IMG/VR virus record: IMGVR_UViG_3300044623_000338
Origin: an uncultured virus (IMG/VR IMGVR_UViG_3300044623_000338)
Taxonomy: Duplodnaviria; Heunggongvirae; Uroviricota; Caudoviricetes
Reading direction: 5' to 3' (one strand)
Length of the DNA stretch: 64,000 bases
Made by a program: the position numbers and the translations under genes. The stretch's first letter is position 1; every line of letters begins with the position of its first letter. The notes beneath the pieces were generated by a model. It was not told the origin of the DNA. It saw only the letters and a list, made by a program, of their open reading frames with translations, and searched no databases. This document shows, in pieces, positions 1 through 64,000 of this stretch.

Positions 1-646
1 TAGGTACTCGTGGGTCATTGATATACTCATTCATGTCAGGACGTTCATAGTCCTCGAAGCTGGCTAACATAGATGGATACTCAATAGCTGTCGCTATCAC
101 TACAGGGTCAATACCTGCGTTCTGTGCATAATCCCAACGCCATTGCTCAGCAGTAGGCTTGCACATCTTAACCACACAAACCCTATTACGTGCATGGGGT
201 GGCAAGTTATCACCTATACCCTCAACTGCTAGGTTAGTAGTTGCAAAGACTATACTGCCCTCTGGTAGTTCATGGATACCTAGCTTACGCTCTAGCATAA
301 GCCGTAGACAAGCGTTCATCACTGCCTTACCTGCCTTACCTACCTCGTCAAGCATTACGATCAATGGCTTACCTAAGTGAAAGCCGAACTCCTCATTGGG
401 GATGAATGAGCATACTGGTGTACCGTCTATGGTACGTATCTGTGGTACAAGGAAGTCGCCCACATCTTTTGTTGTTATGTCTATGTAGCATGGGATATGG
501 TTGGGGTGGCTCTTTGCTAGAGCCTTAAGGATTGATGACTTGCCAATCCCCATCTCACCCTGTACAAGGACGGTTAGCCGCTCACCTACTGCACTGATGA
601 GCTTGATTGTTTCTTGCATGTTGATTGAACTATATGGTTTTTTCAT
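1..646 (-). CDS. AAA+ ATPase (MoxR/dynein-related-like), truncated by the window start
   Basis: Not in the ORF track. Read manually from ATG 646 (RBS CAGGA): MKKPYSSINMQETIKLI...VLVQGEMGIGKSS (Walker A)...IVMLDEVGK (Walker B)...VFATTN...PHARNR; open to position 1. Confidence 0.85.
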   Translation of the reverse strand, partial: MKKPYSSINMQETIKLISAVGERLTVLVQGEMGIGKSSILKALAKSHPNHIPCYIDITTKDVGDFLVPQIRTIDGTPVCSFIPNEEFGFHLGKPLIVMLDEVGKAGKAVMNACLRLMLERKLGIHELPEGSIVFATTNLAVEGIGDNLPPHARNRVCVVKMCKPTAEQWRWDYAQNAGIDPVVIATAIEYPSMLASFEDYERPDMNEYINDPRVP

Positions 647-663
647 TGTCTTTTCCTGTTGTA

Positions 664-787
664 CTAAGTTAGGTTAATCTAACTTAGCTTTGGTTGGGTG
701 TAGTATTGATACTACGGTTGCCGACCACTTGAGGTGGTGAATCTTCAATCTATGTACTATTATACGCTAGTTGTCCTCCTGTGTCAA
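664..787 (-). promoter_or_regulatory. Early promoter/leader cassette, copy 1
   Basis: TTGACA (787-782), 17 nt, TATAAT (764-759); leader carries palindromes GTAGTATTGATACTAC (700-715) and CTAAGTTAG-N6-CTAACTTAG (664-687). Confidence 0.9.
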
Positions 788-801
788 GCTCTCGCCTACT
801 C

Positions 802-1671
802 CTAGTTCCACTTATCTAACATTGAATCCACATCACGCTTAAGCGTGATCCTTATATAGTCGGACTTCTTAATATCCTGAGCATCAATACCAGTGAAGCT
901 GTCCTCTAACTTGATACGCATAGCCTCCAACTGTGTGTCGCCCTTGATGTTGAAGCTACTAAGCAAACCACACAGCTCCTTAGTGTTATCAAGCACACTA
1001 TCAAACACCTTACCTTTTGACCCATCTTCATTAGTACGCAACCCAAAGCTAAGCTGAGTCAGTATCTTGTACAGCCTGTCGTATGCGTCAGCATGTACTT
1101 TCTCTATGTTAGCCTCATACATGAGGGCATATTGCTCCTGTACTTCCTTAAGCCCCTCGTTGCCTATGTCTACTCTCCAATCACCCACCTCTGGTACTGG
1201 TGTGTATCGTACAACAAACCCAAACTTATCCGTCACCTGCTCTACGTCAGGGTACTCGTCCCTGTTAAACAACGAACCTAACTGAAATGCGGCGGCACTA
1301 ATACGTGTACTGTATCCTGCAATGAATGTACTAACCAAGTCCCAGTATTGTTGCTCAAGCCGTGCCATCTCTTTCTTATATATAAAGAACTGTGCAGTCG
1401 TAAGCAACCTATCGCCATTGTCATTCCAAGGTGAGGTCTGTGTCATGTGGTAAGTACGTATAACCCCTGCCACCTTACCGATTGCCGCAAGTGAGTCATC
1501 ACCTGCTAACAAGTTCTTGTGGTAATTACCAGCCTTAGTCATGGTGCTGTTTGATATATCTACATCATTAGATACCTTTTTATCCAGCTTACGAGCTGTC
1601 CACAATGAGATGTTTAAAGATACCAGCATGGCTGATGATGCTAATGATTTTACGTTTGTTTGTGTTGTCAT
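802..1671 (-). CDS. DUF3150-like phage protein
   Basis: Likely start MTTQTNVKSLASSAMLVSLNISLWTARKLDK at ATG 1671 with GGAG RBS (the track start at 1836 overlaps the upstream gene); sequence and position next to an AAA ATPase resemble the DUF3150 family. Confidence 0.7.
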   Translation of the reverse strand: MTTQTNVKSLASSAMLVSLNISLWTARKLDKKVSNDVDISNSTMTKAGNYHKNLLAGDDSLAAIGKVAGVIRTYHMTQTSPWNDNGDRLLTTAQFFIYKKEMARLEQQYWDLVSTFIAGYSTRISAAAFQLGSLFNRDEYPDVEQVTDKFGFVVRYTPVPEVGDWRVDIGNEGLKEVQEQYALMYEANIEKVHADAYDRLYKILTQLSFGLRTNEDGSKGKVFDSVLDNTKELCGLLSSFNIKGDTQLEAMRIKLEDSFTGIDAQDIKKSDYIRITLKRDVDSMLDKWN

Positions 1672-1729
1672 GTCGTGCTCCAAATTAAAAGTTGCGTAGT
1701 ACGAACATACTACGCTTGAACCCTGTACC

Positions 1730-2017
1730 CTAACTAAAATACGTGGCAACCTTAACTGCATCGCCACATCTACTATACTTAACCAATACACCACTAAAGA
1801 AGCTGTCGTTATGGTAGCCGTCCCACCCATCTCCAAATCCTGAGTCTTTACCTATACACATAAAGTCCTCTAATGTATATACCCAACCCCTATATCTAAA
1901 GAAGCTACTGTTATAAAAAGTTTCTATGTCATACTCACCCTGCTCCTTAACAGTTAAGTCCTCCCAGCACAGTACAGGGCGGTACTGCCCGTTAGTTCTA
2001 ATCGTTATTTCACTCAT
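1730..2017 (-). CDS. Hypothetical early protein (95 aa)
   Basis: Start MSEITIRTN overlaps the upstream stop (ATGA); WDGYHNDSFFSGVLV motif. Confidence 0.75.
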   Translation of the reverse strand: MSEITIRTNGQYRPVLCWEDLTVKEQGEYDIETFYNSSFFRYRGWVYTLEDFMCIGKDSGFGDGWDGYHNDSFFSGVLVKYSRCGDAVKVATYFS

Positions 2018-2334
2018 GCCGCTCTCCCATCTATCCAAATACCAAATGCACCGATGATGGTGTTCTCCCCATCCCACAGCTTACCGTTTAAATACCAATA
2101 ACCTTTCTTCTGTACTATGCTCACATTACTAAGCCCGTTCAGTCGCTCCTTAGTTGTGGGTGTGCTCCAACCACAGTTAGTTATTGTTGTTGCTAGTGGG
2201 GTCTTCTGTGCTATACAGTTCCCATGTAGATACATCCTAACCACACCGTTATCTACAGTAACTTCCGTGTTACTCTTTTTATAAGGCAGGATGTTGTGGA
2301 AACAATCTGCCGCTTGTTCTGTAATCTTTCTCAT
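2014..2334 (-). CDS. Hypothetical early protein
   Basis: CAGGAG RBS; first gene behind promoter cassette 2; LHGNCIA...GWSTPTTKERLN motif. Confidence 0.8.
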   Translation of the reverse strand: MRKITEQAADCFHNILPYKKSNTEVTVDNGVVRMYLHGNCIAQKTPLATTITNCGWSTPTTKERLNGLSNVSIVQKKGYWYLNGKLWDGENTIIGAFGIWIDGRAA

Positions 2335-2353
2335 GATGTTCTCCTGTTGTTAC

Positions 2354-2471
2354 CTAAGTTAGGTTGCTCTAACTTAGCTCGGTGTAGTATTGATACTACG
2401 GTTGCCAACCCCTTAAGGGGGTGAATCTTCAATCTAGGTACTATTATACGCTACTTTCCCTTATATGTCAA
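2354..2471 (-). promoter_or_regulatory. Early promoter/leader cassette, copy 2
   Basis: TTGACA (2471-2466), 17 nt, TATAAT (2448-2443); same two palindromes (2384-2399, 2354-2377); nearly identical to 664-787. Confidence 0.9.
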
Positions 2472-2480
2472 GGGGTTGCG

Positions 2481-2783
2481 TTACTTTCTTAGTGTGTATT
2501 CTTTAATGGTATAGCTGTCATCACCTTTCTTACTGTACTTAGACTTCTCCTGCTCACATGCCATAGGCACAGGCAATGATGTATCTTTTAAGTAGTACGC
2601 ATAGCCACCAAAGATACCCAGTAATATAATCAGTGCTATTAGATTGGCAACTACTCTCCTGTAAAACTCCACCTTATCATGCAGTTCTTGGATGTCTTCC
2701 TCGTGCCCTAGCAATACTCTGTTCATTGCATCGCTTCTAGCTTTTAGTTCTCTTTCTAGTCTTAGTTCGTTAGTTATGCTCAT
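2481..2783 (-). CDS. Hypothetical membrane protein
   Basis: Likely start MSITNELR (CAGGA RBS); coiled coil, then hydrophobic VVANLIALIILLGIFGGYAYY. Confidence 0.7.
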   Translation of the reverse strand: MSITNELRLERELKARSDAMNRVLLGHEEDIQELHDKVEFYRRVVANLIALIILLGIFGGYAYYLKDTSLPVPMACEQEKSKYSKKGDDSYTIKEYTLRK

Positions 2784-2966
2784 GTTCTTATCCTGTTGTG
2801 TGTTATAGGTTGGGTTGGGTGTAGTAGCATGCAAATGGAATCATACACTTATTGCTTGTAAAAGGTATTCACACCTACTACCTCGGGTGTTGTTGACACA
2901 GCCCACACTCCGATATACGGCTGTCTGGGGAATAGCTTGCGCTCCCTCCCAGCTAGGGTCATTTAA

Positions 2967-3092
2967 TCACTTCTTTAAGGCAAGCATCTGCTGATACGTG
3001 CCTGTTGCTATTATACGATAACTATTCCTTACATCTGTCCCTTTACATACAATTACATTACCGTGGTTGTTTATCTGTGCTGAATAAATCAT
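2967..3092 (-). CDS. Small hypothetical protein (41 aa)
   Basis: Read manually: MIYSAQINNHGNVIVCKG...LALKK; ATGA overlap with the upstream gene. Confidence 0.55.
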   Translation of the reverse strand: MIYSAQINNHGNVIVCKGTDVRNSYRIIATGTYQQMLALKK

Positions 3093-3694
3093 GCTAGTTC
3101 TCCATCTTCATTGAAGTCTTGGTAATCCACGCTATCTAAAAAACAATCTAATGACTGCATATACTCATACTCCTTCTCCAAATCACGGTATATCTCTTTC
3201 ATGTACTCACGACATTGCCACTCAATGTCAGCCTCGGCATCTATAATTAGCCGCTCATAGTCCTCACCATCTTCTGTGTCATACTCAGGTAGTATGTTCA
3301 AGTCCCAAGACCCTAGATGTACTGATTTCTCGTGACTATAGTTAGTAGACCCATGTCTTGTAAGTTCCAGATCGTAGTATTCACAAGCCGCACCTCTTGT
3401 ATCAAACGGTATTACAGCCATATATAACTTGGCGTGTTCTTTCTTTAGATCAGGGTGTGCCTCAAGAAACTCCCTAAGGTTTATAGACCCAGTGAAACAT
3501 GCACCATCGCCTTGACTACCAAAGCCTGAGAAGTGCATCTTGTTTGTGTCTGTGTATATACCCAGACCCTCTAACTTCTCTGCCCAATACTCCATTATTG
3601 ATTCCCACCAGTAGTAATCATTTGATTGTGCATATTCTACGTGCCGTTTAAAGGCATGTTCTTTTGCTGTGTCGCTTAGTTCTTTATATTGCAT
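3089..3694 (-). CDS. Acidic early protein with FSGFGSQGDGACF motif
   Basis: Start MQYKELSD with CAGGAG RBS; very D/E/Y-rich. Confidence 0.75.
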   Translation of the reverse strand: MQYKELSDTAKEHAFKRHVEYAQSNDYYWWESIMEYWAEKLEGLGIYTDTNKMHFSGFGSQGDGACFTGSINLREFLEAHPDLKKEHAKLYMAVIPFDTRGAACEYYDLELTRHGSTNYSHEKSVHLGSWDLNILPEYDTEDGEDYERLIIDAEADIEWQCREYMKEIYRDLEKEYEYMQSLDCFLDSVDYQDFNEDGELA

Positions 3695-4100
3695 GATCTT
3701 CTCCTGTAGTATCACATACTACGCTTTCATCTTCTTCCATCTCCTCAAGTTCTGGCTCAATAATGAACCACGCATAGCATGAGTATTCTTCTTGCTCTTC
3801 TTCTGTTACTGGTATGTCTAAGCGTGGGTCAAATATGTCCTGCATAGTGCCTTCTTGCTCTGCATCTTGAAATAGTAACTCTACTGCATCTTGATATAAA
3901 CCCCACTCGTGGTCTGTTTTAAATAGGTTATAGGTCAAGTGGTCGGTGTTCTGCCAATCTAACATACCATCTTTCAGGTCTTGGTATGTGGTGTTACCAT
4001 CTGCATATATACAGAATGAGTATTGATGTCCTCCAAAGTAATCAGGGCAACAAGTTGCCGCATGGTCTATACTCATACTAACTATTTTCTCTTTACTCAT
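3684..4100 (-). CDS. Highly acidic hypothetical early protein
   Basis: First gene behind promoter cassette 3; D/E-rich. Confidence 0.75.
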   Translation of the reverse strand: MSKEKIVSMSIDHAATCCPDYFGGHQYSFCIYADGNTTYQDLKDGMLDWQNTDHLTYNLFKTDHEWGLYQDAVELLFQDAEQEGTMQDIFDPRLDIPVTEEEQEEYSCYAWFIIEPELEEMEEDESVVCDTTGEDHAI

Positions 4101-4128
4101 GTCTGTATTCCTATTAAGGTTGTTAGTG

Positions 4129-4262
4129 CTAAGTTAGGTTGCTCTAACTTAGCTATCTAGGTGTAGTATCAGATACTACGGCTACCGCTTGAGGCGGTGA
4201 ATCTTTCTTCTCTTTCTTCAAACTACAGTACATATTATACGCCTTTTTGAAGCGTTTGTCAA
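4129..4262 (-). promoter_or_regulatory. Early promoter/leader cassette, copy 3
   Basis: TTGACA (4262-4257), 17 nt, TATAAT (4239-4234); palindromes at 4163-4179 and 4129-4152. Confidence 0.88.
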
Positions 4263-4321
4263 GTGTTTGATTTAATTAGTTTTTATTTGTTTTAGGGGTG
4301 TTTTTCCTTGAATCCTGTTTC

Positions 4322-5587
4322 CTATCTCGTCACCAGCACATCACCATTCCTTAGCCTTTGCTTAGTTCCCTTAACTCTTGCCAGCCTCCTGTCGAACTCC
4401 CGCTCCGCATCATCTAAAGACCATGCGTAGAACGCATCTGTGCCTATGTTATGCACTACCCAGTGCCCTTTTATCACCTTTATGTTCCTCTTGTAACTGT
4501 ACACACGCTTACAGGTGAGTATGCGAGGTGGTTTCTTCACTGTCGGGTCTTTAGTGATAGATGCAGTACTGATAGGGTCAGGTTTAATGTTATCCCACTT
4601 TAAATTGAGCGGGTTGCCGTCTCTACACGGCATGCGTTTGGGTTTGTTCGTCTTGTGGCAGTACAGCCTTAGCCCTTGTGGCGCAGTGGTGGTATTTACC
4701 CTGTATGCGTTGTCTAAGCCGTTTGGTTGCCCTGTATTGTAGTTCCAGTCACCTCCTGCACCCATGTATAGGTATGCTAAGTGCTGAGCTGGGTATTTTC
4801 GTCTTGTTGTGCCTACTTTTAGGGTAATACTAGGGTATTGTTGCGATTCTTTATGACTTAACACGTAATAAGTCACCTTTATTGTCGCTAGTGCCGATGT
4901 TTTGTCTGGGTTTCTTATAAGATACTGCCTAGCATAGGCAAATCTAGCAAATCTAGCATCTTTAGCACCTATTTTACTGTTTTTAGCCCTCTCTACCTCT
5001 GTTAGGTAGGTTTCCATTGATACTACGCTGTATCCTGCATGTGAGGGTCTGTGATTACGAGGTTTAATTGGCAATGTGTAAGGGTTCTGAGGCTTCATCG
5101 GCTTAGCAAGGGTAGCTGTGAACTTAACTATAGTACCTGCCAGTGATCCTTCATTCCATTCAAACGTGCCTAGCTCTTGGTCATAATACAGGTGGTGTTG
5201 CAGTTGTTCTTGGGTTAGTAGTTGGGTTTGCGTAGTATCACATACTACGGGTGCTTTTAGGGCTTTTTTAACAGCTCTCTTAATGGTGTACTTGGGTTGG
5301 GTTGATGTTACACCTGTGCTTTTGTTTATGTACGTATAGTTCGCAAGGTCGTATAAAGCATCTATTACTTTGTTGCGTCTGTCCTTATCTGCAATCTGCT
5401 TGGCTAGGTCAGCTTGCGCCTTTTTTTGTTTATCCAACCTATTTTGGGTTGTGTTGTGCTTAACTGCATATCTATAACAAGCGTACTCATTTGCAAATAT
5501 CCTGTTTAGTCTGTGAGCAAGTTCTAAGGCATTTTTGTATCGGTTTGTGGTTATCGGCAAGTTTTGGGTGTTGGATTGGGTTTTCAT
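4322..5587 (-). CDS. Basic protein containing a degenerate HNH(-AP2-like) endonuclease module
   Basis: LTQEQLQHHLYYDQELGTFEW, YPAQHLAYLYMG and CRDGNPLNLKWDNI resemble HNH homing-endonuclease blocks, but the His residues are substituted. Confidence 0.55.
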   Translation of the reverse strand: MKTQSNTQNLPITTNRYKNALELAHRLNRIFANEYACYRYAVKHNTTQNRLDKQKKAQADLAKQIADKDRRNKVIDALYDLANYTYINKSTGVTSTQPKYTIKRAVKKALKAPVVCDTTQTQLLTQEQLQHHLYYDQELGTFEWNEGSLAGTIVKFTATLAKPMKPQNPYTLPIKPRNHRPSHAGYSVVSMETYLTEVERAKNSKIGAKDARFARFAYARQYLIRNPDKTSALATIKVTYYVLSHKESQQYPSITLKVGTTRRKYPAQHLAYLYMGAGGDWNYNTGQPNGLDNAYRVNTTTAPQGLRLYCHKTNKPKRMPCRDGNPLNLKWDNIKPDPISTASITKDPTVKKPPRILTCKRVYSYKRNIKVIKGHWVVHNIGTDAFYAWSLDDAEREFDRRLARVKGTKQRLRNGDVLVTR

Positions 5588-5622
5588 TGTGTTTTCCTGT
5601 TGTGTCTTGTTTTTAGGGTTTT

Positions 5623-5651
5623 ATTGTATATTCCTGTCAGGACAGAGTCAA
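5623..5651 (-). promoter_or_regulatory. Sigma70-type promoter with an inverted repeat in the spacer
   Basis: TTGACT (5651-5646), 17 nt, TACAAT (5628-5623); CTGTC-AG-GACAG lies between the boxes. Confidence 0.7.
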
Positions 5652-6031
5652 GGTTAGGTTGTGGTGCTAACAATTTGCGTTATCTCTCAGCCGTATGTAG
5701 TGTGGCTTGGAGGGTTTAGGTTGGGTATAAATGTATGTAATTAAAGTTTTGGAAATGTGAGCGAGAGAGTGTAAGAAAATGTATATCTCAGCGTACCACC
5801 TACCACAGGGTAGAAAAGAGGAAAAAATAAAAAACTATTCTCTTATTATTATTATTATAATTATAATATATATATAGAGACCTTTTTTTCTTAACTCCCG
5901 CCCCTGCTGGTCTCGCACCATGTTTAAGTTGTTAGCTCCACAACCAAACCACCTATGTTGCCTGACAGCCCAGACCAAACGTAATTTACGCAACGTAATA
6001 GACGTAACAGGTTTCAAGAACAGGTTTCAAA
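5652..6031. other. Non-coding region with inverted repeats, AT-rich tract and short direct repeats (candidate replication origin)
   Basis: 25-bp inverted repeat 5652-5676 / 5926-5950 (22/25 match) flanks an (ATT)n(AT)n tract at ~5842-5876; ACGTAA x3 and AACAGGTTTCAA x2 at ~5979-6030. Confidence 0.45.
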
Positions 6032-6044
6032 ATAAATTTTGGAC

Positions 6045-6073
6045 AAAAAAAAGCCCCTGATAAATCAGGGGCT
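6045..6073 (-). terminator. Rho-independent terminator
   Basis: AGCCCCTGA-TAAA-TCAGGGGCT hairpin followed by a T-run on the minus strand, just after ORF 6082-6957. Confidence 0.9.
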
Positions 6074-6081
6074 AGGTGGTT

Positions 6082-6957
6082 TTAGATTTCAGCTTGTAAC
6101 AAGTCTATCAGTTGTTTGATTTGATCACTTGTAAGTTGTCCACCTATTTTTTTTGCCATTGCATTAACATCAATCTTAGACTGGTTTTTTAGATCCAGTT
6201 TATCCTTGGTGTTTTTTGCAGCTAGGTTAGCTTCATCTAACTTAGTTTTTGCGGCGGCGGCGGCCTTTACCGCTTTTGTGTTGGCGGCGTTGGCCTCTTT
6301 TAATTCTACCTTTAACGCCGCCGCCTTATCGGTGGCTATTTTAAAGGCGTTAGCGCTCATATCACCTGCTTCAGGGTCAATTTTTTTCAGTGCCGCCGTA
6401 TTCTTAAGAATTGCCGCTGCCGTTTCTTTTACTTGCCTAGCGGCCAACGTAGCCGCTTTTGTTGTGGTTTCTACCACTTGGACGTTCAAGTCTACCCGTT
6501 CCAAGCTAAACTCATGTTCAAGGCGGGGTTTATCTTTTCCCGTGTTGTTTGAAAACTTGCCAGTTTTTAACCATAGGTTCAAGGTGCTCACACGTTGTTT
6601 ATTATTGTCGTCTACTTTTTTCTTACTGGGGCGATGTTTTGTATCATCAATCTTACGTTCAAGCAATTGAGCAGGTGATAATTTACTATCACATACGGTG
6701 TTAAATCTAGCTGTAAACTCAGTAACGGCGGCGATATAACTGAACTCGCCTTTATTAGGCGCGGCGTTGGGGTTATAACGAACCGCACCACCGCCTTGCA
6801 CAGACTTAAAACCCGCCGCTCTTAGGGCTTCAAGAGCCTTTATTTTACTATTATAAGCCGTTGTAGTATCTAATAAAATAGCGTCATGTATAGCAACGGC
6901 ATTTAAAAGGTTAGATAATAAAGCCGCCGCAGTTACGTTGTTTGATTCAGTATTCAT
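6082..6957 (-). CDS. Ala/Lys-rich hypothetical protein (first gene of the early arm)
   Basis: 291 aa; own promoter, TAGGA RBS and terminator. Confidence 0.8.
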   Translation of the reverse strand: MNTESNNVTAAALLSNLLNAVAIHDAILLDTTTAYNSKIKALEALRAAGFKSVQGGGAVRYNPNAAPNKGEFSYIAAVTEFTARFNTVCDSKLSPAQLLERKIDDTKHRPSKKKVDDNNKQRVSTLNLWLKTGKFSNNTGKDKPRLEHEFSLERVDLNVQVVETTTKAATLAARQVKETAAAILKNTAALKKIDPEAGDMSANAFKIATDKAAALKVELKEANAANTKAVKAAAAAKTKLDEANLAAKNTKDKLDLKNQSKIDVNAMAKKIGGQLTSDQIKQLIDLLQAEI

Positions 6958-6979
6958 TTGTATATTCCTATAAAGGTTA

Positions 6980-7062
6980 CTAAGTTAGAAGGGTTCTAAC
7001 TTAGGTATAACGCCTTTTGCTAGAAGGTGGTACATTGTCGCATACTTGTCCGCCATTGTCAA
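6980..7062 (-). promoter_or_regulatory. Early promoter plus CTAAGTTAG palindrome
   Basis: TTGACA (7062-7057), 17 nt, TGc-GACAAT (7039-7034); CTAAGTTAG-N7-CTAACTTAG at 6980-7004. Confidence 0.75.
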
Positions 7063-7303
7063 CTAACGTCCAACCTCAGTGGAACAGGATTCCGCCAGCC
7101 CTTGTTATCCGTGGGCTAACGTCTAGGCTGAGGGTACGGTGGGTGGAGCCCCCCTTCTACGTTTGGAGTCCCGTACTGCGCTAATACTGTGTTACACACA
7201 AACAATTAGTAGAATTTTCAAAAACCCAAACCCCACCCACCCCTTACCCTATAAGGCCCCCAAGCCTTTCAAAACAAAAACCCATAAAAATTTTTATAAA
7301 AAT

Positions 7304-7412
7304 TTGACCTTTTCCCCTTTTTTTGATAAACTGCGGGCAGTTTATCAAATCTCCAAATTCCCCCAAGCCCCACCAAAATACCTTGACACCCCCGTAAAAA
7401 AGATGCTAGTCT
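7304..7412 (+). promoter_or_regulatory. Two tandem promoters for the packaging/structural arm
   Basis: TTGACC (7304), 17 nt, TGa-TAAACT (7327); TTGACA (7383), 18 nt, TGc-TAGTCT (7407). Confidence 0.65.
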
Positions 7413-7454
7413 AGAGGGTATCTGAACTTTTAGTTCTGCGAATAACGGTAAATT

Positions 7455-8033
7455 ATGGATTCTGACTTAGACTTAGTACTAGAATTAGAGGCCCTCTTAG
7501 CTCCTTCAGAGAGGGATACAGCCAGTGCATACCTACAGGCACGAGAGGTGTTTGCTGATAGAAGCTTTTTATTGAATAATGGGGTTGCACACGCAGACCT
7601 CCCTCCCGAATACACCCACCAAGAAAAGACCGAGGCCCTGAGTATCTTTTTAGAACAACCAGACGCCCCACTTGCACCTACCACTTCTGGCGCCGCCAAG
7701 GCCCTTGAGAAGCTTTTAAAAAAGTTTGACTACAATCTCCCCAATGCCACAAACAAAATGCGTCAGTACCTCATTTTTAAGATGTTTGAGCTGGCAGAAA
7801 GTGAAGACCCTAAGTTAGCCATAAAAGCCCTTGAGATGCTAGGTAAGGTGTCAGAGATTGGGTTGTTCAGTACCAAGATAGAAGTGACTACAACAGACAA
7901 ACCTACCAACGAGCTGGAAACAGAACTAACATCTCTATTAGCCACATATTCTCTAGGGGATTTAGCAGGGGTAAAAGAGGTGCGGGATACTCGGGTGGAG
8001 TTAACTGACGAAGAGTTGCGAGGTGGGCGCTAA
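7455..8033 (+). CDS. terS: Probable terminase small subunit
   Basis: Directly upstream of terL with TAATG coupling; helical ALEMLGKVSEIGLF motif; call is mostly positional. Confidence 0.6.
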   Translation: MDSDLDLVLELEALLAPSERDTASAYLQAREVFADRSFLLNNGVAHADLPPEYTHQEKTEALSIFLEQPDAPLAPTTSGAAKALEKLLKKFDYNLPNATNKMRQYLIFKMFELAESEDPKLAIKALEMLGKVSEIGLFSTKIEVTTTDKPTNELETELTSLLATYSLGDLAGVKEVRDTRVELTDEELRGGR

Positions 8034-10522
8034 TGGAGGAGATGAAGAAAAGACTTGCCACCCTGCCAGAATCAGATCGGATACACTTAGCGCAACTAAT
8101 AAAAGAATTAAAGAAACGCAAGTCTAGAGAGGAAGCACAAGGTAGCTTCTTATCGTTTGTGCAGGAAGTGTGGCCCGGCTTTATTTATGGGAGGCACCAT
8201 GCACGTATGGCAAAAGAGTTCGAGAGGGTGGCTAATGGCGAGTGTAAGCGACTTATTATTAACTTAGGGCCTCGGCATACCAAGAGTGAGTTTTCGTCTT
8301 ATCTGTTACCTGCTTGGTTCTTAGGGCGCTTTCCAGAGAAGAAGGTCATCCAGTGTTCGCATACTGCAGAACTTGCGGTGGGTTTTGGACGTAAAGTGAG
8401 GAACTTAGTTGGGTCGGATGAATACCAGTCCATATTTCCGGGTGTAGGGCTACAGACTGACTCAAAGGCAGCTGGACGATGGAACACAAGCTCAGGAGGT
8501 GACTATTTCGCTATTGGTATTAACGGAGCGGTTACGGGTAAAGGTGCTGACCTACTGATAATTGATGATCCTCATAGTGAAGGCGATGCTGTTATAGCTC
8601 AGTACAACCCTGAAGTGTACGACAAGGTGTTTAGTTGGTATTCATCTGGACCTCGGCAACGTCTACAACCGGGTGGGGCGATCATAATAGTTATGACTCG
8701 CTGGAGTCTTAGGGACTTAACAGGGCAGATATTAGAGTCCGCTGCTATGGGTGGGGATAAATGGGACGTTATTGAGTTTCCTGCTATTTTGCCTAGTGGC
8801 AACCCGCTTTGGCCTGAGTTTTGGCCTCTTGAAGAGTTAATGGCGGTAAAGGCCGAGATACCCAGTGGCAAATGGCAAGCACAGTACCAGCAACAACCCA
8901 CATCTGACTCAACGGCGATAGTTAAGAGAGAGTGGTGGCAGAAGTGGGAGGAGAAGAAACCTCCGAAATGCGACTTCTTGTTGATGTCAATGGATACTGC
9001 GTTCGAGAAGAAGACCAGTGCTGACTACAGTGCGATAGTGATATTTGGAGTTTGGAGCAATCCGGAGGATGGAGACCAGCCGAACTTAATACTTTTAGAG
9101 GCTTGGCGAGAGCGACTAGAGTTTCCAGAGCTAAAGGCTAAAACATTAGAGTTTTACAAGGAGTGGGAGCCTGACGGTGTTATTATTGAGAAGAAGGCAT
9201 CAGGTGCGCCTCTGATATATGAGTTAAGGCGTATGGGCATACCCGTACAAGAGTTTACACCGTCACGTGGACAAGATAAGATATCACGACTTAATGCTGT
9301 GTCTGATATGTTTGCTTCTGGTAAAGTATGGGCTCCGTCTACTCGCTGGGCTGAAGAAGTGATAGATGAGGTTGCGTCCTTCCCTTCTGGTAGGAATGAT
9401 GATTTTGTTGATGCTTGTTTTGTAAAAGGTACTTTAATTCTCATGCAAGACGGAACAGAAAAACCCATAGAAGAAGTTAAAATAGGGGAATATGTTATTA
9501 CCCCTAAAGGGCCTAAGTGTGTATTAGAGGCTTCTTGCACAGGGTATAAACAGACATATAGCGTTGCGGGGTTAGTGGGCTCTGCAGAGCATCCGGTATT
9601 TACTCTTCGTGGGTGGATACCTTTACTTTGGCTACAGAAAGATGATATAATATTGTCTTTAATAACAAGTAAAGGTGACGTATGTGTAAACGAGAAGATA
9701 GAATCACGGTTAGGTTTAATGGGTTTTTGTACCAAAAGTATAGTGATAGGCCTTATTATGAACGTGTTGGGGGACATTACTTTTTACATAGGGATACGTG
9801 GATTTACTATAAGGGAGAGATTCCAGAGGGGTATCATATACACCACAAAGATGAAAACACTAGTAATAACACTATCGAAAACCTTGAAATGCTTACTGCT
9901 GAAGATCATAGAGAACTACATAAAGAGGCCCTTATTAAGCGTAGTACATCACCTGAGCATTTTGAGCACTTGGCTAAAATTAGGCCTCTTACAGTTGAAT
10001 GGCATGGGTCTAAAGAAGGGAAAGAATGGCATAAAGCTCACGCCCTTAAAACAATCCATGCGCCTAATAGCCCAAAACCTTTTAGTAAAATTATCCCAGT
10101 GGATAAAGTGTGTGGCGTTTGTCAGCGAGTATTTATATCCAAAAATCCTAAGCGACAAAATACATGCTCTCAAGAATGCCATAATGTTAAACATAATGAA
10201 AAACGGACACTCAGAAGAAAGGAAAACGCCCCTGAGAGAAGTTGCCAGCATTGTACTAAACCATATACGTCTGTGTATAAAAAACAAAGGTTCTGTTGTA
10301 CCCAGTGTAAGCAGGCTAGTGCAAATGCCCGTACCGCAGCAGATAGAAAAAGTATACAATCTAACTGTTGAAGATACCCCTATGTACTATGCTAACGGGG
10401 TTTTAGTGCACAACTGCACACTTGCACTTGCTAGATTTCGTTCTGGAGGGTTCATCGGTTCCGCTAAAGACAGTATTGACGAAGACAACTGGATGTATAA
10501 GAAACGTGCTAACTATTACTAA
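8033..10522 (+). CDS. terL: Terminase large subunit (496-aa extein) interrupted by an intein
   Basis: Walker A-like PRHTKSE, Walker B LLIIDDP, RNase-H nuclease motifs MDTA, IEKKASG and NDDFVDA|C. Confidence 0.95.
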   Translation: MEEMKKRLATLPESDRIHLAQLIKELKKRKSREEAQGSFLSFVQEVWPGFIYGRHHARMAKEFERVANGECKRLIINLGPRHTKSEFSSYLLPAWFLGRFPEKKVIQCSHTAELAVGFGRKVRNLVGSDEYQSIFPGVGLQTDSKAAGRWNTSSGGDYFAIGINGAVTGKGADLLIIDDPHSEGDAVIAQYNPEVYDKVFSWYSSGPRQRLQPGGAIIIVMTRWSLRDLTGQILESAAMGGDKWDVIEFPAILPSGNPLWPEFWPLEELMAVKAEIPSGKWQAQYQQQPTSDSTAIVKREWWQKWEEKKPPKCDFLLMSMDTAFEKKTSADYSAIVIFGVWSNPEDGDQPNLILLEAWRERLEFPELKAKTLEFYKEWEPDGVIIEKKASGAPLIYELRRMGIPVQEFTPSRGQDKISRLNAVSDMFASGKVWAPSTRWAEEVIDEVASFPSGRNDDFVDACFVKGTLILMQDGTEKPIEEVKIGEYVITPKGPKCVLEASCTGYKQTYSVAGLVGSAEHPVFTLRGWIPLLWLQKDDIILSLITSKGDVCVNEKIESRLGLMGFCTKSIVIGLIMNVLGDITFYIGIRGFTIRERFQRGIIYTTKMKTLVITLSKTLKCLLLKIIENYIKRPLLSVVHHLSILSTWLKLGLLQLNGMGLKKGKNGIKLTPLKQSMRLIAQNLLVKLSQWIKCVAFVSEYLYPKILSDKIHALKNAIMLNIMKNGHSEERKTPLREVASIVLNHIRLCIKNKGSVVPSVSRLVQMPVPQQIEKVYNLTVEDTPMYYANGVLVHNCTLALARFRSGGFIGSAKDSIDEDNWMYKKRANYY
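9622..9681 (+). promoter_or_regulatory. Internal promoter and RBS inside the intein coding sequence
   Basis: TTTACT (9622-27), 18 nt, extended -10 TGa-TATAAT (9646-51); SD AAGGTGA (9672-78) before ATG 9682. Confidence 0.65.
9682..10371 (+). CDS. HNH homing endonuclease with two Cys4 zinc fingers, nested in an alternative frame of the intein
   Basis: LHRDTW...GEIPEGYHIHHKDENTSNNTIENLEML...H (HNH core); CGVC..CSQEC and CQHC..CCTQC; own RBS. Confidence 0.9.
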   Translation: MCKREDRITVRFNGFLYQKYSDRPYYERVGGHYFLHRDTWIYYKGEIPEGYHIHHKDENTSNNTIENLEMLTAEDHRELHKEALIKRSTSPEHFEHLAKIRPLTVEWHGSKEGKEWHKAHALKTIHAPNSPKPFSKIIPVDKVCGVCQRVFISKNPKRQNTCSQECHNVKHNEKRTLRRKENAPERSCQHCTKPYTSVYKKQRFCCTQCKQASANARTAADRKSIQSNC

Positions 10523-10549
10523 CAAACAAATAACTTAAAGGATCGGCCC

Positions 10550-13054
10550 ATGTCTGCAGTCCCAAACAACATTTTTAAAGCTATGCAACCCCAGAGTCCG
10601 TTTTTAGCGGAAGATGATGACGCTCCTGTAGAGATTAATATAGGTGATCCAACAGCCCCTGTTGATACTGAAGTTGAAGTAGAGATGGAACAAGAGCCGG
10701 GGTTTGATGCAAACCTTGCAGAGTACATGGATGAGTCAGATATGACAGCGTTGGTCTCTGATTTGCTAGATGACTTTGAAAATGACAAGAACGCCCGAAA
10801 AGACTGGGAAACTACCTACATAGATGGGTTAGATTTACTCGGTTTAAAGATTGAAGAACGCTCTGAACCTTGGCAAGGTGCCTGTGGTGTATACCACCCC
10901 ATGCTAACAGAAGCGGCGATACGTTTTCAATCAGAGATGATCTCCGAGACATTTCCGGCACAAGGACCTGTAAAAGCCAAGATAATTGGTAAAGACGACC
11001 CTGATACTCAGAAAGCGGCTAAACGTGTTGTAGAAGACATGAATTACCAGTTAACTGAGAAGATGGTAGAGTTTAGACCTGAACACGAGAAAATGTTGTG
11101 GTCACTAGCTTTAGCAGGTGCTTCCTTTAAGAAAGTGTATTTTGACCCTTCTATGAACCGTCAGGTAAGTATGTTTGTACCTGCAGAAGACCTTTATATC
11201 CCCTACGGTGCATCAGATGCACGTACAGCAGAGCGCCTCACCCATGTGATGCGTAAGACCAAGAACGACATTAAGAAGCTACAATACGCTGAGTTCTACA
11301 GAGATGTAGACTTAGGCGAACCATCTAAAGACCTAGACGATGTGCAACAGCGCAAAGATGAGTCTAGTGGTTACAAAGCAACTTATGACAACCGTTACAA
11401 ACTTTTAGAGATGCAGGTTGAGTTAGACCTAGCTGGCTTTGAAGACATGGATGACGAGACTGAAGAAGAGACGGGCATAGCCCTGCCGTACATCGTTACT
11501 ATTGAGAGCAGTACTCAAGAGATTCTTTCTATTAGACGCAACTGGGATGAACATGACCCTCTTAAACAAGCTAAGCAACACTTTGTACAGTATACTTATA
11601 TCCCCGGTTTCGGAGCTTATGGCTATGGGCTTATTCACCTTATTGGTGGCTTTGCTAAGTCTGCGACTTCTATAGTAAGACAGTTAATTGATGCGGGGAC
11701 TTTATCTAATTTACCCGGTGGTCTGAAGTCTAGAGGTCTTAGGATTAAAGGTGACGACACACCCATTATGCCCGGTGAGTGGAGAGATGTTGACGTACCA
11801 TCTGCTAACATTAAAGACAATATTCTACCGCTTCCATATAAGGAACCAAGTGCAACTCTTTTCCAACTGCTCCAAAACGTAGTAGAAGAAGGCCGTAGAT
11901 TAGCTGCAGTAGCAGATGTTAAGCTAGAGAATATGAACGGTGAGGCACCAGTAGGCACCACACTGGCTATCCTAGAAAGAACTCTTAAAGTAATGTCAGC
12001 CGTACAAGCTCGTGTTCATGCGTCAATGGAGCAAGAGTTTAAGTTGATTGCAGCGTTGGTAAGAGACTATACAGCTCCTGCTTATGACTACCTACCGGAC
12101 TTTGATGCACCTGCAACAGCTAAGAAAGAAGATTATGATAAAGTTGATATTATCCCAGTCTCTGATCCTAACGCCAGTACTATGGCGCAACGTATTATTC
12201 AGTACCAAGCGGCTATTCAGTTAGCACAACAATCTCCACAGATATACAACCTGCCTGTACTACATCGTCAAATGCTAGAAGTTATGGGTATTAAAGATGC
12301 AGACAAGATTGTTATTGTTGAAGATGACCAAGTACCGACAGACCCTGTCACAGAGAATGTAAATATTCTTAAAGCTAAACCTGTCAAAGCCTTTATAGAA
12401 CAAGACCAAGACGCCCATTTAGCGGTACACCAGAGCATGTTGGACGATCCTAAGATAGCAGCGGCTATGGGACAAAATCCTCAAGCATCAGTGATAAAAC
12501 AAGCGTTAATGGCTCATATTATGGAACACGTTGGCTTCCAATATCGCCGTGGTATAGAGACTCAGTTAGGTACTACTCTTCCTCCAGAAGATGCTAAGTT
12601 AAGTCCAGAGATGGAGATACAACTAGCTAAGCTATCTGCTGACGCTGCTAAACAATTAATACAAGCTAACCAAGCTGAGCAAGCTCAAAAAACTGCCCAA
12701 CAGCAAGCGCAAGACCCTGTAGTGATGATGCAGCAAAAAGAACTACAGCTGAAACAACAAGAGCTTAATGATAAGAAAGAGATTGAGCTTAAGAAGATAG
12801 ACGCTAGTAAAGAAATAGCTATGCTAAACAATGAAGCTAAGTTACTGGTTCAAGGCGAAGACGCTAAGGTCCAAGGTTTGTTTAAAGGGTTGGATATGGC
12901 TACTCAACAAATAAACGCACAAAACGCCATGCAAGCTACGCCTCCTGCGGCTCCAATAACACAAGCAGGACCACAGGGAGCACCACCTGCACCAGCGCCT
13001 CAACAACCACCATCTATGCCCCCAGCACCACCACAACCACAACCTATGGGATAA
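10550..13054 (+). CDS. Portal protein
   Basis: Follows terL; 834 aa with PWQGACGVYHPML, GFGAYGYGL and LRIKGDDTPI motifs; Q/P-rich C-terminal barrel-like tail. Confidence 0.85.
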   Translation: MSAVPNNIFKAMQPQSPFLAEDDDAPVEINIGDPTAPVDTEVEVEMEQEPGFDANLAEYMDESDMTALVSDLLDDFENDKNARKDWETTYIDGLDLLGLKIEERSEPWQGACGVYHPMLTEAAIRFQSEMISETFPAQGPVKAKIIGKDDPDTQKAAKRVVEDMNYQLTEKMVEFRPEHEKMLWSLALAGASFKKVYFDPSMNRQVSMFVPAEDLYIPYGASDARTAERLTHVMRKTKNDIKKLQYAEFYRDVDLGEPSKDLDDVQQRKDESSGYKATYDNRYKLLEMQVELDLAGFEDMDDETEEETGIALPYIVTIESSTQEILSIRRNWDEHDPLKQAKQHFVQYTYIPGFGAYGYGLIHLIGGFAKSATSIVRQLIDAGTLSNLPGGLKSRGLRIKGDDTPIMPGEWRDVDVPSANIKDNILPLPYKEPSATLFQLLQNVVEEGRRLAAVADVKLENMNGEAPVGTTLAILERTLKVMSAVQARVHASMEQEFKLIAALVRDYTAPAYDYLPDFDAPATAKKEDYDKVDIIPVSDPNASTMAQRIIQYQAAIQLAQQSPQIYNLPVLHRQMLEVMGIKDADKIVIVEDDQVPTDPVTENVNILKAKPVKAFIEQDQDAHLAVHQSMLDDPKIAAAMGQNPQASVIKQALMAHIMEHVGFQYRRGIETQLGTTLPPEDAKLSPEMEIQLAKLSADAAKQLIQANQAEQAQKTAQQQAQDPVVMMQQKELQLKQQELNDKKEIELKKIDASKEIAMLNNEAKLLVQGEDAKVQGLFKGLDMATQQINAQNAMQATPPAAPITQAGPQGAPPAPAPQQPPSMPPAPPQPQPMG

Positions 13055-13057
13055 CAA

Positions 13058-13243
13058 ATGACAACAGTATTAGACGTACTGCGCAAAGAACTTGAGGATG
13101 AAATAGCCGCTCACACTGATGCCCTCGCAAGAGGGCGGGTAGAAGACTATCCATCCTATAAGCAGTTGGTAGGGACTTTATCGGGTCTGTCCCTAGCACT
13201 TAATAGATTAAAAGACCTGCAGAAATATGAGGACGATAATTGA
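13058..13243 (+). CDS. Small head-cluster protein
   Basis: 61 aa between portal and GroES; DYPSYKQLVGTLSGL. Confidence 0.7.
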   Translation: MTTVLDVLRKELEDEIAAHTDALARGRVEDYPSYKQLVGTLSGLSLALNRLKDLQKYEDDN

Positions 13244-13641
13244 TGAGTACGGAAAACATTGGAAATATAGATACGGAGGCCACTATTGAAAGAGGTGAGA
13301 AACTGGCAGAAAGACTACCTGAGCCAGTAGGTTACAAACTTCTCTTGATTAAGCCTAAAGTAGTAGACAAAACAGCCAGTGGTATTGAGATGCCAGACTC
13401 TTTCAAAAAGAAAGAAGAAGCAGGTGCCGTTGTATGTATGGTCATTAAAGTAGGTCCTATGGCTTACATGGATACAGAAAAGTTCCCTACAGGTCCTTGG
13501 TGCACAGAAGGTGACTTCGTGCTAATTGGTGCTTATAGAGGCAGTCGTTTTTCAGTTGATGGGGAAGAGTTTATTCTTGTTAATGACGATATGATTGAAG
13601 GCACTGTATCTGATCCTAGAGGTATAGGGAGGGTTTACTAA
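13243..13641 (+). CDS. groES: GroES/Cpn10-like co-chaperonin
   Basis: PVGYKLLL...KTASGI...VIKVGP...GDFVL...G....DGEEFILVNDDMI matches the Cpn10 pattern. Confidence 0.85.
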   Translation: MSTENIGNIDTEATIERGEKLAERLPEPVGYKLLLIKPKVVDKTASGIEMPDSFKKKEEAGAVVCMVIKVGPMAYMDTEKFPTGPWCTEGDFVLIGAYRGSRFSVDGEEFILVNDDMIEGTVSDPRGIGRVY

Positions 13642-14534
13642 TGTCTGAAGAATATGAAAATGATAGTACGGACTTCGATGATGACTCCATAGAAGTTGAA
13701 ATTATTGATGACACCCCTGAAGAGGATAGAGATCGTCCGAAACTTGAAGCTAACGATGACGATAACGAAGAAGAGTTAGAGTCGTACTCTAAAAAAGTAC
13801 AAAAGCGTATAGACCAGATAAACCATAAGTACCACGATGTTAGGCGTGAGAAAGATGCTTTAGAAAGGCAGAACGCAGAAGCTATTCGTATAGCCCAGAC
13901 TATTCTTGCAGAAAACGAGCAGTTAAAAAGTACACTTAACTGGGGACACCAAGAGTACACCAAAGAAGCAGCAGGTAGACTTGACTTCGCTCATAAGGCG
14001 GCACAAGAGAAATATCGCCGGGCCTTTGAAACTGGAGACACAGATGGAGTGCTGGAAGCACAAGATGAACTGAATGAAGTGTCTAACCAAAAGAGACAAT
14101 TATCAACTTTAGTTTCACCTGTACCACAAAAAGCTTTACAACAACAAAATAATGATGTATATATTCCTCAACAATCAGTACCAGAAGCGCCACCACAGGA
14201 TTATAAAGCCATAGATTGGGCTGGAAAGAACCCGTGGTTTGGTAAAGATGAAGAGATGACCGCCTTCGCTTATGGACTGCACGAAAAACTGGTTAAATCC
14301 GGTGTAGACCCTACCTCTGATGAATATTATCAGCGAGTAGACTCCCGCATAAGGGAAATATTCCCAAAAAACTTCGACAGAAAGAAATCGTCACCTGTGG
14401 CATCGGTAGGTAGAACTACTGCACCAAGAAAAGTCGCACTAAACAATTCTGAAATCGCAATCGCAAAAAGATTAGGTATAACACCTGAACTGTATGCAAA
14501 GTATAAAATAAAGGAGCAAAATCTCAATGGCTAA
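13641..14534 (+). CDS. Probable capsid scaffolding protein
   Basis: Acidic N-terminus, long coiled coil, W..KNPWFG, C-terminal IAKRLGI..E.YAK. Confidence 0.7.
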   Translation: MSEEYENDSTDFDDDSIEVEIIDDTPEEDRDRPKLEANDDDNEEELESYSKKVQKRIDQINHKYHDVRREKDALERQNAEAIRIAQTILAENEQLKSTLNWGHQEYTKEAAGRLDFAHKAAQEKYRRAFETGDTDGVLEAQDELNEVSNQKRQLSTLVSPVPQKALQQQNNDVYIPQQSVPEAPPQDYKAIDWAGKNPWFGKDEEMTAFAYGLHEKLVKSGVDPTSDEYYQRVDSRIREIFPKNFDRKKSSPVASVGRTTAPRKVALNNSEIAIAKRLGITPELYAKYKIKEQNLNG

Positions 14535-14988
14535 TCTACAAATTGACAGAGCCCCACGCTCTACAGAAACACGTGAAAAAGAAGTACGTCCGGTATCTTG
14601 GAAGCCAGCTCATGACTTACCTTCCCCTGATCCACAAGACGGTTATGTGTTCCACTGGAAAAGAGTGTCTATGATGGGTCAAGCTGATCCTGCTAATATG
14701 GCTAAGGCCAAACGAGAGGGTTGGGTACCTTGTCAAGCTGAAGATCATCCTGAGATGATGGCTGACTTTGCAGCTTTTGGTTTAAAACCCCAAGGGTTGA
14801 TTGAAATTGGTGGACTTGTTTTATGTAAGACGACTGTCGAGACTTCAAACGCTCGTAAGGAGTACTACGCAAATATGTCTAGAGCTTCGGTAGAATCAGT
14901 TGATAACAACTTTCTCCGAGAAAATGATCCTCGGATGCCTCTCTTTTCTGAGAAGTCATCTAAAGTATCTTTTGGTCGTGGTTCCTGA
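14527..14988 (+). CDS. Conserved head-cluster hypothetical protein
   Basis: REGWVP and IEIGGLVLCK motifs; located between scaffold and capsid. Confidence 0.75.
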   Translation: MANLQIDRAPRSTETREKEVRPVSWKPAHDLPSPDPQDGYVFHWKRVSMMGQADPANMAKAKREGWVPCQAEDHPEMMADFAAFGLKPQGLIEIGGLVLCKTTVETSNARKEYYANMSRASVESVDNNFLRENDPRMPLFSEKSSKVSFGRGS

Positions 14989-15024
14989 TAACAGGAACTA
15001 TTTAAATTAAATTAGGAGTTTTTT

Positions 15025-15747
15025 ATGGCATATCCTGCTAATATTGGTCCCTACGGTTTTCTTCCGAATACCCTAGAAGGCGGACGAGTTTATGCTGGTG
15101 CAACTCGGTACTTACCGATTGCTTCTGGCTACGGAAAAAACATTGGTTATGGCGATGCAGTATCATTGATTGCTGATGGTTCTGTTCAACGTGTTGATGC
15201 ATCTACTGGTGCTAAAATTGCATGGGCTATTCGTCCTATCGGTATTTTCCTTGGTTGTTCTTACACTGACCCAACTTTAAAGTATAAAGTTTTCTCTCAA
15301 TACTGGCCTACAGGTACTTCTGCATCTGACGCCATTGCTATTGTTGCTGATGACCCATTAGTTTTATTTAAAGTCAACTTGACTAACGCTGGTACTGCAT
15401 ACACTTCTGGTGCTGCTACATCGGCTGATGTTGGTCAAAACGTAGGTTATTTCGTAACAGCTAACACAGGTTCTATAGTTGATGGTGTTAATACAGCTAC
15501 TGGTAATAGCGCCACTTCAGTTAATTTGGCTTCTAAAAACACTACTGCTACATTGCCTTTGCGCATTATTAGCATGGTTCAAGAAACTGCATTATCTGAT
15601 GGTACGTTTGTAGAAGCTTTCGTGGCATATACAGCACCTACTATGACTGCGGCTGTGACTCAATCAGGTACTACTCCGTTTGCTGTTTCAGCAGTGGATA
15701 TTACTGTCGTTGGTGGTCATGCTTACCGCAACCCTGTTGGAATTTAA
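15025..15747 (+). CDS. Probable capsid decoration/minor head protein
   Basis: Strong AGGAG RBS; directly upstream of the major capsid gene; beta-rich, A/T/G/V-rich. Confidence 0.65.
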   Translation: MAYPANIGPYGFLPNTLEGGRVYAGATRYLPIASGYGKNIGYGDAVSLIADGSVQRVDASTGAKIAWAIRPIGIFLGCSYTDPTLKYKVFSQYWPTGTSASDAIAIVADDPLVLFKVNLTNAGTAYTSGAATSADVGQNVGYFVTANTGSIVDGVNTATGNSATSVNLASKNTTATLPLRIISMVQETALSDGTFVEAFVAYTAPTMTAAVTQSGTTPFAVSAVDITVVGGHAYRNPVGI

Positions 15748-15759
15748 GGAGTTTAACTA

Positions 15760-16674
15760 ATGGCTGCTATCTCACGCGCGCAACTACTAAAAGAACTTCT
15801 CCCCGGTCTTAACGCTTTATTCGGTTTAGAATATGAGCGTTACGGTGAGAAATATAAAGAAATCTTTGAAACTGAATCGTCTGATCGTTCATTTGAAGAA
15901 GAACAAAAACTGTCTGGCTTTGGTGCCGCTGCGGTTAAAAACGAAGGCTCTGCTATTACGTATGACAATGCGCAAGAAGCTTGGTCAACTCGCTATACCC
16001 ACGAAACTATTGCTTTAGGCTTTTCTTTAACTGAAGAAGCTATTGAAGATAACTTGTATGACTCACTGTCTGCTCGTTATACAAAAGCTTTGGCTAGAGC
16101 TATGGCTTACACCAAAGAAGTTAAAGGTGCTGCTGTACTAAACAATGCATTCAACACTAACTTTACTGGTGGTGACGGCAAATCTTTATGTAACAGTGCA
16201 CATCCTTTAGTTTATGGATCAACAATCTCTAACGTACCAGCAACACCTGCTGATTTGAACGAAACTTCATTGGAAAATGCTGTTATTCAAATCTCTTTAT
16301 GGGTTGATGAACGTGGCTTATTGATTGCTGCTAAACCTAAAAAATTAGTACTTCCTCCTGCTCTTCAATTCGTAGCAACTCGTTTGTTAGAAACTGAATT
16401 GCGTGTTGGTACTAACGACAATGATGTTAATGCTCTTAAGAACAACGGTTCAATTCCGGGCGGCTATACTATCAACCCTTGGTTGACTGATACAAATGCT
16501 TGGTTCTTGATGACTGACGTTCCTAACGGTCTGAAACATTTTGTTAGAACTCCATTAGCTACATCAATGGATTCGGACTTTGACACCGGAAATAGCAGGT
16601 ACAAGGCCCGTGAACGCTACTCGTTCGGTTTTAGTGATCCTTTAGGTATTTTTGGTTCTGCAGGTTCTTCCTGA
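15760..16674 (+). CDS. Major capsid protein (Mu gpT-like, HK97 fold)
   Basis: MAAISRAQLLKELLPGLNALFGLEY...DFDTGNSRYKARERYSFG; TAAGGAG RBS; followed by a terminator. Confidence 0.9.
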   Translation: MAAISRAQLLKELLPGLNALFGLEYERYGEKYKEIFETESSDRSFEEEQKLSGFGAAAVKNEGSAITYDNAQEAWSTRYTHETIALGFSLTEEAIEDNLYDSLSARYTKALARAMAYTKEVKGAAVLNNAFNTNFTGGDGKSLCNSAHPLVYGSTISNVPATPADLNETSLENAVIQISLWVDERGLLIAAKPKKLVLPPALQFVATRLLETELRVGTNDNDVNALKNNGSIPGGYTINPWLTDTNAWFLMTDVPNGLKHFVRTPLATSMDSDFDTGNSRYKARERYSFGFSDPLGIFGSAGSS

Positions 16675-16698
16675 TAAATCAATAACTTAGCTTTAATT

Positions 16699-16723
16699 AA
16701 GGGCTCCTTCGGGAGCCTTTTTT
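16699..16723 (+). terminator. Rho-independent terminator after the capsid gene
   Basis: GGCTCC-TTCG-GGAGCC followed by T6. Confidence 0.92.
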
Positions 16724-16801
16724 ATGATTAAAAATAAAACTTGTCTAGCCTAGACAAATAGGACATATTAGCTTTCGTAAACTTAATAACGGAAATACCC
16801 T

Positions 16802-16882
16802 GTGAATAATGTAATATATAGAATACGTAACGGAAGGCAGATTATAAGAAAGAGAATGACAGAAGGAAAGCCAACAAATTAA
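16802..16882 (+). pseudogene. Possible remnant of a GIY-YIG endonuclease gene
   Basis: 26-codon GTG ORF MNNVIYRIRNGRQIIRKRMTEGKPTN; VIYRIRN resembles a GIY-YIG N-terminus, but the YIG half is absent. Confidence 0.3.
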
Positions 16883-16912
16883 TTGACACCACCCCAAAAT
16901 AAATGCTATAAG
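16883..16912 (+). promoter_or_regulatory. Late-type promoter
   Basis: TTGACA, 18 nt, TGc-TATAAG; closely resembles the promoter at 7383. Confidence 0.75.
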
Positions 16913-16919
16913 AACTGTA

Positions 16920-16992
16920 AATCTGGGGATTAATTTAACTGCCTACTCGACTGCCCCAGCAGATTCGCACACAACGATAGGCAAACGTGCAC
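16920..16992 (+). ncRNA. Structured RNA downstream of the capsid gene (candidate Mu-gpT-DE motif)
   Basis: Stem ATCTGGGG/CCCCAGcAGAT, second stem GCAC/GTGC, and complementary loops TGCCTAcTCG / CGATAGGCA; begins right at the predicted transcription start. Confidence 0.55.
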
Positions 16993-17005
16993 TAAGGAAT
17001 TAAAT

Positions 17006-17464
17006 ATGGCATTCTCAACTTTTACTGGTCCAGTTCGTTCAGGCACTGTTAAAAACACTACTGGTACTACTCTAGGTACTATCGACAACACAGGTCTTGT
17101 TGTTTTAAGCCAATCTGCAGCTTTAGGCTTAACTTCTAATGTTTCTTTTGTGTTGCCAGCTGGCGCACAAATAGTGGATATCTATATTGATGTTACTACC
17201 ACTTTTACTACTAGTTCTACTCTTGCTGTAGGTGATGGTACTACTGTTGATAAATATGTCACTGCTATTACTACTGCAGCGGCGGGCCGTCAAGCTCTTA
17301 CTTTTTCAGGCGCTCAATTAACTGCTATGTATAACATCGGCACTTCTGATGTAGCTGTTACTGTAACTATGGCGGGTACTACTGCTGTTGCAGGTGCCGG
17401 TTATATCACTATGGACTACGTACAAAAAACATCTAGTGGTGCTCAAGACCCTGTTTCTGCATAA
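17006..17464 (+). CDS. Putative virion structural protein
   Basis: TAAGGA RBS; T/A/G-rich beta protein (STFTGPVRSG, LPAGAQIVDI). Confidence 0.75.
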   Translation: MAFSTFTGPVRSGTVKNTTGTTLGTIDNTGLVVLSQSAALGLTSNVSFVLPAGAQIVDIYIDVTTTFTTSSTLAVGDGTTVDKYVTAITTAAAGRQALTFSGAQLTAMYNIGTSDVAVTVTMAGTTAVAGAGYITMDYVQKTSSGAQDPVSA

Positions 17465-17482
17465 TATACGGACAAGTAGGTT

Positions 17483-17740
17483 ATGGAGCATCGTAGAGAA
17501 GATGACCCCGTTATGCAAACAGTAAGAGAGCTTGCTACGCATAGTGCAGATATAAGGCACCTTCAAACTGACATGGACAAAATGACTAAAGACATGGAAG
17601 AAATAAAAGACGCTATTAGAGAAATAAGTAAGACTTTATCTGAAGCTAAAGGTGGATGGAAGTTATTACTAGTAGTCGGTGGTATCGGTGCATCTGTAGC
17701 TACATTTGTTACTTGGGCTATTGATATGGTTAAACACTAA
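17483..17740 (+). CDS. Coiled-coil protein with a C-terminal transmembrane segment
   Basis: Heptad region, then GGWKLLLVVGGIGASVATFV. Confidence 0.7.
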   Translation: MEHRREDDPVMQTVRELATHSADIRHLQTDMDKMTKDMEEIKDAIREISKTLSEAKGGWKLLLVVGGIGASVATFVTWAIDMVKH

Positions 17741-18006
17741 TGGCTACTAAAAAAGCTCCAGTATTGTCGGTGGGTAGAGGTGAAAAGTTACCTGTGTCTA
17801 AAGGTGCTGGGCTAACTGCTAAAGGTAGAGCCAAATATAATGCAGCTACAGGCTCTAATCTAAAAGCTCCTCAACCTAGTGGCGGCCCACGAAAGAAATC
17901 ATTTTGTGCTAGAATGTCAGGTATGCCGGGTCCTATGAAGGACGAAAGTGGTAAACCTACACGCAAAGCAGCCTCACTAAAAAGGTGGAATTGTGGTAGT
18001 AAATAG
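17740..18006 (+). CDS. Small basic phage protein (GLTAKGRAKYN...SFCARM type)
   Basis: TAATG coupling; recognisable conserved motifs RKKSFCARM and SLKRWNC. Confidence 0.75.
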   Translation: MATKKAPVLSVGRGEKLPVSKGAGLTAKGRAKYNAATGSNLKAPQPSGGPRKKSFCARMSGMPGPMKDESGKPTRKAASLKRWNCGSK

Positions 18007-18026
18007 ATTAACGGGTAGGTATTAAT

Positions 18027-18308
18027 ATGACTCGCCCTTCACGTGGTATTTCCGATATTCAAGAAAAAGCTAGAGGCAGAACTAATATGGCTAAGTTAAA
18101 AGCGGGCATGGCTCCCTTAAAGAAAAAAGACGTTATCAAAACCAAAGTAACTAAACGTGCACCAACTCCGGACTTAGCCCAATTAGGCGCTATGAGAGGA
18201 ATGGCACCAGCTATGAAAAAAGGCGGCTCAGCTTGTAAAGGCTATGCTAAAGGTGGTTCTATTGACGGGATTGCTAAAAAGGGCAAAACTCGTGGGAAGA
18301 TAATCTAA
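18027..18308 (+). CDS. Small basic protein with KKGG/AKGG motifs
   Basis: Ends MKKGGSACKGYAKGGSIDGIAKKGKTRGKII. Confidence 0.7.
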   Translation: MTRPSRGISDIQEKARGRTNMAKLKAGMAPLKKKDVIKTKVTKRAPTPDLAQLGAMRGMAPAMKKGGSACKGYAKGGSIDGIAKKGKTRGKII

Positions 18309-18586
18309 TGGCTACTAAAGTAAAAATGTCAAAAAAACAAGAAGAGCCTGATGTTGGTCAAGCTAATATTGACAGAGCGATGATTGATAAGAGAAATAAG
18401 GACGAGTCAGCGACAGCGGGTAAGTTTGGTTTAGGCGACTCACCTAGTAAAGACTTTAGCGGCTCTGATTACTACAAAGGTAAAAAAGCTGGGGGGTCTT
18501 GTAAAGGTTATGCTAAAGGTGGCTCTGCGTCATTACGTGGTGATGGTTGTGCTACTAAAGGCCACACAAAAGGTAGGATGATCTAA
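18308..18586 (+). CDS. Small protein with AKGG motif (paralogous C-terminus)
   Basis: Ends GYAKGGSASLRGDGCATKGHTKGRMI; TAATG coupling. Confidence 0.72.
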   Translation: MATKVKMSKKQEEPDVGQANIDRAMIDKRNKDESATAGKFGLGDSPSKDFSGSDYYKGKKAGGSCKGYAKGGSASLRGDGCATKGHTKGRMI

Positions 18587-19164
18587 TGGGTATAAATGAT
18601 CCTAAAGTGGGGTTTATGACCCCTATTAAAAAGAAAACCTATAAATCAGAGTCTTCTGATAATCAGACAGCTCAAGATAAAGCACTTAGAGCTAAACAAG
18701 ACCTTCAAGCAGCTAAAGAAAGAGAGTCTGATAAAAGTAGATTTATTAAGCAGGTACAAGGAGCTAAATCAGACATGTCTGCATTTGGTGATAAACCTTA
18801 TGCTAAGTCTACACCGGGTTCTAATGCTATAGTCAATAAAATAATGGCTGCTAAACCTGAAGCCCCTAAACCTGAAGCCCCTAAAGCTGAAGCACCTAAG
18901 CCTGTAGTAAAAGCTGCGCCTAAAGTTAAAAGTAAGTTTGAGCGTATGCAAGATGCTTATGAAGGCTTTGGTAAAGGTAGTGATAGTGCAGCCAATAAAG
19001 CTATACAGGCTAGAATAGAAGGCAAAGGGGAAGCTAAAGCACCTGCTATGAAAAAAGGCGGCTCAGCTTGTAAAGGTTATGCTAAAGGCGGTTCTGTTAG
19101 ATCAGCTGCTTCTCGTGGTGATGGTTGTGCTACTAAGGGTCATACTAAAGGAGCAATGCGTTAA
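18586..19164 (+). CDS. Lys/Ala-rich protein with AKGG motif (paralogous C-terminus)
   Basis: KPEAP repeats; ends MKKGGSACKGYAKGG...RGDGCATKGHTKG. Confidence 0.72.
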   Translation: MGINDPKVGFMTPIKKKTYKSESSDNQTAQDKALRAKQDLQAAKERESDKSRFIKQVQGAKSDMSAFGDKPYAKSTPGSNAIVNKIMAAKPEAPKPEAPKAEAPKPVVKAAPKVKSKFERMQDAYEGFGKGSDSAANKAIQARIEGKGEAKAPAMKKGGSACKGYAKGGSVRSAASRGDGCATKGHTKGAMR

Positions 19165-19838
19165 TGTCTGGGGGCGGAAATAGCGGTAGTGGAACACCCA
19201 CTCCTCAAAGCTTAGATGCTGTAAGAAAAGCGGGTCTACCTGTAGGTAGTGGAGTTTCTACTGTAAGTAGTGGTATGCCTGATGTTCAAAACTTAGACGC
19301 ACTAAAAGCAGCGGGATTACCTACAGTTGCTGCCCCTCCTACTGATTTTCAAAGCCTATTAAAAGCTCTGCAAGCTAAACAAGCAGGAGGGAGTGGCTTA
19401 ACACCAGTTGCTGATGCGGGTTTACCTACAGAGGGAGCAGCGGCTCCTACAGGCTATGCAGATGGTGGTATTTTAGGTTTAGGTCAGGGTAACATCAACG
19501 GTCAACAACTGAATACTCAGAACGGTTATAACAACTACGCCTCTCCTAACCAAGGACTAATGGATTACCCACAGCAAGGGCAACCTAACCAACCTCTTAC
19601 TCCAAATGTACCTCCAGTGCAAAACAGTCCTAGTATGGGAATGAACCCCCCAAATACTAATATGGGGTTTGATAATAGTGGTAGTGATGCGGGTGTAGGT
19701 GGGCAGCCAGTAGGGCAAATGCAAACACCTCTTCAAGGACAACCTCCAAGTATGGCACAATACATGTCCCCACAAGGGTTACAAATTCAGGGCAACCCAA
19801 CTTCAATGCCCGTACAACGACAACAACAGCAAAGGTAA
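19164..19838 (+). CDS. Low-complexity G/P/Q-rich protein
   Basis: TAATG coupling; AGLP repeats; YADGG motif. Confidence 0.6.
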   Translation: MSGGGNSGSGTPTPQSLDAVRKAGLPVGSGVSTVSSGMPDVQNLDALKAAGLPTVAAPPTDFQSLLKALQAKQAGGSGLTPVADAGLPTEGAAAPTGYADGGILGLGQGNINGQQLNTQNGYNNYASPNQGLMDYPQQGQPNQPLTPNVPPVQNSPSMGMNPPNTNMGFDNSGSDAGVGGQPVGQMQTPLQGQPPSMAQYMSPQGLQIQGNPTSMPVQRQQQQR

Positions 19839-19844
19839 AAGATC

Positions 19845-20129
19845 ATGCAACAGACTGATGTAAAATGCACTCATTTAGATGCTAGTGGTATAGCGTATGC
19901 GGCTCCTACTAGGGTTAGGGGGTTTCAGTTGGGCCCCGGAGGTACGGCAGGGGAAATAAACTTCTATGATAACCCAACCGCAGGTAGTGGAACTATAAAA
20001 ATGACCCTTCATATAACAACTAATACAGCAGTTATAGCGTCTACAATACCCGGTGAAGGTGTTAGGTTTGAAAATGGGGTGTATATCACACTCCCTGCAA
20101 ACGCTAGTATATCTATATTCTATGGTTAA
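19845..20129 (+). CDS. Putative structural protein
   Basis: 94 aa, QTDVK...IPGEGVRFENGVY...IFYG. Confidence 0.7.
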   Translation: MQQTDVKCTHLDASGIAYAAPTRVRGFQLGPGGTAGEINFYDNPTAGSGTIKMTLHITTNTAVIASTIPGEGVRFENGVYITLPANASISIFYG

Positions 20130-20131
20130 CC

Positions 20132-20836
20132 ATGAGCACTTCAGGTCTTACTACATTTAATCCAGACATAGCTGAAATAATAGAAGAAAGTTTTGAGCGT
20201 GTTGGTGTAGAAATTCGTACGGGCTATCAGTTTAGAACAGCTAGAAGGTCGTTAAATTACTTGTTGGCTTCTTGGGCTAATAAAGGTCTTAATCTGTGGA
20301 CTATTGAACAGGGAGAAGTTCCTCTGTTAGTAGGGGTAGGTACTTATGATTTGCCTGATGATACTATTGACTTAATAGAGACTGTCATACGCCAAAACCC
20401 CGGAAGCACTTCTAATCAAGTTGACCTGCAAATAGCCCGTATAAGTATCTCTACTTATGCAACAATACCAAACAAACTTGTTCAAGGACGCCCTATACAG
20501 ATTTTTGTAGATAGACAGTCTCCTACACCTACAGCTAAGATATGGCCTCTACCTAGTCAAACTGGGTACACATTGGTCTATTGGCGGTTACGTAGAATGC
20601 AAGACGCAGGACAAGGCGGCGTAAATACGCTTGATATTCCTTTTAGATTCTTAGAAGCTATGACTGCTGGACTAGCTTATAACCTAGCTCTTAAAACCCC
20701 TGAAGCAGAAAGCAAGATTCCTATGCTTAAACAACTCTATGAAGAGGCTTTTGAACTGGCGGCTGATGAAGATCGTCAACGAGTGTCTTTTAGATTTGTG
20801 CCTAACATAGGTAGTGTAGGCGGCGGGGGCTGGTAA
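20132..20836 (+). CDS. Probable head-tail adaptor protein
   Basis: EIIEESFERVG...ARRSLN...WANKGLNLW...GRP.Q...WP.P...GLAYNLA; located after the capsid module. Confidence 0.7.
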   Translation: MSTSGLTTFNPDIAEIIEESFERVGVEIRTGYQFRTARRSLNYLLASWANKGLNLWTIEQGEVPLLVGVGTYDLPDDTIDLIETVIRQNPGSTSNQVDLQIARISISTYATIPNKLVQGRPIQIFVDRQSPTPTAKIWPLPSQTGYTLVYWRLRRMQDAGQGGVNTLDIPFRFLEAMTAGLAYNLALKTPEAESKIPMLKQLYEEAFELAADEDRQRVSFRFVPNIGSVGGGGW

Positions 20837-21172
20837 GTGGCTACTCCTTTTGCTGGTGAGAAACGGGCGTTTGGATTCTGTGATAGATGTGGGTTTAGAT
20901 ACGCCTTAAAAAGAATACGTACCTATGTTATTGTAGGTAAACGCATAAATATGCGGGTCTGTCCAGAGTGCATGGACAAAGTTGGTGGCGACCACCCACA
21001 AAACTGGGTAGGTATAATAGGGGCTCAAAAGGTAGCAAATGACCCACAGGCTCTACGCAACCCAAGACCAGATACGAATTTAAATGCCTCTAGAGGTCTA
21101 TTTGCTTTTAACCCTGTGGCAACACAGACCATTAACACCACGTTGAATAGCGTGTTTATTACGATTAACTGA
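20837..21172 (+). CDS. Zn-ribbon virion-cluster protein
   Basis: CDRCG...VCPEC...DPQALRNPRPD; GTG start. Confidence 0.75.
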   Translation: MATPFAGEKRAFGFCDRCGFRYALKRIRTYVIVGKRINMRVCPECMDKVGGDHPQNWVGIIGAQKVANDPQALRNPRPDTNLNASRGLFAFNPVATQTINTTLNSVFITIN

Positions 21173-21180
21173 GGTATAAT

Positions 21181-21411
21181 ATGGCACAGTTTGAAGGTTC
21201 TTCTAAAGATGTTAAAGAAGACAAAAAATTAGCAAAAAAGAACAAGATGTCTATGTCTGATTGGGAAAAGAGCCCGAAAGATGCTAAGCACGACAAACAG
21301 AAATCTATGAAGGGTCTTAAGAAAGGCGGCATTACATCTATGGACGCTAAAAAGATGGGTCGTAACTTGGCCCGTGTAGCTAATCAAAAGAGCACTGGAA
21401 GAGGTAGATAA
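21181..21411 (+). CDS. Small basic protein
   Basis: GAGG RBS; LKKGG...GRNLARVANQ. Confidence 0.7.
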   Translation: MAQFEGSSKDVKEDKKLAKKNKMSMSDWEKSPKDAKHDKQKSMKGLKKGGITSMDAKKMGRNLARVANQKSTGRGR

Positions 21412-21575
21412 TGGCTAAGCATATTGAAGGTTCTGCTGAATACAAAGGTGTTAAATCTATACCTGCGCCTGTATGCAACGGCTACCCTGTTAAGATAGAC
21501 AATAAAAAGACTATTAAAGTACGTGGCACTGGTGCAGCTATTAAAGGCACTATGGCTTCTAGCAAAATGGGCTAA
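21411..21575 (+). CDS. Small basic protein (54 aa)
   Basis: Read manually: MAKHIEG...IKVRGTGAAIKGTMASSKMG; TAATG coupling; fills the gap between annotated genes. Confidence 0.65.
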   Translation: MAKHIEGSAEYKGVKSIPAPVCNGYPVKIDNKKTIKVRGTGAAIKGTMASSKMG

Positions 21576-21577
21576 TA

Positions 21578-22240
21578 ATGAGTTTTACATACGCACAACT
21601 TAGTACGGCGATACAGCAGTATACTGAAGTCACAGAGGCTACTTTTGTAGCTAACATACCCAACTTTGTACAAAACGCAGAGACTTTGGTTAATAACTCT
21701 GTGCAGTTACCTGCATTTCGTACTAATGTTACGGGCGTAACAACAGCTAACTTTCCTTATGTAGCTCTCCCACCTGACTTCCTGTCAGTATTTGCTTTGT
21801 CTGTGTACACCACGACTGTAATAGACCTAATACCTCAGACCACCCAAAACTACTTATACCAGAAAGACGTTGAGTATATAAGAGAAGCCTACCCCTATCC
21901 GGGTGTTTCTGGGGTGCCACAATACTATGGTATTTTTGATAATGCTTCTTTTATATTAGGTCCTACTCCTGATGACGATTATTCGGTAGAGATGCATTAT
22001 TATGCGTATCCGCAGTCTATAGTAGACGCAGGTACAAGCTGGCTAGGTACTAACTTCCCTAACGTGTTATTGTGGGGCTCTTTGGTCGAAGCTTACATAT
22101 ATATGAAGGGTGAACCAGATTTGATTCAAGCTTACCAACAGAAGTATCAAGAGGCTATGGCTCTTCTTAAACAATTAGGTGATGGCAAAGACCGCATTGA
22201 TACGTATCGTGTAACCCAAGTAAGGGATAAGGTAGTTTAA
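21578..22240 (+). CDS. Probable tail tubular/adaptor protein
   Basis: TYAQLSTAIQQY...LPPDFL...GVPQYY...LGPTPD...WLGTNF.NVLLWGSLVEAY. Confidence 0.7.
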   Translation: MSFTYAQLSTAIQQYTEVTEATFVANIPNFVQNAETLVNNSVQLPAFRTNVTGVTTANFPYVALPPDFLSVFALSVYTTTVIDLIPQTTQNYLYQKDVEYIREAYPYPGVSGVPQYYGIFDNASFILGPTPDDDYSVEMHYYAYPQSIVDAGTSWLGTNFPNVLLWGSLVEAYIYMKGEPDLIQAYQQKYQEAMALLKQLGDGKDRIDTYRVTQVRDKVV

Positions 22241-22351
22241 TATGAGTGGAATGAGTGAACAAGCAAAGGTTATGCTAAACAGCGTAGCTATCGTAATTAC
22301 AAACCCTGAGCCAGAAGTGGTTGAGGAAGTTATTGAAGAGGAAGAATAGCA

Positions 22352-22786
22352 ATGGCTATCACACAGGCGATTTCTAGCACTTTTAAAAGTGAACTATTAG
22401 GTGCAGAACACAACTTTAAAGCAGCTGGTGGCAACGTATTTAAAATAGCTCTATATACTTCAGCGGCTAGTTTAGATTCTTCTACTACTGCATACACAGC
22501 AACGGGTGAGGTTTCAAGCTCTGGCACAGGCTATACGACTGGGGGCAACACTTTAACTAACTTAGGTATAACACTATCAGGTGCCATTGCGTTTATTGAC
22601 TTTTCTGATACTACTTGGACTACTGCTACTTTTACAGCTGCAGGGGCTCTAATATATAACACTTCAAGCAGCAATAAAGCGGTAGCGATATTTAACTTTG
22701 GTGGAGACTTTACAGCTACTAATGGGGACTTCTCAGTTATATTCCCAGCGGCTACAACCACAACTGCTGTTTTAATTTTAAATTAG
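22352..22786 (+). CDS. Tail-associated structural protein
   Basis: FKSELLGAEHNF...FKIALY...GYTTGG...GALIYN. Confidence 0.7.
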   Translation: MAITQAISSTFKSELLGAEHNFKAAGGNVFKIALYTSAASLDSSTTAYTATGEVSSSGTGYTTGGNTLTNLGITLSGAIAFIDFSDTTWTTATFTAAGALIYNTSSSNKAVAIFNFGGDFTATNGDFSVIFPAATTTTAVLILN

Positions 22787-22801
22787 TCTGTAGGTATATA
22801 A

Positions 22802-23623
22802 ATGCCTTTACTAGCTGATCGAGTATTAGAATCATCCATAACTGCGGGGACGGGCACGCTTACCCTCGCAGGGGCGCTAACAGGATATAGGACATTTAAT
22901 GCAGCTTTTAGTAACGGTGACATAGTCTATTACACTATAGATGATGGCTTAGGGGGCTATGAAGTAGGTTATGGTACCGTAGGTACTGGGACTCTGACCC
23001 GCTCTACTGTTCTTGAATCAAGCAATGCTAATGCCCTAGTTGTATTTACATCTGTATCTAAACGTGTATTTTGTACGGCTCCTGTCCCTACGCTCTTACC
23101 GGATCAAACTGGAAACAGCACTAAGATTCTTTCTACTGATGGTACTAATCCTTCTTGGATAGCTAATACTGTTGGTACAGTTACAGCGGTTTCTGTTGTT
23201 TCTGCTAATGGGTTTGCTGGCACTTCTTCAGGCGGTGCTACTCCTGCGTTGACTTTATCTACTTCTATTACTGGAGTTCTTAAAGGCGACGGTACAGCTA
23301 TATCTGCGGCTACTTCTGGTACGGACTACAGCTTAGGAACCTCTGCGTTATCTACAGGCATACTTAAAAGTACTACAACAACTGGGGCGCTAACCATTGC
23401 CATAGCGGCAGACTTTCCAACACTAAACCAAAATACATCAGGTACAGCGGCGGGGTTAAGTGCTACTTTAGTAGTAGGTTCAGGTGGTACGGGTCTAACA
23501 GCGGTAGGCACTTCAGGTAATGTTTTAACAAGTAACGGCACGACTTGGGCGTCTACCGCCCCAGCAGCTAGTGGTATAACAACAGGTAAAGCCATTGCTA
23601 TGGCTATGATTTTTGGCTTTTAA
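22802..23623 (+). CDS. Tail fiber-like protein
   Basis: LADRVLE...GTGTLTL N-terminus; T/S/G-rich; GGTG...GNVLTSNG motif; ends TGKAIAMAMIFG. Confidence 0.7.
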   Translation: MPLLADRVLESSITAGTGTLTLAGALTGYRTFNAAFSNGDIVYYTIDDGLGGYEVGYGTVGTGTLTRSTVLESSNANALVVFTSVSKRVFCTAPVPTLLPDQTGNSTKILSTDGTNPSWIANTVGTVTAVSVVSANGFAGTSSGGATPALTLSTSITGVLKGDGTAISAATSGTDYSLGTSALSTGILKSTTTTGALTIAIAADFPTLNQNTSGTAAGLSATLVVGSGGTGLTAVGTSGNVLTSNGTTWASTAPAASGITTGKAIAMAMIFGF

Positions 23624-23632
23624 GGAACAACA

Positions 23633-24004
23633 ATGGCAAACCCAAATATAGTTAATGTTACCGTAATTAATGGTAACACCAGTACAACTTCACTGACTAC
23701 AACTGCTGCGACTTCTGTAGCGAGTAATGCGGCTGCAAGCAGCAAGGTCTATAAAATAGACTCTATTGTCGTAGCTAACACATCTGCTTCAGCGGCTAAC
23801 ATCACTATCAACGTGTACAGCGCAGCGGCTCTAGGTGGTACAGCATTTCCAATAGCTTCAGCTATCTCAGTACCAGCGTATGCTTCATTGATCGTAACTG
23901 ACAAGACTACAGCGTTCTATCTGCTTGAAGATAAGTCTATAGGTGCTACTGCTGGTACAGCTACTGCGTTGGTGGTAACAGCTTCTTGGGAAGAAATAAC
24001 ATAA
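23633..24004 (+). CDS. Tail fiber-associated small beta protein
   Basis: MANPNIVNV...IVVAN...ISVPAYASL...YLLE...SWEEI. Confidence 0.7.
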   Translation: MANPNIVNVTVINGNTSTTSLTTTAATSVASNAAASSKVYKIDSIVVANTSASAANITINVYSAAALGGTAFPIASAISVPAYASLIVTDKTTAFYLLEDKSIGATAGTATALVVTASWEEIT

Positions 24005-24014
24005 GGAAACTGAA

Positions 24015-25145
24015 ATGTCGCAAAGATATTTAGCAGGGTTCATACAAGCAGGACTCTTTAACCCTTTGGCTGCCCCTACACCCAGTGCCTATACCTATGA
24101 GCTTTGGACTTGGGGGAATGATGTTTTTGGGCAGTTAGGTCTAGGTAATGTAACTTACTACTCAAGTCCAAAACAAGTAGGTGCATTAACAACTTGGTCT
24201 ACTATTGCAGGTGGGGGCAACCACACTCTAGCAACTAAAACAGACGGCACTCTTTGGTCTTGGGGTCAAAACACCAATGGTCAGTTAGGCTTAGGCAATA
24301 CCACTGTCTATTCAAGCCCAAAACAAGTAGGGGCACTTACAACTTGGCTTAACATAGCAGCTGGGCAGGATCACACCATAGCAACTAAAACAGATGGCAC
24401 CCTGTGGTCATGGGGATTTAATTCTAGCGGTCAGTTAGGCCTAGGCAATACAACTGATCGTTCAAGTCCTGTACAAGTAGGTGCTCTTACAACGTGGTCT
24501 AATATAGCATGTGGGAGCTCTCATAGTATAGCAACTAAAACAAACGGAACTCTGTGGTCTTGGGGTAGAAATAATGCTGGTCAATTAGGTCTAGGCAATG
24601 CAACTAATCGTTCTAGTCCTGTACAAGTAGGCGCATTAACCACTTGGTTAAATATAGCATGTGGAAGGTACCACACCATAGCAACTAAAACAGATGGTAC
24701 ACTCTGGTCTTGGGGGATTAATAATGTTGGACAATTAGGTTTAGGTAACATAACTTACTACTCAAGCCCAAAACAAGTAGGTGCTCTTACAACGTGGTCT
24801 ACTATTGCAGGTGGAGGTAACTTTTCTTTAGCAACTAAAACAAACGGAACTCTGTGGTCTTGGGGCCAAAATACTAGTGGTCAATTAGGTCTAGGCAATG
24901 CAACTAATCGTTCTAGTCCTGTACAGGTGGGCGCACTTACAACTTGGTTAAATATTGCAGGTGGAGGCTTCCACACCATAGCTACTAAAACTGATGGTAC
25001 TCTCTGGTCTTGGGGTTTAAACAGTAGTGGGCAGTTAGGCTTAAATAACACAACTGACTACTCAAGCCCCAAACAAGTTGGTGCTCTTACAACGTGGTCT
25101 AAAGTGGCAGATGGCGATTCTTTCTCAATAGCCCTCAAATATTAG
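24015..25145 (+). CDS. RCC1/BLIP-II repeat beta-propeller protein 1
   Basis: Seven ~50-aa repeats KTDGTLWSWGxNxxGQLGLGN..SSP.QVGALTTW. Confidence 0.9.
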   Translation: MSQRYLAGFIQAGLFNPLAAPTPSAYTYELWTWGNDVFGQLGLGNVTYYSSPKQVGALTTWSTIAGGGNHTLATKTDGTLWSWGQNTNGQLGLGNTTVYSSPKQVGALTTWLNIAAGQDHTIATKTDGTLWSWGFNSSGQLGLGNTTDRSSPVQVGALTTWSNIACGSSHSIATKTNGTLWSWGRNNAGQLGLGNATNRSSPVQVGALTTWLNIACGRYHTIATKTDGTLWSWGINNVGQLGLGNITYYSSPKQVGALTTWSTIAGGGNFSLATKTNGTLWSWGQNTSGQLGLGNATNRSSPVQVGALTTWLNIAGGGFHTIATKTDGTLWSWGLNSSGQLGLNNTTDYSSPKQVGALTTWSKVADGDSFSIALKY

Positions 25146-25154
25146 GAAAATACA

Positions 25155-26303
25155 ATGCCAGTAATTTATCCATACGTACAATATTCAGGCATGTGGACAC
25201 CACAGAGTCAAATGCAAGCCGTAGCTGCGGGAACTTGGACAGGTCTGCCGGGACTTTGGTCTTGGGGGCAGAACAGTAGCGGACAATTAGGACTAGGTGA
25301 TACAGCTAACCGTTCAAGCCCCGTGCAAGTAGGAGCTTCAACTTGGTCTATTATAGCAGGAGGGGGCGAATTTTCTTTAACTACTAAATCTGATGGCACA
25401 CTTTGGTCTTGGGGGTCTAATGCTCAAGGACAGTTAGGTCTAGGAAACACAACCAACTACTCAAGCCCAAAACAAGTAGGCGCACTTACAACTTGGTCTA
25501 AAATATCATGTGGTAGCCAACACAGTACCCTTATTAAAACTGATGGCACTCTCTGGGCGTGGGGGATTAATACTAGTGGGGAATTGGGACTAGGTAACAT
25601 TACTAACTACTCTTCCCCTAAACAAATAGGGGCATTAACAAGTTGGTCTAAAATATCAGTCGGTATTCAACACAATTTAGCCATTAAAACAGATGGTACA
25701 TTATGGGCTTGGGGGAGTAATAATGCTGGACAATTAGGCATAGGGGATACAATTAACCGTTCAAGCCCCGTACAAGTAGGTGCACTTACAACTTGGTCTA
25801 GCGTTGCTTGTGGCACAGGTGGAGCTTTATCCTTTGCTATTAAAACCGATGGCACTCTCTGGTCTTGGGGGCAGAACAATGCTGGGCAGTTAGGGTTAGG
25901 TAATACAATTTATAGGTCCTCACCTAACCAAATTGGTACCCTAACAACTTGGTCTAAGATATCGGGGGGGGTTCAACATGGTTTAGCAATTAAAACAGAC
26001 GGTACGTTATGGTCTTGGGGTAGAAATAATCTAGGTCAATTAGGTCTTGGCAACTTGACTTACTACTCTAGCCCTAAACAAATAGGCGCACTTACAACTT
26101 GGTTGAGTATATCTTGTGGGAGGTATAGTAATATAGTCACCAAAACAGACGGTACTCTTTGGTCTTGGGGTTTTAATAATAGCGGGCAATTAGGGTTAGG
26201 CAATACTACATACGCTTATTCAAGTCCTAAACAAGTGGGATCACTAACTACTTGGTCTAAAATTGCAAGCGGGTATAACTACTCCATAGCCATCCTCTCT
26301 TAA
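25155..26303 (+). CDS. RCC1/BLIP-II repeat beta-propeller protein 2
   Basis: Seven repeats of the same consensus. Confidence 0.9.
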   Translation: MPVIYPYVQYSGMWTPQSQMQAVAAGTWTGLPGLWSWGQNSSGQLGLGDTANRSSPVQVGASTWSIIAGGGEFSLTTKSDGTLWSWGSNAQGQLGLGNTTNYSSPKQVGALTTWSKISCGSQHSTLIKTDGTLWAWGINTSGELGLGNITNYSSPKQIGALTSWSKISVGIQHNLAIKTDGTLWAWGSNNAGQLGIGDTINRSSPVQVGALTTWSSVACGTGGALSFAIKTDGTLWSWGQNNAGQLGLGNTIYRSSPNQIGTLTTWSKISGGVQHGLAIKTDGTLWSWGRNNLGQLGLGNLTYYSSPKQIGALTTWLSISCGRYSNIVTKTDGTLWSWGFNNSGQLGLGNTTYAYSSPKQVGSLTTWSKIASGYNYSIAILS

Positions 26304-26355
26304 TTAATTTAATGTATACTATATACCCTTGTAAAAACACTAACGAGATCAGTAT

Positions 26356-28101
26356 ATGAAAAAGACTCTACATTTCCTATCAGGTGTGCCACGTTCAGGT
26401 TCTACGGTACTTGCAGCTATACTTAATCAAAATTCGGACACCCATGTATCTACTACATCAGGGTTGGTTCATGCACTAGATGGTTTGGCGAATGTGTGGC
26501 ATTCTGCGGGTTTATTGAATGAAAATGACCCTGAGCGTAAGAAGTTAGCTCAAACTATGCGTGGGGCTATTGATGCCTTTTATGAAGATGTAGATAAGCC
26601 CGTTATAATTGATAAGTCACGTGGCTGGCCTATAGCTCAAATTATGTCTGCTATGGCTCAAGTATTAGGGCATCAACCAAAGATTATTGCTACTGTTCGT
26701 TCTGTACCTGATTGTGCGGCATCGTTTGTACGTATTGCTAAGCCCGAAGATTTAGATGAGTTTATGGAATCTGGGCAGTTGATGGATCACTTAAAGGCTG
26801 CGTACATATCGCTACAGAACGGTTACTTAGCGGCACCGGATAACTTCTTATTTATTGAATACGATGACTTAATTTCTAATCCTAAAGAGCAACTGCAACG
26901 TATACATACCTTTTTAGAATTACCTGATTTTGAATACGACTTTAATGCTATTGATGGTTCTACTGTAGCTGAGGATGATGAGCAGTTGCATGGCACTAAA
27001 GGTATGCACGATGTGAAACCTGTTCTTGAAAGACAGCATAACGAAAACCCAAAAGATGTATTAGGTTCTTATTATGGCTCATTCTGCCAGCCTGAGTTTT
27101 GGTTAGAGACGCCTAGGACTATGCCTGACTTACATGACTTGGACTTACAACTAGCCGCATCTACTACAGGTGATTTTGCTGAAGGCTGGCGCATAGCGCA
27201 GAAGTTAGAGGCTACAGAGCCAAGTAACAACAGAGCTGCATATAATCGTGGTTGGTATCTCTTAAGACAAGGTCAGATTCAAAAGGGTTATCAGTTATTA
27301 GATAGAGGTCGTATTGCTGGAGTCTTTGGTAATAAACAACCAGATGTACCTACACCGCAGTGGGATGGCAAGACTAAAGGGATTGTGCTGTTAAATCTTG
27401 AAGGCGGTCTAGGCGATCAAATACACCAAGTTAGATATGCTAAGTATATCGCTGAGAAGGGCTGTAAAGTCATCGTGGCTTGCTCTGGTCAGTTAGCTTC
27501 TTTATTCGTTAATGTAGAGGGTGTATCTAGCGTTATTCAACACGAAGCGGTGTTTGGTATCTACCATGACTTTTGGGTTGCTGGTATGAGTGCTATAGTA
27601 CCGTTAGGCTTTGAATTAGAAGATATTAGTGGTGCACCTTATTTACCTAAACCTGTTACAATAAAGGGAAGAAAGAAACGTATTGGTTTGAGGTGGCAAG
27701 GCTCTACACAGTTTGAACATGAGCACCACAAAGCCTTTCCTTACCAGTTGATGTTTGATGCTGTTAAGAGTGATAACTACGAGTTTATAAGTCTACAAAG
27801 AGATGCTGGTGTAGAGGCTACGCCTATGTGGGTTAAGCAAGTACCACTAAATAGTTGGGAAGATACTAGAGCTGCTGTAGCAAGTTGTGATTTGGTTATA
27901 TCGGCATGTACCAGTGTATCGCACTTATCGTCTGCTATGGGGATTGATACGTGGGTGGTGACGCCTATTATGCCATACTTCCTATATGCACTAGAGGGCG
28001 AAGCAACCCCATACTACGACAGTATGACCTTAATAAGACAAGAAAGTTTTGGCGAGTGGGATGCACCATTTGCATTAATTAAAGAAAGATTGGAGAAATA
28101 A
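26356..28101 (+). CDS. Sulfotransferase + TPR-like + GT9-like glycosyltransferase fusion
   Basis: N-terminal SGVPRSGSTVL (PAPS loop), DKSRGW, IEYDDL; C-terminal EGGLGDQI, IGLRWQG, FISLQ, DLVISACTSVSHL. Confidence 0.8.
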   Translation: MKKTLHFLSGVPRSGSTVLAAILNQNSDTHVSTTSGLVHALDGLANVWHSAGLLNENDPERKKLAQTMRGAIDAFYEDVDKPVIIDKSRGWPIAQIMSAMAQVLGHQPKIIATVRSVPDCAASFVRIAKPEDLDEFMESGQLMDHLKAAYISLQNGYLAAPDNFLFIEYDDLISNPKEQLQRIHTFLELPDFEYDFNAIDGSTVAEDDEQLHGTKGMHDVKPVLERQHNENPKDVLGSYYGSFCQPEFWLETPRTMPDLHDLDLQLAASTTGDFAEGWRIAQKLEATEPSNNRAAYNRGWYLLRQGQIQKGYQLLDRGRIAGVFGNKQPDVPTPQWDGKTKGIVLLNLEGGLGDQIHQVRYAKYIAEKGCKVIVACSGQLASLFVNVEGVSSVIQHEAVFGIYHDFWVAGMSAIVPLGFELEDISGAPYLPKPVTIKGRKKRIGLRWQGSTQFEHEHHKAFPYQLMFDAVKSDNYEFISLQRDAGVEATPMWVKQVPLNSWEDTRAAVASCDLVISACTSVSHLSSAMGIDTWVVTPIMPYFLYALEGEATPYYDSMTLIRQESFGEWDAPFALIKERLEK

Positions 28102-29322
28102 ATGTCAACTAAGTATCCTGGTGGTGTCATAAAATCCTCACCTGTAGTACCAGCTGGGCCGTATCAAAACAGTTCTGCTTCAGGTGTATGGACAATGGAG
28201 CAAGCGGGATACTGGATAAAACAAGGCAACTGGCCCACTGCTGGGAATTTAGCACCTAATAAACTTTATTCTTGGGGGTATAACGTTTTTGGGATGTTGG
28301 GTCTAGGTAATACAACTGACTTCTCAAGCCCTAAGCAAGTAGGTGCCCTTACTACTTGGTCTAAAATAGCAGGTGCCCAAATATTTTCTCTAGCAACTAA
28401 AACAGATGGCACTCTTTGGTCTTGGGGGTATAATGGTAATGGTCAATTAGGATTAAATAATACCACCAGCTACTCAAGCCCTAAGCAAGTAGGTGCTCTT
28501 ACAACTTGGTCTAAAATAGAAACTCTTAGAGGTCCAGCGGGGGTCTTAGCTACTAAAACAGATGGTACTCTATGGTCTTGGGGGTCTAATGACAGTGGAC
28601 AGTTAGGTTTAGGTACTTCAGGTGCTGGCACTTATAAATCTTCACCAAATCAAGTGGGTGCTCTTACAAATTGGTTAACTATAGCATGTGGAAACAATCA
28701 TAGTATAGCAACTAAAACAGACGGCACTCTCTGGTCTTGGGGAAATAATAATGAAGGACAATTAGGTTTAGGAAATACAACTAACCGCTCCAGCCCTGTA
28801 CAAGTAGGTGCACTTACTACTTGGTTAAACATAGCAGGAGGATTCTACCATTCTATAGCGACTAAAACAGATGGCACCTTATGGTCTTGGGGCTTTAATA
28901 CTCAGGGGCAGTTAGGTCTAGGCAATACAACTAACTACTCAAGCCCCAAACAAGTAGGGGCTCTTACTACTTGGCTTAAAATTGCATGTGCAGAATCATC
29001 TACTCTAGTCATTAAAACAGATGGCACCCTGTGGTCATGGGGGATTAATAGTTTTGGTGGCTTAGGTCTAGGCAATACAACTAACTACTCAAGCCCCAAA
29101 CAAGTAGGTGTACTTACAACTTGGTCTGAAATAAAAGCTAATTACCAATGGGCTTTGGCAACTAAAACAGACGGAACTCTATGGTCTTGGGGAAATAACG
29201 CTAGTGGGCAGTTAGGTTTAGGCAGTATAACTAATCGTTCTAGTCCTGTACAGGTAGGTGCACTTACCACTTGGACCAATGTATCATGTGGTTATCAGTT
29301 CGCCCTAGCTACCCTCTCTTAA
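28102..29322 (+). CDS. RCC1/BLIP-II repeat beta-propeller protein 3
   Basis: Seven repeats; N-terminal KYPGGVI...ASGVWT...GNWP extension. Confidence 0.9.
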   Translation: MSTKYPGGVIKSSPVVPAGPYQNSSASGVWTMEQAGYWIKQGNWPTAGNLAPNKLYSWGYNVFGMLGLGNTTDFSSPKQVGALTTWSKIAGAQIFSLATKTDGTLWSWGYNGNGQLGLNNTTSYSSPKQVGALTTWSKIETLRGPAGVLATKTDGTLWSWGSNDSGQLGLGTSGAGTYKSSPNQVGALTNWLTIACGNNHSIATKTDGTLWSWGNNNEGQLGLGNTTNRSSPVQVGALTTWLNIAGGFYHSIATKTDGTLWSWGFNTQGQLGLGNTTNYSSPKQVGALTTWLKIACAESSTLVIKTDGTLWSWGINSFGGLGLGNTTNYSSPKQVGVLTTWSEIKANYQWALATKTDGTLWSWGNNASGQLGLGSITNRSSPVQVGALTTWTNVSCGYQFALATLS

Positions 29323-29353
29323 TTTAATTTATTTCAAACAAAAGGAAACACAA

Positions 29354-29800
29354 ATGACACAATTATATGTACAAGTAGTAAATGGTGAAATGGCTCAATG
29401 TTGGGATACTACTCCTCCAGTGCCAGTAGGTCAAGATGGTTGGAGAAATGCTATTGAGATTATCCCTGCTACTATACCTTACCAACAAGGCTTAAATGGT
29501 CCAGTCTATGATTGTACTAAAGATCCAGTCGAAATTGTATGGACAACATTTGATATTTCAGTTGCTGATCGTAAATCTGGTCTTCAAGGTCAAAACTCAG
29601 GTCAGTTCAACCAAGTAGTAGCTTATGAAGCGCAAACTGAAACTGACGGCAACCCTAACACTCACTACAACGCACAAGTAGTTGCAGATGCTCAGACACG
29701 TTATGAAAGAATTAATGTTCAGATTATCGCTGCTACTACGCAAGACCAGTTAGATGTTATACAACAAGAACTAGACGCTTTTGTACCGCCATCTAACTAA
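29354..29800 (+). CDS. Hypothetical protein (tail fiber assembly-like position)
   Basis: AAGGA RBS; ends INVQIIAATTQDQLD. Confidence 0.65.
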   Translation: MTQLYVQVVNGEMAQCWDTTPPVPVGQDGWRNAIEIIPATIPYQQGLNGPVYDCTKDPVEIVWTTFDISVADRKSGLQGQNSGQFNQVVAYEAQTETDGNPNTHYNAQVVADAQTRYERINVQIIAATTQDQLDVIQQELDAFVPPSN

Positions 29801-29801
29801 T

Positions 29802-29963
29802 ATGAAAATACAATGGCACGAAGCCTCAACTAAACGAGGTATTATCTGGGTAGTGACTGCTGTAGTAGGAGCTGTTTTACTCTATCAAGGTAAGTCTGTA
29901 GACCAATTATTACTACTTGCTGGTGGTGTTGCAGGTGGACTTGGCGTAGTGTTAAAAGACTGA
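29802..29963 (+). CDS. Probable holin
   Basis: 53 aa from ATG 29802; WHEASTKRG followed by two hydrophobic segments; first gene of the lysis cluster. Confidence 0.65.
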   Translation: MKIQWHEASTKRGIIWVVTAVVGAVLLYQGKSVDQLLLLAGGVAGGLGVVLKD

Positions 29964-30442
29964 TGCCATACTTATTCGTTGCCATTATTGTTACAAGTTT
30001 TGCTTCTGGGTACGGTTTTGCGTATAAAGTATCACAAGCAGAAATTAGAGAAATGTCAGAGAGTATAGCTGACATGAACCGAGAAGCAGAATTACAACTA
30101 GCTACTCTTACTGAAGAAGCGGATAGGGCACATACAGAAGCCCTTAAGCTTAATAAAGAATTGGAGGATGCCAATGTATCAACAATCAATGCTATTAACA
30201 GCCAGCGTGATGCTTTTAAGTCTGTGCGCATGTACGACAACAGCAGGAAAAGTAGTAGTTGTACCGCAACAAAAGGTAATAATACCAACACCACTACTAG
30301 CCCCGTTGAAGATAGATACGAACTTTCAGACGAACTTACAAACTTTCTCAAGTCTGAAGCTTACAGAGCAGATCAGATAGCAGCCTATGCTGCACTATGT
30401 CAGAAGTTTGTGGTAGATAGCAACTGTGGGATAAGTAGATAA
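29963..30442 (+). CDS. Rz-like inner-membrane spanin
   Basis: N-terminal transmembrane segment, long coiled coil, ..AYRADQIA..A.LCQ C-terminus; next to the lysozyme. Confidence 0.75.
   Translation: MPYLFVAIIVTSFASGYGFAYKVSQAEIREMSESIADMNREAELQLATLTEEADRAHTEALKLNKELEDANVSTINAINSQRDAFKSVRMYDNSRKSSSCTATKGNNTNTTTSPVEDRYELSDELTNFLKSEAYRADQIAAYAALCQKFVVDSNCGISR
30174..30380 (+). CDS. Rz1-like outer-membrane lipoprotein spanin embedded in the +1 frame of Rz
   Basis: GGAGG (30163-67) 6 nt before ATG 30174; signal MYQQSMLLTASVMLLSLCA-C with lipobox; Pro-containing mature part. Confidence 0.75.
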   Translation: MYQQSMLLTASVMLLSLCACTTTAGKVVVVPQQKVIIPTPLLAPLKIDTNFQTNLQTFSSLKLTEQIR

Positions 30443-30891
30443 TGGAAGTTTCTAGCAAGGGTGTAGCTCTTATTAAAGAGTTTGAAAGTTTTAGAGCGGC
30501 GCCTTATCTTTGTGCCGCAGGTGTACCTACTATAGGCTGGGGAACTACTCGATACCCTGATGGGAAAGCAGTAAAGCTGTCAGACCCCAAAATAACAGAA
30601 GCTGTAGGAGATATGTACCTACATCACGATCTAAATACTTTTGAAAGTGCAGTTAACAAGGCGCTTACTATACCTATACAGCAAAGTCAATTTGATGCTT
30701 GCATATCCCTGTGTTATAATATAGGCCAAGGAAACTTTGCGTCTTCCACTTTGGTAAAAATGCTAAATGCAGGAACTGCACCCGACTTAATAGCTCCGCA
30801 GTTTCTTCGCTGGGATAAAGCCAAAGGTAAGTCATTAGCGGGTCTAACACGTAGGCGGAAAGCTGAAATGAATCTTTTTTTAAGTGCCTAA
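30442..30891 (+). CDS. Endolysin (GH24 phage lysozyme)
   Basis: LIKEFES...YLCAAGVPTIGWGTT...QFDACISLCYNIG...GLTRRRKAE. Confidence 0.93.
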   Translation: MEVSSKGVALIKEFESFRAAPYLCAAGVPTIGWGTTRYPDGKAVKLSDPKITEAVGDMYLHHDLNTFESAVNKALTIPIQQSQFDACISLCYNIGQGNFASSTLVKMLNAGTAPDLIAPQFLRWDKAKGKSLAGLTRRRKAEMNLFLSA

Positions 30892-30894
30892 CAC

Positions 30895-31380
30895 ATGTTA
30901 GGCTTTAACCCTATTGCAAGTGCTCCACTAGCGAGCATAATACTAAGCGCCTCTGTCGTTTTAACGGGGCAAAACGCTACTCTATCCCAAACATCTGTAG
31001 GTGTAACCGCAGGTAGTGTTACATTGCTTGCAGGGCAGAGTGCCCTAGCCCTTACGTTAAATCCAGTAGCCGTTGCTTTAGCCACAACATTAGCAGGGCA
31101 GAGCCTTACTTTAGTACAAAATTCCGTATCCGTTACGGCTGCATCTAATTACGAACTAATAGGCCAGTCTTTAACGCTAACACAAAACAGCACTAAAGAG
31201 GCTGTAGCTCCTACACTAGGGAGCCAAAACATGCAATTAACCTTGCATTCTATGCGCATGTGGAACAAAATAGACCCATCGCAGAACGCTAATTGGACGA
31301 GCATAAACACAACGCAATCATCAGGTTGGACTGAAATAAACACCGTTCAGAACCCTGACTGGACTGACATACCCACTTAA
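30895..31380 (+). CDS. Putative tail protein
   Basis: MLGF.PIASAPLA start, GQS repeats, C-terminal W..I...Q...W repeats. Confidence 0.65.
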   Translation: MLGFNPIASAPLASIILSASVVLTGQNATLSQTSVGVTAGSVTLLAGQSALALTLNPVAVALATTLAGQSLTLVQNSVSVTAASNYELIGQSLTLTQNSTKEAVAPTLGSQNMQLTLHSMRMWNKIDPSQNANWTSINTTQSSGWTEINTVQNPDWTDIPT

Positions 31381-31391
31381 GAGATACAAAG

Positions 31392-31982
31392 ATGCCAAGT
31401 ACCTATAGCTCTAATTTACGTATAGAACTCATTGCTTCTGGTGAGCAAGCCAACCAGTGGGGTATAACAACTAATACAAACTTAGGCACCCTTATAGAGC
31501 AAGCCATTGCAGGTTTAGCCAGTATAGATGTAACTGCGGGCAATGTAACCTTAACCTCTTTAAATGGGGTGTCCGATCAGTCTAGACAAATGGTACTTAA
31601 TGTAACGGGAACCCCCGGAGTGGCAAGGCAGATACTAGCCCCTGCTGTATCTAAAGTATATGTGGTTGCTAATGATTCTGATAGTGACGTTGAGATAATA
31701 ACTACGGCAGTAGGCAGTGTAGGAATTACAATTATTCCGGGGATATCAACAATAGTCTATACGGATGGTGTTGATTTCTATACAGCTAACGATAATGTAC
31801 TTTCTACTTATGCGCCTAATGTTGCGGTTATAACAGACGCTCTTGGTATATTGATAGGCTCTGCAGTTACAGCTACAGAATTAGGCTACTTAAGTGGGGC
31901 AACTAGTAATATACAGACTCAAATAAATAGTGTATCCGCAAGTAGTAAGTTCGCCCCTATTAACTTTGTCCTAAGCATATAA
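31392..31982 (+). CDS. Putative tail protein
   Basis: MPSTYSSNLRIELIASGEQANQWG.TTNTNL N-terminus. Confidence 0.7.
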   Translation: MPSTYSSNLRIELIASGEQANQWGITTNTNLGTLIEQAIAGLASIDVTAGNVTLTSLNGVSDQSRQMVLNVTGTPGVARQILAPAVSKVYVVANDSDSDVEIITTAVGSVGITIIPGISTIVYTDGVDFYTANDNVLSTYAPNVAVITDALGILIGSAVTATELGYLSGATSNIQTQINSVSASSKFAPINFVLSI

Positions 31983-31995
31983 CGGAGGCACATAG

Positions 31996-34242
31996 ATGCC
32001 TTTACAATACCTACAATTTAGGCCGGGTGTATCAAGAGAGTCTACAGATTTAGCTAACACAGGTGGTTGGTATGCCTGTGATAAGATACGTTTCCGTTCA
32101 GGTATGCCTGAAAAGCTAGGAGGGTGGGCGCCCGCTACATCAGCTACATTTCTTGGTGATTGTAAACATATTGTAGAGTGGGTTACTTTATCTGGGTACT
32201 ACTTACTTGGCGTAGGCACTAACTTAAAATACTACATATACTCTGGTGGTGCATACTTTGACATCACTCCAATACGAGTTACTTTAGACCTACCTGCAAA
32301 CCCTTTTCTACCTATATATTCTACGCTTAGTTCTAATATTACAGCTACAGCTACGTCTTTTAATGTTGTTAGTGGTACGTCTTTTGTTCGCTTAACGCCT
32401 TATGTTATTAAAATAGGCTCCGAAGAGATATGGGTAAGCACTGCAGCGGTTAATACTTTATCAGGTTGTATTCGTGGATACAATGGAACTACTGCGGCTA
32501 CACATATTGCAACTGATCCGGTAACAAGCTCTTGGCTTACAGTAAGCTCTCCTTATAATAATGCGACACCTAATGACTTTGTAACCTTTAGTGGGGCTAC
32601 GGCGTTTGGTCCGTATAGTACGGCTGTACTTAATAAAGAATACAAAATCAACTACGCTGACTCAGCCTATATCAATATAGATACTGGGGTTCAATCCACT
32701 GCGGTAACTGCAGGTGGTGGCTCTGCTCCTGTTGTAGCGGCTTATCAAGCAACTACTGGGTTAAATACTACTAGCTTTGGGGCTGGTTGGGGTGCAGGTC
32801 CTTGGAACGGCAATCATGGGTGGAATACCCCCTATCAGAGTAATGGTATTGAAGATGAGCTTCGTTTGTGGAGTGCTGATACCTTTGGGCAAGACTTGTT
32901 CTTTAACTCTGAGTACGGTCCTGTCTACTACTATGCTGGGACTAATGTTTCGTTAAGCGGTCAGGTAGCAGGTAGGGGGATTAATATTCGTGCTATAGGA
33001 GGAACTGATGGGTTTGCTCCTGCTGTGGGTACTCGTGTGTTTGTTACTGAAGAACGCCATGTTGTGGTACTAGGTGCTAATGATCCTACGCTCCCTGTAG
33101 TTCTTGCGGGTAGTTTTGAGCTAGGTATCCCTTACGTTATTGACACTGTAGGCACTACAGATTTTACTCTGCTCGGTGCTTCTAAAAACGAAATAGGGCA
33201 GTATTTTACAGCTACAGGCACAGGTTCAGGAGCTACTACAGGAAAAGCAATTAATGCTCGTAGAGACCCTTTATTAGTCCAATGGTGCGATCAAGAAAAC
33301 CCACTTATTTGGGACCCTGCTGATATAACTAACACCGCTGGTTTCTATAGGCTTACAAATGGTAGTGAGATAGTTACCTCAGAGAAGACCCGTAAAGAAG
33401 TTATTGTTTGGACAGACTCTGCTATTTATTCTATGCAGTATCAGGGGCAGCCTTTTATATTTGGGTTTAACCTTATCTCTGCTGAGGTAACTATAGCTTC
33501 GCCTAATGCTGCAACAACAGCTAACGGTATCACTTACTGGATGGGTATTGACAAATTCTATGCTTATTCCGGGCGTGTAGACACGCTTCCTTGTTCTTTA
33601 AGACAGTATATATTTGATGACTTTAATACCGACCAATCGGCTCAGGTATGTTCTGGTACTAATGAGAAGTACAATGAGATTTGGTGGTTCTATCCTTCTG
33701 CAGACTCTGAGGTTATTGACCGTTATGTCATTTACAACTACCTTGAAAAACTTTGGTACTATGGACAGATGCAACGCACTGCATGGTTAGACTCGCATAT
33801 ACAAGGGCTTCCTTGGGCGACTGTTGATGGTAGGTTGGTACAACATGAGAGTAGTGTGGATAACGGGTTAACTAACCCTCCTAGTGCGATTTCAAGTTAT
33901 ATAGAGAGTGCCAATTTTGATATTGGTGAAGGCGATCAGTTCTCTTTTGTTAAGCGAGTTATTCCTGACGTTGACTTTATTGGTTCTACTGTACCTGCTC
34001 CTTCTATTACAATGACTATCTCTGCTAAAAACTTTCCGGGGCAAGGCGCATTTCTTTCTACTGAGGCCGCTATAACTGCAGGTAATAAGGTGACTACACA
34101 GGTGTATGATTATACCGATCAAATATGGATACGTTTAAGAGGTAGACAAATAGCCTTTAGAATTAGTAGTGAGGACTTAGGTATAAAGTGGCAGTTGGGA
34201 ACTCCTAGATTAGAAGTACAGCCTGATGGACGTAGAGGGTAA
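31996..34242 (+). CDS. Tail hub/nozzle-like protein (P22 gp10-like position)
   Basis: 748 aa, beta-rich; RFRSGMPEKLGGW, WCDQE, EIWWFYPS, RTAWLD, RLRGRQ. Confidence 0.7.
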   Translation: MPLQYLQFRPGVSRESTDLANTGGWYACDKIRFRSGMPEKLGGWAPATSATFLGDCKHIVEWVTLSGYYLLGVGTNLKYYIYSGGAYFDITPIRVTLDLPANPFLPIYSTLSSNITATATSFNVVSGTSFVRLTPYVIKIGSEEIWVSTAAVNTLSGCIRGYNGTTAATHIATDPVTSSWLTVSSPYNNATPNDFVTFSGATAFGPYSTAVLNKEYKINYADSAYINIDTGVQSTAVTAGGGSAPVVAAYQATTGLNTTSFGAGWGAGPWNGNHGWNTPYQSNGIEDELRLWSADTFGQDLFFNSEYGPVYYYAGTNVSLSGQVAGRGINIRAIGGTDGFAPAVGTRVFVTEERHVVVLGANDPTLPVVLAGSFELGIPYVIDTVGTTDFTLLGASKNEIGQYFTATGTGSGATTGKAINARRDPLLVQWCDQENPLIWDPADITNTAGFYRLTNGSEIVTSEKTRKEVIVWTDSAIYSMQYQGQPFIFGFNLISAEVTIASPNAATTANGITYWMGIDKFYAYSGRVDTLPCSLRQYIFDDFNTDQSAQVCSGTNEKYNEIWWFYPSADSEVIDRYVIYNYLEKLWYYGQMQRTAWLDSHIQGLPWATVDGRLVQHESSVDNGLTNPPSAISSYIESANFDIGEGDQFSFVKRVIPDVDFIGSTVPAPSITMTISAKNFPGQGAFLSTEAAITAGNKVTTQVYDYTDQIWIRLRGRQIAFRISSEDLGIKWQLGTPRLEVQPDGRRG

Positions 34243-34244
34243 GT

Positions 34245-34577
34245 ATGAAAAATCCCGGCTTTAGTATTCCAACTCCTGATGTACTGCCTCTGCCCCCTTT
34301 GGAATATGATGTGCAGTATATGAACTCTTTAATAAGGCTCTTGAACTACTACATACAACAACAGGCTAATCCGGGGCATTTACGGGGGACTGAACTTGTG
34401 CTTACTTTAACAGGGTCCGGTGCACTACAGCCTGTGGCTTCTATAGAGCATATAATAGACCCACTTAACGCCCTAGTTGGTAAAACGATTGTTAATATTA
34501 TAGACCTTCCAACGGCTAATACTGGGCTAAGTTCTGGTGATGTTTGGAATAGTGCTGGCACCCTTAAAATTGTATAG
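34245..34577 (+). CDS. Tail-cluster hypothetical protein
   Basis: LPLPPLEYD...LPTANTGLSSGDVW. Confidence 0.65.
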   Translation: MKNPGFSIPTPDVLPLPPLEYDVQYMNSLIRLLNYYIQQQANPGHLRGTELVLTLTGSGALQPVASIEHIIDPLNALVGKTIVNIIDLPTANTGLSSGDVWNSAGTLKIV

Positions 34578-34586
34578 AGAATAAAT

Positions 34587-35972
34587 ATGGCATATAACCA
34601 AACTGCAAAAGGCATCTCAGCTCTAGGGCGTAAAGGCGATGACACCTTACTACATGTAAATAACGAAGAACTTGCTGGGCTCCAAGCCTTACTAGGCCCT
34701 ATATCAGTTAACCCCGATACCGGACTCCCTGAAGCATTTGCATGGAAAAACGTACTAACCACTGGATTTATAGGTATTGCGGGTGCTTTAACAGGTGGAG
34801 CTGGTGCCGCTGCTTTAGGTGGTGGGGCTTTAACTGGGGTAGGTTTAGGTGCAGGTCAAGGAGCTTTATTAGGTGGAGCACTAAGTTCTGCTGAAGGTAA
34901 AGGCTTTGGTTCTGGCGCACTAGGTGGAGCGATATCTGGTGGGTTTGGTGGTTATGGTGGTGTTGGTAGTTTCAATCCAACCACTGGAGCAGGGTTAGAC
35001 TCAGCGGGTAAAGCAGGTTTAGGTAAATCCGTAGCGGGCACTAGCGATGCTATTACTAATGTATCTAACGGAGTAAGTACATCTATCCCTGCACGGGGTT
35101 ATGGGGCTGTAGCTAAGGACGCACTTTCTCAACAAGCTTCGGGTATGGGCACTAAAGCAGGTATGGAGTCTTTACTCTACCCTGTAGGTGCAGGTACTGC
35201 ATTAGGTACTGCGGCTACTGATATGATACAGCAAGGTAATGCGGAGAGAGAACTAGCTAAACAACAACAAGCCTTAGCTGACGCCAATGCCTTAGATCAA
35301 CAACAGTACTTTGCAAGCTTAGGCTATGAGTTACCTCCACTAGCAGCCCTTAATAACCCTAATAACGCTGCACAACGAGACTATATACAGAACATTATTA
35401 ACCCTAGAGGGGCTGCTGCTGGTGGTGCTATGACAGTACAACTACCTATTGGTGGAACTCAAGTATCGGCTGTTTTACCTCCTAAGTACGTTGGTGTAAT
35501 GGAGAAAGTAGATATACCTTATGAACAAAACGAAATTAAAAATGAACTAGGGCTGGCACATGGGGGGTATATCAATACTCAACCTGTAAACCCAAATAAC
35601 ACCTACCCCCAGTCTCAAATACATAGTGCCCAACCTTATGCTGCGGCTACTCCACAACGTCATGAAGTACTAGATTACTATAAGGATGGCGGTTTTTTAG
35701 ACGGCCCCGGTGATGGAATGTCTGATGACATCGCTGCTAATATAGATGGGGAAGAAGAAATCAGATTGGCTGATGGAGAGTTTGTTGTACCGCCTGATCT
35801 AGTACGTATGTTAGGTTTTGGTGATCCTGAAGAAGGAGCCAAGTTATTAGACAACTTACTGCCTATAGTACGTCAAGCTTCTCATGGTAAGAAGACCCAA
35901 ATTAAACAGGACAGTGGTAAACTAGCGGCTGATAAAATGATTGCAAGGGCTATGAAGGGTAAGAAAGCGTGA
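34587..35972 (+). CDS. Putative DNA ejection/internal virion protein
   Basis: GRKGDDTLLHV...NPDTGLPEAF, Gly-rich hydrophobic segments, C-terminal GPGDGMSDDI...LADGEFVVP. Confidence 0.7.
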   Translation: MAYNQTAKGISALGRKGDDTLLHVNNEELAGLQALLGPISVNPDTGLPEAFAWKNVLTTGFIGIAGALTGGAGAAALGGGALTGVGLGAGQGALLGGALSSAEGKGFGSGALGGAISGGFGGYGGVGSFNPTTGAGLDSAGKAGLGKSVAGTSDAITNVSNGVSTSIPARGYGAVAKDALSQQASGMGTKAGMESLLYPVGAGTALGTAATDMIQQGNAERELAKQQQALADANALDQQQYFASLGYELPPLAALNNPNNAAQRDYIQNIINPRGAAAGGAMTVQLPIGGTQVSAVLPPKYVGVMEKVDIPYEQNEIKNELGLAHGGYINTQPVNPNNTYPQSQIHSAQPYAAATPQRHEVLDYYKDGGFLDGPGDGMSDDIAANIDGEEEIRLADGEFVVPPDLVRMLGFGDPEEGAKLLDNLLPIVRQASHGKKTQIKQDSGKLAADKMIARAMKGKKA

Positions 35973-36415
35973 ACTCCCTCCAGACTCAAGACACTATAAA
36001 CTCTATTGATGAGCTTGCTGTACGCATACAAGCTGGAGTGGACAGCGGAGAGTTAGGTTCTGCAGAGACGCCTTTGACCCATTACCATACCAAAAATTTA
36101 TATGGGCGTAGAATTATTGTTCCAGCGGGTTGTTTGTTTACTACCAGAGTGCATAAAACAGATCATATATCTGTGGCTTTTAGAGGGCATATTACCATGC
36201 TAAATGCTGAAGGTGAGTCTCAAGAAGTTATAGCCCCTGATATGTTTGTAACACCTGCTGGAACGCACCGTGTAGTATATGTGCACGAAGAAGTAGAATT
36301 TGCTACTATCCACCATTGTGAAGAACAAGATGATGATAATGTCGTTGAGCTACTGTCGTTTAATACTATGACGGAGTATTTGGACAACCAATTAAAAATA
36401 GGAGCACAACAATGA
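35969..36415 (+). CDS. Cupin-like protein
   Basis: LYGRRIIVPAG...HKTDH...G...F.TPAGTHRVVYVHEE. Confidence 0.6.
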   Translation: MNSLQTQDTINSIDELAVRIQAGVDSGELGSAETPLTHYHTKNLYGRRIIVPAGCLFTTRVHKTDHISVAFRGHITMLNAEGESQEVIAPDMFVTPAGTHRVVYVHEEVEFATIHHCEEQDDDNVVELLSFNTMTEYLDNQLKIGAQQ

Positions 36416-37485
36416 GTCTTATAGCGGCGTTAACAACAGTAGGAGCAACAGTTTCTGGCGGTCTTTTAGCAGGTACATCAGCGGCTATACTTGGGGGCGC
36501 AACAGTAGGTACGGTGGGTGGAGCGGCTATAGGGACTATAAAAGCAGCAGCTTCAGGAGAGGATATAGGTAAAGGTGCCCTTATGGGAGCAGCTGGTGGA
36601 GCAGTAACTGGCGGAGTAGCTCCGGGTTTGGGAGCTGCGGTTGCTGCACCTCTTGTTTCCGCAGTAGGTCCTGTAGCTACAGGAGCTGTAGTTGGAGGGG
36701 TTGCTGGTGCCGCTGGTGGTGCTGCAAGTTCTGCTGTTGGCGGACAAGATGTAAGTAAAGGCGCTTTAATGGGAGGTGCTACAGGAGCCGTTGCTGGTGG
36801 TACTATGGGGGCTATAGGCCCTACTCCAGCAACAGGACCAGCAACACCAGTAAATACTACCCCCGCAGGACCCATGTCTCCTGCTGCTCCTTCAGGACCT
36901 CTTGCTAGTATGTCGCCCACTACCCCTTCTGGGCCATTTAGTTCAACAGGAACCCCATCGGTATCAAGTATTGCACCTTCTACACCTTCTACAGGAGTTT
37001 TAGATAGCGTAGCACAAACAGGGTCTGAGTTAACAGGACACACTATAACAGGAGATCAGGTAAGCACAGGGCTTAAAGGTTTAGCAGGAGTTGCAGGTAC
37101 TGAGTACACAGGTAAAGGTATAATAGACGCCCAAGATGCTGCAGCTAAAGCCGCAAGTGAAGATAAAGCACGAGGTTTGGATTTTGCTAATCAAGGGGGT
37201 TCTGGATTAGCCGGAGTAAGAGCAGCGGGGTTGTCAGATGGTACAGGCCCATTAGGAGGTCTTGGAAGTATAGGTAGAGCTACTGGTGGTATTACAGCTC
37301 TGGCACATGGGGGTCAAATTCCTCTTGGTGATGGTGCCTATATTATCCCTGCTGATGTGGTTAGTGCTCTGGGTAATGGTTCATCTAAAGCAGGTGCTGA
37401 ATATCTAAGGCAGCTTATGGTTGCAGTGCGTAAAGAAGCTGTTGGTCGTCAAGGCATGGGAGCGGCTATAAAGCATGTCTCTTAA
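36412..37485 (+). CDS. Gly/Ala-rich putative ejection protein
   Basis: Glycine-zipper N-terminal half; C-terminal LGDGAYIIPADVVSALGNGSSKAGA is paralogous to the C-terminus of ORF 34587. Confidence 0.7.
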   Translation: MSLIAALTTVGATVSGGLLAGTSAAILGGATVGTVGGAAIGTIKAAASGEDIGKGALMGAAGGAVTGGVAPGLGAAVAAPLVSAVGPVATGAVVGGVAGAAGGAASSAVGGQDVSKGALMGGATGAVAGGTMGAIGPTPATGPATPVNTTPAGPMSPAAPSGPLASMSPTTPSGPFSSTGTPSVSSIAPSTPSTGVLDSVAQTGSELTGHTITGDQVSTGLKGLAGVAGTEYTGKGIIDAQDAAAKAASEDKARGLDFANQGGSGLAGVRAAGLSDGTGPLGGLGSIGRATGGITALAHGGQIPLGDGAYIIPADVVSALGNGSSKAGAEYLRQLMVAVRKEAVGRQGMGAAIKHVS

Positions 37486-37888
37486 AGTCCAACAAGTACC
37501 TATCGAATATGTGAACCAGATATGGGATCACGTTGAACATTTTATAGAATCAGCTCTTGAATACTCCTCTGGGGACTACAATGCCGAAGAGGTAAGAGTG
37601 ATGGTAACACAAGGGTCGTGGCATCTTATAGTTGCTGTTGATGACGAAAATACTATACAAGGAGCCTTAGTTGTGTCTTATTTTAATAGACCCTCTGAGA
37701 GAGTTGGATTTGTAGTGGCTATTGGTGGTAAACTAGTATCTAACAGGTCCACATGGGCCCAATTTGAAGACATACTCCGGTCAAACGGTGCTACTTATTT
37801 AGAAGGTGCAGGTCGTGAATCTATAGTTAAGCTATGGTCTCGATATGGCATGAAGCAAAAATATATAATTACAGGTAAATCCCTATGA
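37475..37888 (+). CDS. Hypothetical protein, possibly GNAT-like fold
   Basis: 137 aa in the ejection cluster; VVAIGGK...GATYLEGAGRESIVKLW. Confidence 0.6.
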   Translation: MSLKVQQVPIEYVNQIWDHVEHFIESALEYSSGDYNAEEVRVMVTQGSWHLIVAVDDENTIQGALVVSYFNRPSERVGFVVAIGGKLVSNRSTWAQFEDILRSNGATYLEGAGRESIVKLWSRYGMKQKYIITGKSL

Positions 37889-40254
37889 TATTCAAACCAA
37901 GTAGTCTTCACAAAGTATTCTTTACCTACATCTGCCCTAGGTTCTATGGCGGTGCACCACCAGTGCCTTCAAACACTACAACCACTTCTACGGTTAATCA
38001 GTCTCCATGGCAAAACCCTGTCTACCAAGCTCTTATGTTAGGTACTAAAGACCAACCGGGTCCTGCAACTAGTATGTTAAATGCTAGTAGAGAGCAAATG
38101 GAACAATGGAACGCCATTAATAAAACAGGTCTTACTCCAGCAGCACAAGCTTCTTTAGGTACATGGAACCCTGACGTTCCCGGAAGTACTTCTAGTTATA
38201 TTAATAAGTTAGACCCAGCTACAGGGCAATACACTCCAACTGCTAATCCTAATGTTGCTGCCCCTATTGAGCAAAGTGCCGCTCAAGGAGGCATAATGAG
38301 CCTTAGGGGGTATGCTAGTGGAGGAGCAATAGACCCTGTTCAACAAACAGTTATGGACCTAGTTGGGCGCCAACTAAGTGATACAGACCTTGCTGATTTA
38401 AAACGGTACTCAACCCAACTTAATACAACTCCTGCTGCACTAATGCAGCAGTATAATGGTCCAGAAATAGCCGCATGGAAAGCAGCGCCACCAGAGAAGA
38501 AAGCAGCCACTTATCAAAAGATAGTAGATGCAGGAGGTAAACTATCACCCGCACAAGACACCATGCTATCTAACTTTAATACCTACAAGAGTCAGATAAA
38601 GGCGGGAACTATTAAACTAGATGCATCAGGAAACCCCACAGCTAATATTAAACAAGGGGCTACTAAAGCCGAAAAAGATGCTGCTAACGCTGCGTTCACT
38701 AAAGCCACAGGTATTGAACCCACCACAGGAAAAGCACCTTATGGTCTAATGGACACCATGAAGAAAATTGCTAATGTCGATCCTAAAACACTTAAATCTA
38801 CTGATCCTGCTGTACTAGCGGTGTTAGATAAAGCGGCTAATTTAAAAACCCCAGAACAATTTGCTGCAGCTACCGATATGTATGGTAAGTCTGCAGCAGG
38901 GTTAGGAGCAGCCGCAAAGTATAAGCCCACTGATGTTAAGGCTAGTAAAGCGGATGTAGCTAAGGCTACAAGTCAAGGGTATACAGCCGCTAACGCCAAC
39001 GCTGCTCAACTAAATAGGGGTAGTGTACGTGACATAGCCGCTAAACAAGCCAGTGTAGATAAATACAAAGCTGATATGATGGCGGCGCCTTCTGATATAA
39101 ACGCACAAGAATATCAAGCGGCTTTAGCTGATTTAAACCAAATGGAAGGCCCACAGTCTTGGATAGGTCAAGGTACATCAGAAGCCTATATGTCTCCTTA
39201 CATGCAGAATGTAGTGGATATCCAAAAAAGGGAGTCTAATAGAGACTACGCTAAACAACTACAAGAACTAAACAAACAAGCTACTGCAGCCAATGCCTTT
39301 GGGGGGTCTCGTCAAGCTATTGAAAGGTCTGAAGCTGCACGTAATCAAGCAACTAAACTAGCTGACATTGAAGCTCAAGGACTACAACAAGCGTACCAAT
39401 CAGGTATGGGTCAATTTTCTGCAGAACAAGGATTAGGGTTACAAGCAGGTCAAGCTAATCTAGGTGCTGCTCAACAAACAGCCCAACAAAACCAAGCTTC
39501 AATTAATCAGCAGCGATCTCAGTACGTTCAACAAGCCCTTGATGCAGCTAAAAACAATTACGGGGGTCAGTTAACAGCGGCTCAGCAAAATCAAGTAGCT
39601 CAAAATGCGGCATTGCAGTTCAACTCCTCTGCTCAAAACTTATCTAACAACAATTTTGTTCAACAGCAGATGCAAGCTCAACAAGCAAACCAAGGTATGG
39701 ACTTTAATGTTGGGCAAATGAACACGACTAATCAACAACAGACTAACTTATCTAACCAACAAGCGGCAAACATTGCCTCTCAGTTTGGAGCTAGTGCCCA
39801 GAATACAGCTAGCTTAGCTAACCAACAAGCAGCAAACATTGCTAACAACGCCTATGCGCAAAACCAATTAACCGCGGGTCAAGGTAATCAACAAGCGGGG
39901 CTAACTGCTAATCAACAGGGTATAGGGGCTCTTCAAGGTATGGGGCAAGTTGCTTCAGGATTAACAAGTACAGGCTCTGCTCAAAATGCGGCTGACTTAG
40001 CTACCTTAGGGGCTCAAGGACAAGCAGCTAATGCAGGACAAAACCTAGCTCAAAGTGTCCTTGATGCACAATCAGGTAACGCCGCTAGTTGGCTCAATGC
40101 TCCTACTTCTATTAATGCAGGGGTAGTTAATACCTTGGGAGGTCAGAATGTACAAGGAGGAGGAGGTACCACAACAACTACAGGATCGCCCGGCAAATGG
40201 GCTCGTGGTGGGTTAATTAAGAATGGTAAAGTAAGCAACAGAGGTAAAAAATAA
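37885..40254 (+). CDS. Putative DNA ejection protein (Q/A/N-rich)
   Basis: YMSPYMQNVVD...AFGGSRQA motif; long ANQQA-type repeats. Confidence 0.75.
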   Translation: MIFKPSSLHKVFFTYICPRFYGGAPPVPSNTTTTSTVNQSPWQNPVYQALMLGTKDQPGPATSMLNASREQMEQWNAINKTGLTPAAQASLGTWNPDVPGSTSSYINKLDPATGQYTPTANPNVAAPIEQSAAQGGIMSLRGYASGGAIDPVQQTVMDLVGRQLSDTDLADLKRYSTQLNTTPAALMQQYNGPEIAAWKAAPPEKKAATYQKIVDAGGKLSPAQDTMLSNFNTYKSQIKAGTIKLDASGNPTANIKQGATKAEKDAANAAFTKATGIEPTTGKAPYGLMDTMKKIANVDPKTLKSTDPAVLAVLDKAANLKTPEQFAAATDMYGKSAAGLGAAAKYKPTDVKASKADVAKATSQGYTAANANAAQLNRGSVRDIAAKQASVDKYKADMMAAPSDINAQEYQAALADLNQMEGPQSWIGQGTSEAYMSPYMQNVVDIQKRESNRDYAKQLQELNKQATAANAFGGSRQAIERSEAARNQATKLADIEAQGLQQAYQSGMGQFSAEQGLGLQAGQANLGAAQQTAQQNQASINQQRSQYVQQALDAAKNNYGGQLTAAQQNQVAQNAALQFNSSAQNLSNNNFVQQQMQAQQANQGMDFNVGQMNTTNQQQTNLSNQQAANIASQFGASAQNTASLANQQAANIANNAYAQNQLTAGQGNQQAGLTANQQGIGALQGMGQVASGLTSTGSAQNAADLATLGAQGQAANAGQNLAQSVLDAQSGNAASWLNAPTSINAGVVNTLGGQNVQGGGGTTTTTGSPGKWARGGLIKNGKVSNRGKK

Positions 40255-41972
40255 TGAGTGTTCCAGTAACTAATGAAGCTTACAGCCAGCAAAACAACCA
40301 GCTTTTTGATTGGGCAAAAACAGCTACTCCACAGCAGATAGAGGCGGCTAAACAAGGGCTACCAAAAGATTCTCCTCTATTACTAGCTATAGGTATGGGC
40401 GTTCAGTACCAACAACAAGCTAGAGCGCCTCGTCCCCAAGCTCCACAAGGTACTATACTGCAACAGAAGCTACAAGAGTTTCAACAAACATCTCCACAAG
40501 GCTTACCACAAGTACGCCAAAACCAGATGGCTATGCAACAAACAGCTCAACAAAACCCTATGTTTGGTGCAGGACTAGCGGTAGCCCCTGAGAATACTGA
40601 ACAAGCTCCTCAACAAATGGCAGCAACAGGTGGTATAACTGCTTTAGCTCGTGGTGGAGAGGTTAGAGGTTTTGATGGTACAGATGGTAGTTTAGCTAAG
40701 TTAGTAGAGGACGAAAATGCAGTAGAAGACGCGGCTACCACTGAAGAAGATGGTATAGCTAATGAAGGGAAGTGGTTTGATAACTTTGCAAAACAAGCTA
40801 AGAACACAGGTACTGATCTTTTAGATAAATATAAAGCTTATACCAATACAGCACCTAGTGCAGGACTACCGTCTATTAATTTAGGAGGAGACCCATCTTC
40901 ACCTTATGGTCAGTACGAAGCACCTACATTAGAAGCTCCTATTTCTGATATGGGTATGCCTACTGAACAAACTAGTCCTAAAAATGATTATAGACTGTCA
41001 GATATGGTAGCTCCTAAAGCTAAACCTAAAGTTAAAGCTCACCATAGTAAAAAAGATACTGCTCCTGCACCGGGTAGTTCTGCTGAAGCTAATGCCGCTT
41101 CTCCTACAGCTAAAGGAGAGACATACCAAGGCTTAGATAAGTACCTCTCTAAAGGGGTTGTAAACCCTAGTTCTTATGATGCGGACGCCGTAGTGGCGTC
41201 TATGTTAAACAAAGATACTACTCCACATCTTACAGCAGAAGAATCAATAGCACAGTACCAGAAGTTATTAGGTCCTGAAGCTGATATGTCTGAAGAAGTA
41301 GGTATGGCTAGAGAAAATGCTGCAAACGCTAGAAGAGACAAGGGGCTTGGTGCATTAGTTGGAGGTATAGGTGGTATGTTATCTGCTCAAACTCCGTATA
41401 TGAGCCAAGCTCTAGGTGCAGGTCTTATGTCTGGCCTCTCATCTTATCAATCAGGTGCTAAAGAACAAGGGACTGCAGACAAAGAATTAATGGCTCTACA
41501 AATGGCTCAAAAGAAATCTGATCTTGCAGGTCATAGGGCTGCTGCTGAGGCGTATATAGGTCAACAAGCTAAGATGGCTGAGAAAGAAGCAGAAGCTAGG
41601 GCTAAAAGAGAAGAGACAATGCTTGGAATTAGAGGAAATTACGGCGTTGAAAAGCTTAAGAATGTGGGGGCTATGAATATAGAACAGCTTAGAGCTTCAC
41701 AGGCGCAAGCCATACAAGCAATGAAGAATATGTCTACGATGGAAGAAGCAGCGTTTAAAGCAGGTAATTTATCAGCGGATAAACTAGCAGAAATCTATGG
41801 TCGTGGACTGCAAGGTGGAGGGTCTCCAGAAGAGATACAAGAGGGAGTACAAGGGTTAATGACAATTATGAATCAATACAAAGGAAGGGGTGGTGCTAGT
41901 GGGGGCGGTTCTAGTAACCCCTTTGCCCCAGTAGGAAATTCTGGAGTTTTTTATAACCAACCTAAAAAATAG
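40254..41972 (+). CDS. Putative DNA ejection protein
   Basis: TAATG coupling; ATGGITALARGG; helical, with a hydrophobic Gly-rich segment. Confidence 0.7.
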   Translation: MSVPVTNEAYSQQNNQLFDWAKTATPQQIEAAKQGLPKDSPLLLAIGMGVQYQQQARAPRPQAPQGTILQQKLQEFQQTSPQGLPQVRQNQMAMQQTAQQNPMFGAGLAVAPENTEQAPQQMAATGGITALARGGEVRGFDGTDGSLAKLVEDENAVEDAATTEEDGIANEGKWFDNFAKQAKNTGTDLLDKYKAYTNTAPSAGLPSINLGGDPSSPYGQYEAPTLEAPISDMGMPTEQTSPKNDYRLSDMVAPKAKPKVKAHHSKKDTAPAPGSSAEANAASPTAKGETYQGLDKYLSKGVVNPSSYDADAVVASMLNKDTTPHLTAEESIAQYQKLLGPEADMSEEVGMARENAANARRDKGLGALVGGIGGMLSAQTPYMSQALGAGLMSGLSSYQSGAKEQGTADKELMALQMAQKKSDLAGHRAAAEAYIGQQAKMAEKEAEARAKREETMLGIRGNYGVEKLKNVGAMNIEQLRASQAQAIQAMKNMSTMEEAAFKAGNLSADKLAEIYGRGLQGGGSPEEIQEGVQGLMTIMNQYKGRGGASGGGSSNPFAPVGNSGVFYNQPKK

Positions 41973-42015
41973 TAATATATAATAACCCCTAATAAATTTA
42001 CTAACTGGAAGCAGC

Positions 42016-45000
42016 ATGGCTAATACAGAATCAAATCCTTTTGCTTATAACCCTGCTGTTTCCGCAGACCTTTTTGGAATACAACCTGCTACTCCTACAC
42101 AAGCACTTCCTGAAGAGGACATATCTCAGTATATGCCTCAACCCCAACAAGGTCCCGCCTCCTCATACGGAGAAGCGTTTCTAAAAGCTGAGGGTCAATA
42201 CGGATTACCAGAAGGCTTACTATCTACTATAGGCTACAATGAAAGTAGGTACAACCCTAATGCCGTAAGTCCTGCAGGTGCTACTGGTTTGATGCAGTTA
42301 ATGCCTCCTACTGCTAAAGAGTATGGGGTTGATGCACTTGATCCGTATGCATCTATTGATGCTGCTGGTAAGAAGATGGCAGGTTTGGTTAAGTATTATA
42401 ACGGTGATATGGCTAAGGCTGTTGCTGCTTATAACTACGGTGAAGGCAATCTTAATAAAGCTATACGAAAAGCAGGGGACAACTGGCTATCAGCTACTCC
42501 TAGAGAAACACAATTATACGTATCTAATGTACTAGGTGGGGCGCCTCCTCCTGAACAAGAAGGCCCTAAAGGGGAGATGTATGAAATTCCTTTAGCTAAT
42601 GGGGGTTCTTTACATGCTCCTGTTGGTATGCCTAGAGAGCAAGCTATTGCAGATGCTAGAGCACACGGTATAGATGCAGTTGGTCTAAGAGAAGTACCTT
42701 TAGCTAATGGGGGCACATTACGGGTTCCTGATAATATGTCAGACGAAGAAGCTGTTAAACGAGCCTCAGAAGCAGACCCTACTATAGATTTCTCCCTACC
42801 CAAAAAAGAAACAGAAGGTCGTGGTACTAAGGTATTGGAAGATATTGGTGTAGGCGCTATGAAAGGCGGTGTAGGTCTAGGTCAATCTTTTATAGGCTTA
42901 GCTGATCTTCTTACACCGGGAGATTTAGGGGGGGCCGTTGAAGATGCAGGGCTTGACCTCAACAAAGTGCAAGAGTACTTAAGTACGCAATACTCTCCTC
43001 AACAACAAGAAGCCATTAAGAACTTAGCTGCAGCTCATGGATGGAGAGCTGTCCTACAAGCCGCTAAAGATAACCCCTCAGCAGTAGTTTCAGCTATAGG
43101 TGAGTCTGCAGGTCAAATGGTAGGTGGTGCAGGTATAGCTAAAGCAGGGTTAATGGGGTTAGGTAAAGTTTTAACTAAAGTACCAGCAGTTGCTCCTTAT
43201 TTTGCTGCAGGTATAGGTGAAGCAGGTGTAGGTGCAGGTGCTCAGAAAGAAAACTTAAGAGTTACCAACCCAGAAGGCGAAGCAACAGGAGCAAACACCC
43301 AAGCGGCGTTACTTACAGGAGTTGGGACGGGTGTAGTTGGAGCTGCAGGTGCTAAGCTTACTACGGCATTAGGGGGTATTGACCCCAACATACTTCTCTC
43401 AGGCAACGCTAGGAAGATGGCACTGCAAGAGTTTGGGGATGTTGCTAATACTCCGGGGTTCTTTAGGTCTACCCTAGTATCTATGATAGGCGAAGGTGTA
43501 TTCCAAGAAGCGCCTCAATCAGCCATAGAACAAATGGCTCAGAACTATGCTACAGACAACCCCAAAGGTTTACTAGACGGTGTTGAGGATGAAAGTGTGA
43601 AGGGCGCTCTTATGGGCGCTATCATGGGTGGTGGTGCAAACACTGCTAGTCAAATAGCAGGTACTACAGAACAAGCACCTCCTCCACCTCCACCACCCGT
43701 AAACCCTCCAGCAGGTGAGATACCTGTACCCCCTCAAGGCGAAGTACCTGCACCTCCAGTAAATCCTTTAATTATCACTCCTGAAGAAAGAGCACGTGTA
43801 GCTGAAGCAGCGGCAGGTGGCCCACCAGTAGTAGCAGGGGTGGAAGAAGTTGTAGCAGGAGCACCAGTAGTAGCTGTGAAAGAACCTATACTAAGAGGGA
43901 AAAAAGAAAAGCCTGTAAAGCCTGTAAAGACTGAGCCTACTTGGGTTACAGATATGCTAGGACTGCATAAAAAAAGTGGAGTATATAAAAATATTGCATC
44001 TAAAGGTTTGGATATTAACAACCCTGCTGACCATGAAGCTATTAGAAAGATAACAGCCCCTGTTATTGCAGAACTTAAAAGAGCAGGTACTATAACAGAG
44101 GAGCAATCAAAAATACTACCGAACTACATGGAAGCAATACAACAAGGACAAACTACACCTACACTAGGAGAGACAACTGATGCCCAGCAAATCCCCAGCA
44201 CAAGCCCGATTAATGGCGATGGCAGCACACAATCCCAAGAAAGCCAAGCAGCTGAAGATATCACCCAAGTTGGCAAAGGAATGGAATCAGAAGGACAAGG
44301 GATCGAAGCTATTGAAACAGGCGCTAAAGAAGAAGTAGCCCCTGCATTAATAAGTGCGTCACAAACTGTGTTAGATAAGTATGATGCAAGTATAAGAAAG
44401 TCAAAAACTAGGGAACCTTCTCAAACTAACATAGATGCTTTATATAATATTGCTACAAGACTGGGCTTAGATATAGACCCAGATATGCCTCATTCAGGAG
44501 TAGCTAAACAGATAGAACAGGCTATAACACCTACGGCACAAAAAATAGGTGTAGGGCTACAGATAAACCAGCAAGGGATTGATAGTGTAATAGATAAAGC
44601 AGGTAAGAAGGATGAGGGTGAAGTTGGTGTAGAAGGGGTTTCATATATACCTAGAGATGAGATGTATGCTGAGCATTACGAACATACAACAGATAAAGGA
44701 GAAGCCTCTATAGATACCGCAGGTCGGGGTCTTTATATAACTTCAAATAATCCTGCACAGACCTATAATATAAAAGCCATAAATGCACAAGATAGAGGGG
44801 AGGTATTATATCTTGAAACTGCAAATAAAGGAAAAGTATCGGTAGATTATGTTAAAGGCAGTATAACCTTTACTGGGCGCAATAAATCAGGGGTTCCAGT
44901 CCCACTAGCTCATTTTAATATAGTTGAAAACAATTTATCAGACTTATTAAATAGCAAATACGGTTCTAAAGAACTAAATAAAATATTATATGACTCGTTA

Positions 45001-48000
45001 ACAAAACCTTCTGAGGAAGGGGCTCTTCATGTTATTGATAAACTAGGATTTGGTAATAGTACGTCCAAATTATTTAACGCTGCGTCAACTGGTTTGTGGA
45101 GAAAGTACCATCCAGATTATATAGATGAATATAATAAAGAACGCGGTCAATCAAAGACTAAAAATGGTGTTGTTGATGAGGGTGAAGTTGGTGAGTATGA
45201 GAAGAACCAACTGATAGTGCAAGGGTTTGCTGATAAAAAAGCCGCTAAGGAAGCTGCAGATGCTAAGATCGTAGCTGATGACGCAGCTGAAGTATTAAGG
45301 AAAAACAAAGAAGCTGAAGCTAAAAAGTTATTAGAAGTGCAGGGTAAGAAAGCTAAAAAAACTAAGAAAGTTGTAGATGAAGATGTAGAGGAAGATGTAG
45401 AAGATACAACTAAGACGTTATCAGATGACTCTATGTATGATTTTGAGGACGATAGCGATATAGCTGAACAAATGGATTTTGGTGATTTTGACTATAGCGG
45501 GCATGATTACCAATCAGTAGCACCTACTTCTGAACTTACCGAACACACCGCCGCTTCGTTGTCTAAGACCTTATCACCTGAGATGAAACGCCTAGTGGCA
45601 TCTGGTAAGGCTGTTATGCATGATACTGCTGAGACTCTACCTGAAGGCAAACACCCTGCGAACGTGCAAGGGCTAACTACTGCTGAAGGTGTAACTCACT
45701 ATGTAGCTAACAAGCTAACGCCTGAGACTCTAGAGAACGTAGCATTGCATGAGGTGGGAACCCATGTAGGTATGGAGAACTTAGTTGGGTCTAAAGTATA
45801 CAAAGATATTGCAAACCAAGCCCTGAACAATGTAGGGGAAGTTTTTGATAAGGCTCGTGCTTCTATTCCTAAAGATACACCTACACACTTGCGCCACCAT
45901 GAGGCACTTGCTTATCTAGTAGAGAACGCTCCAAACTTACCTGTCGTTAAAAAGATTGTATCTGCAGTTAGGAACTTTGCCCGTATGCATTTGGGTATGA
46001 AGCTACAACTAACTGAAGCTGATGCTAGGCACCTAGCTGTTAAAGCCTTACGCAGAGAGTCTAAAACTGCAGTACGAACCGCTCGTAAAGAAGGTACGTC
46101 TTATTCAATCAAACCAACTAAAGATGCACAGGATATTGGTAAAGCATTAGTTGGTTTGGGCCTTGTTAAGACTTCAGATAAAAGTATAAGTGGGGTTATC
46201 CGAGAGGCTGTTTCTGGTTTTATGACAGGGGACAATATAGTTAAGTTGCGGGCTGGGTGGATAGATGACTCAGCTGCGATAAGCCGTTTATTGAAACCGC
46301 TAGATATGTTTGACCCAAAAGGAAAGATGCGAGGAGACTTCGTACTTCAGTCAATAGGAAACCTTAGCAATATGTTGCGTAATAGCAGGGGGTATATAGA
46401 CACAACTGGTGACGGAACTCTTATGTCTGTAGACGACCCTAGACTAGACTTGCATAATAATATTAAACTTATTGACGGACTAGGGTATAAGGACAACCGC
46501 AAAACATTCTTCACAGCTCTGCGTGTAGTGGCTGGGAAAGAGATACTCCGTATAGATGTAGAGCGCCGGGCTGATGCTAAGTTATATAAAGATTTTGAAA
46601 AGGTCCTACAAGGGGATATAGATCACCTAACAGGTGCGTTAGTAGACGCAAGAAGGGCACTTGCCGCTGCGGTTACTGCTAAAGATGCAGTTCAAATAAA
46701 AGACTTTAAGAGTGTTATATCCATCATTACTAAAGAAAAAGTAGCCCTTACTACTAGAGCCACTCAGTTAAAAGAAGCCTCTAATAAGCTATACGCTAAG
46801 CATGGTAAGAAATCTGCAGTTGACGTACAAGCTGACATAGATGCTAAGATAGCAAAAGCAGAGAAGAAAGAAGCACTTGTGGCTACTACTACAGACAAGA
46901 CTAAACGTGACTCCTTACTAGACCAAGTGGAGAAGCTTAGAAATGATGTTGATAGGTTAACTAAAACACTAGAAGTAGGTGTGGGTACTGAACAACGTGT
47001 TACGCCAGAAGATATTGCCTTGACTGAAGCGTTACTGATTGAAGACCCTAGACTAGGGGACATCATGAATAATATATTTGAGAGGCTCCGTAAAGATGTA
47101 GACCTATTTGAAAAAGCAGGGATTATTAATAGTACTACAGCCAATGATTGGCGATCAAACCCTGCTTATATCCCCCTATATAAAAGTATAGAAGATTTAT
47201 CTGACGACCCTTCTAAATACGTAGAGGTGCTCTCACTAGGGGCTAAACATTCTTGGGAAGTTAAATCACGTGAAGGGAGTAAGCAAACGGTTAATGTCGC
47301 AGAAAACTTAGTAAAGCACTCTGCGCTTATGGCAGGGGCGGCGGCTCAAAACATTGCAAGGCAGACTGCGGCTATGCAGTTAAACGCAGTTGCGGATACT
47401 CTTTTTTATGAAACGAAGGACCGAAGTGACCCACAGGCAACTAAGTTTAAGGTGAATGGGGAGGATGTTTACTACCACATAGGGGACACTCTAGCGTTTG
47501 AAGCATTCCAAACTATGATACCCCTTCAGCCGGGGTGGATGAGAAAAGTAGCTAAAGCACACGCAAATGTTTTTAGGAAAGTTACCTTGACCACCCCCGT
47601 ATACTGGTACCGTCAGCTTATACGGGACCCTTTGATGGCAAACTTAGTAACGCAGTCGGGCCTTATTACACCCCTACACGCTTTATATCACATGGGTAAA
47701 ATTGTAGCCCGCCGTTCTGAGGGGTATAACGAGCTACAGAGAAGGGGTATTACGGGTGCCGTAGATACCTTAACAGATACAACACAACTTGTAAAAAGCA
47801 TAGCAACTAAACGTGGGGTATCAGGTTGGCTTAGGGACTTTATTGTACACGTACATGAAGCGTCCGATGCAGGTACTAGGGTTGCTGTTTATGAAAAGGC
47901 TCTTAAGCTGGCAGCTAAACGTGGGATAGTAGACCCTCAACAACGTAAGAATTTTGCTGCGATGCAAGCTAAGGAATTAATAAACTTCTCTAAAAAAGGA

Positions 48001-49104
48001 AAGTCTAGGAATCATGCGGCTATGCGAGACTCTGTCCCTTTCTTTGCTTCTACGTTAAATGGTATGGACACCCTTGCTAGAGCCGCAATTCCGGGGGGTT
48101 ACGGTAATTTAAACGTAAAAGATGCGGCTACTGTTAGAAAGCACTTCTATGCTAATGCGGCTATGGTAACAACAGCTTCTATATTGTACGCTCTACAGAT
48201 GGACGATGATGAGGAGTATAGGAAATCCACCGACTGGATAACTAGTTGGCTAATACCTACAGGAAATAAAGATAACCCTTTTATAAAAATACCTATCCAT
48301 TTTGAAGCGGGGTTTTTATTTAAAGTTATCCCTGAAATACTGGTGCGTGTAAGTAGGGGATCGCTTACACCTAAAGGGGGTAGGAAAGCGTTGTGGGAGG
48401 CGTTTAAGGCTCTATCGGTACCTCCAATACTCCCTCAAACAGTTAAGCCTGTAGGGGAAGTATTAATGAACCATGACCTTTATACAGGCAACCCTATTAA
48501 TAGTTTTACAGAAAGTAGACTGCCTTTAAACCAACGTACAGCACACGCAACTCCTTTAGCTGAGAAAATAGCAGGGGGGTTACCAAGCTTTTTAAATATG
48601 TCCCCTAATGATATAGAGCATTTAGGTAAAGGTTGGTTTACAGAGGCGTGGGCACTATCTGCTTTGTTGGCGGATGCCTATATCTCTAGTGTTACGGGGG
48701 TATCTGCTCCCACGAAAGAGTTAGGAGAAAAGTTCTTATGGAAAGGGGTAGTAACTGCTCCAGCTAAAGACAAAGCTCTTAGTGATTACTACGCCTTAGC
48801 TAAGTCAGCAGAACAAATTGTTAATGGTATTAGAGCTTATAAGCAAGTTGGGGATAAAGAGGAAGCTAAGGCTTTAAGGAACGAACCTGAGAATGAGAAA
48901 CTACGTAAGATGGCTCCTCTACTAGGAGCAACAGGGGAACAGATCGGAACTATGCAAGGGCGTATAGCTCGTATAAAGAATACGCCTGATACTGAAATGT
49001 CACCTGATGAAAAAGCTACACGTATACGGGTACTTCAAGAAAAGATTAATAAGCTGGCAAATCGGGCAATAAAACGAGCTGATGAAAAAGGCGTAAGCAG
49101 GTAG
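42016..49104 (+). CDS. Giant virion/ejection protein: SLT lytic transglycosylase + HEXXH segment + polyvalent-protein (LPD38-like) C-terminus
   Basis: NESRYNPNAVSPAGATGLMQLMP...AAYNYGEGN (SLT); LHEVGTHVG; C-terminal INFSKKG...VPFF...KIPIHFEAG. Confidence 0.85.
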   Translation: MANTESNPFAYNPAVSADLFGIQPATPTQALPEEDISQYMPQPQQGPASSYGEAFLKAEGQYGLPEGLLSTIGYNESRYNPNAVSPAGATGLMQLMPPTAKEYGVDALDPYASIDAAGKKMAGLVKYYNGDMAKAVAAYNYGEGNLNKAIRKAGDNWLSATPRETQLYVSNVLGGAPPPEQEGPKGEMYEIPLANGGSLHAPVGMPREQAIADARAHGIDAVGLREVPLANGGTLRVPDNMSDEEAVKRASEADPTIDFSLPKKETEGRGTKVLEDIGVGAMKGGVGLGQSFIGLADLLTPGDLGGAVEDAGLDLNKVQEYLSTQYSPQQQEAIKNLAAAHGWRAVLQAAKDNPSAVVSAIGESAGQMVGGAGIAKAGLMGLGKVLTKVPAVAPYFAAGIGEAGVGAGAQKENLRVTNPEGEATGANTQAALLTGVGTGVVGAAGAKLTTALGGIDPNILLSGNARKMALQEFGDVANTPGFFRSTLVSMIGEGVFQEAPQSAIEQMAQNYATDNPKGLLDGVEDESVKGALMGAIMGGGANTASQIAGTTEQAPPPPPPPVNPPAGEIPVPPQGEVPAPPVNPLIITPEERARVAEAAAGGPPVVAGVEEVVAGAPVVAVKEPILRGKKEKPVKPVKTEPTWVTDMLGLHKKSGVYKNIASKGLDINNPADHEAIRKITAPVIAELKRAGTITEEQSKILPNYMEAIQQGQTTPTLGETTDAQQIPSTSPINGDGSTQSQESQAAEDITQVGKGMESEGQGIEAIETGAKEEVAPALISASQTVLDKYDASIRKSKTREPSQTNIDALYNIATRLGLDIDPDMPHSGVAKQIEQAITPTAQKIGVGLQINQQGIDSVIDKAGKKDEGEVGVEGVSYIPRDEMYAEHYEHTTDKGEASIDTAGRGLYITSNNPAQTYNIKAINAQDRGEVLYLETANKGKVSVDYVKGSITFTGRNKSGVPVPLAHFNIVENNLSDLLNSKYGSKELNKILYDSLTKPSEEGALHVIDKLGFGNSTSKLFNAASTGLWRKYHPDYIDEYNKERGQSKTKNGVVDEGEVGEYEKNQLIVQGFADKKAAKEAADAKIVADDAAEVLRKNKEAEAKKLLEVQGKKAKKTKKVVDEDVEEDVEDTTKTLSDDSMYDFEDDSDIAEQMDFGDFDYSGHDYQSVAPTSELTEHTAASLSKTLSPEMKRLVASGKAVMHDTAETLPEGKHPANVQGLTTAEGVTHYVANKLTPETLENVALHEVGTHVGMENLVGSKVYKDIANQALNNVGEVFDKARASIPKDTPTHLRHHEALAYLVENAPNLPVVKKIVSAVRNFARMHLGMKLQLTEADARHLAVKALRRESKTAVRTARKEGTSYSIKPTKDAQDIGKALVGLGLVKTSDKSISGVIREAVSGFMTGDNIVKLRAGWIDDSAAISRLLKPLDMFDPKGKMRGDFVLQSIGNLSNMLRNSRGYIDTTGDGTLMSVDDPRLDLHNNIKLIDGLGYKDNRKTFFTALRVVAGKEILRIDVERRADAKLYKDFEKVLQGDIDHLTGALVDARRALAAAVTAKDAVQIKDFKSVISIITKEKVALTTRATQLKEASNKLYAKHGKKSAVDVQADIDAKIAKAEKKEALVATTTDKTKRDSLLDQVEKLRNDVDRLTKTLEVGVGTEQRVTPEDIALTEALLIEDPRLGDIMNNIFERLRKDVDLFEKAGIINSTTANDWRSNPAYIPLYKSIEDLSDDPSKYVEVLSLGAKHSWEVKSREGSKQTVNVAENLVKHSALMAGAAAQNIARQTAAMQLNAVADTLFYETKDRSDPQATKFKVNGEDVYYHIGDTLAFEAFQTMIPLQPGWMRKVAKAHANVFRKVTLTTPVYWYRQLIRDPLMANLVTQSGLITPLHALYHMGKIVARRSEGYNELQRRGITGAVDTLTDTTQLVKSIATKRGVSGWLRDFIVHVHEASDAGTRVAVYEKALKLAAKRGIVDPQQRKNFAAMQAKELINFSKKGKSRNHAAMRDSVPFFASTLNGMDTLARAAIPGGYGNLNVKDAATVRKHFYANAAMVTTASILYALQMDDDEEYRKSTDWITSWLIPTGNKDNPFIKIPIHFEAGFLFKVIPEILVRVSRGSLTPKGGRKALWEAFKALSVPPILPQTVKPVGEVLMNHDLYTGNPINSFTESRLPLNQRTAHATPLAEKIAGGLPSFLNMSPNDIEHLGKGWFTEAWALSALLADAYISSVTGVSAPTKELGEKFLWKGVVTAPAKDKALSDYYALAKSAEQIVNGIRAYKQVGDKEEAKALRNEPENEKLRKMAPLLGATGEQIGTMQGRIARIKNTPDTEMSPDEKATRIRVLQEKINKLANRAIKRADEKGVSR
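44180..44338 (+). CDS. Nested 52-aa basic protein in the +1 frame of the giant gene
   Basis: AGGAG (44166-70), then ATG: MPSKSPAQARLMAMAAHNPKKAKQLKISPKLAKEWNQKDKGSKLLKQALKKK, TAG. Confidence 0.7.
   Translation: MPSKSPAQARLMAMAAHNPKKAKQLKISPKLAKEWNQKDKGSKLLKQALKKK
44611..45193 (+). repeat. Perfect 19-bp direct repeat bracketing a 564-bp in-frame segment
   Basis: GATGAGGGTGAAGTTGGTG at 44611-44629 and 45175-45193. Confidence 0.8.
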
Positions 49105-49133
49105 AAAAGGGGGCGTAAAGCCCCCTCTCTTTT
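49105..49133. terminator. Probably bidirectional terminator between convergent arms
   Basis: AAA-AGGGGGC-GTAAA-GCCCCCT-CTCTTTT. Confidence 0.85.
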
Positions 49134-51945
49134 AGTGGATTTTAGTTGCGTCTAATACTAATGCTAATACTGCAGGGCTGTCTTGTGGAGTACCTGCAGA
49201 CATACGTATTCTAGATACATCAAGTAGTACACCTAGCTTAGATAAGTCGTCCGTCATACAGCTATAGGATATCTGCTTTTTAGCACACCAAGACTTCAAC
49301 ACAGAAGATATGATATACGCTCGTTTCACATCTGGCTCCCTCCTAATAGCTAGTGGACCACGTGGTGTCTCTATAGGTACAGTCAGCATACCCTCTATAT
49401 TAGGTGCCTTCTGGTTTATGATAAGCTGATTCTGTATATGCTCTAACATGAACGTGCCTAGAAAGGCACTTGACCTATCCAAAGAAGACTCATTACTAGC
49501 TCTTACCTTCCTGCTCAACTGCTTAACCATACGATCAAATACAGGCTTAACTGGAACCTCTATCAAGCCTAGGTCATTAGCTACTTTACCACCCCACAGA
49601 GCTGTTGCACATAGAGCTGAGTAGTATCTATCAGGTTGTTCAAGACCTGCAGTTGTATCGAAGTCTACTTGTATCATCTTTAAGTCTTCAACACAGTCAT
49701 CGTAGTTATCTAGTACATACTGCATCATAACCTCGCCAGCATGTCCGTAGTTCTCCATTAAGTCCCTAGAGAATATCTGGTCTGTCTGTTGCTTAGTCAT
49801 AGTATCACTACGTACAACCTCTACTTCAAGCACTCGTAAGAGTTCTCCTTCAGGATCAGCTTTCTCCATCTGCAAGACCTCATGCAGACTGTTGTTACCA
49901 GAGGTGATGCAAGGTAAAGACCATGTAGTGTTGTTCACTCGTTCTGAGTTAGCCGCAGCTTGTAGCCTATTCTTACCTCGCCCATTAGTAACACCAAATG
50001 CCAGATTGCTAACCTCTGTAGGGTGTAGATTAGTAAGCTCATCCATGCATAAAATCATGTTTTGAACTACGCCCATACGGTGGTACTTAGACTGCACAGT
50101 ATCATCTTTAACCAGCATAGCTAGATCAGGATGGCCCCAAACGCTGTTAGCTACTTTCTGTATAGTTGACTTACCTACCCCAGAAGAGGCATTGGTAAGA
50201 TGCACAATAGCACCACCTAAAGCAAAGAACTTAAACATAGGTGCACCTAAACTTAAGAACAAAGCAAAGGCTCTTATCTCATTACCCTCTAATGCATAGC
50301 AGTCTGCTACCTTTTTCCATTCATCTACTGTGCCTTGTTTAGAGTAGATGTGTGTTATGTTCTCCGTAGCCTCTGAAGGAGGGCTATACTTAGGAGCTGC
50401 ATTTTTTGTAAGTTCTCTTGTACCGATAACAAAAGACTTACCCCCGTCATTCCATCCAAATTGTTGTCTCACTAGTTCCGCCGCCGATGTATTTTGTAAA
50501 TGTTTAGTCCATGTCACCAAGTAGCCCATTAACCCTTTCATCTGGTATGTACTAGCGGCGACACCACGTTTTGATAACATATCCCTACATTTATCCCCTG
50601 CTGTTACCGTAGCGAGAGGTGCCACAAAATCACTAATTCCATCATGAGGTCTGATAAGTCGCATGTGGATAACTTCACCTACATCTGGGTCTGTACGTCT
50701 ACCCACTACATAGAAGTCGTTTTCATATACAAGGTTCTTATCCTCTTCTCCTTCATCAGCATCATCAAGCGGCTTCTTGATATACACACCGCCTTTAGGG
50801 CCTCTGAAATAAGGGAACGGATACTCAGGTATCTCTATATCTACCTCACCTAGATCAGGACTAACTGCCGTGATAATGTTCTCAGTAGGTGTGGCTTCCA
50901 GTATGTCCTTGCCTAGCATCAAAGGAGTTTTTATCTTACCCCTGTGTACACATGTCTCACACAGCCCTGCAGGTCCGGTGGTGTTAAAGGTGTCGCATAA
51001 GAACGGACCACTAATCCTAGATGCCTCATACTCTGTCTCTGCTGGGTCGTAGGTATCGTACTGGTTGGATATGTTATGTATGGCTGTTTCTTTGTCAGAG
51101 CAGTATTGGGCTATTGATAGTCCTGCCCTCCATAAAGGTTCGTTGTCTTCTTCATTAGGGAAATTGTATATATGTGCTAGATGAGCACATCCCTTACCTG
51201 CTAAGCTCTTCTTCATAATCCGAGAGAACTTATAAATTGTATTCCCTAGCAGTGCTCTAGTTGTGTCATTTAAACCAGAACCTGTATTGCCTCCTGATAG
51301 TTCCAGCATAGTGACAGGGGTTAACTCACCTGTATTTAGTAACGCTTTAAACAACTCTATAGGTTTGGAAGGGCTTAGCTTTAATACAGTTACATCAGCT
51401 TCCAAGCCGCCTTTAAAGTTAGTAGTATCAGGGAGTCTTAATATCCTTACAGCATCTGTAGTTAGTCCTTTGTCTTTTACTTTGAACCCCTCGGACATAA
51501 TGCGTTGTACAAGAGCTACTGCTAAGGGCTTCCAAGTGTTGTAATCAACTGCTTCTGTGAATGACCAATAGCAATGTATGCCGTACCCTGAGCTAACTAT
51601 CGTAGGTGTAGGTAGTTGTAATGCACCTGAGAAGTTCTTTAGTGCAACCAACCCATCATGCTGAGTAGGAAACTCTGTTCCTTTACCGATATCTAAATCA
51701 ATATAAAGACTTCTAAATCCTTTAGTGTTCTTGGCAAATCTACCCGATCTATCGTTGTATGATGCAGGTGAAAAGTAAGCATCCCTATTATCTAATGGTT
51801 GTTGCTCTGCCCACTGGTCTACTTCCTCAAGGGTATTTAAAAATGTCTGTTGAGCTTTACCTTTTTTGATCCCGACTACACAATACACGCCTTCAAAAGG
51901 TAGAATTTGCTTAAGGAACTCTAAACGGTTCACACATGTCTCCAA
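49132..51945 (-). CDS. Primase-helicase (N-terminal primase-like domain, DUF927-type helicase)
   Basis: YIDLD, SSGYGIHCYW, RILRLP; Cys cluster; SSGVGKST Walker A; CMDELTN. Confidence 0.85.
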   Translation of the reverse strand: METCVNRLEFLKQILPFEGVYCVVGIKKGKAQQTFLNTLEEVDQWAEQQPLDNRDAYFSPASYNDRSGRFAKNTKGFRSLYIDLDIGKGTEFPTQHDGLVALKNFSGALQLPTPTIVSSGYGIHCYWSFTEAVDYNTWKPLAVALVQRIMSEGFKVKDKGLTTDAVRILRLPDTTNFKGGLEADVTVLKLSPSKPIELFKALLNTGELTPVTMLELSGGNTGSGLNDTTRALLGNTIYKFSRIMKKSLAGKGCAHLAHIYNFPNEEDNEPLWRAGLSIAQYCSDKETAIHNISNQYDTYDPAETEYEASRISGPFLCDTFNTTGPAGLCETCVHRGKIKTPLMLGKDILEATPTENIITAVSPDLGEVDIEIPEYPFPYFRGPKGGVYIKKPLDDADEGEEDKNLVYENDFYVVGRRTDPDVGEVIHMRLIRPHDGISDFVAPLATVTAGDKCRDMLSKRGVAASTYQMKGLMGYLVTWTKHLQNTSAAELVRQQFGWNDGGKSFVIGTRELTKNAAPKYSPPSEATENITHIYSKQGTVDEWKKVADCYALEGNEIRAFALFLSLGAPMFKFFALGGAIVHLTNASSGVGKSTIQKVANSVWGHPDLAMLVKDDTVQSKYHRMGVVQNMILCMDELTNLHPTEVSNLAFGVTNGRGKNRLQAAANSERVNNTTWSLPCITSGNNSLHEVLQMEKADPEGELLRVLEVEVVRSDTMTKQQTDQIFSRDLMENYGHAGEVMMQYVLDNYDDCVEDLKMIQVDFDTTAGLEQPDRYYSALCATALWGGKVANDLGLIEVPVKPVFDRMVKQLSRKVRASNESSLDRSSAFLGTFMLEHIQNQLIINQKAPNIEGMLTVPIETPRGPLAIRREPDVKRAYIISSVLKSWCAKKQISYSCMTDDLSKLGVLLDVSRIRMSAGTPQDSPAVLALVLDATKIH

Positions 51946-52412
51946 ATTCTACGGTTTATAATCATACATATTAATTGATTACATACCCCGTATATATCAG
52001 CAAGTCTTTGATGTGTAATACCCCCTTGTAAATATGTATCTCTAATAGAAACAACGTCCTTCTCAGTTAATTTAGAATTTTTATGCGTCTCCCCTTTAGG
52101 GGCTCTTCCTTTAAGAGATTTATCACGGTTATTATCAGAGGCGTCTCCGATAAAAAAATGAGCGGGGTTTTGGCAGAGCTTATTATCACAAGTATGTAAT
52201 ACATAGTCATGGTTATTTAGGCTTCTTATACTCGGAATTAATCCTGCAATATAAGCAGCTACTCTATGAGCACTTCCTTGTTCTCTAGGAGAATTAAATT
52301 TAAACACTCCATAACCACTAGCAATAGAAGGGGACTTCCAGTTCCAGCACTCAGCCTCCTCTTTTTTATCTACTTTACGCCAGTAATTTTTTAGTTGGTT
52401 TTCTGTTAACAT
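51930..52412 (-). CDS. Free-standing HNH homing endonuclease with C-terminal HTH
   Basis: CWNW...GYG...AHRVA...VLHTCDNKLCQNPAHF...N.RDK..KGR...KLTE...LADIYGV. Confidence 0.9.
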   Translation of the reverse strand: MLTENQLKNYWRKVDKKEEAECWNWKSPSIASGYGVFKFNSPREQGSAHRVAAYIAGLIPSIRSLNNHDYVLHTCDNKLCQNPAHFFIGDASDNNRDKSLKGRAPKGETHKNSKLTEKDVVSIRDTYLQGGITHQRLADIYGVCNQLICMIINRRIWRHV

Positions 52413-52433
52413 GGCATCTACCTTTTTTACGGG

Positions 52434-52460
52434 AAAAAAAGGGGCGGATTGTACCGCCCC
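52434..52460 (-). terminator. Rho-independent terminator
   Basis: GGGGCGG-N6-CCGCCCC followed by T7 on the minus strand. Confidence 0.88.
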
Positions 52461-52480
52461 ACAAGCGTAACTAGTTTTAC

Positions 52481-53371
52481 CTAGTCAGCCCACTCCCCAA
52501 GAATCGACTCCATAGTGGTCGGTGTAGGGGTAGCAGATGCTTTCTTTTCTCGTACTATAGGTTCTGCAGTCTCAACTGCTTTAGGCTTAGGTGCTTCTTT
52601 CTTTATGAACTCTAATTCTTCAGGCTCTTCAGATCGTGCAGACTTAGCTGAAGCTGGTTGGAATGACATAGTAACTGCCATCTTAGCCTCTGGAGATTTG
52701 CCATGTGTAGTAACAGCTTCCAGCTCTTCTATCTCTAAAGCACGAACTGCTCTAAATACCATCTTAGGTGTAGCTGAATCTGTATCAAAACGCATCTCAG
52801 TTACTACATCAGTAATATTAAGACCGTTTGAACCTAACAACTTAGCGTACTGCATAAGAGGCATCTTGTTGTTCTCACCCTTACCGAATAGAGAAGTAGC
52901 GGCTAGAGATAGTTCATACAGCTCACCACTGATAGCATCGTTCTCTAACAGTACAGCCAGTCTATGTGTGTAACGACAAGCTCTACCTGATCCTTGTTTT
53001 GCAGACCCTGCGATGTTTTGTGGGCATGTTGCACAGTTTACAGATTGTGCAGACTCACTGTTCTTATCAGGTTGGTCTCCATCATTACTCCAGCAAGAAG
53101 GAGCAGTTACTACACCCTCTTGATAAGCCGCAGAATAAAACTGCCTAGATGTTTTTGGAGCTGCCGCCGCAATGATAATGTTCATTGCTCTATCTTCGTT
53201 CTTAGCAATCTCTTGACCGCCTACTACCATACGAAAGATATTACCTTTGATTGAGATACGTCTAGTGCTAGTACCACCCATAAGGGCTCTAGTAGTTTCA
53301 CTCAGCTCTACGTTTCTAAAATGTGCTGGTACTGCACCGCCATTTTTAAAGATACTCATTTCATTGCTCAT
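52481..53371 (-). CDS. Probable ssDNA-binding/annealing protein
   Basis: RRISIKG.IFR, CWS.DG..P, CATCPQN, ACRY; acidic/Trp C-terminus; located in the replication module. Confidence 0.6.
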   Translation of the reverse strand: MSNEMSIFKNGGAVPAHFRNVELSETTRALMGGTSTRRISIKGNIFRMVVGGQEIAKNEDRAMNIIIAAAAPKTSRQFYSAAYQEGVVTAPSCWSNDGDQPDKNSESAQSVNCATCPQNIAGSAKQGSGRACRYTHRLAVLLENDAISGELYELSLAATSLFGKGENNKMPLMQYAKLLGSNGLNITDVVTEMRFDTDSATPKMVFRAVRALEIEELEAVTTHGKSPEAKMAVTMSFQPASAKSARSEEPEELEFIKKEAPKPKAVETAEPIVREKKASATPTPTTMESILGEWAD

Positions 53372-53601
53372 TGTACTTCCTCGTTTGGTTGTTTTTTGGT
53401 TATGGTATTTTTTAAGCGTAAGAACTCTGCCACATTAGTAGCACTGTATACTGGCCTTTCATTGGTAACAACAGTACTACGTACACCTTTATAGTAGGTG
53501 TCGAGTGCCCCTGCCTGTCTAAGCCTACGTAGTGTCCTGCTGGAGAGACCTAGTATCTTACTAACTTCTGCTCCCGTCAAGAAAACTTCTTCCTCATCCA
53601 T
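53368..53601 (-). CDS. MerR/excisionase-type HTH protein
   Basis: FLTGAEVSKILGLSSRTLRRLRQAG...Y...V..FL. Confidence 0.75.
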   Translation of the reverse strand: MDEEEVFLTGAEVSKILGLSSRTLRRLRQAGALDTYYKGVRSTVVTNERPVYSATNVAEFLRLKNTITKKQPNEEVQ

Positions 53602-53988
53602 TTACTTTCTCCTAACTGTGATGCTATAACGACTATCTACGTTCATACCGGGTGGCATGAGAGTAGGGTTTTCTTCTAAAAAGTTTTTCATATTGGTTTG
53701 GTGTACCCTCTGTTCCATTAGGTCTAATGCATCATTATCTTTAATGAATTGTTTCATGCTCCCCCAGTCTGAAGTCCAGTACCTAGTTTTAACTGTTTTA
53801 AACACACTACCTGCAGGTGTACGTAACCCCTCGGCACCCATTTCTTTGCACATCTCTAACAAGGCTTGCGTAATAATATCTTGCTGTGCCTTGATAGCAC
53901 CTTCTTTCTCATCAAACTCTCTTTGGAGTTTTACTAGTGCATCACGCATCTTTATATAGACCGTAACTAATTGTTCTGCGTTCATCAT
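53602..53988 (-). CDS. Conserved replication-module hypothetical protein
   Basis: LV.VYIKMRD coiled coil, RT.AG, DW, PPGMN...ITVRRK. Confidence 0.75.
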   Translation of the reverse strand: MMNAEQLVTVYIKMRDALVKLQREFDEKEGAIKAQQDIITQALLEMCKEMGAEGLRTPAGSVFKTVKTRYWTSDWGSMKQFIKDNDALDLMEQRVHQTNMKNFLEENPTLMPPGMNVDSRYSITVRRK

Positions 53989-53994
53989 TGTCTC

Positions 53995-54282
53995 CTATTC
54001 TATTGGTAGGGCTAACTCAGTGTTTGGTAAAGGTACAAGCATCTCAGGTGTTGGTGTTCCACTATCATGTAAAATAAATGTAGCTGGTGCATTCGGTCCT
54101 ACTATGGCTGTCATGCCACCTACGTCCATAACCTGCGTGACCCCATTACCGCCCATATCTAATATGTTGTACCCGTTAGCTGTAGGTACGATGGCTTGCA
54201 TAGGCTGTCCCGGCGTTAGTATAAGTGCCGCCGCTATAGATATAGTTGGTGCTAATAGCATTAAAAATAATATGTTCTTCAT
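53995..54282 (-). CDS. Putative exported protein
   Basis: Signal-peptide-like MKNILFLMLLAPTISIAA; GGAG RBS. Confidence 0.6.
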   Translation of the reverse strand: MKNILFLMLLAPTISIAAALILTPGQPMQAIVPTANGYNILDMGGNGVTQVMDVGGMTAIVGPNAPATFILHDSGTPTPEMLVPLPNTELALPIE

Positions 54283-54291
54283 ATCTTTCTC

Positions 54292-54576
54292 CTAGTGTAA
54301 AGTTTTGGGTGTATCTAAATAAGCACGTATCTCTTTAGCAAGTACGCCTCGTTCATTTCTTTCACAGCTTCTAATTAAATTCTCCAGAGCTTGTACAGTT
54401 GCAGTCTTATAAAGGGTATCTAAGACATTCATAAAGTAGTCAGCATTTGGCTCATCGACTGGTACACTAAATCCTATACCTAGATCACTCTCCTGAATCT
54501 TTACAAGTACGTATAACCCCTCATCATCTTCATCACCATCTTCTTCTATTTCTAGTATTTCTAAGTCTTCGTTCAT
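54292..54576 (-). CDS. Acidic hypothetical protein
   Basis: ATGA overlap with the helicase stop. Confidence 0.65.
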   Translation of the reverse strand: MNEDLEILEIEEDGDEDDEGLYVLVKIQESDLGIGFSVPVDEPNADYFMNVLDTLYKTATVQALENLIRSCERNERGVLAKEIRAYLDTPKTLH

Positions 54577-56117
54577 TCTAATACCTCTTTAAATAAGTCT
54601 AATAGCTTCGTTTGGGAAGCCCCTTTGTTCTCCAGTACACCTAGTACCTTCTTCTCTACTGAGCTTCCTATTAAATGCACGACTGTACATCTGTTAATCT
54701 GCCCTGCTCTGTGTATACGTGCATTAGCTTGCATGTATGTTTCTAGTGATAGGGTCATACCCCACCAGATAATTGTAGCGGCTGCATGTAGAGTAACTCC
54801 ATGACTAGCAGATTGTGGTTGAATAACTAGTATGCGTGGGTCTTTGCTAGTCTGAAACTGATTGAATATCTCCGCCCTCTTACCAACACTTACCCCACCA
54901 TGTATTATGTCTACGGTATGCCCTGCATCTGTCAGAACTTTCTGCACCATCTCGATAGTATGCCTAAACATAACGAACACGATCACCTTGTGCGCTGTCT
55001 CATCAATAATACTTAGTAGCTCAGTAGATCGGTTCTTAACATCAAACTCAATAACCCCACCTGTATCTGAGTACACAGCACCTGCTGATAGTTGGAGCAA
55101 CTTGTTCAAAGCTACTGCCGCATTAGCCGCAGATATCTCCTCACCTCCTGCCATCATAAGCATCTCTTTCTTGAGTAACTTGTAGTACTTCTCTTGCTGT
55201 GCTGTTAACGGTACATCTCTGGTCTGATACACAAGTTCTGGTAAGTCTAAGCACTCTTCCTTTGTGTACCGTATGGCAGGTTGTAAGATGCTATGTACTA
55301 TCTCCTCTGCCTCTGGACGGTTCCTAAACACAAACATAGACTGCCGTATCTGTACTAAATCCCTGAATGCATTGAACGCTCTAGGCACACTCTTGGGGTT
55401 CATTATCTTAGCTAGTCCATAGGCATCTACCGGAGACTGCGCCGCAGGTGTACCTGTCAGTAACCATAACCACGTATCGTCCTTGATTAGTTTGTTTAGT
55501 ACTTTCCAACGCTTAGTAGCTACGTTCTTAAGATGTGTTGCCTCATCCACTACGATCAGATCAAAGCCTCCTGCATCTATCTCATCTTGAACAATCTCTA
55601 CACCATCGTAATTGATAATGATTATCTCAGCACTACCCTTAATAATCGCAGCTCTCTTATCACGACTACCATGTGCTATCTCTACTGATCGGTGCATGAC
55701 TGTTCTGAATAAGTCCCTACGCCAAGCGGCATCCATAATGGATAGAGGGCAGATTACTAGCATACGTCTTATCACACCTAGCTTCATTAGGTAGTCTGCC
55801 GCCCAGATAACAGAGTTGGTCTTGCCTGTGCCCATTTCAGATAGACAGAACGCCTTCTTATTTAGGGTCAAGAACTCTGCTGTTACCCGCTGGTGGTCAA
55901 AAGGTTTATACATGCCTGTCCACTTATACTGAGTACGGATAGGTGATGGCACATTAGGGAGTTTCATGTTGTTTAGTATATGCGCTTCACCTAAACCAAA
56001 ATTAACCCACACTTCTCCTTCAGCTACCAGCCTACTTCTATCAATCACTGACGTAATAGCGTCAGGGTCATCAGTTTTTATGGACAGGAGTTTGTCCTGT
56101 TTAACTTCTATTATCAT
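54573..56117 (-). CDS. SNF2/SF2 DNA helicase
   Basis: EMGTGKT, VVDEAT, LTGTP, HGVTL, QANARIHRAGQ. Confidence 0.93.
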   Translation of the reverse strand: MIIEVKQDKLLSIKTDDPDAITSVIDRSRLVAEGEVWVNFGLGEAHILNNMKLPNVPSPIRTQYKWTGMYKPFDHQRVTAEFLTLNKKAFCLSEMGTGKTNSVIWAADYLMKLGVIRRMLVICPLSIMDAAWRRDLFRTVMHRSVEIAHGSRDKRAAIIKGSAEIIIINYDGVEIVQDEIDAGGFDLIVVDEATHLKNVATKRWKVLNKLIKDDTWLWLLTGTPAAQSPVDAYGLAKIMNPKSVPRAFNAFRDLVQIRQSMFVFRNRPEAEEIVHSILQPAIRYTKEECLDLPELVYQTRDVPLTAQQEKYYKLLKKEMLMMAGGEEISAANAAVALNKLLQLSAGAVYSDTGGVIEFDVKNRSTELLSIIDETAHKVIVFVMFRHTIEMVQKVLTDAGHTVDIIHGGVSVGKRAEIFNQFQTSKDPRILVIQPQSASHGVTLHAAATIIWWGMTLSLETYMQANARIHRAGQINRCTVVHLIGSSVEKKVLGVLENKGASQTKLLDLFKEVLE

Positions 56118-56163
56118 TATTTATCCTCTACAGTCCCTTATGGGGACGAGTCAGTAAATCAAA

Positions 56164-56376
56164 TTATTCGTCTAGTATACTTAGTAATGGGTCTCTTGTC
56201 AATGGGGTCTCATGCATCCACTTGCGTAACTGATTCTTACAGTTTTTCCTTTCTTGAGACTTAACCCTTATTGCCATCTTACAAAGTGCATCTATATGAC
56301 GGTCTATTAAACTCTCTGGCAGTCCTGCATCAACTGCCATAGTCTGAACGGATTTAACCGCTACCTCTATCTTCAT
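56164..56376 (-). CDS. Hypothetical protein
   Basis: 70 aa, ATGA-coupled. Confidence 0.6.
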   Translation of the reverse strand: MKIEVAVKSVQTMAVDAGLPESLIDRHIDALCKMAIRVKSQERKNCKNQLRKWMHETPLTRDPLLSILDE

Positions 56377-56657
56377 TTCTTTTTACCTAGAGGCTCATTC
56401 TTTTTTACTGTGTGGTCTGCATTACGTGAGAAGGATCGGTTTTGTGAAGGGGTTCTTAGTCTTAAGTTAGCCGCTCCATTACCTGCTTTAGTACCTTTGA
56501 TATGGTCTATGTCCTTACCCGTTCTGTTTACACCCGCTTTGTCTGCCGCTCTCCTAGCACGTTGTCTTTCCATCCTAGCCTCATGTGCACCGGGACGGCT
56601 CTTCTCCAGCTCTATCTCACGAGCTACGTTCCTATCTGCTTTGTTTTTGTATGGCAT
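56373..56657 (-). CDS. Small HNH-like protein
   Basis: R..R.RARR...GKDIDH.KG...GN...NLR...S.NRS. Confidence 0.7.
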   Translation of the reverse strand: MPYKNKADRNVAREIELEKSRPGAHEARMERQRARRAADKAGVNRTGKDIDHIKGTKAGNGAANLRLRTPSQNRSFSRNADHTVKKNEPLGKKK

Positions 56658-56799
56658 TTTGTATGTCCCTTTGTTTTACTGCTTCGTTATGTATTATCTG
56701 TTCAATTTTCAAATCAAGTTCGATCCGCTTGTAATCCACCGAGTCAGTACGAACGTCGTAATATCTATGCGTTGCGTTACTTGTTCTACTTATCCCCAT
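56632..56799 (-). CDS. Small hypothetical protein (55 aa)
   Basis: Likely start MGISRTSN with GGAGA RBS. Confidence 0.5.
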   Translation of the reverse strand: MGISRTSNATHRYYDVRTDSVDYKRIELDLKIEQIIHNEAVKQRDIQNAIQKQSR

Positions 56800-57478
56800 T
56801 GTATCTCCCGTTATGTATACACCGTGTAGCTTGGCACCACTGACGGCACAAGCCATTAGGCTTAGTATTAAAGATACCTGTTTCGTAAGCTACCTCACGC
56901 TGAGTGAGGACTTCTTTTAGCTTGTCAAATATCTCGAATCGTTTATCATACGTGTACTCAGCTTTTATTATCTCTTTCGACACTACAAACAGTAGCATCC
57001 CTTTAATAACTTTAAGGGCTGGGTATTTCAAGAACACCGCCGCAGCTAGTAGTGCAAGCTGCTTAGGGTCTGCATACTTGGCAGACTTACCTGTCTTATA
57101 GTCCACAATATACGCCTTACCTGCCGCCTCGTCTACAATAACTAAATCCGCAATTCCCCGCCAGTACCTATCCTCTGCCTCAAACTCGCACAGTGCGTAC
57201 TCTCCATCTTCTAACTTAATACCCAGTTCAAGCTCACAGAACTTATCGCCATTGATATTATTTAATGTATCAAGGTAGCTCTTAATATAGTTGTACTTCT
57301 CAGGCAACGGGGTGCTTGATCCTATATAGTGTTCTGCCGCCGAATGGACATCCTTACCATACAGTGTGGCATCTGTATCAGTAAAAGGAACGTACTTTAA
57401 AACCTTATGGGCTTCGTATTGTTTTGGGCAAGTGATAAACTGGCTCAGTGAACTGTATGAGAAGCTAGGTGTTTTCAT
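56786..57478 (-). CDS. PD-(D/E)XK exonuclease (Cas4/RecB-like)
   Basis: SYSSL..F.TCP, G..VH, RGIADL, VDYKTGK, QL, C..C...C. Confidence 0.88.
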   Translation of the reverse strand: MKTPSFSYSSLSQFITCPKQYEAHKVLKYVPFTDTDATLYGKDVHSAAEHYIGSSTPLPEKYNYIKSYLDTLNNINGDKFCELELGIKLEDGEYALCEFEAEDRYWRGIADLVIVDEAAGKAYIVDYKTGKSAKYADPKQLALLAAAVFLKYPALKVIKGMLLFVVSKEIIKAEYTYDKRFEIFDKLKEVLTQREVAYETGIFNTKPNGLCRQWCQATRCIHNGRYNGDK

Positions 57479-57621
57479 CGTTGGTGTTTAATTATGTTAT
57501 CGCCCCAAAGCTCGGACTCTTTATAACACTCAGTGCATATCTTTAAGTTAAGCGAATAGTATTGTCGGAACCTTGAGCACTTATGTGGAGGACAGAACCA
57601 TCTCTTAAATAGTTTTCTCAT
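57475..57621 (-). CDS. Small Cys-containing hypothetical protein (48 aa)
   Basis: Read manually: MRKLFKRWFCPPHKC...ICTEC; ATGA overlaps at both ends. Confidence 0.55.
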   Translation of the reverse strand: MRKLFKRWFCPPHKCSRFRQYYSLNLKICTECYKESELWGDNIIKHQR

Positions 57622-57956
57622 TTCTGTTGCACCTCTATTAGTTTAGCTATGTAATGAGCCGCCTTCCCTGCATCTTGAGAGTGCTCTTTCTTACCGTCTC
57701 TCATTGAGTATTTAATAATGTTCCCTTTAAGAAAACCTACAAACTCTTCATAAGTTAATATAGATTCCATTACTGTCCAAGGTTGTATTGACATATCTTT
57801 ATAGTGATCCCCACCAACCTGCATGTTGTCTACACTACTCTTTGCTTTCCATAAGGGTTTCACAGTTGTCTCTTCGGTAATCATTTTATAATCCTCATAT
57901 TGTTTAGGGTAGCACCAAAGGTTTATAGGGGGGAATATGAAGTCAGCCCATTTCAT
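57618..57956 (-). CDS. DUF3310 (SaV-like) protein
   Basis: QVGGDHYK...GFLKGNIIKY..R.GKK...D..KA.HY; alternative start at 57884. Confidence 0.85.
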   Translation of the reverse strand: MKWADFIFPPINLWCYPKQYEDYKMITEETTVKPLWKAKSSVDNMQVGGDHYKDMSIQPWTVMESILTYEEFVGFLKGNIIKYSMRDGKKEHSQDAGKAAHYIAKLIEVQQK

Positions 57957-58106
57957 TTTTTAAAGTTTTTTCTTTTTCGTATAGCTCTACTACTTGTTCG
58001 TATTCTTCCTCCGTTAATATCATCCTAAGCACGTTTAGTCGTGTTTGCTCAGATAAAGTAACAAATTTTGGAAACGCTTTCATGTACACATTTTCTTCTC
58101 TACCCA

Positions 58107-58304
58107 TCACCATCCACTCCTCTCTGCGCTTTCAGTACATTCTTTACTACACCACCGCCTACCATCTGTTATAGGGGCGTCACATTCCCAGCATTGCCCC
58201 GACTGATTAGGAAAGATGTCTAATTTAGCACCTTTTGCCATCTCTATCTGCTTGTCTAGTATAAGCTGGGCTTGGTCGTTGGCTTTATCTGCAATGTCAG
58301 CCAT
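58107..58304 (-). CDS. DksA/TraR-like C4 zinc-finger protein
   Basis: MADIADKAND...CWEC...RRWCSKEC. Confidence 0.75.
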   Translation of the reverse strand: MADIADKANDQAQLILDKQIEMAKGAKLDIFPNQSGQCWECDAPITDGRRWCSKECTESAERSGW

Positions 58305-58369
58305 ATCTTTCTCTTGCTTTAAAAGGGTTCTTTTTCTTACGGTTCTTGTTCGATTGTTTAAGTGCCATC

Positions 58370-60199
58370 TTATCCTGCATCTTTTAAGCTTCTACCATAC
58401 CCACCTTCAGCCGCTAGTGGTATACCGGGCATCCATGAGGGAACCTTAGTCATCTCTTCTATTAAAAAGTCTAAGGCTTCCTGTGCCTCAGCTTCAGGAG
58501 CAAGGATATATAGAGCATCATGAATAGTAAGTACGATAGGATACCGCTTATTCACTCTAACCATTGCTTCTGACATAATGCATCGGGCTGTGCCCTGCAC
58601 TAGATTGTTTGTTAATTTACCGCCGTATAGTCTATCATAGCCATTGCGTAGTTTGTACTTATATCCTTGCTCTCCTGTCTTCTCATCTATAACATTAGCA
58701 AGTTGTGGATACTGCATGTACATACCTGATGGGAACCTAATGCCTTTAGTACCCTCTACTACATACAAGTTCCCAGTGCCAAACGTGTACTCCCCGTTCT
58801 CTGCTATAGTTTTAATAGCAGTAGTACATAACTTCCATAGATTAGTAACGCCTGTGTAAGTGGCTCTGTATAGGTCAACGATCCGCTTAGACTCTACCTC
58901 GCCTAAGTCTACCCCCGAAAGAGTTTTTATTGCCAGCCTTAGCTTGGTAGCCCCCACCCCAAATATTAATGATAGCTGCGATTGCTTACCTATAAACCTT
59001 TGTTCTTTAGTAACCTCATCATAGGGAACATCAAAGGCTTTACTAGCAAACTCTTTATATAAATCCCCACCCTCACCTAATAACCTTAGTGCTTCTGTCT
59101 CACCAGCTACCCACATACCCACACGTAGTTCTATGTTTGATAAGTCAGCACCTACTATTAGATAGCCTTCAGGGGCTATGATCGCTTCTTTAATCATGCT
59201 TCCCCTAGGTAGGTTCTGGAAGTTCACCTTCTGCCCACCACCCGCAGACCATCTACCTGTAGCCGCACCATAGTAGTTAAGGGGGATAGGTAGCCTACCC
59301 ATACGATTTGCAATGCCTATAAACCGCTCAGTGCGTGTCTCTTCTATAGTAGACTTAACTCCTAACCTAGCGGCAACCAATGCTTGTACTACTAAGTTAG
59401 GGTGTTCAAGTAAGTCCTTCAGCCCATCATCCGTCTTAGCAAACGCATAGGTCATCTTACCTGTCCTAAGAGATAACTTCATTGGCACATCTACCCCATA
59501 GTATTCTAACAACTTAGCGAACTTAGGGTTACTCATAATCTCAGACTTATCAGCAGATACTTGTTCTAGTATAAACTCCTTGGCTCTCTTCACTTCATAC
59601 AAGTGGCTCTCCAGTATAGCCATATCTACCATCAACCTAGGCACAACACCCATCTTAATGGTCATATCTATTAGGCTTAACTCAGTGGCGTTGTAATGGG
59701 CTATAAGCTTTTGGAATAAGGCATAGGTTAACTCAGTATCATTAATACAATACTCTCCATACTTAGCTAACTCAGCCGCAGTAAAGTCTTTTAAGTGCTT
59801 ACCCAATGCATCTACTACCTCAGTACCTTTCTCTCCTAGCTCATAATGTGTCGCTAGTTTAGCTAGGCTCCCCCCTACCGATATACCATGTATAGCTCTA
59901 GCCATAGATAGAGTGTCGATATATCTAGCAGGGTAAATGTTAAACGCAAGAGACAAGATGCTGGCATCAAAGAAACAGTTGTGTGCTATCAGGGTAATGT
60001 TCTTCCAATTAAATTGATTAAGCGTTTCAGCTATCTCTAATTGACTGCCTGTGTACCACGCCGTTGGTGTATCCCCTAACTTAATAGACAGTCCAATAAC
60101 TTCAAACTCATCACCATTTATATACTCTTCTGTAGTAAGTTTAGATAGGCTATATGATTTGGAATAGAAGCTCTCAAAATCTATCGACATTAGTTGCAT
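58370..60199 (-). CDS. polA: Family A DNA polymerase
   Basis: Exonuclease motifs DFES and AHN..FD; TGRWS, NFQNLPR, DLSNIELR (A), R..GK...L..IFG (B), TIHDAL (C). Confidence 0.95.
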   Translation of the reverse strand: MQLMSIDFESFYSKSYSLSKLTTEEYINGDEFEVIGLSIKLGDTPTAWYTGSQLEIAETLNQFNWKNITLIAHNCFFDASILSLAFNIYPARYIDTLSMARAIHGISVGGSLAKLATHYELGEKGTEVVDALGKHLKDFTAAELAKYGEYCINDTELTYALFQKLIAHYNATELSLIDMTIKMGVVPRLMVDMAILESHLYEVKRAKEFILEQVSADKSEIMSNPKFAKLLEYYGVDVPMKLSLRTGKMTYAFAKTDDGLKDLLEHPNLVVQALVAARLGVKSTIEETRTERFIGIANRMGRLPIPLNYYGAATGRWSAGGGQKVNFQNLPRGSMIKEAIIAPEGYLIVGADLSNIELRVGMWVAGETEALRLLGEGGDLYKEFASKAFDVPYDEVTKEQRFIGKQSQLSLIFGVGATKLRLAIKTLSGVDLGEVESKRIVDLYRATYTGVTNLWKLCTTAIKTIAENGEYTFGTGNLYVVEGTKGIRFPSGMYMQYPQLANVIDEKTGEQGYKYKLRNGYDRLYGGKLTNNLVQGTARCIMSEAMVRVNKRYPIVLTIHDALYILAPEAEAQEALDFLIEEMTKVPSWMPGIPLAAEGGYGRSLKDAG

Positions 60200-60619
60200 T
60201 ATCTACCCCTCAAACATAACTCTTTCATTCCTCACCTCCCAGTCTCTCGTTCATAGCTTTCAAATCCCTATCTATTTTGTTTACCTTTATCAAAATAGGG
60301 ACCATCCATATAAGAGCTACTATCTCTACTGCTAAAACTATTAGTGCAAGTGTCATTAACATACTCCTACATTTCCAAGGAAGTAATTAATTATTATTGT
60401 CATAATAACGCCAAAAAACAAAACAACCATATTAAACATAAATATTCCACCCATAAGCATGAGCCATTCTTTAATCATCGCCTTTCCCTTAATTCATTAC
60501 ATAAGTCTTCCCAGTTTGAAACTACATAACAAACAAGACCTACAACACCCATCACAACTATAAGTGTTATACAGCTAAGCAATACTAAAACCATTATCTC
60601 TATATAACTACACATCTCT

Positions 60620-61153
60620 TTACTCATCTTTAGCCCTCACTCTATAAAGTTTATCCCCGTACTCCAGTTTACCTAACCATAGTAACGGCATACCTTGTAC
60701 AGAATGACTAACGTCAAATCCAACTGAGCTATCTGCTACATAGGCAAAAGGCTCTTGCTCACTCAAAGGCTCACGTTTTGGTGGTGCGGCATATAAAGGT
60801 CTTAAGTTAAATGGTTGCTTTATCTCACCTTTAAATGGTTTTTCACTCCCACAATATGCTTGTGTTGACTCAAGGTCATTCTCGTACCACTCATACATCC
60901 AAGCCACAGGCTCTACCATATCGGTAACATCAACGATATGCTCTGGTTGGGCGAGGAGTTCTTTTAGTTCGTAAATAAAATGGGCAGGTATCCTAGACTC
61001 ACTATGGCTTGATATTCTTCTTAACAACTCTCTTTCCTCTTGCTCAGGTTTGTCGAGGAGTTCTTGTATGTCCCAATATAAGTCATAATGGGTTTCTTTT
61101 AGTCCGCGCAATACATCTCGTGCTCTTACTAATAACTCTCTTTCTTTACTCAT
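60620..61153 (-). CDS. MSKERELL/QPEQEPVAW family paralog 5
   Basis: Shares modules with its neighbours; internal duplication of the ERELL module. Confidence 0.75.
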   Translation of the reverse strand: MSKERELLVRARDVLRGLKETHYDLYWDIQELLDKPEQEERELLRRISSHSESRIPAHFIYELKELLAQPEHIVDVTDMVEPVAWMYEWYENDLESTQAYCGSEKPFKGEIKQPFNLRPLYAAPPKREPLSEQEPFAYVADSSVGFDVSHSVQGMPLLWLGKLEYGDKLYRVRAKDE

Positions 61154-61542
61154 CACTCACCTCCAATACCGTGTTGTTGCTCTGCCCATTTAACACCTTT
61201 TACAAAAGCTTCTCTTGTAACATTTAACATTGATTGATTACCTACGCTGATTTGCTGTGGTGTTAAAGGATTACGAGTTGGTGGTGCGGTGTAGAGTGGT
61301 CGAAGATTTCTCATACAATATTCTTCTTCTACAATAGGTGGATATTTTCCGTTCTTTACAGATGTCCATTCTTTGCCACCAATTTCTTCCCACTCGTACA
61401 TCCAAGCCACAGGCTCTTGCTCTTGCTCAGGTTGGGCGAAGAGTTCTTTTATCTCATTGCATAATGATAGAACTATCTTCCCCTCATACGCATCATCAAT
61501 TAATTGTAATGCACGTTCCAACAACTCTCTTTCTTTACTCAT
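61153..61542 (-). CDS. MSKERELL/QPEQEPVAW family paralog 4
   Basis: GGAGG RBS; MSKERELL...QPEQEQEPVAWMYEW...HGIGGE. Confidence 0.75.
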   Translation of the reverse strand: MSKERELLERALQLIDDAYEGKIVLSLCNEIKELFAQPEQEQEPVAWMYEWEEIGGKEWTSVKNGKYPPIVEEEYCMRNLRPLYTAPPTRNPLTPQQISVGNQSMLNVTREAFVKGVKWAEQQHGIGGE

Positions 61543-61831
61543 CGTCACCTCCAATACCGTGTGCTTTTTCTATTGCTCTTGCAAAGTTACGAACCATAAA
61601 AGTTTTACCAGAATGTTTATCACCCCACAAAATAGCAATTTCCTCATCACTCAAAGGCTCACGTTGTGAAGCTTTTTTACCTTGCTCATATCCCAGCCGA
61701 TGCCATCGCGCAATCCTATCCTCAACAGCCTCTTGCTCAGGTTGGGCGAGGAGTTCTTTTATTTCATCAACAAGCTCGCCTTCCCACATATAATCTACAA
61801 TTTTTCTAAGTATCTCTCTTTCTTTACTCAT
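61535..61831 (-). CDS. MSKERELL/QPEQEPVAW family paralog 3
   Basis: MSKEREIL...LLAQPEQE...REPLSDEEI...AIEKAHGIGG. Confidence 0.75.
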   Translation of the reverse strand: MSKEREILRKIVDYMWEGELVDEIKELLAQPEQEAVEDRIARWHRLGYEQGKKASQREPLSDEEIAILWGDKHSGKTFMVRNFARAIEKAHGIGGDDE

Positions 61832-62292
61832 CACTCACCTCCAATGCCGTGTGCTTTTTCTATTGCTCTTCCGATTTCAACAAAAGGTATTTCCCCTCTA
61901 ACTCCCTCCTTCCAGATAGCCCTCATTTCTTCATCACTCAAAGGTTCACGTTTTGGTGAACTTAAATATTTACCATCGTTAAATCCTTGATTGTACCCTT
62001 CTCGTAAAGCTTCTCGTAAATCATGGTTTTGTGGAACTGTGTAGAGTGGTATAAAATTTCTAGCTAAAAAATTAGCTTCAACATTAGGCTTATCTTTTCC
62101 CATATTTACATACTTACAGGTAGGTTGCCCTGTAGTCGTTGTATCCCATTCATACATCCAAGCCACAGGCTCTTGCTCAGGTTGGGTGAGTAGTACATCA
62201 TTAGCTTCTTTAAATAACGGGTTAAGGTTTGCACCTACATCAATCATAAAATCTAAACACCTTTTCAACAGCTCTCTTTCTTCACTCATCAT
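61831..62292 (-). CDS. MSKERELL/QPEQEPVAW family paralog 2
   Basis: MSEERELL...QPEQEPVAWMYEW...REPLSDEEM...AIEKAHGIGGE. Confidence 0.75.
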   Translation of the reverse strand: MMSEERELLKRCLDFMIDVGANLNPLFKEANDVLLTQPEQEPVAWMYEWDTTTTGQPTCKYVNMGKDKPNVEANFLARNFIPLYTVPQNHDLREALREGYNQGFNDGKYLSSPKREPLSDEEMRAIWKEGVRGEIPFVEIGRAIEKAHGIGGE

Positions 62293-62647
62293 CTACTCCA
62301 ATACCGTGTGCTTTTTCAGCCCACTTAACACCCTTTACAAAAGCCTCTCTTGTAACATTAAACATTGATTGATTACCCACGCTTATTTGCTGTGGTGTTA
62401 AAGGATTACGAGTTGGCGGTGCTAGGTACAAAGGAACATCAGTATTTTTAAGGCTTTCAGTATCGTTTGTTAAAAATCTTAATGCGTATCCTGTAGACTC
62501 TTGCAAGCTCTTTAGACTCCCATCATCAATCCAAGCCACAGGCTCTTGCTCAGGTTGTTCCAATAGTTCTTCAGCTTCACAACTTAGCTCGTAATCTAAC
62601 CATCTAGTTGCTAAAATCTTTTTCAGTAACTCTCTTTCTTTACTCAT
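62282..62647 (-). CDS. MSKERELL/QPEQEPVAW family paralog 1
   Basis: MSKERELL...QPEQEPVAWI...PLYLAPPTRNPLTPQQ...KAHGIG. Confidence 0.75.
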   Translation of the reverse strand: MSKERELLKKILATRWLDYELSCEAEELLEQPEQEPVAWIDDGSLKSLQESTGYALRFLTNDTESLKNTDVPLYLAPPTRNPLTPQQISVGNQSMFNVTREAFVKGVKWAEKAHGIGVDDE

Positions 62648-62850
62648 CACACACCCCACTCTATAAAGAAATCACAGTTAGTATCATCACCATTCAGTTC
62701 AATACTTGCATCCATAAACCATTTGTATGGGTCAGTACCATCTATCTCAATAGTTAAATACCGTTGGCATACGTTCTTCTTATCGCACATCGATCCTACA
62801 CACCTAGATGTGTCATTGTTTAAAGGTCTGCTCATTTGATGTAGTTTCAT
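62647..62850 (-). CDS. Small Cys-rich hypothetical protein
   Basis: D.SRC.G..C.....C.RY...C.FFI. Confidence 0.65.
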   Translation of the reverse strand: MKLHQMSRPLNNDTSRCVGSMCDKKNVCQRYLTIEIDGTDPYKWFMDASIELNGDDTNCDFFIEWGV

Positions 62851-63111
62851 TTCGCTCTCCAGTACATGCTATGTATTGCCTTAGTACACCTACGTATAGG
62901 TGGTATAACCTCAAATGTATATTTAGAATCATCTTTAAACTTACCGTCTCTCTTGGCTTCTAAGAACCATGCTATACGGCACCTCGGATTTATAACCCTC
63001 ATCACCTTCTCCTACTTAAAGTCACCACCGCATAGATAGGGAACAATAGAATGTTCACCGTTACCATCACCAGTACAAAGAACCAAATTAATATCAGCTC
63101 GAACACCTTCA

Positions 63112-63408
63112 TTACTTGTACCCCATACCTGATATAAAGTTTGTTAACTTATCTACGTTCTCTGCATTGATGCACACACCTACCCCACCGCTTGCTTTAA
63201 TCCTAGTCAGCTCACGTTCTTGTAGAGCTGTAGGTTGTAGGTTAGCCGCCTTACATTCAATGGCTAAGAACTCGCCACGAACACAGCATATTATATCTGG
63301 TATTGCTGATCTGCCATACCCATTAGCCGCTGGAAAGAAGTACCATACACCTGCATCTTCCAGTATCTTCTTAACCATAGCCTTTACTTCACCCTCTTTA
63401 GTTCTCAT
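63112..63408 (-). CDS. VRR-NUC domain nuclease
   Basis: EGEVK...GYGRSAIPDII...FLAIECKA...PTALQ...I..SGG. Confidence 0.88.
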   Translation of the reverse strand: MRTKEGEVKAMVKKILEDAGVWYFFPAANGYGRSAIPDIICCVRGEFLAIECKAANLQPTALQERELTRIKASGGVGVCINAENVDKLTNFISGMGYK

Positions 63409-63652
63409 CTACCTGCTCCCCATCTATCTCGTAATGATCCCCCACACGTGGTGGGTTCTCACCTGTTATCTTAAGCCAGTAGTCTAATAGAGCTACACCC
63501 TCTAACCACCCTGCTGGGGGGTTCTTTGTCTCTTGTTTCACACTACTTAGCGTACCTATAGCTGTGTCAGTCTGCCTAGCAATCTCTGACAAGCCACACC
63601 CTTTTGCATACAGCACTTTTATCATTAGTGCAAAGTCTAAGTCCCTAACCAT
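63398..63652 (-). CDS. HTH DNA-binding protein (Cro/CI-like)
   Basis: GCGLSEIARQTDTAIGTLSSVK. Confidence 0.6.
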   Translation of the reverse strand: MVRDLDFALMIKVLYAKGCGLSEIARQTDTAIGTLSSVKQETKNPPAGWLEGVALLDYWLKITGENPPRVGDHYEIDGEQVDEN

Positions 63653-64000
63653 ATACTTTACCTATACCTCTACGTTCTTTATCACAATGGGCTGTTACTT
63701 TCTTGTTCTTCCGCCTTAAAAGAATTGTCATGAGAGCATTGCCTGTTATTGTAAAACCTTTCTTCCTCTTCTTGCCTCGTGCATCTATATTATAAAACGC
63801 TAAGAGTTCTTTTACATACGGCACCCATTCATCAATAACCTTTTTCTCGTAAATGACAGTACCATCTAAGCGTATATACATGTGAGGAGGCATCTTGTAT
63901 GTCAACGTATCTCTAACCCTAATCAGTTGGGTACTAGTCACACCAATAAGTTTTGCTATATCTTTGAACGCATAAGCTTGTGCGTTGGCGTAGGGTACAG
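63645..64000 (-). CDS. Hypothetical protein, 5' end outside the window
   Basis: The frame stays open past the track start to the window end (..AYAFKDIAKLIGVTSTQLIR..). Confidence 0.6.
   Translation of the reverse strand, partial: VPYANAQAYAFKDIAKLIGVTSTQLIRVRDTLTYKMPPHMYIRLDGTVIYEKKVIDEWVPYVKELLAFYNIDARGKKRKKGFTITGNALMTILLRRKNKKVTAHCDKERRGIGKVYG

Follow-up and report, generated by a model that had tools for sequence, protein, structure and literature searches.

A terL intein in an uncultured Caudoviricetes virus with a probable homing endonuclease gene nested in another reading frame

A probably mobile, dual-coded intein was identified in the terminase large subunit gene (terL) of an uncultured Caudoviricetes virus (IMG/VR IMGVR_UViG_3300044623_000338), within the 64,000-nucleotide stretch of DNA analyzed here (the window). 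We give a probability of roughly 85% to the reading that this is a mobile intein, inserted at DDFVDA/C, whose own polypeptide contains no homing endonuclease domain. The nuclease would instead be encoded by an HNH gene nested within the intein and offset from terL by 9682 - 8033 = 1649 nucleotides (3k + 2), which places it in the +2 frame. The features of the locus are as follows.

8033..10522, + strand: terL precursor ORF, 829 aa including the intein, with the stop codon at 10520-10522
8033..9415, + strand: N-extein, 461 aa, ending ..GRNDDFVDA where the RNaseH-like nuclease domain ends
9416..10414, + strand: intein, 333 aa, with class-1 motifs Cys1 ... His-Asn, then Cys+1
9416..9681, + strand: N-terminal splicing region, with Cys1 and S56-A57-E58-H59; PF05203, PF14623, and PF13403 match residues 1-51/68
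9622..9651, + strand: sigma-70-like promoter match, TTTACT-18-TATAAT with an upstream TG, 10/12 consensus matches
9671..9677, + strand: Shine-Dalgarno-like AAGGTGA, 4 nt upstream of ATG 9682
9676..9678, + strand: in-frame TGA for the HNH reading, one codon ahead of ATG 9682; this reading is open from 9679 onward and not before
9682..10371, + strand: HNH_3 homing-endonuclease-like gene, 229 aa, +2 frame, with an N-terminal HNH domain and two C-terminal Cys4 fingers
9683..10312, + strand: host-frame linker, about 210 codons, stop-free, with no family match and no confident fold
10313..10414, + strand: C-terminal splicing region, ..KVYNLTVED..YANGVLVHN; PF14890 and PF07591 both match up to residue 333
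10415..10519, + strand: C-extein, 35 aa, first residues Cys-Thr

The precursor was assigned as a terminase large subunit by PHROG (phrog_38, E 3.7e-102), with a Pfam Terminase_6C match spanning residues 319-463. Subtraction of the intein (829 - 333) leaves 496 aa, the length of two intein-free TerLs (P0006 and P0007) that are 98-100% identical to the window's extein, and position 9415 is the exact point at which alignment with these proteins breaks. Val-Ser or Val-Thr is found in intein-free alleles where the window's C-extein opens with Cys-Thr. Within the insert, Cys1 (9416-9418), S56-A57-E58-H59, ..VYNLTVED.., and H332-N333 precede Cys+1 at 10415, and the terminal ..VLVHN/C (10409-10417) is shared with 10 other intein-bearing TerLs that were aligned. 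A preliminary description of this DNA had proposed that terL is interrupted at DDFVDA/C by a 333-aa intein with intact splicing blocks (Cys1, SAEH, VYNL, and HN/C) and had called for alignment with intein-free homologues; every block was located, and P0006/P0007 bracket the insertion precisely. A blastn search of 9300-10520 against phage records returned a single match of 85 nt.

Pfam Hint models fit both ends of the intein and no other part of its frame. PF05203 matches intein residues 1-51 at 33.6 bits (cutoff 32.1), while the full match to PF14890 (Intein_splicing) scores below its curated cutoff (27.0 versus 35.8 bits) because it is stretched across the 210-codon linker. With the C-terminal splicing region as query, tblastn gave host-frame matches at related loci; a phmmer search of PDB chains with the intein gave no match at E <= 0.05. 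Examination of both frames with Pfam placed HNH_3 in the +2 frame alone and detected no endonuclease family in the intein frame, as the preliminary description had maintained. In a model of the precursor, pLDDT is 66-82 for residues 461-543, below 50 for 544-760, and 67-75 for 761-795; the underlying alignment was shallow (24 sequences, mean pLDDT 55), so the low linker values are weak evidence of disorder. The linker presumably leaves with the intein upon splicing. Three other architectures were considered and rejected: a canonical large intein, since the endonuclease is not in the frame of the splicing domain and the HNH gene is in frame +2; a split intein or fractured gene, since the host gene is one 829-codon ORF; and a group I intron, since an Rfam search of 8900-10900 was negative at E <= 1, terL stays open throughout, and both Hint motifs and precise intein-free alleles exist.

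The product of the nested gene matches HNH_3 (PF13392, E 1.6e-14, 53.7 bits versus a cutoff of 24.8) at residues 33-76 and the PHROG family phrog_15471, HNH endonuclease (E 2e-22). Among 32 aligned HNH sequences, H36, H54, H55, N63, N67, H76, H80, C162, and C166 are invariant and the finger cysteines C144 and C147 nearly so, which confirms the clean HNH nuclease with two Cys4 fingers first described at 9682-10371. The protein is modeled with a mean pLDDT of 91.7. I-HmuI ranks first, though weakly, both in a Foldseek search with this model (1u3e; E 0.12, probability 0.96, TM 0.24-0.30) and in a profile search (E 0.011). The gene probably encodes a homing nuclease that spreads the intein.

Signals for separate initiation were noted earlier as TTTACT-18-TGaTATAAT and AAGGTGA upstream of the HNH gene. 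Both letter strings are present. RNA spanning 9655-9740 folds less stably than shuffled versions of itself (z +1.73; 196/200 shuffles at least as stable), so the Shine-Dalgarno-like site looks accessible. The promoter-like string is the best of 15 such sites in 7000-13500, but shuffles of this region give 10.8 +/- 3.3, so that sites of this kind are not enriched and the string counts as no more than a resemblance to the consensus. In all 15 lineages with the nested arrangement (introduced below), a start codon (ATG or GTG) lies shortly before the conserved HNH N-terminus. A Shine-Dalgarno-like site accompanies it in about half of them, and none is visible in 6/15. A 61% identical HNH protein (P0124) starts at the same place as that of the window. 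These observations also bear on the idea that programmed ribosomal frameshifting out of the terL/intein frame yields a fused nuclease, which would effectively be an intein domain. The identical relative frame (-1/+2) in 15/15 lineages would suit such a mechanism, but the constant offset is accounted for by common descent. Moreover, the TGA one codon before the ATG bars entry from further upstream, in most lineages no more than 1-15 codons of open HNH frame precede the start codon, and a second, return shift would be required to reach the C-terminal splicing region. We regard frameshifting as highly improbable.

Stop avoidance keeps the host frame open, and the overlap is maintained by selection. 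Across the HNH gene the host frame contains no stops against 9.35 expected from the window's codon usage, and none of 3000 synonymous recodings left it open. Shuffling of the gene's own synonymous codons gave an expectation of 4.6 stops and P0 = 0.0007; the third frame of the region holds 45 stops. All six NTA codons of the HNH ORF precede C or T, and no NTG codon precedes A. In the long ORFs of the window, TTA, CTA, ATA, and GTA account for 36, 22, 50, and 46%, respectively, of the codons for their amino acids; in the HNH ORF they account for only 1/10, 1/10, 3/12, and 1/9. The preliminary description had reported a stop-free center of the intein, NTA codons confined to positions before pyrimidines, and a shift of Leu/Ile/Val away from NTA despite its heavy use in the genome, and had read this pattern as the one needed to keep the terminase frame open. 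The counts reproduce each observation, and the recodings support the interpretation.

The same arrangement recurs well beyond the window. An HNH gene in the +2 frame of its host gene was found in the window and in 14 other non-redundant lineages, including Tetrasphaera phage TJE1, Acinetobacter phage Highwayman, Rhodobacteraceae phage LS06-MD07, Clostridium phages phiCDHM19/phiCD119, and nine metagenomic lineages, with HNH proteins 29-37% identical to that of the window. Hint evidence was obtained for 13 of the 14, and the host TerLs are of both Terminase_3 and Terminase_6 type. Terminase_3C/6C was reported by Pfam for the window and for 4 of the 12 host ORFs that were scanned, and in these the Hint part begins where that domain ends. 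Existing annotation of the nested layout is uneven: the phiCD119 record divides terL into three, and no HNH feature is given for TJE1, Highwayman, or LS06-MD07. Scans of the viral_contigs and metagenome_contigs sets with the HNH protein (P0002) retrieved nothing more than 39% identical over most of its length, blastn searches with the inteins of the Acinetobacter and C. difficile phages retrieved identical or intein-free records only, and related loci compared pairwise are either at least 99.5% identical or below 70%.

The lineages were used for a stop test and for a comparison of both frames between lineages, by which the selected frame was judged. As had been suggested at the outset, related inteins were gathered and their host frames inspected for stops: the frame is open in all 15 nested lineages, every nested HNH copy is full length, and the test (13/13 lineages with no host-frame stops) gave P0 <= 0.05 in 11/13. 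In eight relatives without nesting, the corresponding frame contains 7-20 stops. Similarity at E < 1e-5 was detected for the HNH frame in 105/105 lineage pairs (median 105 bits) and for the host frame in 30/105 (median 27 bits); by this comparison of sequences, protein-level conservation is confined to the HNH frame. The result weighs against the view that the HNH gene is a passenger, silent or in decay, with the intein persisting by splicing alone and the open frame left over from a recent invasion. One relative (L049) does carry a truncated HNH frame beside a Hint-C match, as decay would produce. Yet similarity across all 105 pairs, at 29-37% identity to the window, needs long purifying selection; the nested gene is full length, with catalytic His/Asn/His and finger cysteines invariant or nearly so and a confident model; and intein-free alleles coexist with the intein. 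A passenger is therefore unlikely, and a selected homing nuclease is the preferred reading.

Coexistence was observed in lake metagenomes. In two runs (X8 and X12), contigs join position 9414 to 10427 through 13 other letters, giving an intein-free allele; depth at this joint versus the intein contig is 9.6 versus 5.7 in X8 and 4.3 versus 3.8 in X12. The flanks of the two alleles differ at the Val/Cys position and at synonymous sites. The Hint-N part is 94-96% identical to that of P0004/P0005, whose precursors are 81% and 79% identical to that of the window and whose N-exteins are 78% identical, and among Acinetobacter phages the insert occurs in 1 of 53 related records. Polymorphic presence and absence supports the selfish-element reading, and the dual-coded selfish element originally proposed fits these coexisting alleles.

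The location of the gene inside terL, together with free-standing HNH relatives that adjoin terS/terL in other phages, might instead point to a terminase-associated packaging factor that serves the phage, an idea raised for Brucella phages (PMC4422536, in the text available). Such a role is very unlikely here: the insert is missing from phages with near-identical exteins and from all but one of the Acinetobacter records, and is therefore dispensable, and the protein belongs to HNH_3 with I-HmuI, albeit weakly, as its best structural and profile match. A homing function remains the favored interpretation.

Sequence accuracy was assessed in the same material. Three further lake runs contain contigs with no differences and no indels across 9416-10414. 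At least 0.97 of sampled words were found in seven runs from five studies, possibly including the source sample, and at least 0.55 in 15 runs. In an RNA run (X16), contigs match extein sequence from a diverged relative that lacks the intein, and none of the intein, and so are silent on HNH transcription. The preliminary description had named indel errors as a possible alternative, in which an ordinary in-frame HNH intein was split into two frames by assembly or sequencing. The error-free contigs, the approximately 210 stop-free off-frame codons, which an accidental frameshift would not be expected to yield, and the same layout in 14 other lineages make this hardly credible.

We infer protein splicing, HNH expression, use of the promoter, nuclease expression uncoupled from that of terminase, homing, and an origin by invasion of a mini-intein, as follows. 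Ribosomes reading terL would pass through the roughly 210 "echo" codons and form an unstructured linker, after which the Hint domain would excise the whole 333-aa insert to give a 496-aa TerL. The nuclease would be initiated separately at ATG 9682 through AAGGTGA, either on the terL message or on a transcript from the putative internal promoter at 9622-9651. It would then cleave intein-free terL alleles of co-infecting relatives, and repair would copy in the intein together with the Cys+1 codon and neighboring synonymous changes. A free-standing HNH gene that settled in a mini-intein is the probable ancestor, an origin that fits the free-standing relatives beside terS/terL. Another relative, from Vibrio phage 1.238.A, resembles a split form (Hint-N, nuclease gene, Hint-C).

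A speculative extension, which we consider possible but doubtful, is that the overlap is itself an adaptation: indels in the nuclease gene would frameshift an essential terminase, shielding the nuclease from its most frequent route of decay and allowing the element to escape endonuclease loss in the "homing cycle". Were the overlap protective, it would explain the single frame in 15 divergent lineages and two TerL families with all copies full length, and the contiguous and split (Vibrio phage 1.238.A) forms could be two stable alternatives arising from the same invasion. Independently of this proposal, the terL intein offers a clean natural case of dual coding, one frame being retained for its protein and the other only for staying open, and the empty allele from the same lakes locates the predicted homing site to the base. 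It should be a convenient system for studying translation of a nested nuclease gene inside a heavily translated late gene, the tolerance of a Hint domain for a meaningless linker of about 210 residues, and whether overlap slows endonuclease decay. Gene callers give terL alone, and nested nucleases are thus systematically missed.

The preliminary description had left open whether such an architecture was already known. It is: an out-of-frame endonuclease inside an intein is already in print, and the architecture is not new as a kind (PMC4422536; bioRxiv 10.1101/2025.01.02.630785 and 10.64898/2026.09.14.751524, in their available text). For an out-of-frame HNH_3 gene in a terL intein at this site, we found no print report beyond the works cited here, although supplements to the preprints may list some.

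One close precedent dates from 2015, when an HNH gene out of frame within a terL intein was noted in Brucella phages (Virol J, PMC4422536); the available text also discusses an HNH-terminase partnership, citing Kala et al. 2014. In Brucella phages Tb/Pr (Perisivirus, NC_019446 gp07/gp08), as in the window, a terL labeled "intein present" contains a nested, same-strand, out-of-frame HNH gene (228 aa), and the terL ORF matches Intein_splicing (E 2.6e-15). The two differ in offset, which is +1 in Brucella phages (3170 - 2347 = 823) and +2 in the window, and in position, the Brucella intein being mid-TerL (Pfam Hint/intein at about 181-506 of 848) and the window's at the end of the nuclease domain. 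The Brucella nuclease is of the PF01844 type, with N-terminal zinc ribbons and the HNH motif at 150-189, whereas the window's is HNH_3 with C-terminal fingers. Similarity between the proteins is marginal (31.6 bits over 64 residues), and the Brucella gene is absent from the tblastn matches at E <= 1e-5.

Out-of-frame intein endonucleases, with terL among the hosts, are likewise described in a survey of PhagesDB (bioRxiv 10.1101/2025.01.02.630785), which proposes that a free-standing nuclease gene invaded an intein; as far as its available text goes, the out-of-frame nuclease there is endonuclease VII-like and HNH occurs in frame only, in contrast to the out-of-frame HNH of the window. The cyanobacterial dnaX intein of Phillips et al. 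(bioRxiv 10.64898/2026.09.14.751524) shares with the window a +2 ORF with a Shine-Dalgarno-like site between the splicing domains, an in-frame reading that is disordered in a model, and purifying selection on the +2 frame, and its full, mini, and empty alleles are reported together in lake metagenomes. It differs in its cellular host, its gene (dnaX), and its LAGLIDADG nuclease, as opposed to phage terL and HNH. Phillips et al. credit "Non-canonical inteins" (Gorbalenya 1998), which both preprints cite.

"Fractured genes" (Dassa et al. 2009, PMC2677866) present the same succession of Hint-N, a nuclease gene with its own start, and Hint-C, and their model, as given in the available text, also has a free-standing nuclease gene enter an intein. 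Those are split inteins with GIY-YIG and Vsr-like nucleases; the window has a contiguous intein and a continuous host frame. Finally, the ShiLan domain of phage DNA methylases (Arsenault et al., Genes 2025, PMC11855218) resembles the window in having a zinc-finger HNH out of frame within a stop-free host frame. According to the available text, its HNH lies in the third frame and no splicing domain is detectable, whereas in the window both Hint ends are present.

Inside the intein that interrupts the window's terminase large-subunit gene (terL), the DNA holds an HNH nuclease gene in a reading frame other than that of terL and the intein (the host frame):

8033..10522, terL ORF, 829 aa
9416..10414, intein insert, 333 aa, directly after ..GRNDDFVDA
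9682..10371, HNH gene, +2 frame relative to terL, 229 aa

Terminase large-subunit families match residues 24-461 of TerL, and the Pfam match to the RNaseH-like nuclease domain extends to residue 463. The intein boundaries and splicing motifs proposed in the preliminary description are borne out by an N-terminal Cys, S56-A57-E58-H59, and a terminal ..KVYNLTVED..YANGVLVHN followed by Cys. Profile searches of both frames likewise agree with that description. Hint/intein matches are confined to the first 51-68 and the last residues of the intein (PF05203 above its cut-off, PF14890 below), and no Pfam nuclease family matches the ~210 host-frame codons between them (the linker), leaving the intein frame without an endonuclease; the 229-aa ORF in the +2 frame matches HNH_3 (E 1.6e-14) as well as PHROG HNH endonuclease families. 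The observation is confirmed, and its reading as an out-of-frame HNH gene within an intein is supported; splicing, nuclease expression and homing of the element are inferred.

An assembly error, with indels that hide an HNH in frame with the intein, is excluded, since contigs of three further DNA runs carry the intein with 0 differing letters and 0 indels, between exteins with many variants. Seven runs from five studies, some of which may be the source sample, contain 0.97 or more of the words sampled from 9000-10900. In four runs (X8, X10, X12 and X16), 9000-9400 and 10430-10900 show many variant letters, as well as diverged relatives in the same lakes, and the intein shows none. A group I or other intron is unlikely because no Rfam family matches within 8900-10900.

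The phage genome in the window, from lake water, is of the virulent type. Among its products are a portal protein, a major head protein, a DNA polymerase, a primase/helicase and a virion protein of 2372 aa that contains a transglycosylase domain. The runs containing its sequence are metagenomes of lakes or fresh water. At 24000-25145, 25146-26303 and 28102-29322 lie three paralogues (381-406 aa) that match PHROG families labelled 'regulator of chromosome condensation' (RCC1-like repeats) and, less strongly, tail proteins; they are probably tail or receptor-binding parts.

At the +2 offset, host-frame stops can arise only from NTA before a purine and NTG before A. As the preliminary description had it, NTA codons of the HNH ORF (six in all) precede only pyrimidines, and usage shifts away from TTA, CTA, ATA and GTA; no NTG codon precedes A. 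When the HNH protein was recoded 3000 times according to codon usage in the window, host-frame stops averaged 9.35 and not one sequence was stop-free; shuffling the gene's own synonymous codons gave 4.6 (P0 = 0.0007), and the third frame holds 45 stops across the gene. The proposed stop avoidance recurs across nested lineages: in each of the 13 tested the host frame has 0 stops (P0 <= 0.05 in 11), versus 7-20 in the same relative frame of eight non-nested relatives.

Comparison of the two translations across 15 lineages locates the stronger similarity in the HNH frame (E < 1e-5 in 105/105 pairs, median 105 bits); host-frame translations of the same DNA reach E < 1e-5 in 30/105 pairs (median 27 bits), a weak echo that accounts for linker matches to two PHROG families built on C. 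difficile phage proteins. The alignment of 32 HNH sequences shows no variation at H36, H54, H55, N63, N67, H76 and H80 or at finger cysteines C162 and C166, and almost none at C144 and C147. The AlphaFold2 model of the HNH protein has a mean pLDDT of 91.7, and its best structural and profile match, a weak one, is the homing endonuclease I-HmuI. The precursor model, built on a shallow alignment, reaches pLDDT 66-82 at the Hint ends and 25-37 in linker residues 544-760.

The nuclease would be made by independent translation from its own start. An HNH-frame TGA lies one codon upstream of the ATG in the window, so that entry into this frame from upstream is ruled out. The predicted Shine-Dalgarno (SD) sequence AAGGTGA is indeed present 4 nt before the ATG, RNA at the start folds more weakly than its shuffles, and each of the 15 lineages has an ATG or GTG a few codons ahead of the conserved N-terminus, with an SD-like site visible in about half. 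The promoter-like TTTACT-18-TATAAT with TG is also found as described, at 9622-9651, and is the best such site in 6.5 kb, a region with no enrichment of promoter-like matches. The sequence thus gives good support to independent translation and leaves independent transcription as no more than a possibility. Directly ahead of the promoter-like site's -35, still in the N-terminal region of the intein, 9595-9621 hold an 11-pair hairpin with a T-rich run behind it; with 5 terminator-like sites against 5.8 expected, the region is not enriched in them.

The same layout recurs in other phages. Searching phage records with the HNH protein (tblastn) gave matches within annotated terL genes of unrelated phages, at +2 relative to the CDS in Tetrasphaera phage TJE1, Acinetobacter phage Highwayman, Rhodobacteraceae phage LS06-2018-MD07 and Clostridium phage phiCDHM19, and further loci, L009-L054, came from viral and metagenome contigs. 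Copies with HNH DNA at least 99% identical were collapsed (54 loci) into lineages. Fourteen (15 with the window) are nested at +2 in a long ORF without a stop anywhere in the HNH match, 13 of them with Hint evidence from tblastn or Pfam (L017 being the exception). Two are nested at another offset (L034 and L028/29/50), about four distant ones have the HNH motif in frame within long ORFs (L051-L054), and 13 are non-nested, comprising free-standing genes, some of them beside terS/terL (L002, L008), or arrangements of split or decayed appearance (L006, L023, L049). By Pfam type the host TerLs are either Terminase_3/3C or Terminase_6N/6C. In the window and in 4 of the 12 scanned host ORFs, those for which a nuclease-domain match is reported, the Hint part starts directly at the end of that match.

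Several of these loci have individual features. Both lineages at another offset have the host frame at HNH+2: L034 (2474-2998) holds its HNH_3 gene in a Terminase_3 terL with an intein, and L028/L029/L050 have a nested HNH_3 gene at 2704-3354, the 1120-aa host ORF of L029 giving no Pfam match. Vibrio phage 1.238.A (L006, NC_055735, 161-3889) carries a relative that looks split. Its terL ORF, which has an additional LAGLIDADG intein upstream, ends in a partial Intein_splicing match at 3037; then comes, with the relative frame unchanged, the HNH_3 ORF (2899-3633), across which the host frame has 14 stops, and a separate 105-aa ORF in the terL frame (3572-3889) is annotated as a Hint domain protein. 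In Clostridium phage phiCD119 (L007, NC_007917, 201-2595), terL is annotated in three parts, ter1, ter2 and a 'hypothetical protein' of 232 aa; in phiCDHM19, which is almost identical, it is a single gene of 800 codons. The third piece, comprising host-frame linker, Hint-C and C-extein, probably seeded phrog_35162.

Empty alleles exist as well. Alignment with intein-less homologues, as the preliminary description proposed, yielded TerLs of 496 aa, exactly the length predicted for spliced TerL, with 100% and 98% identity to the window extein (best local alignment) and no interruption at the insertion point, reading DDFVDA-VS-LALARF or DDFVDG-VS-LALARF versus DDFVDA-[intein]-CT-LALARF. In runs X8 and X12, one contig each (depths 9.6 and 4.3) links 9414 with 10427 through 13 other letters (CGTGACTCTAGCC); for intein-bearing contigs of the same runs the depths are 5.7 and 3.8. 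The empty site GCC GTG ACT CTA GCC differs from the occupied GCT|..|TGC ACA CTT GCA by Val for Cys and four synonymous differences in 15 nt, which is how co-conversion, or a site immune to cutting, would be expected to look. In the RNA library X16, one contig has 15 other letters at a diverged junction that lacks the intein. In two 837-aa precursors (P0004, P0005), identity to the window is 78% over the N-extein and 94-96% over the Hint-N part, a pattern that fits transfer between diverged terL alleles and that stronger constraint on the Hint-N part could alternatively explain. The insert is present in 1 of 53 related Acinetobacter phage records and, among C. difficile phages, in phiCDHM19 and phiCD119; CD1801 matches the C-extein only.

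This terL looks like an intein hot spot. Related inteins of P0010, P0013, P0014, P0018 and P0081 occupy a second site three codons upstream (..HDDY|C-D-x-V-S..), and at both sites (window reference 9407-9418) the +1 Cys replaces Val of the empty allele. Other TerLs of the family carry inteins elsewhere (P0009, P0016-P0020, P0024, P0021, P0037, P0074, P0079, P0082). These forms measure ~800-811 aa, 845-850 aa with a LAGLIDADG_3 domain, or 1117-1195 aa, the last appearing to contain two inteins.

An intein with an out-of-frame nuclease gene is already in print, as a check of the literature on alternative-frame intein endonucleases established. Our search found no paper on HNH_3 in the +2 frame at the TerL nuclease-domain end across Terminase_3 and Terminase_6 phages; preprint supplements, which possibly hold members, lay outside it. 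The cyanobacterial dnaX intein has a LAGLIDADG gene in a +2 ORF, with per-frame selection and coexisting alleles, and the out-of-frame idea is credited to Gorbalenya 1998 (bioRxiv 10.64898/2026.09.14.751524); a 2025 preprint proposes invasion by free-standing nuclease genes and reports the HNH in frame only (bioRxiv 10.1101/2025.01.02.630785); phage methylases have out-of-frame HNH inserts without splicing domains (PMC11855218); and a split form of intein plus nuclease gene is described by Dassa et al. 2009 (PMC2677866). The Brucella phage Tb record (NC_019446; see PMC4422536) resembles the window in a terL annotated 'intein present' with a nested HNH gene, but there the offset is +1, the insertion site is another one, the HNH belongs to PF01844 and its domains are ordered differently. 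In APSE-1 (L056, NC_000935, 28827-31808), the annotated HNH gene P46 is nested on the same strand at offset +1 in the DNA polymerase gene P45. To these systems the window adds a well-documented case with exact boundaries and quantified stop avoidance, a wide family with one conserved relative frame, an empty allele in the same samples, and a possible split relative.
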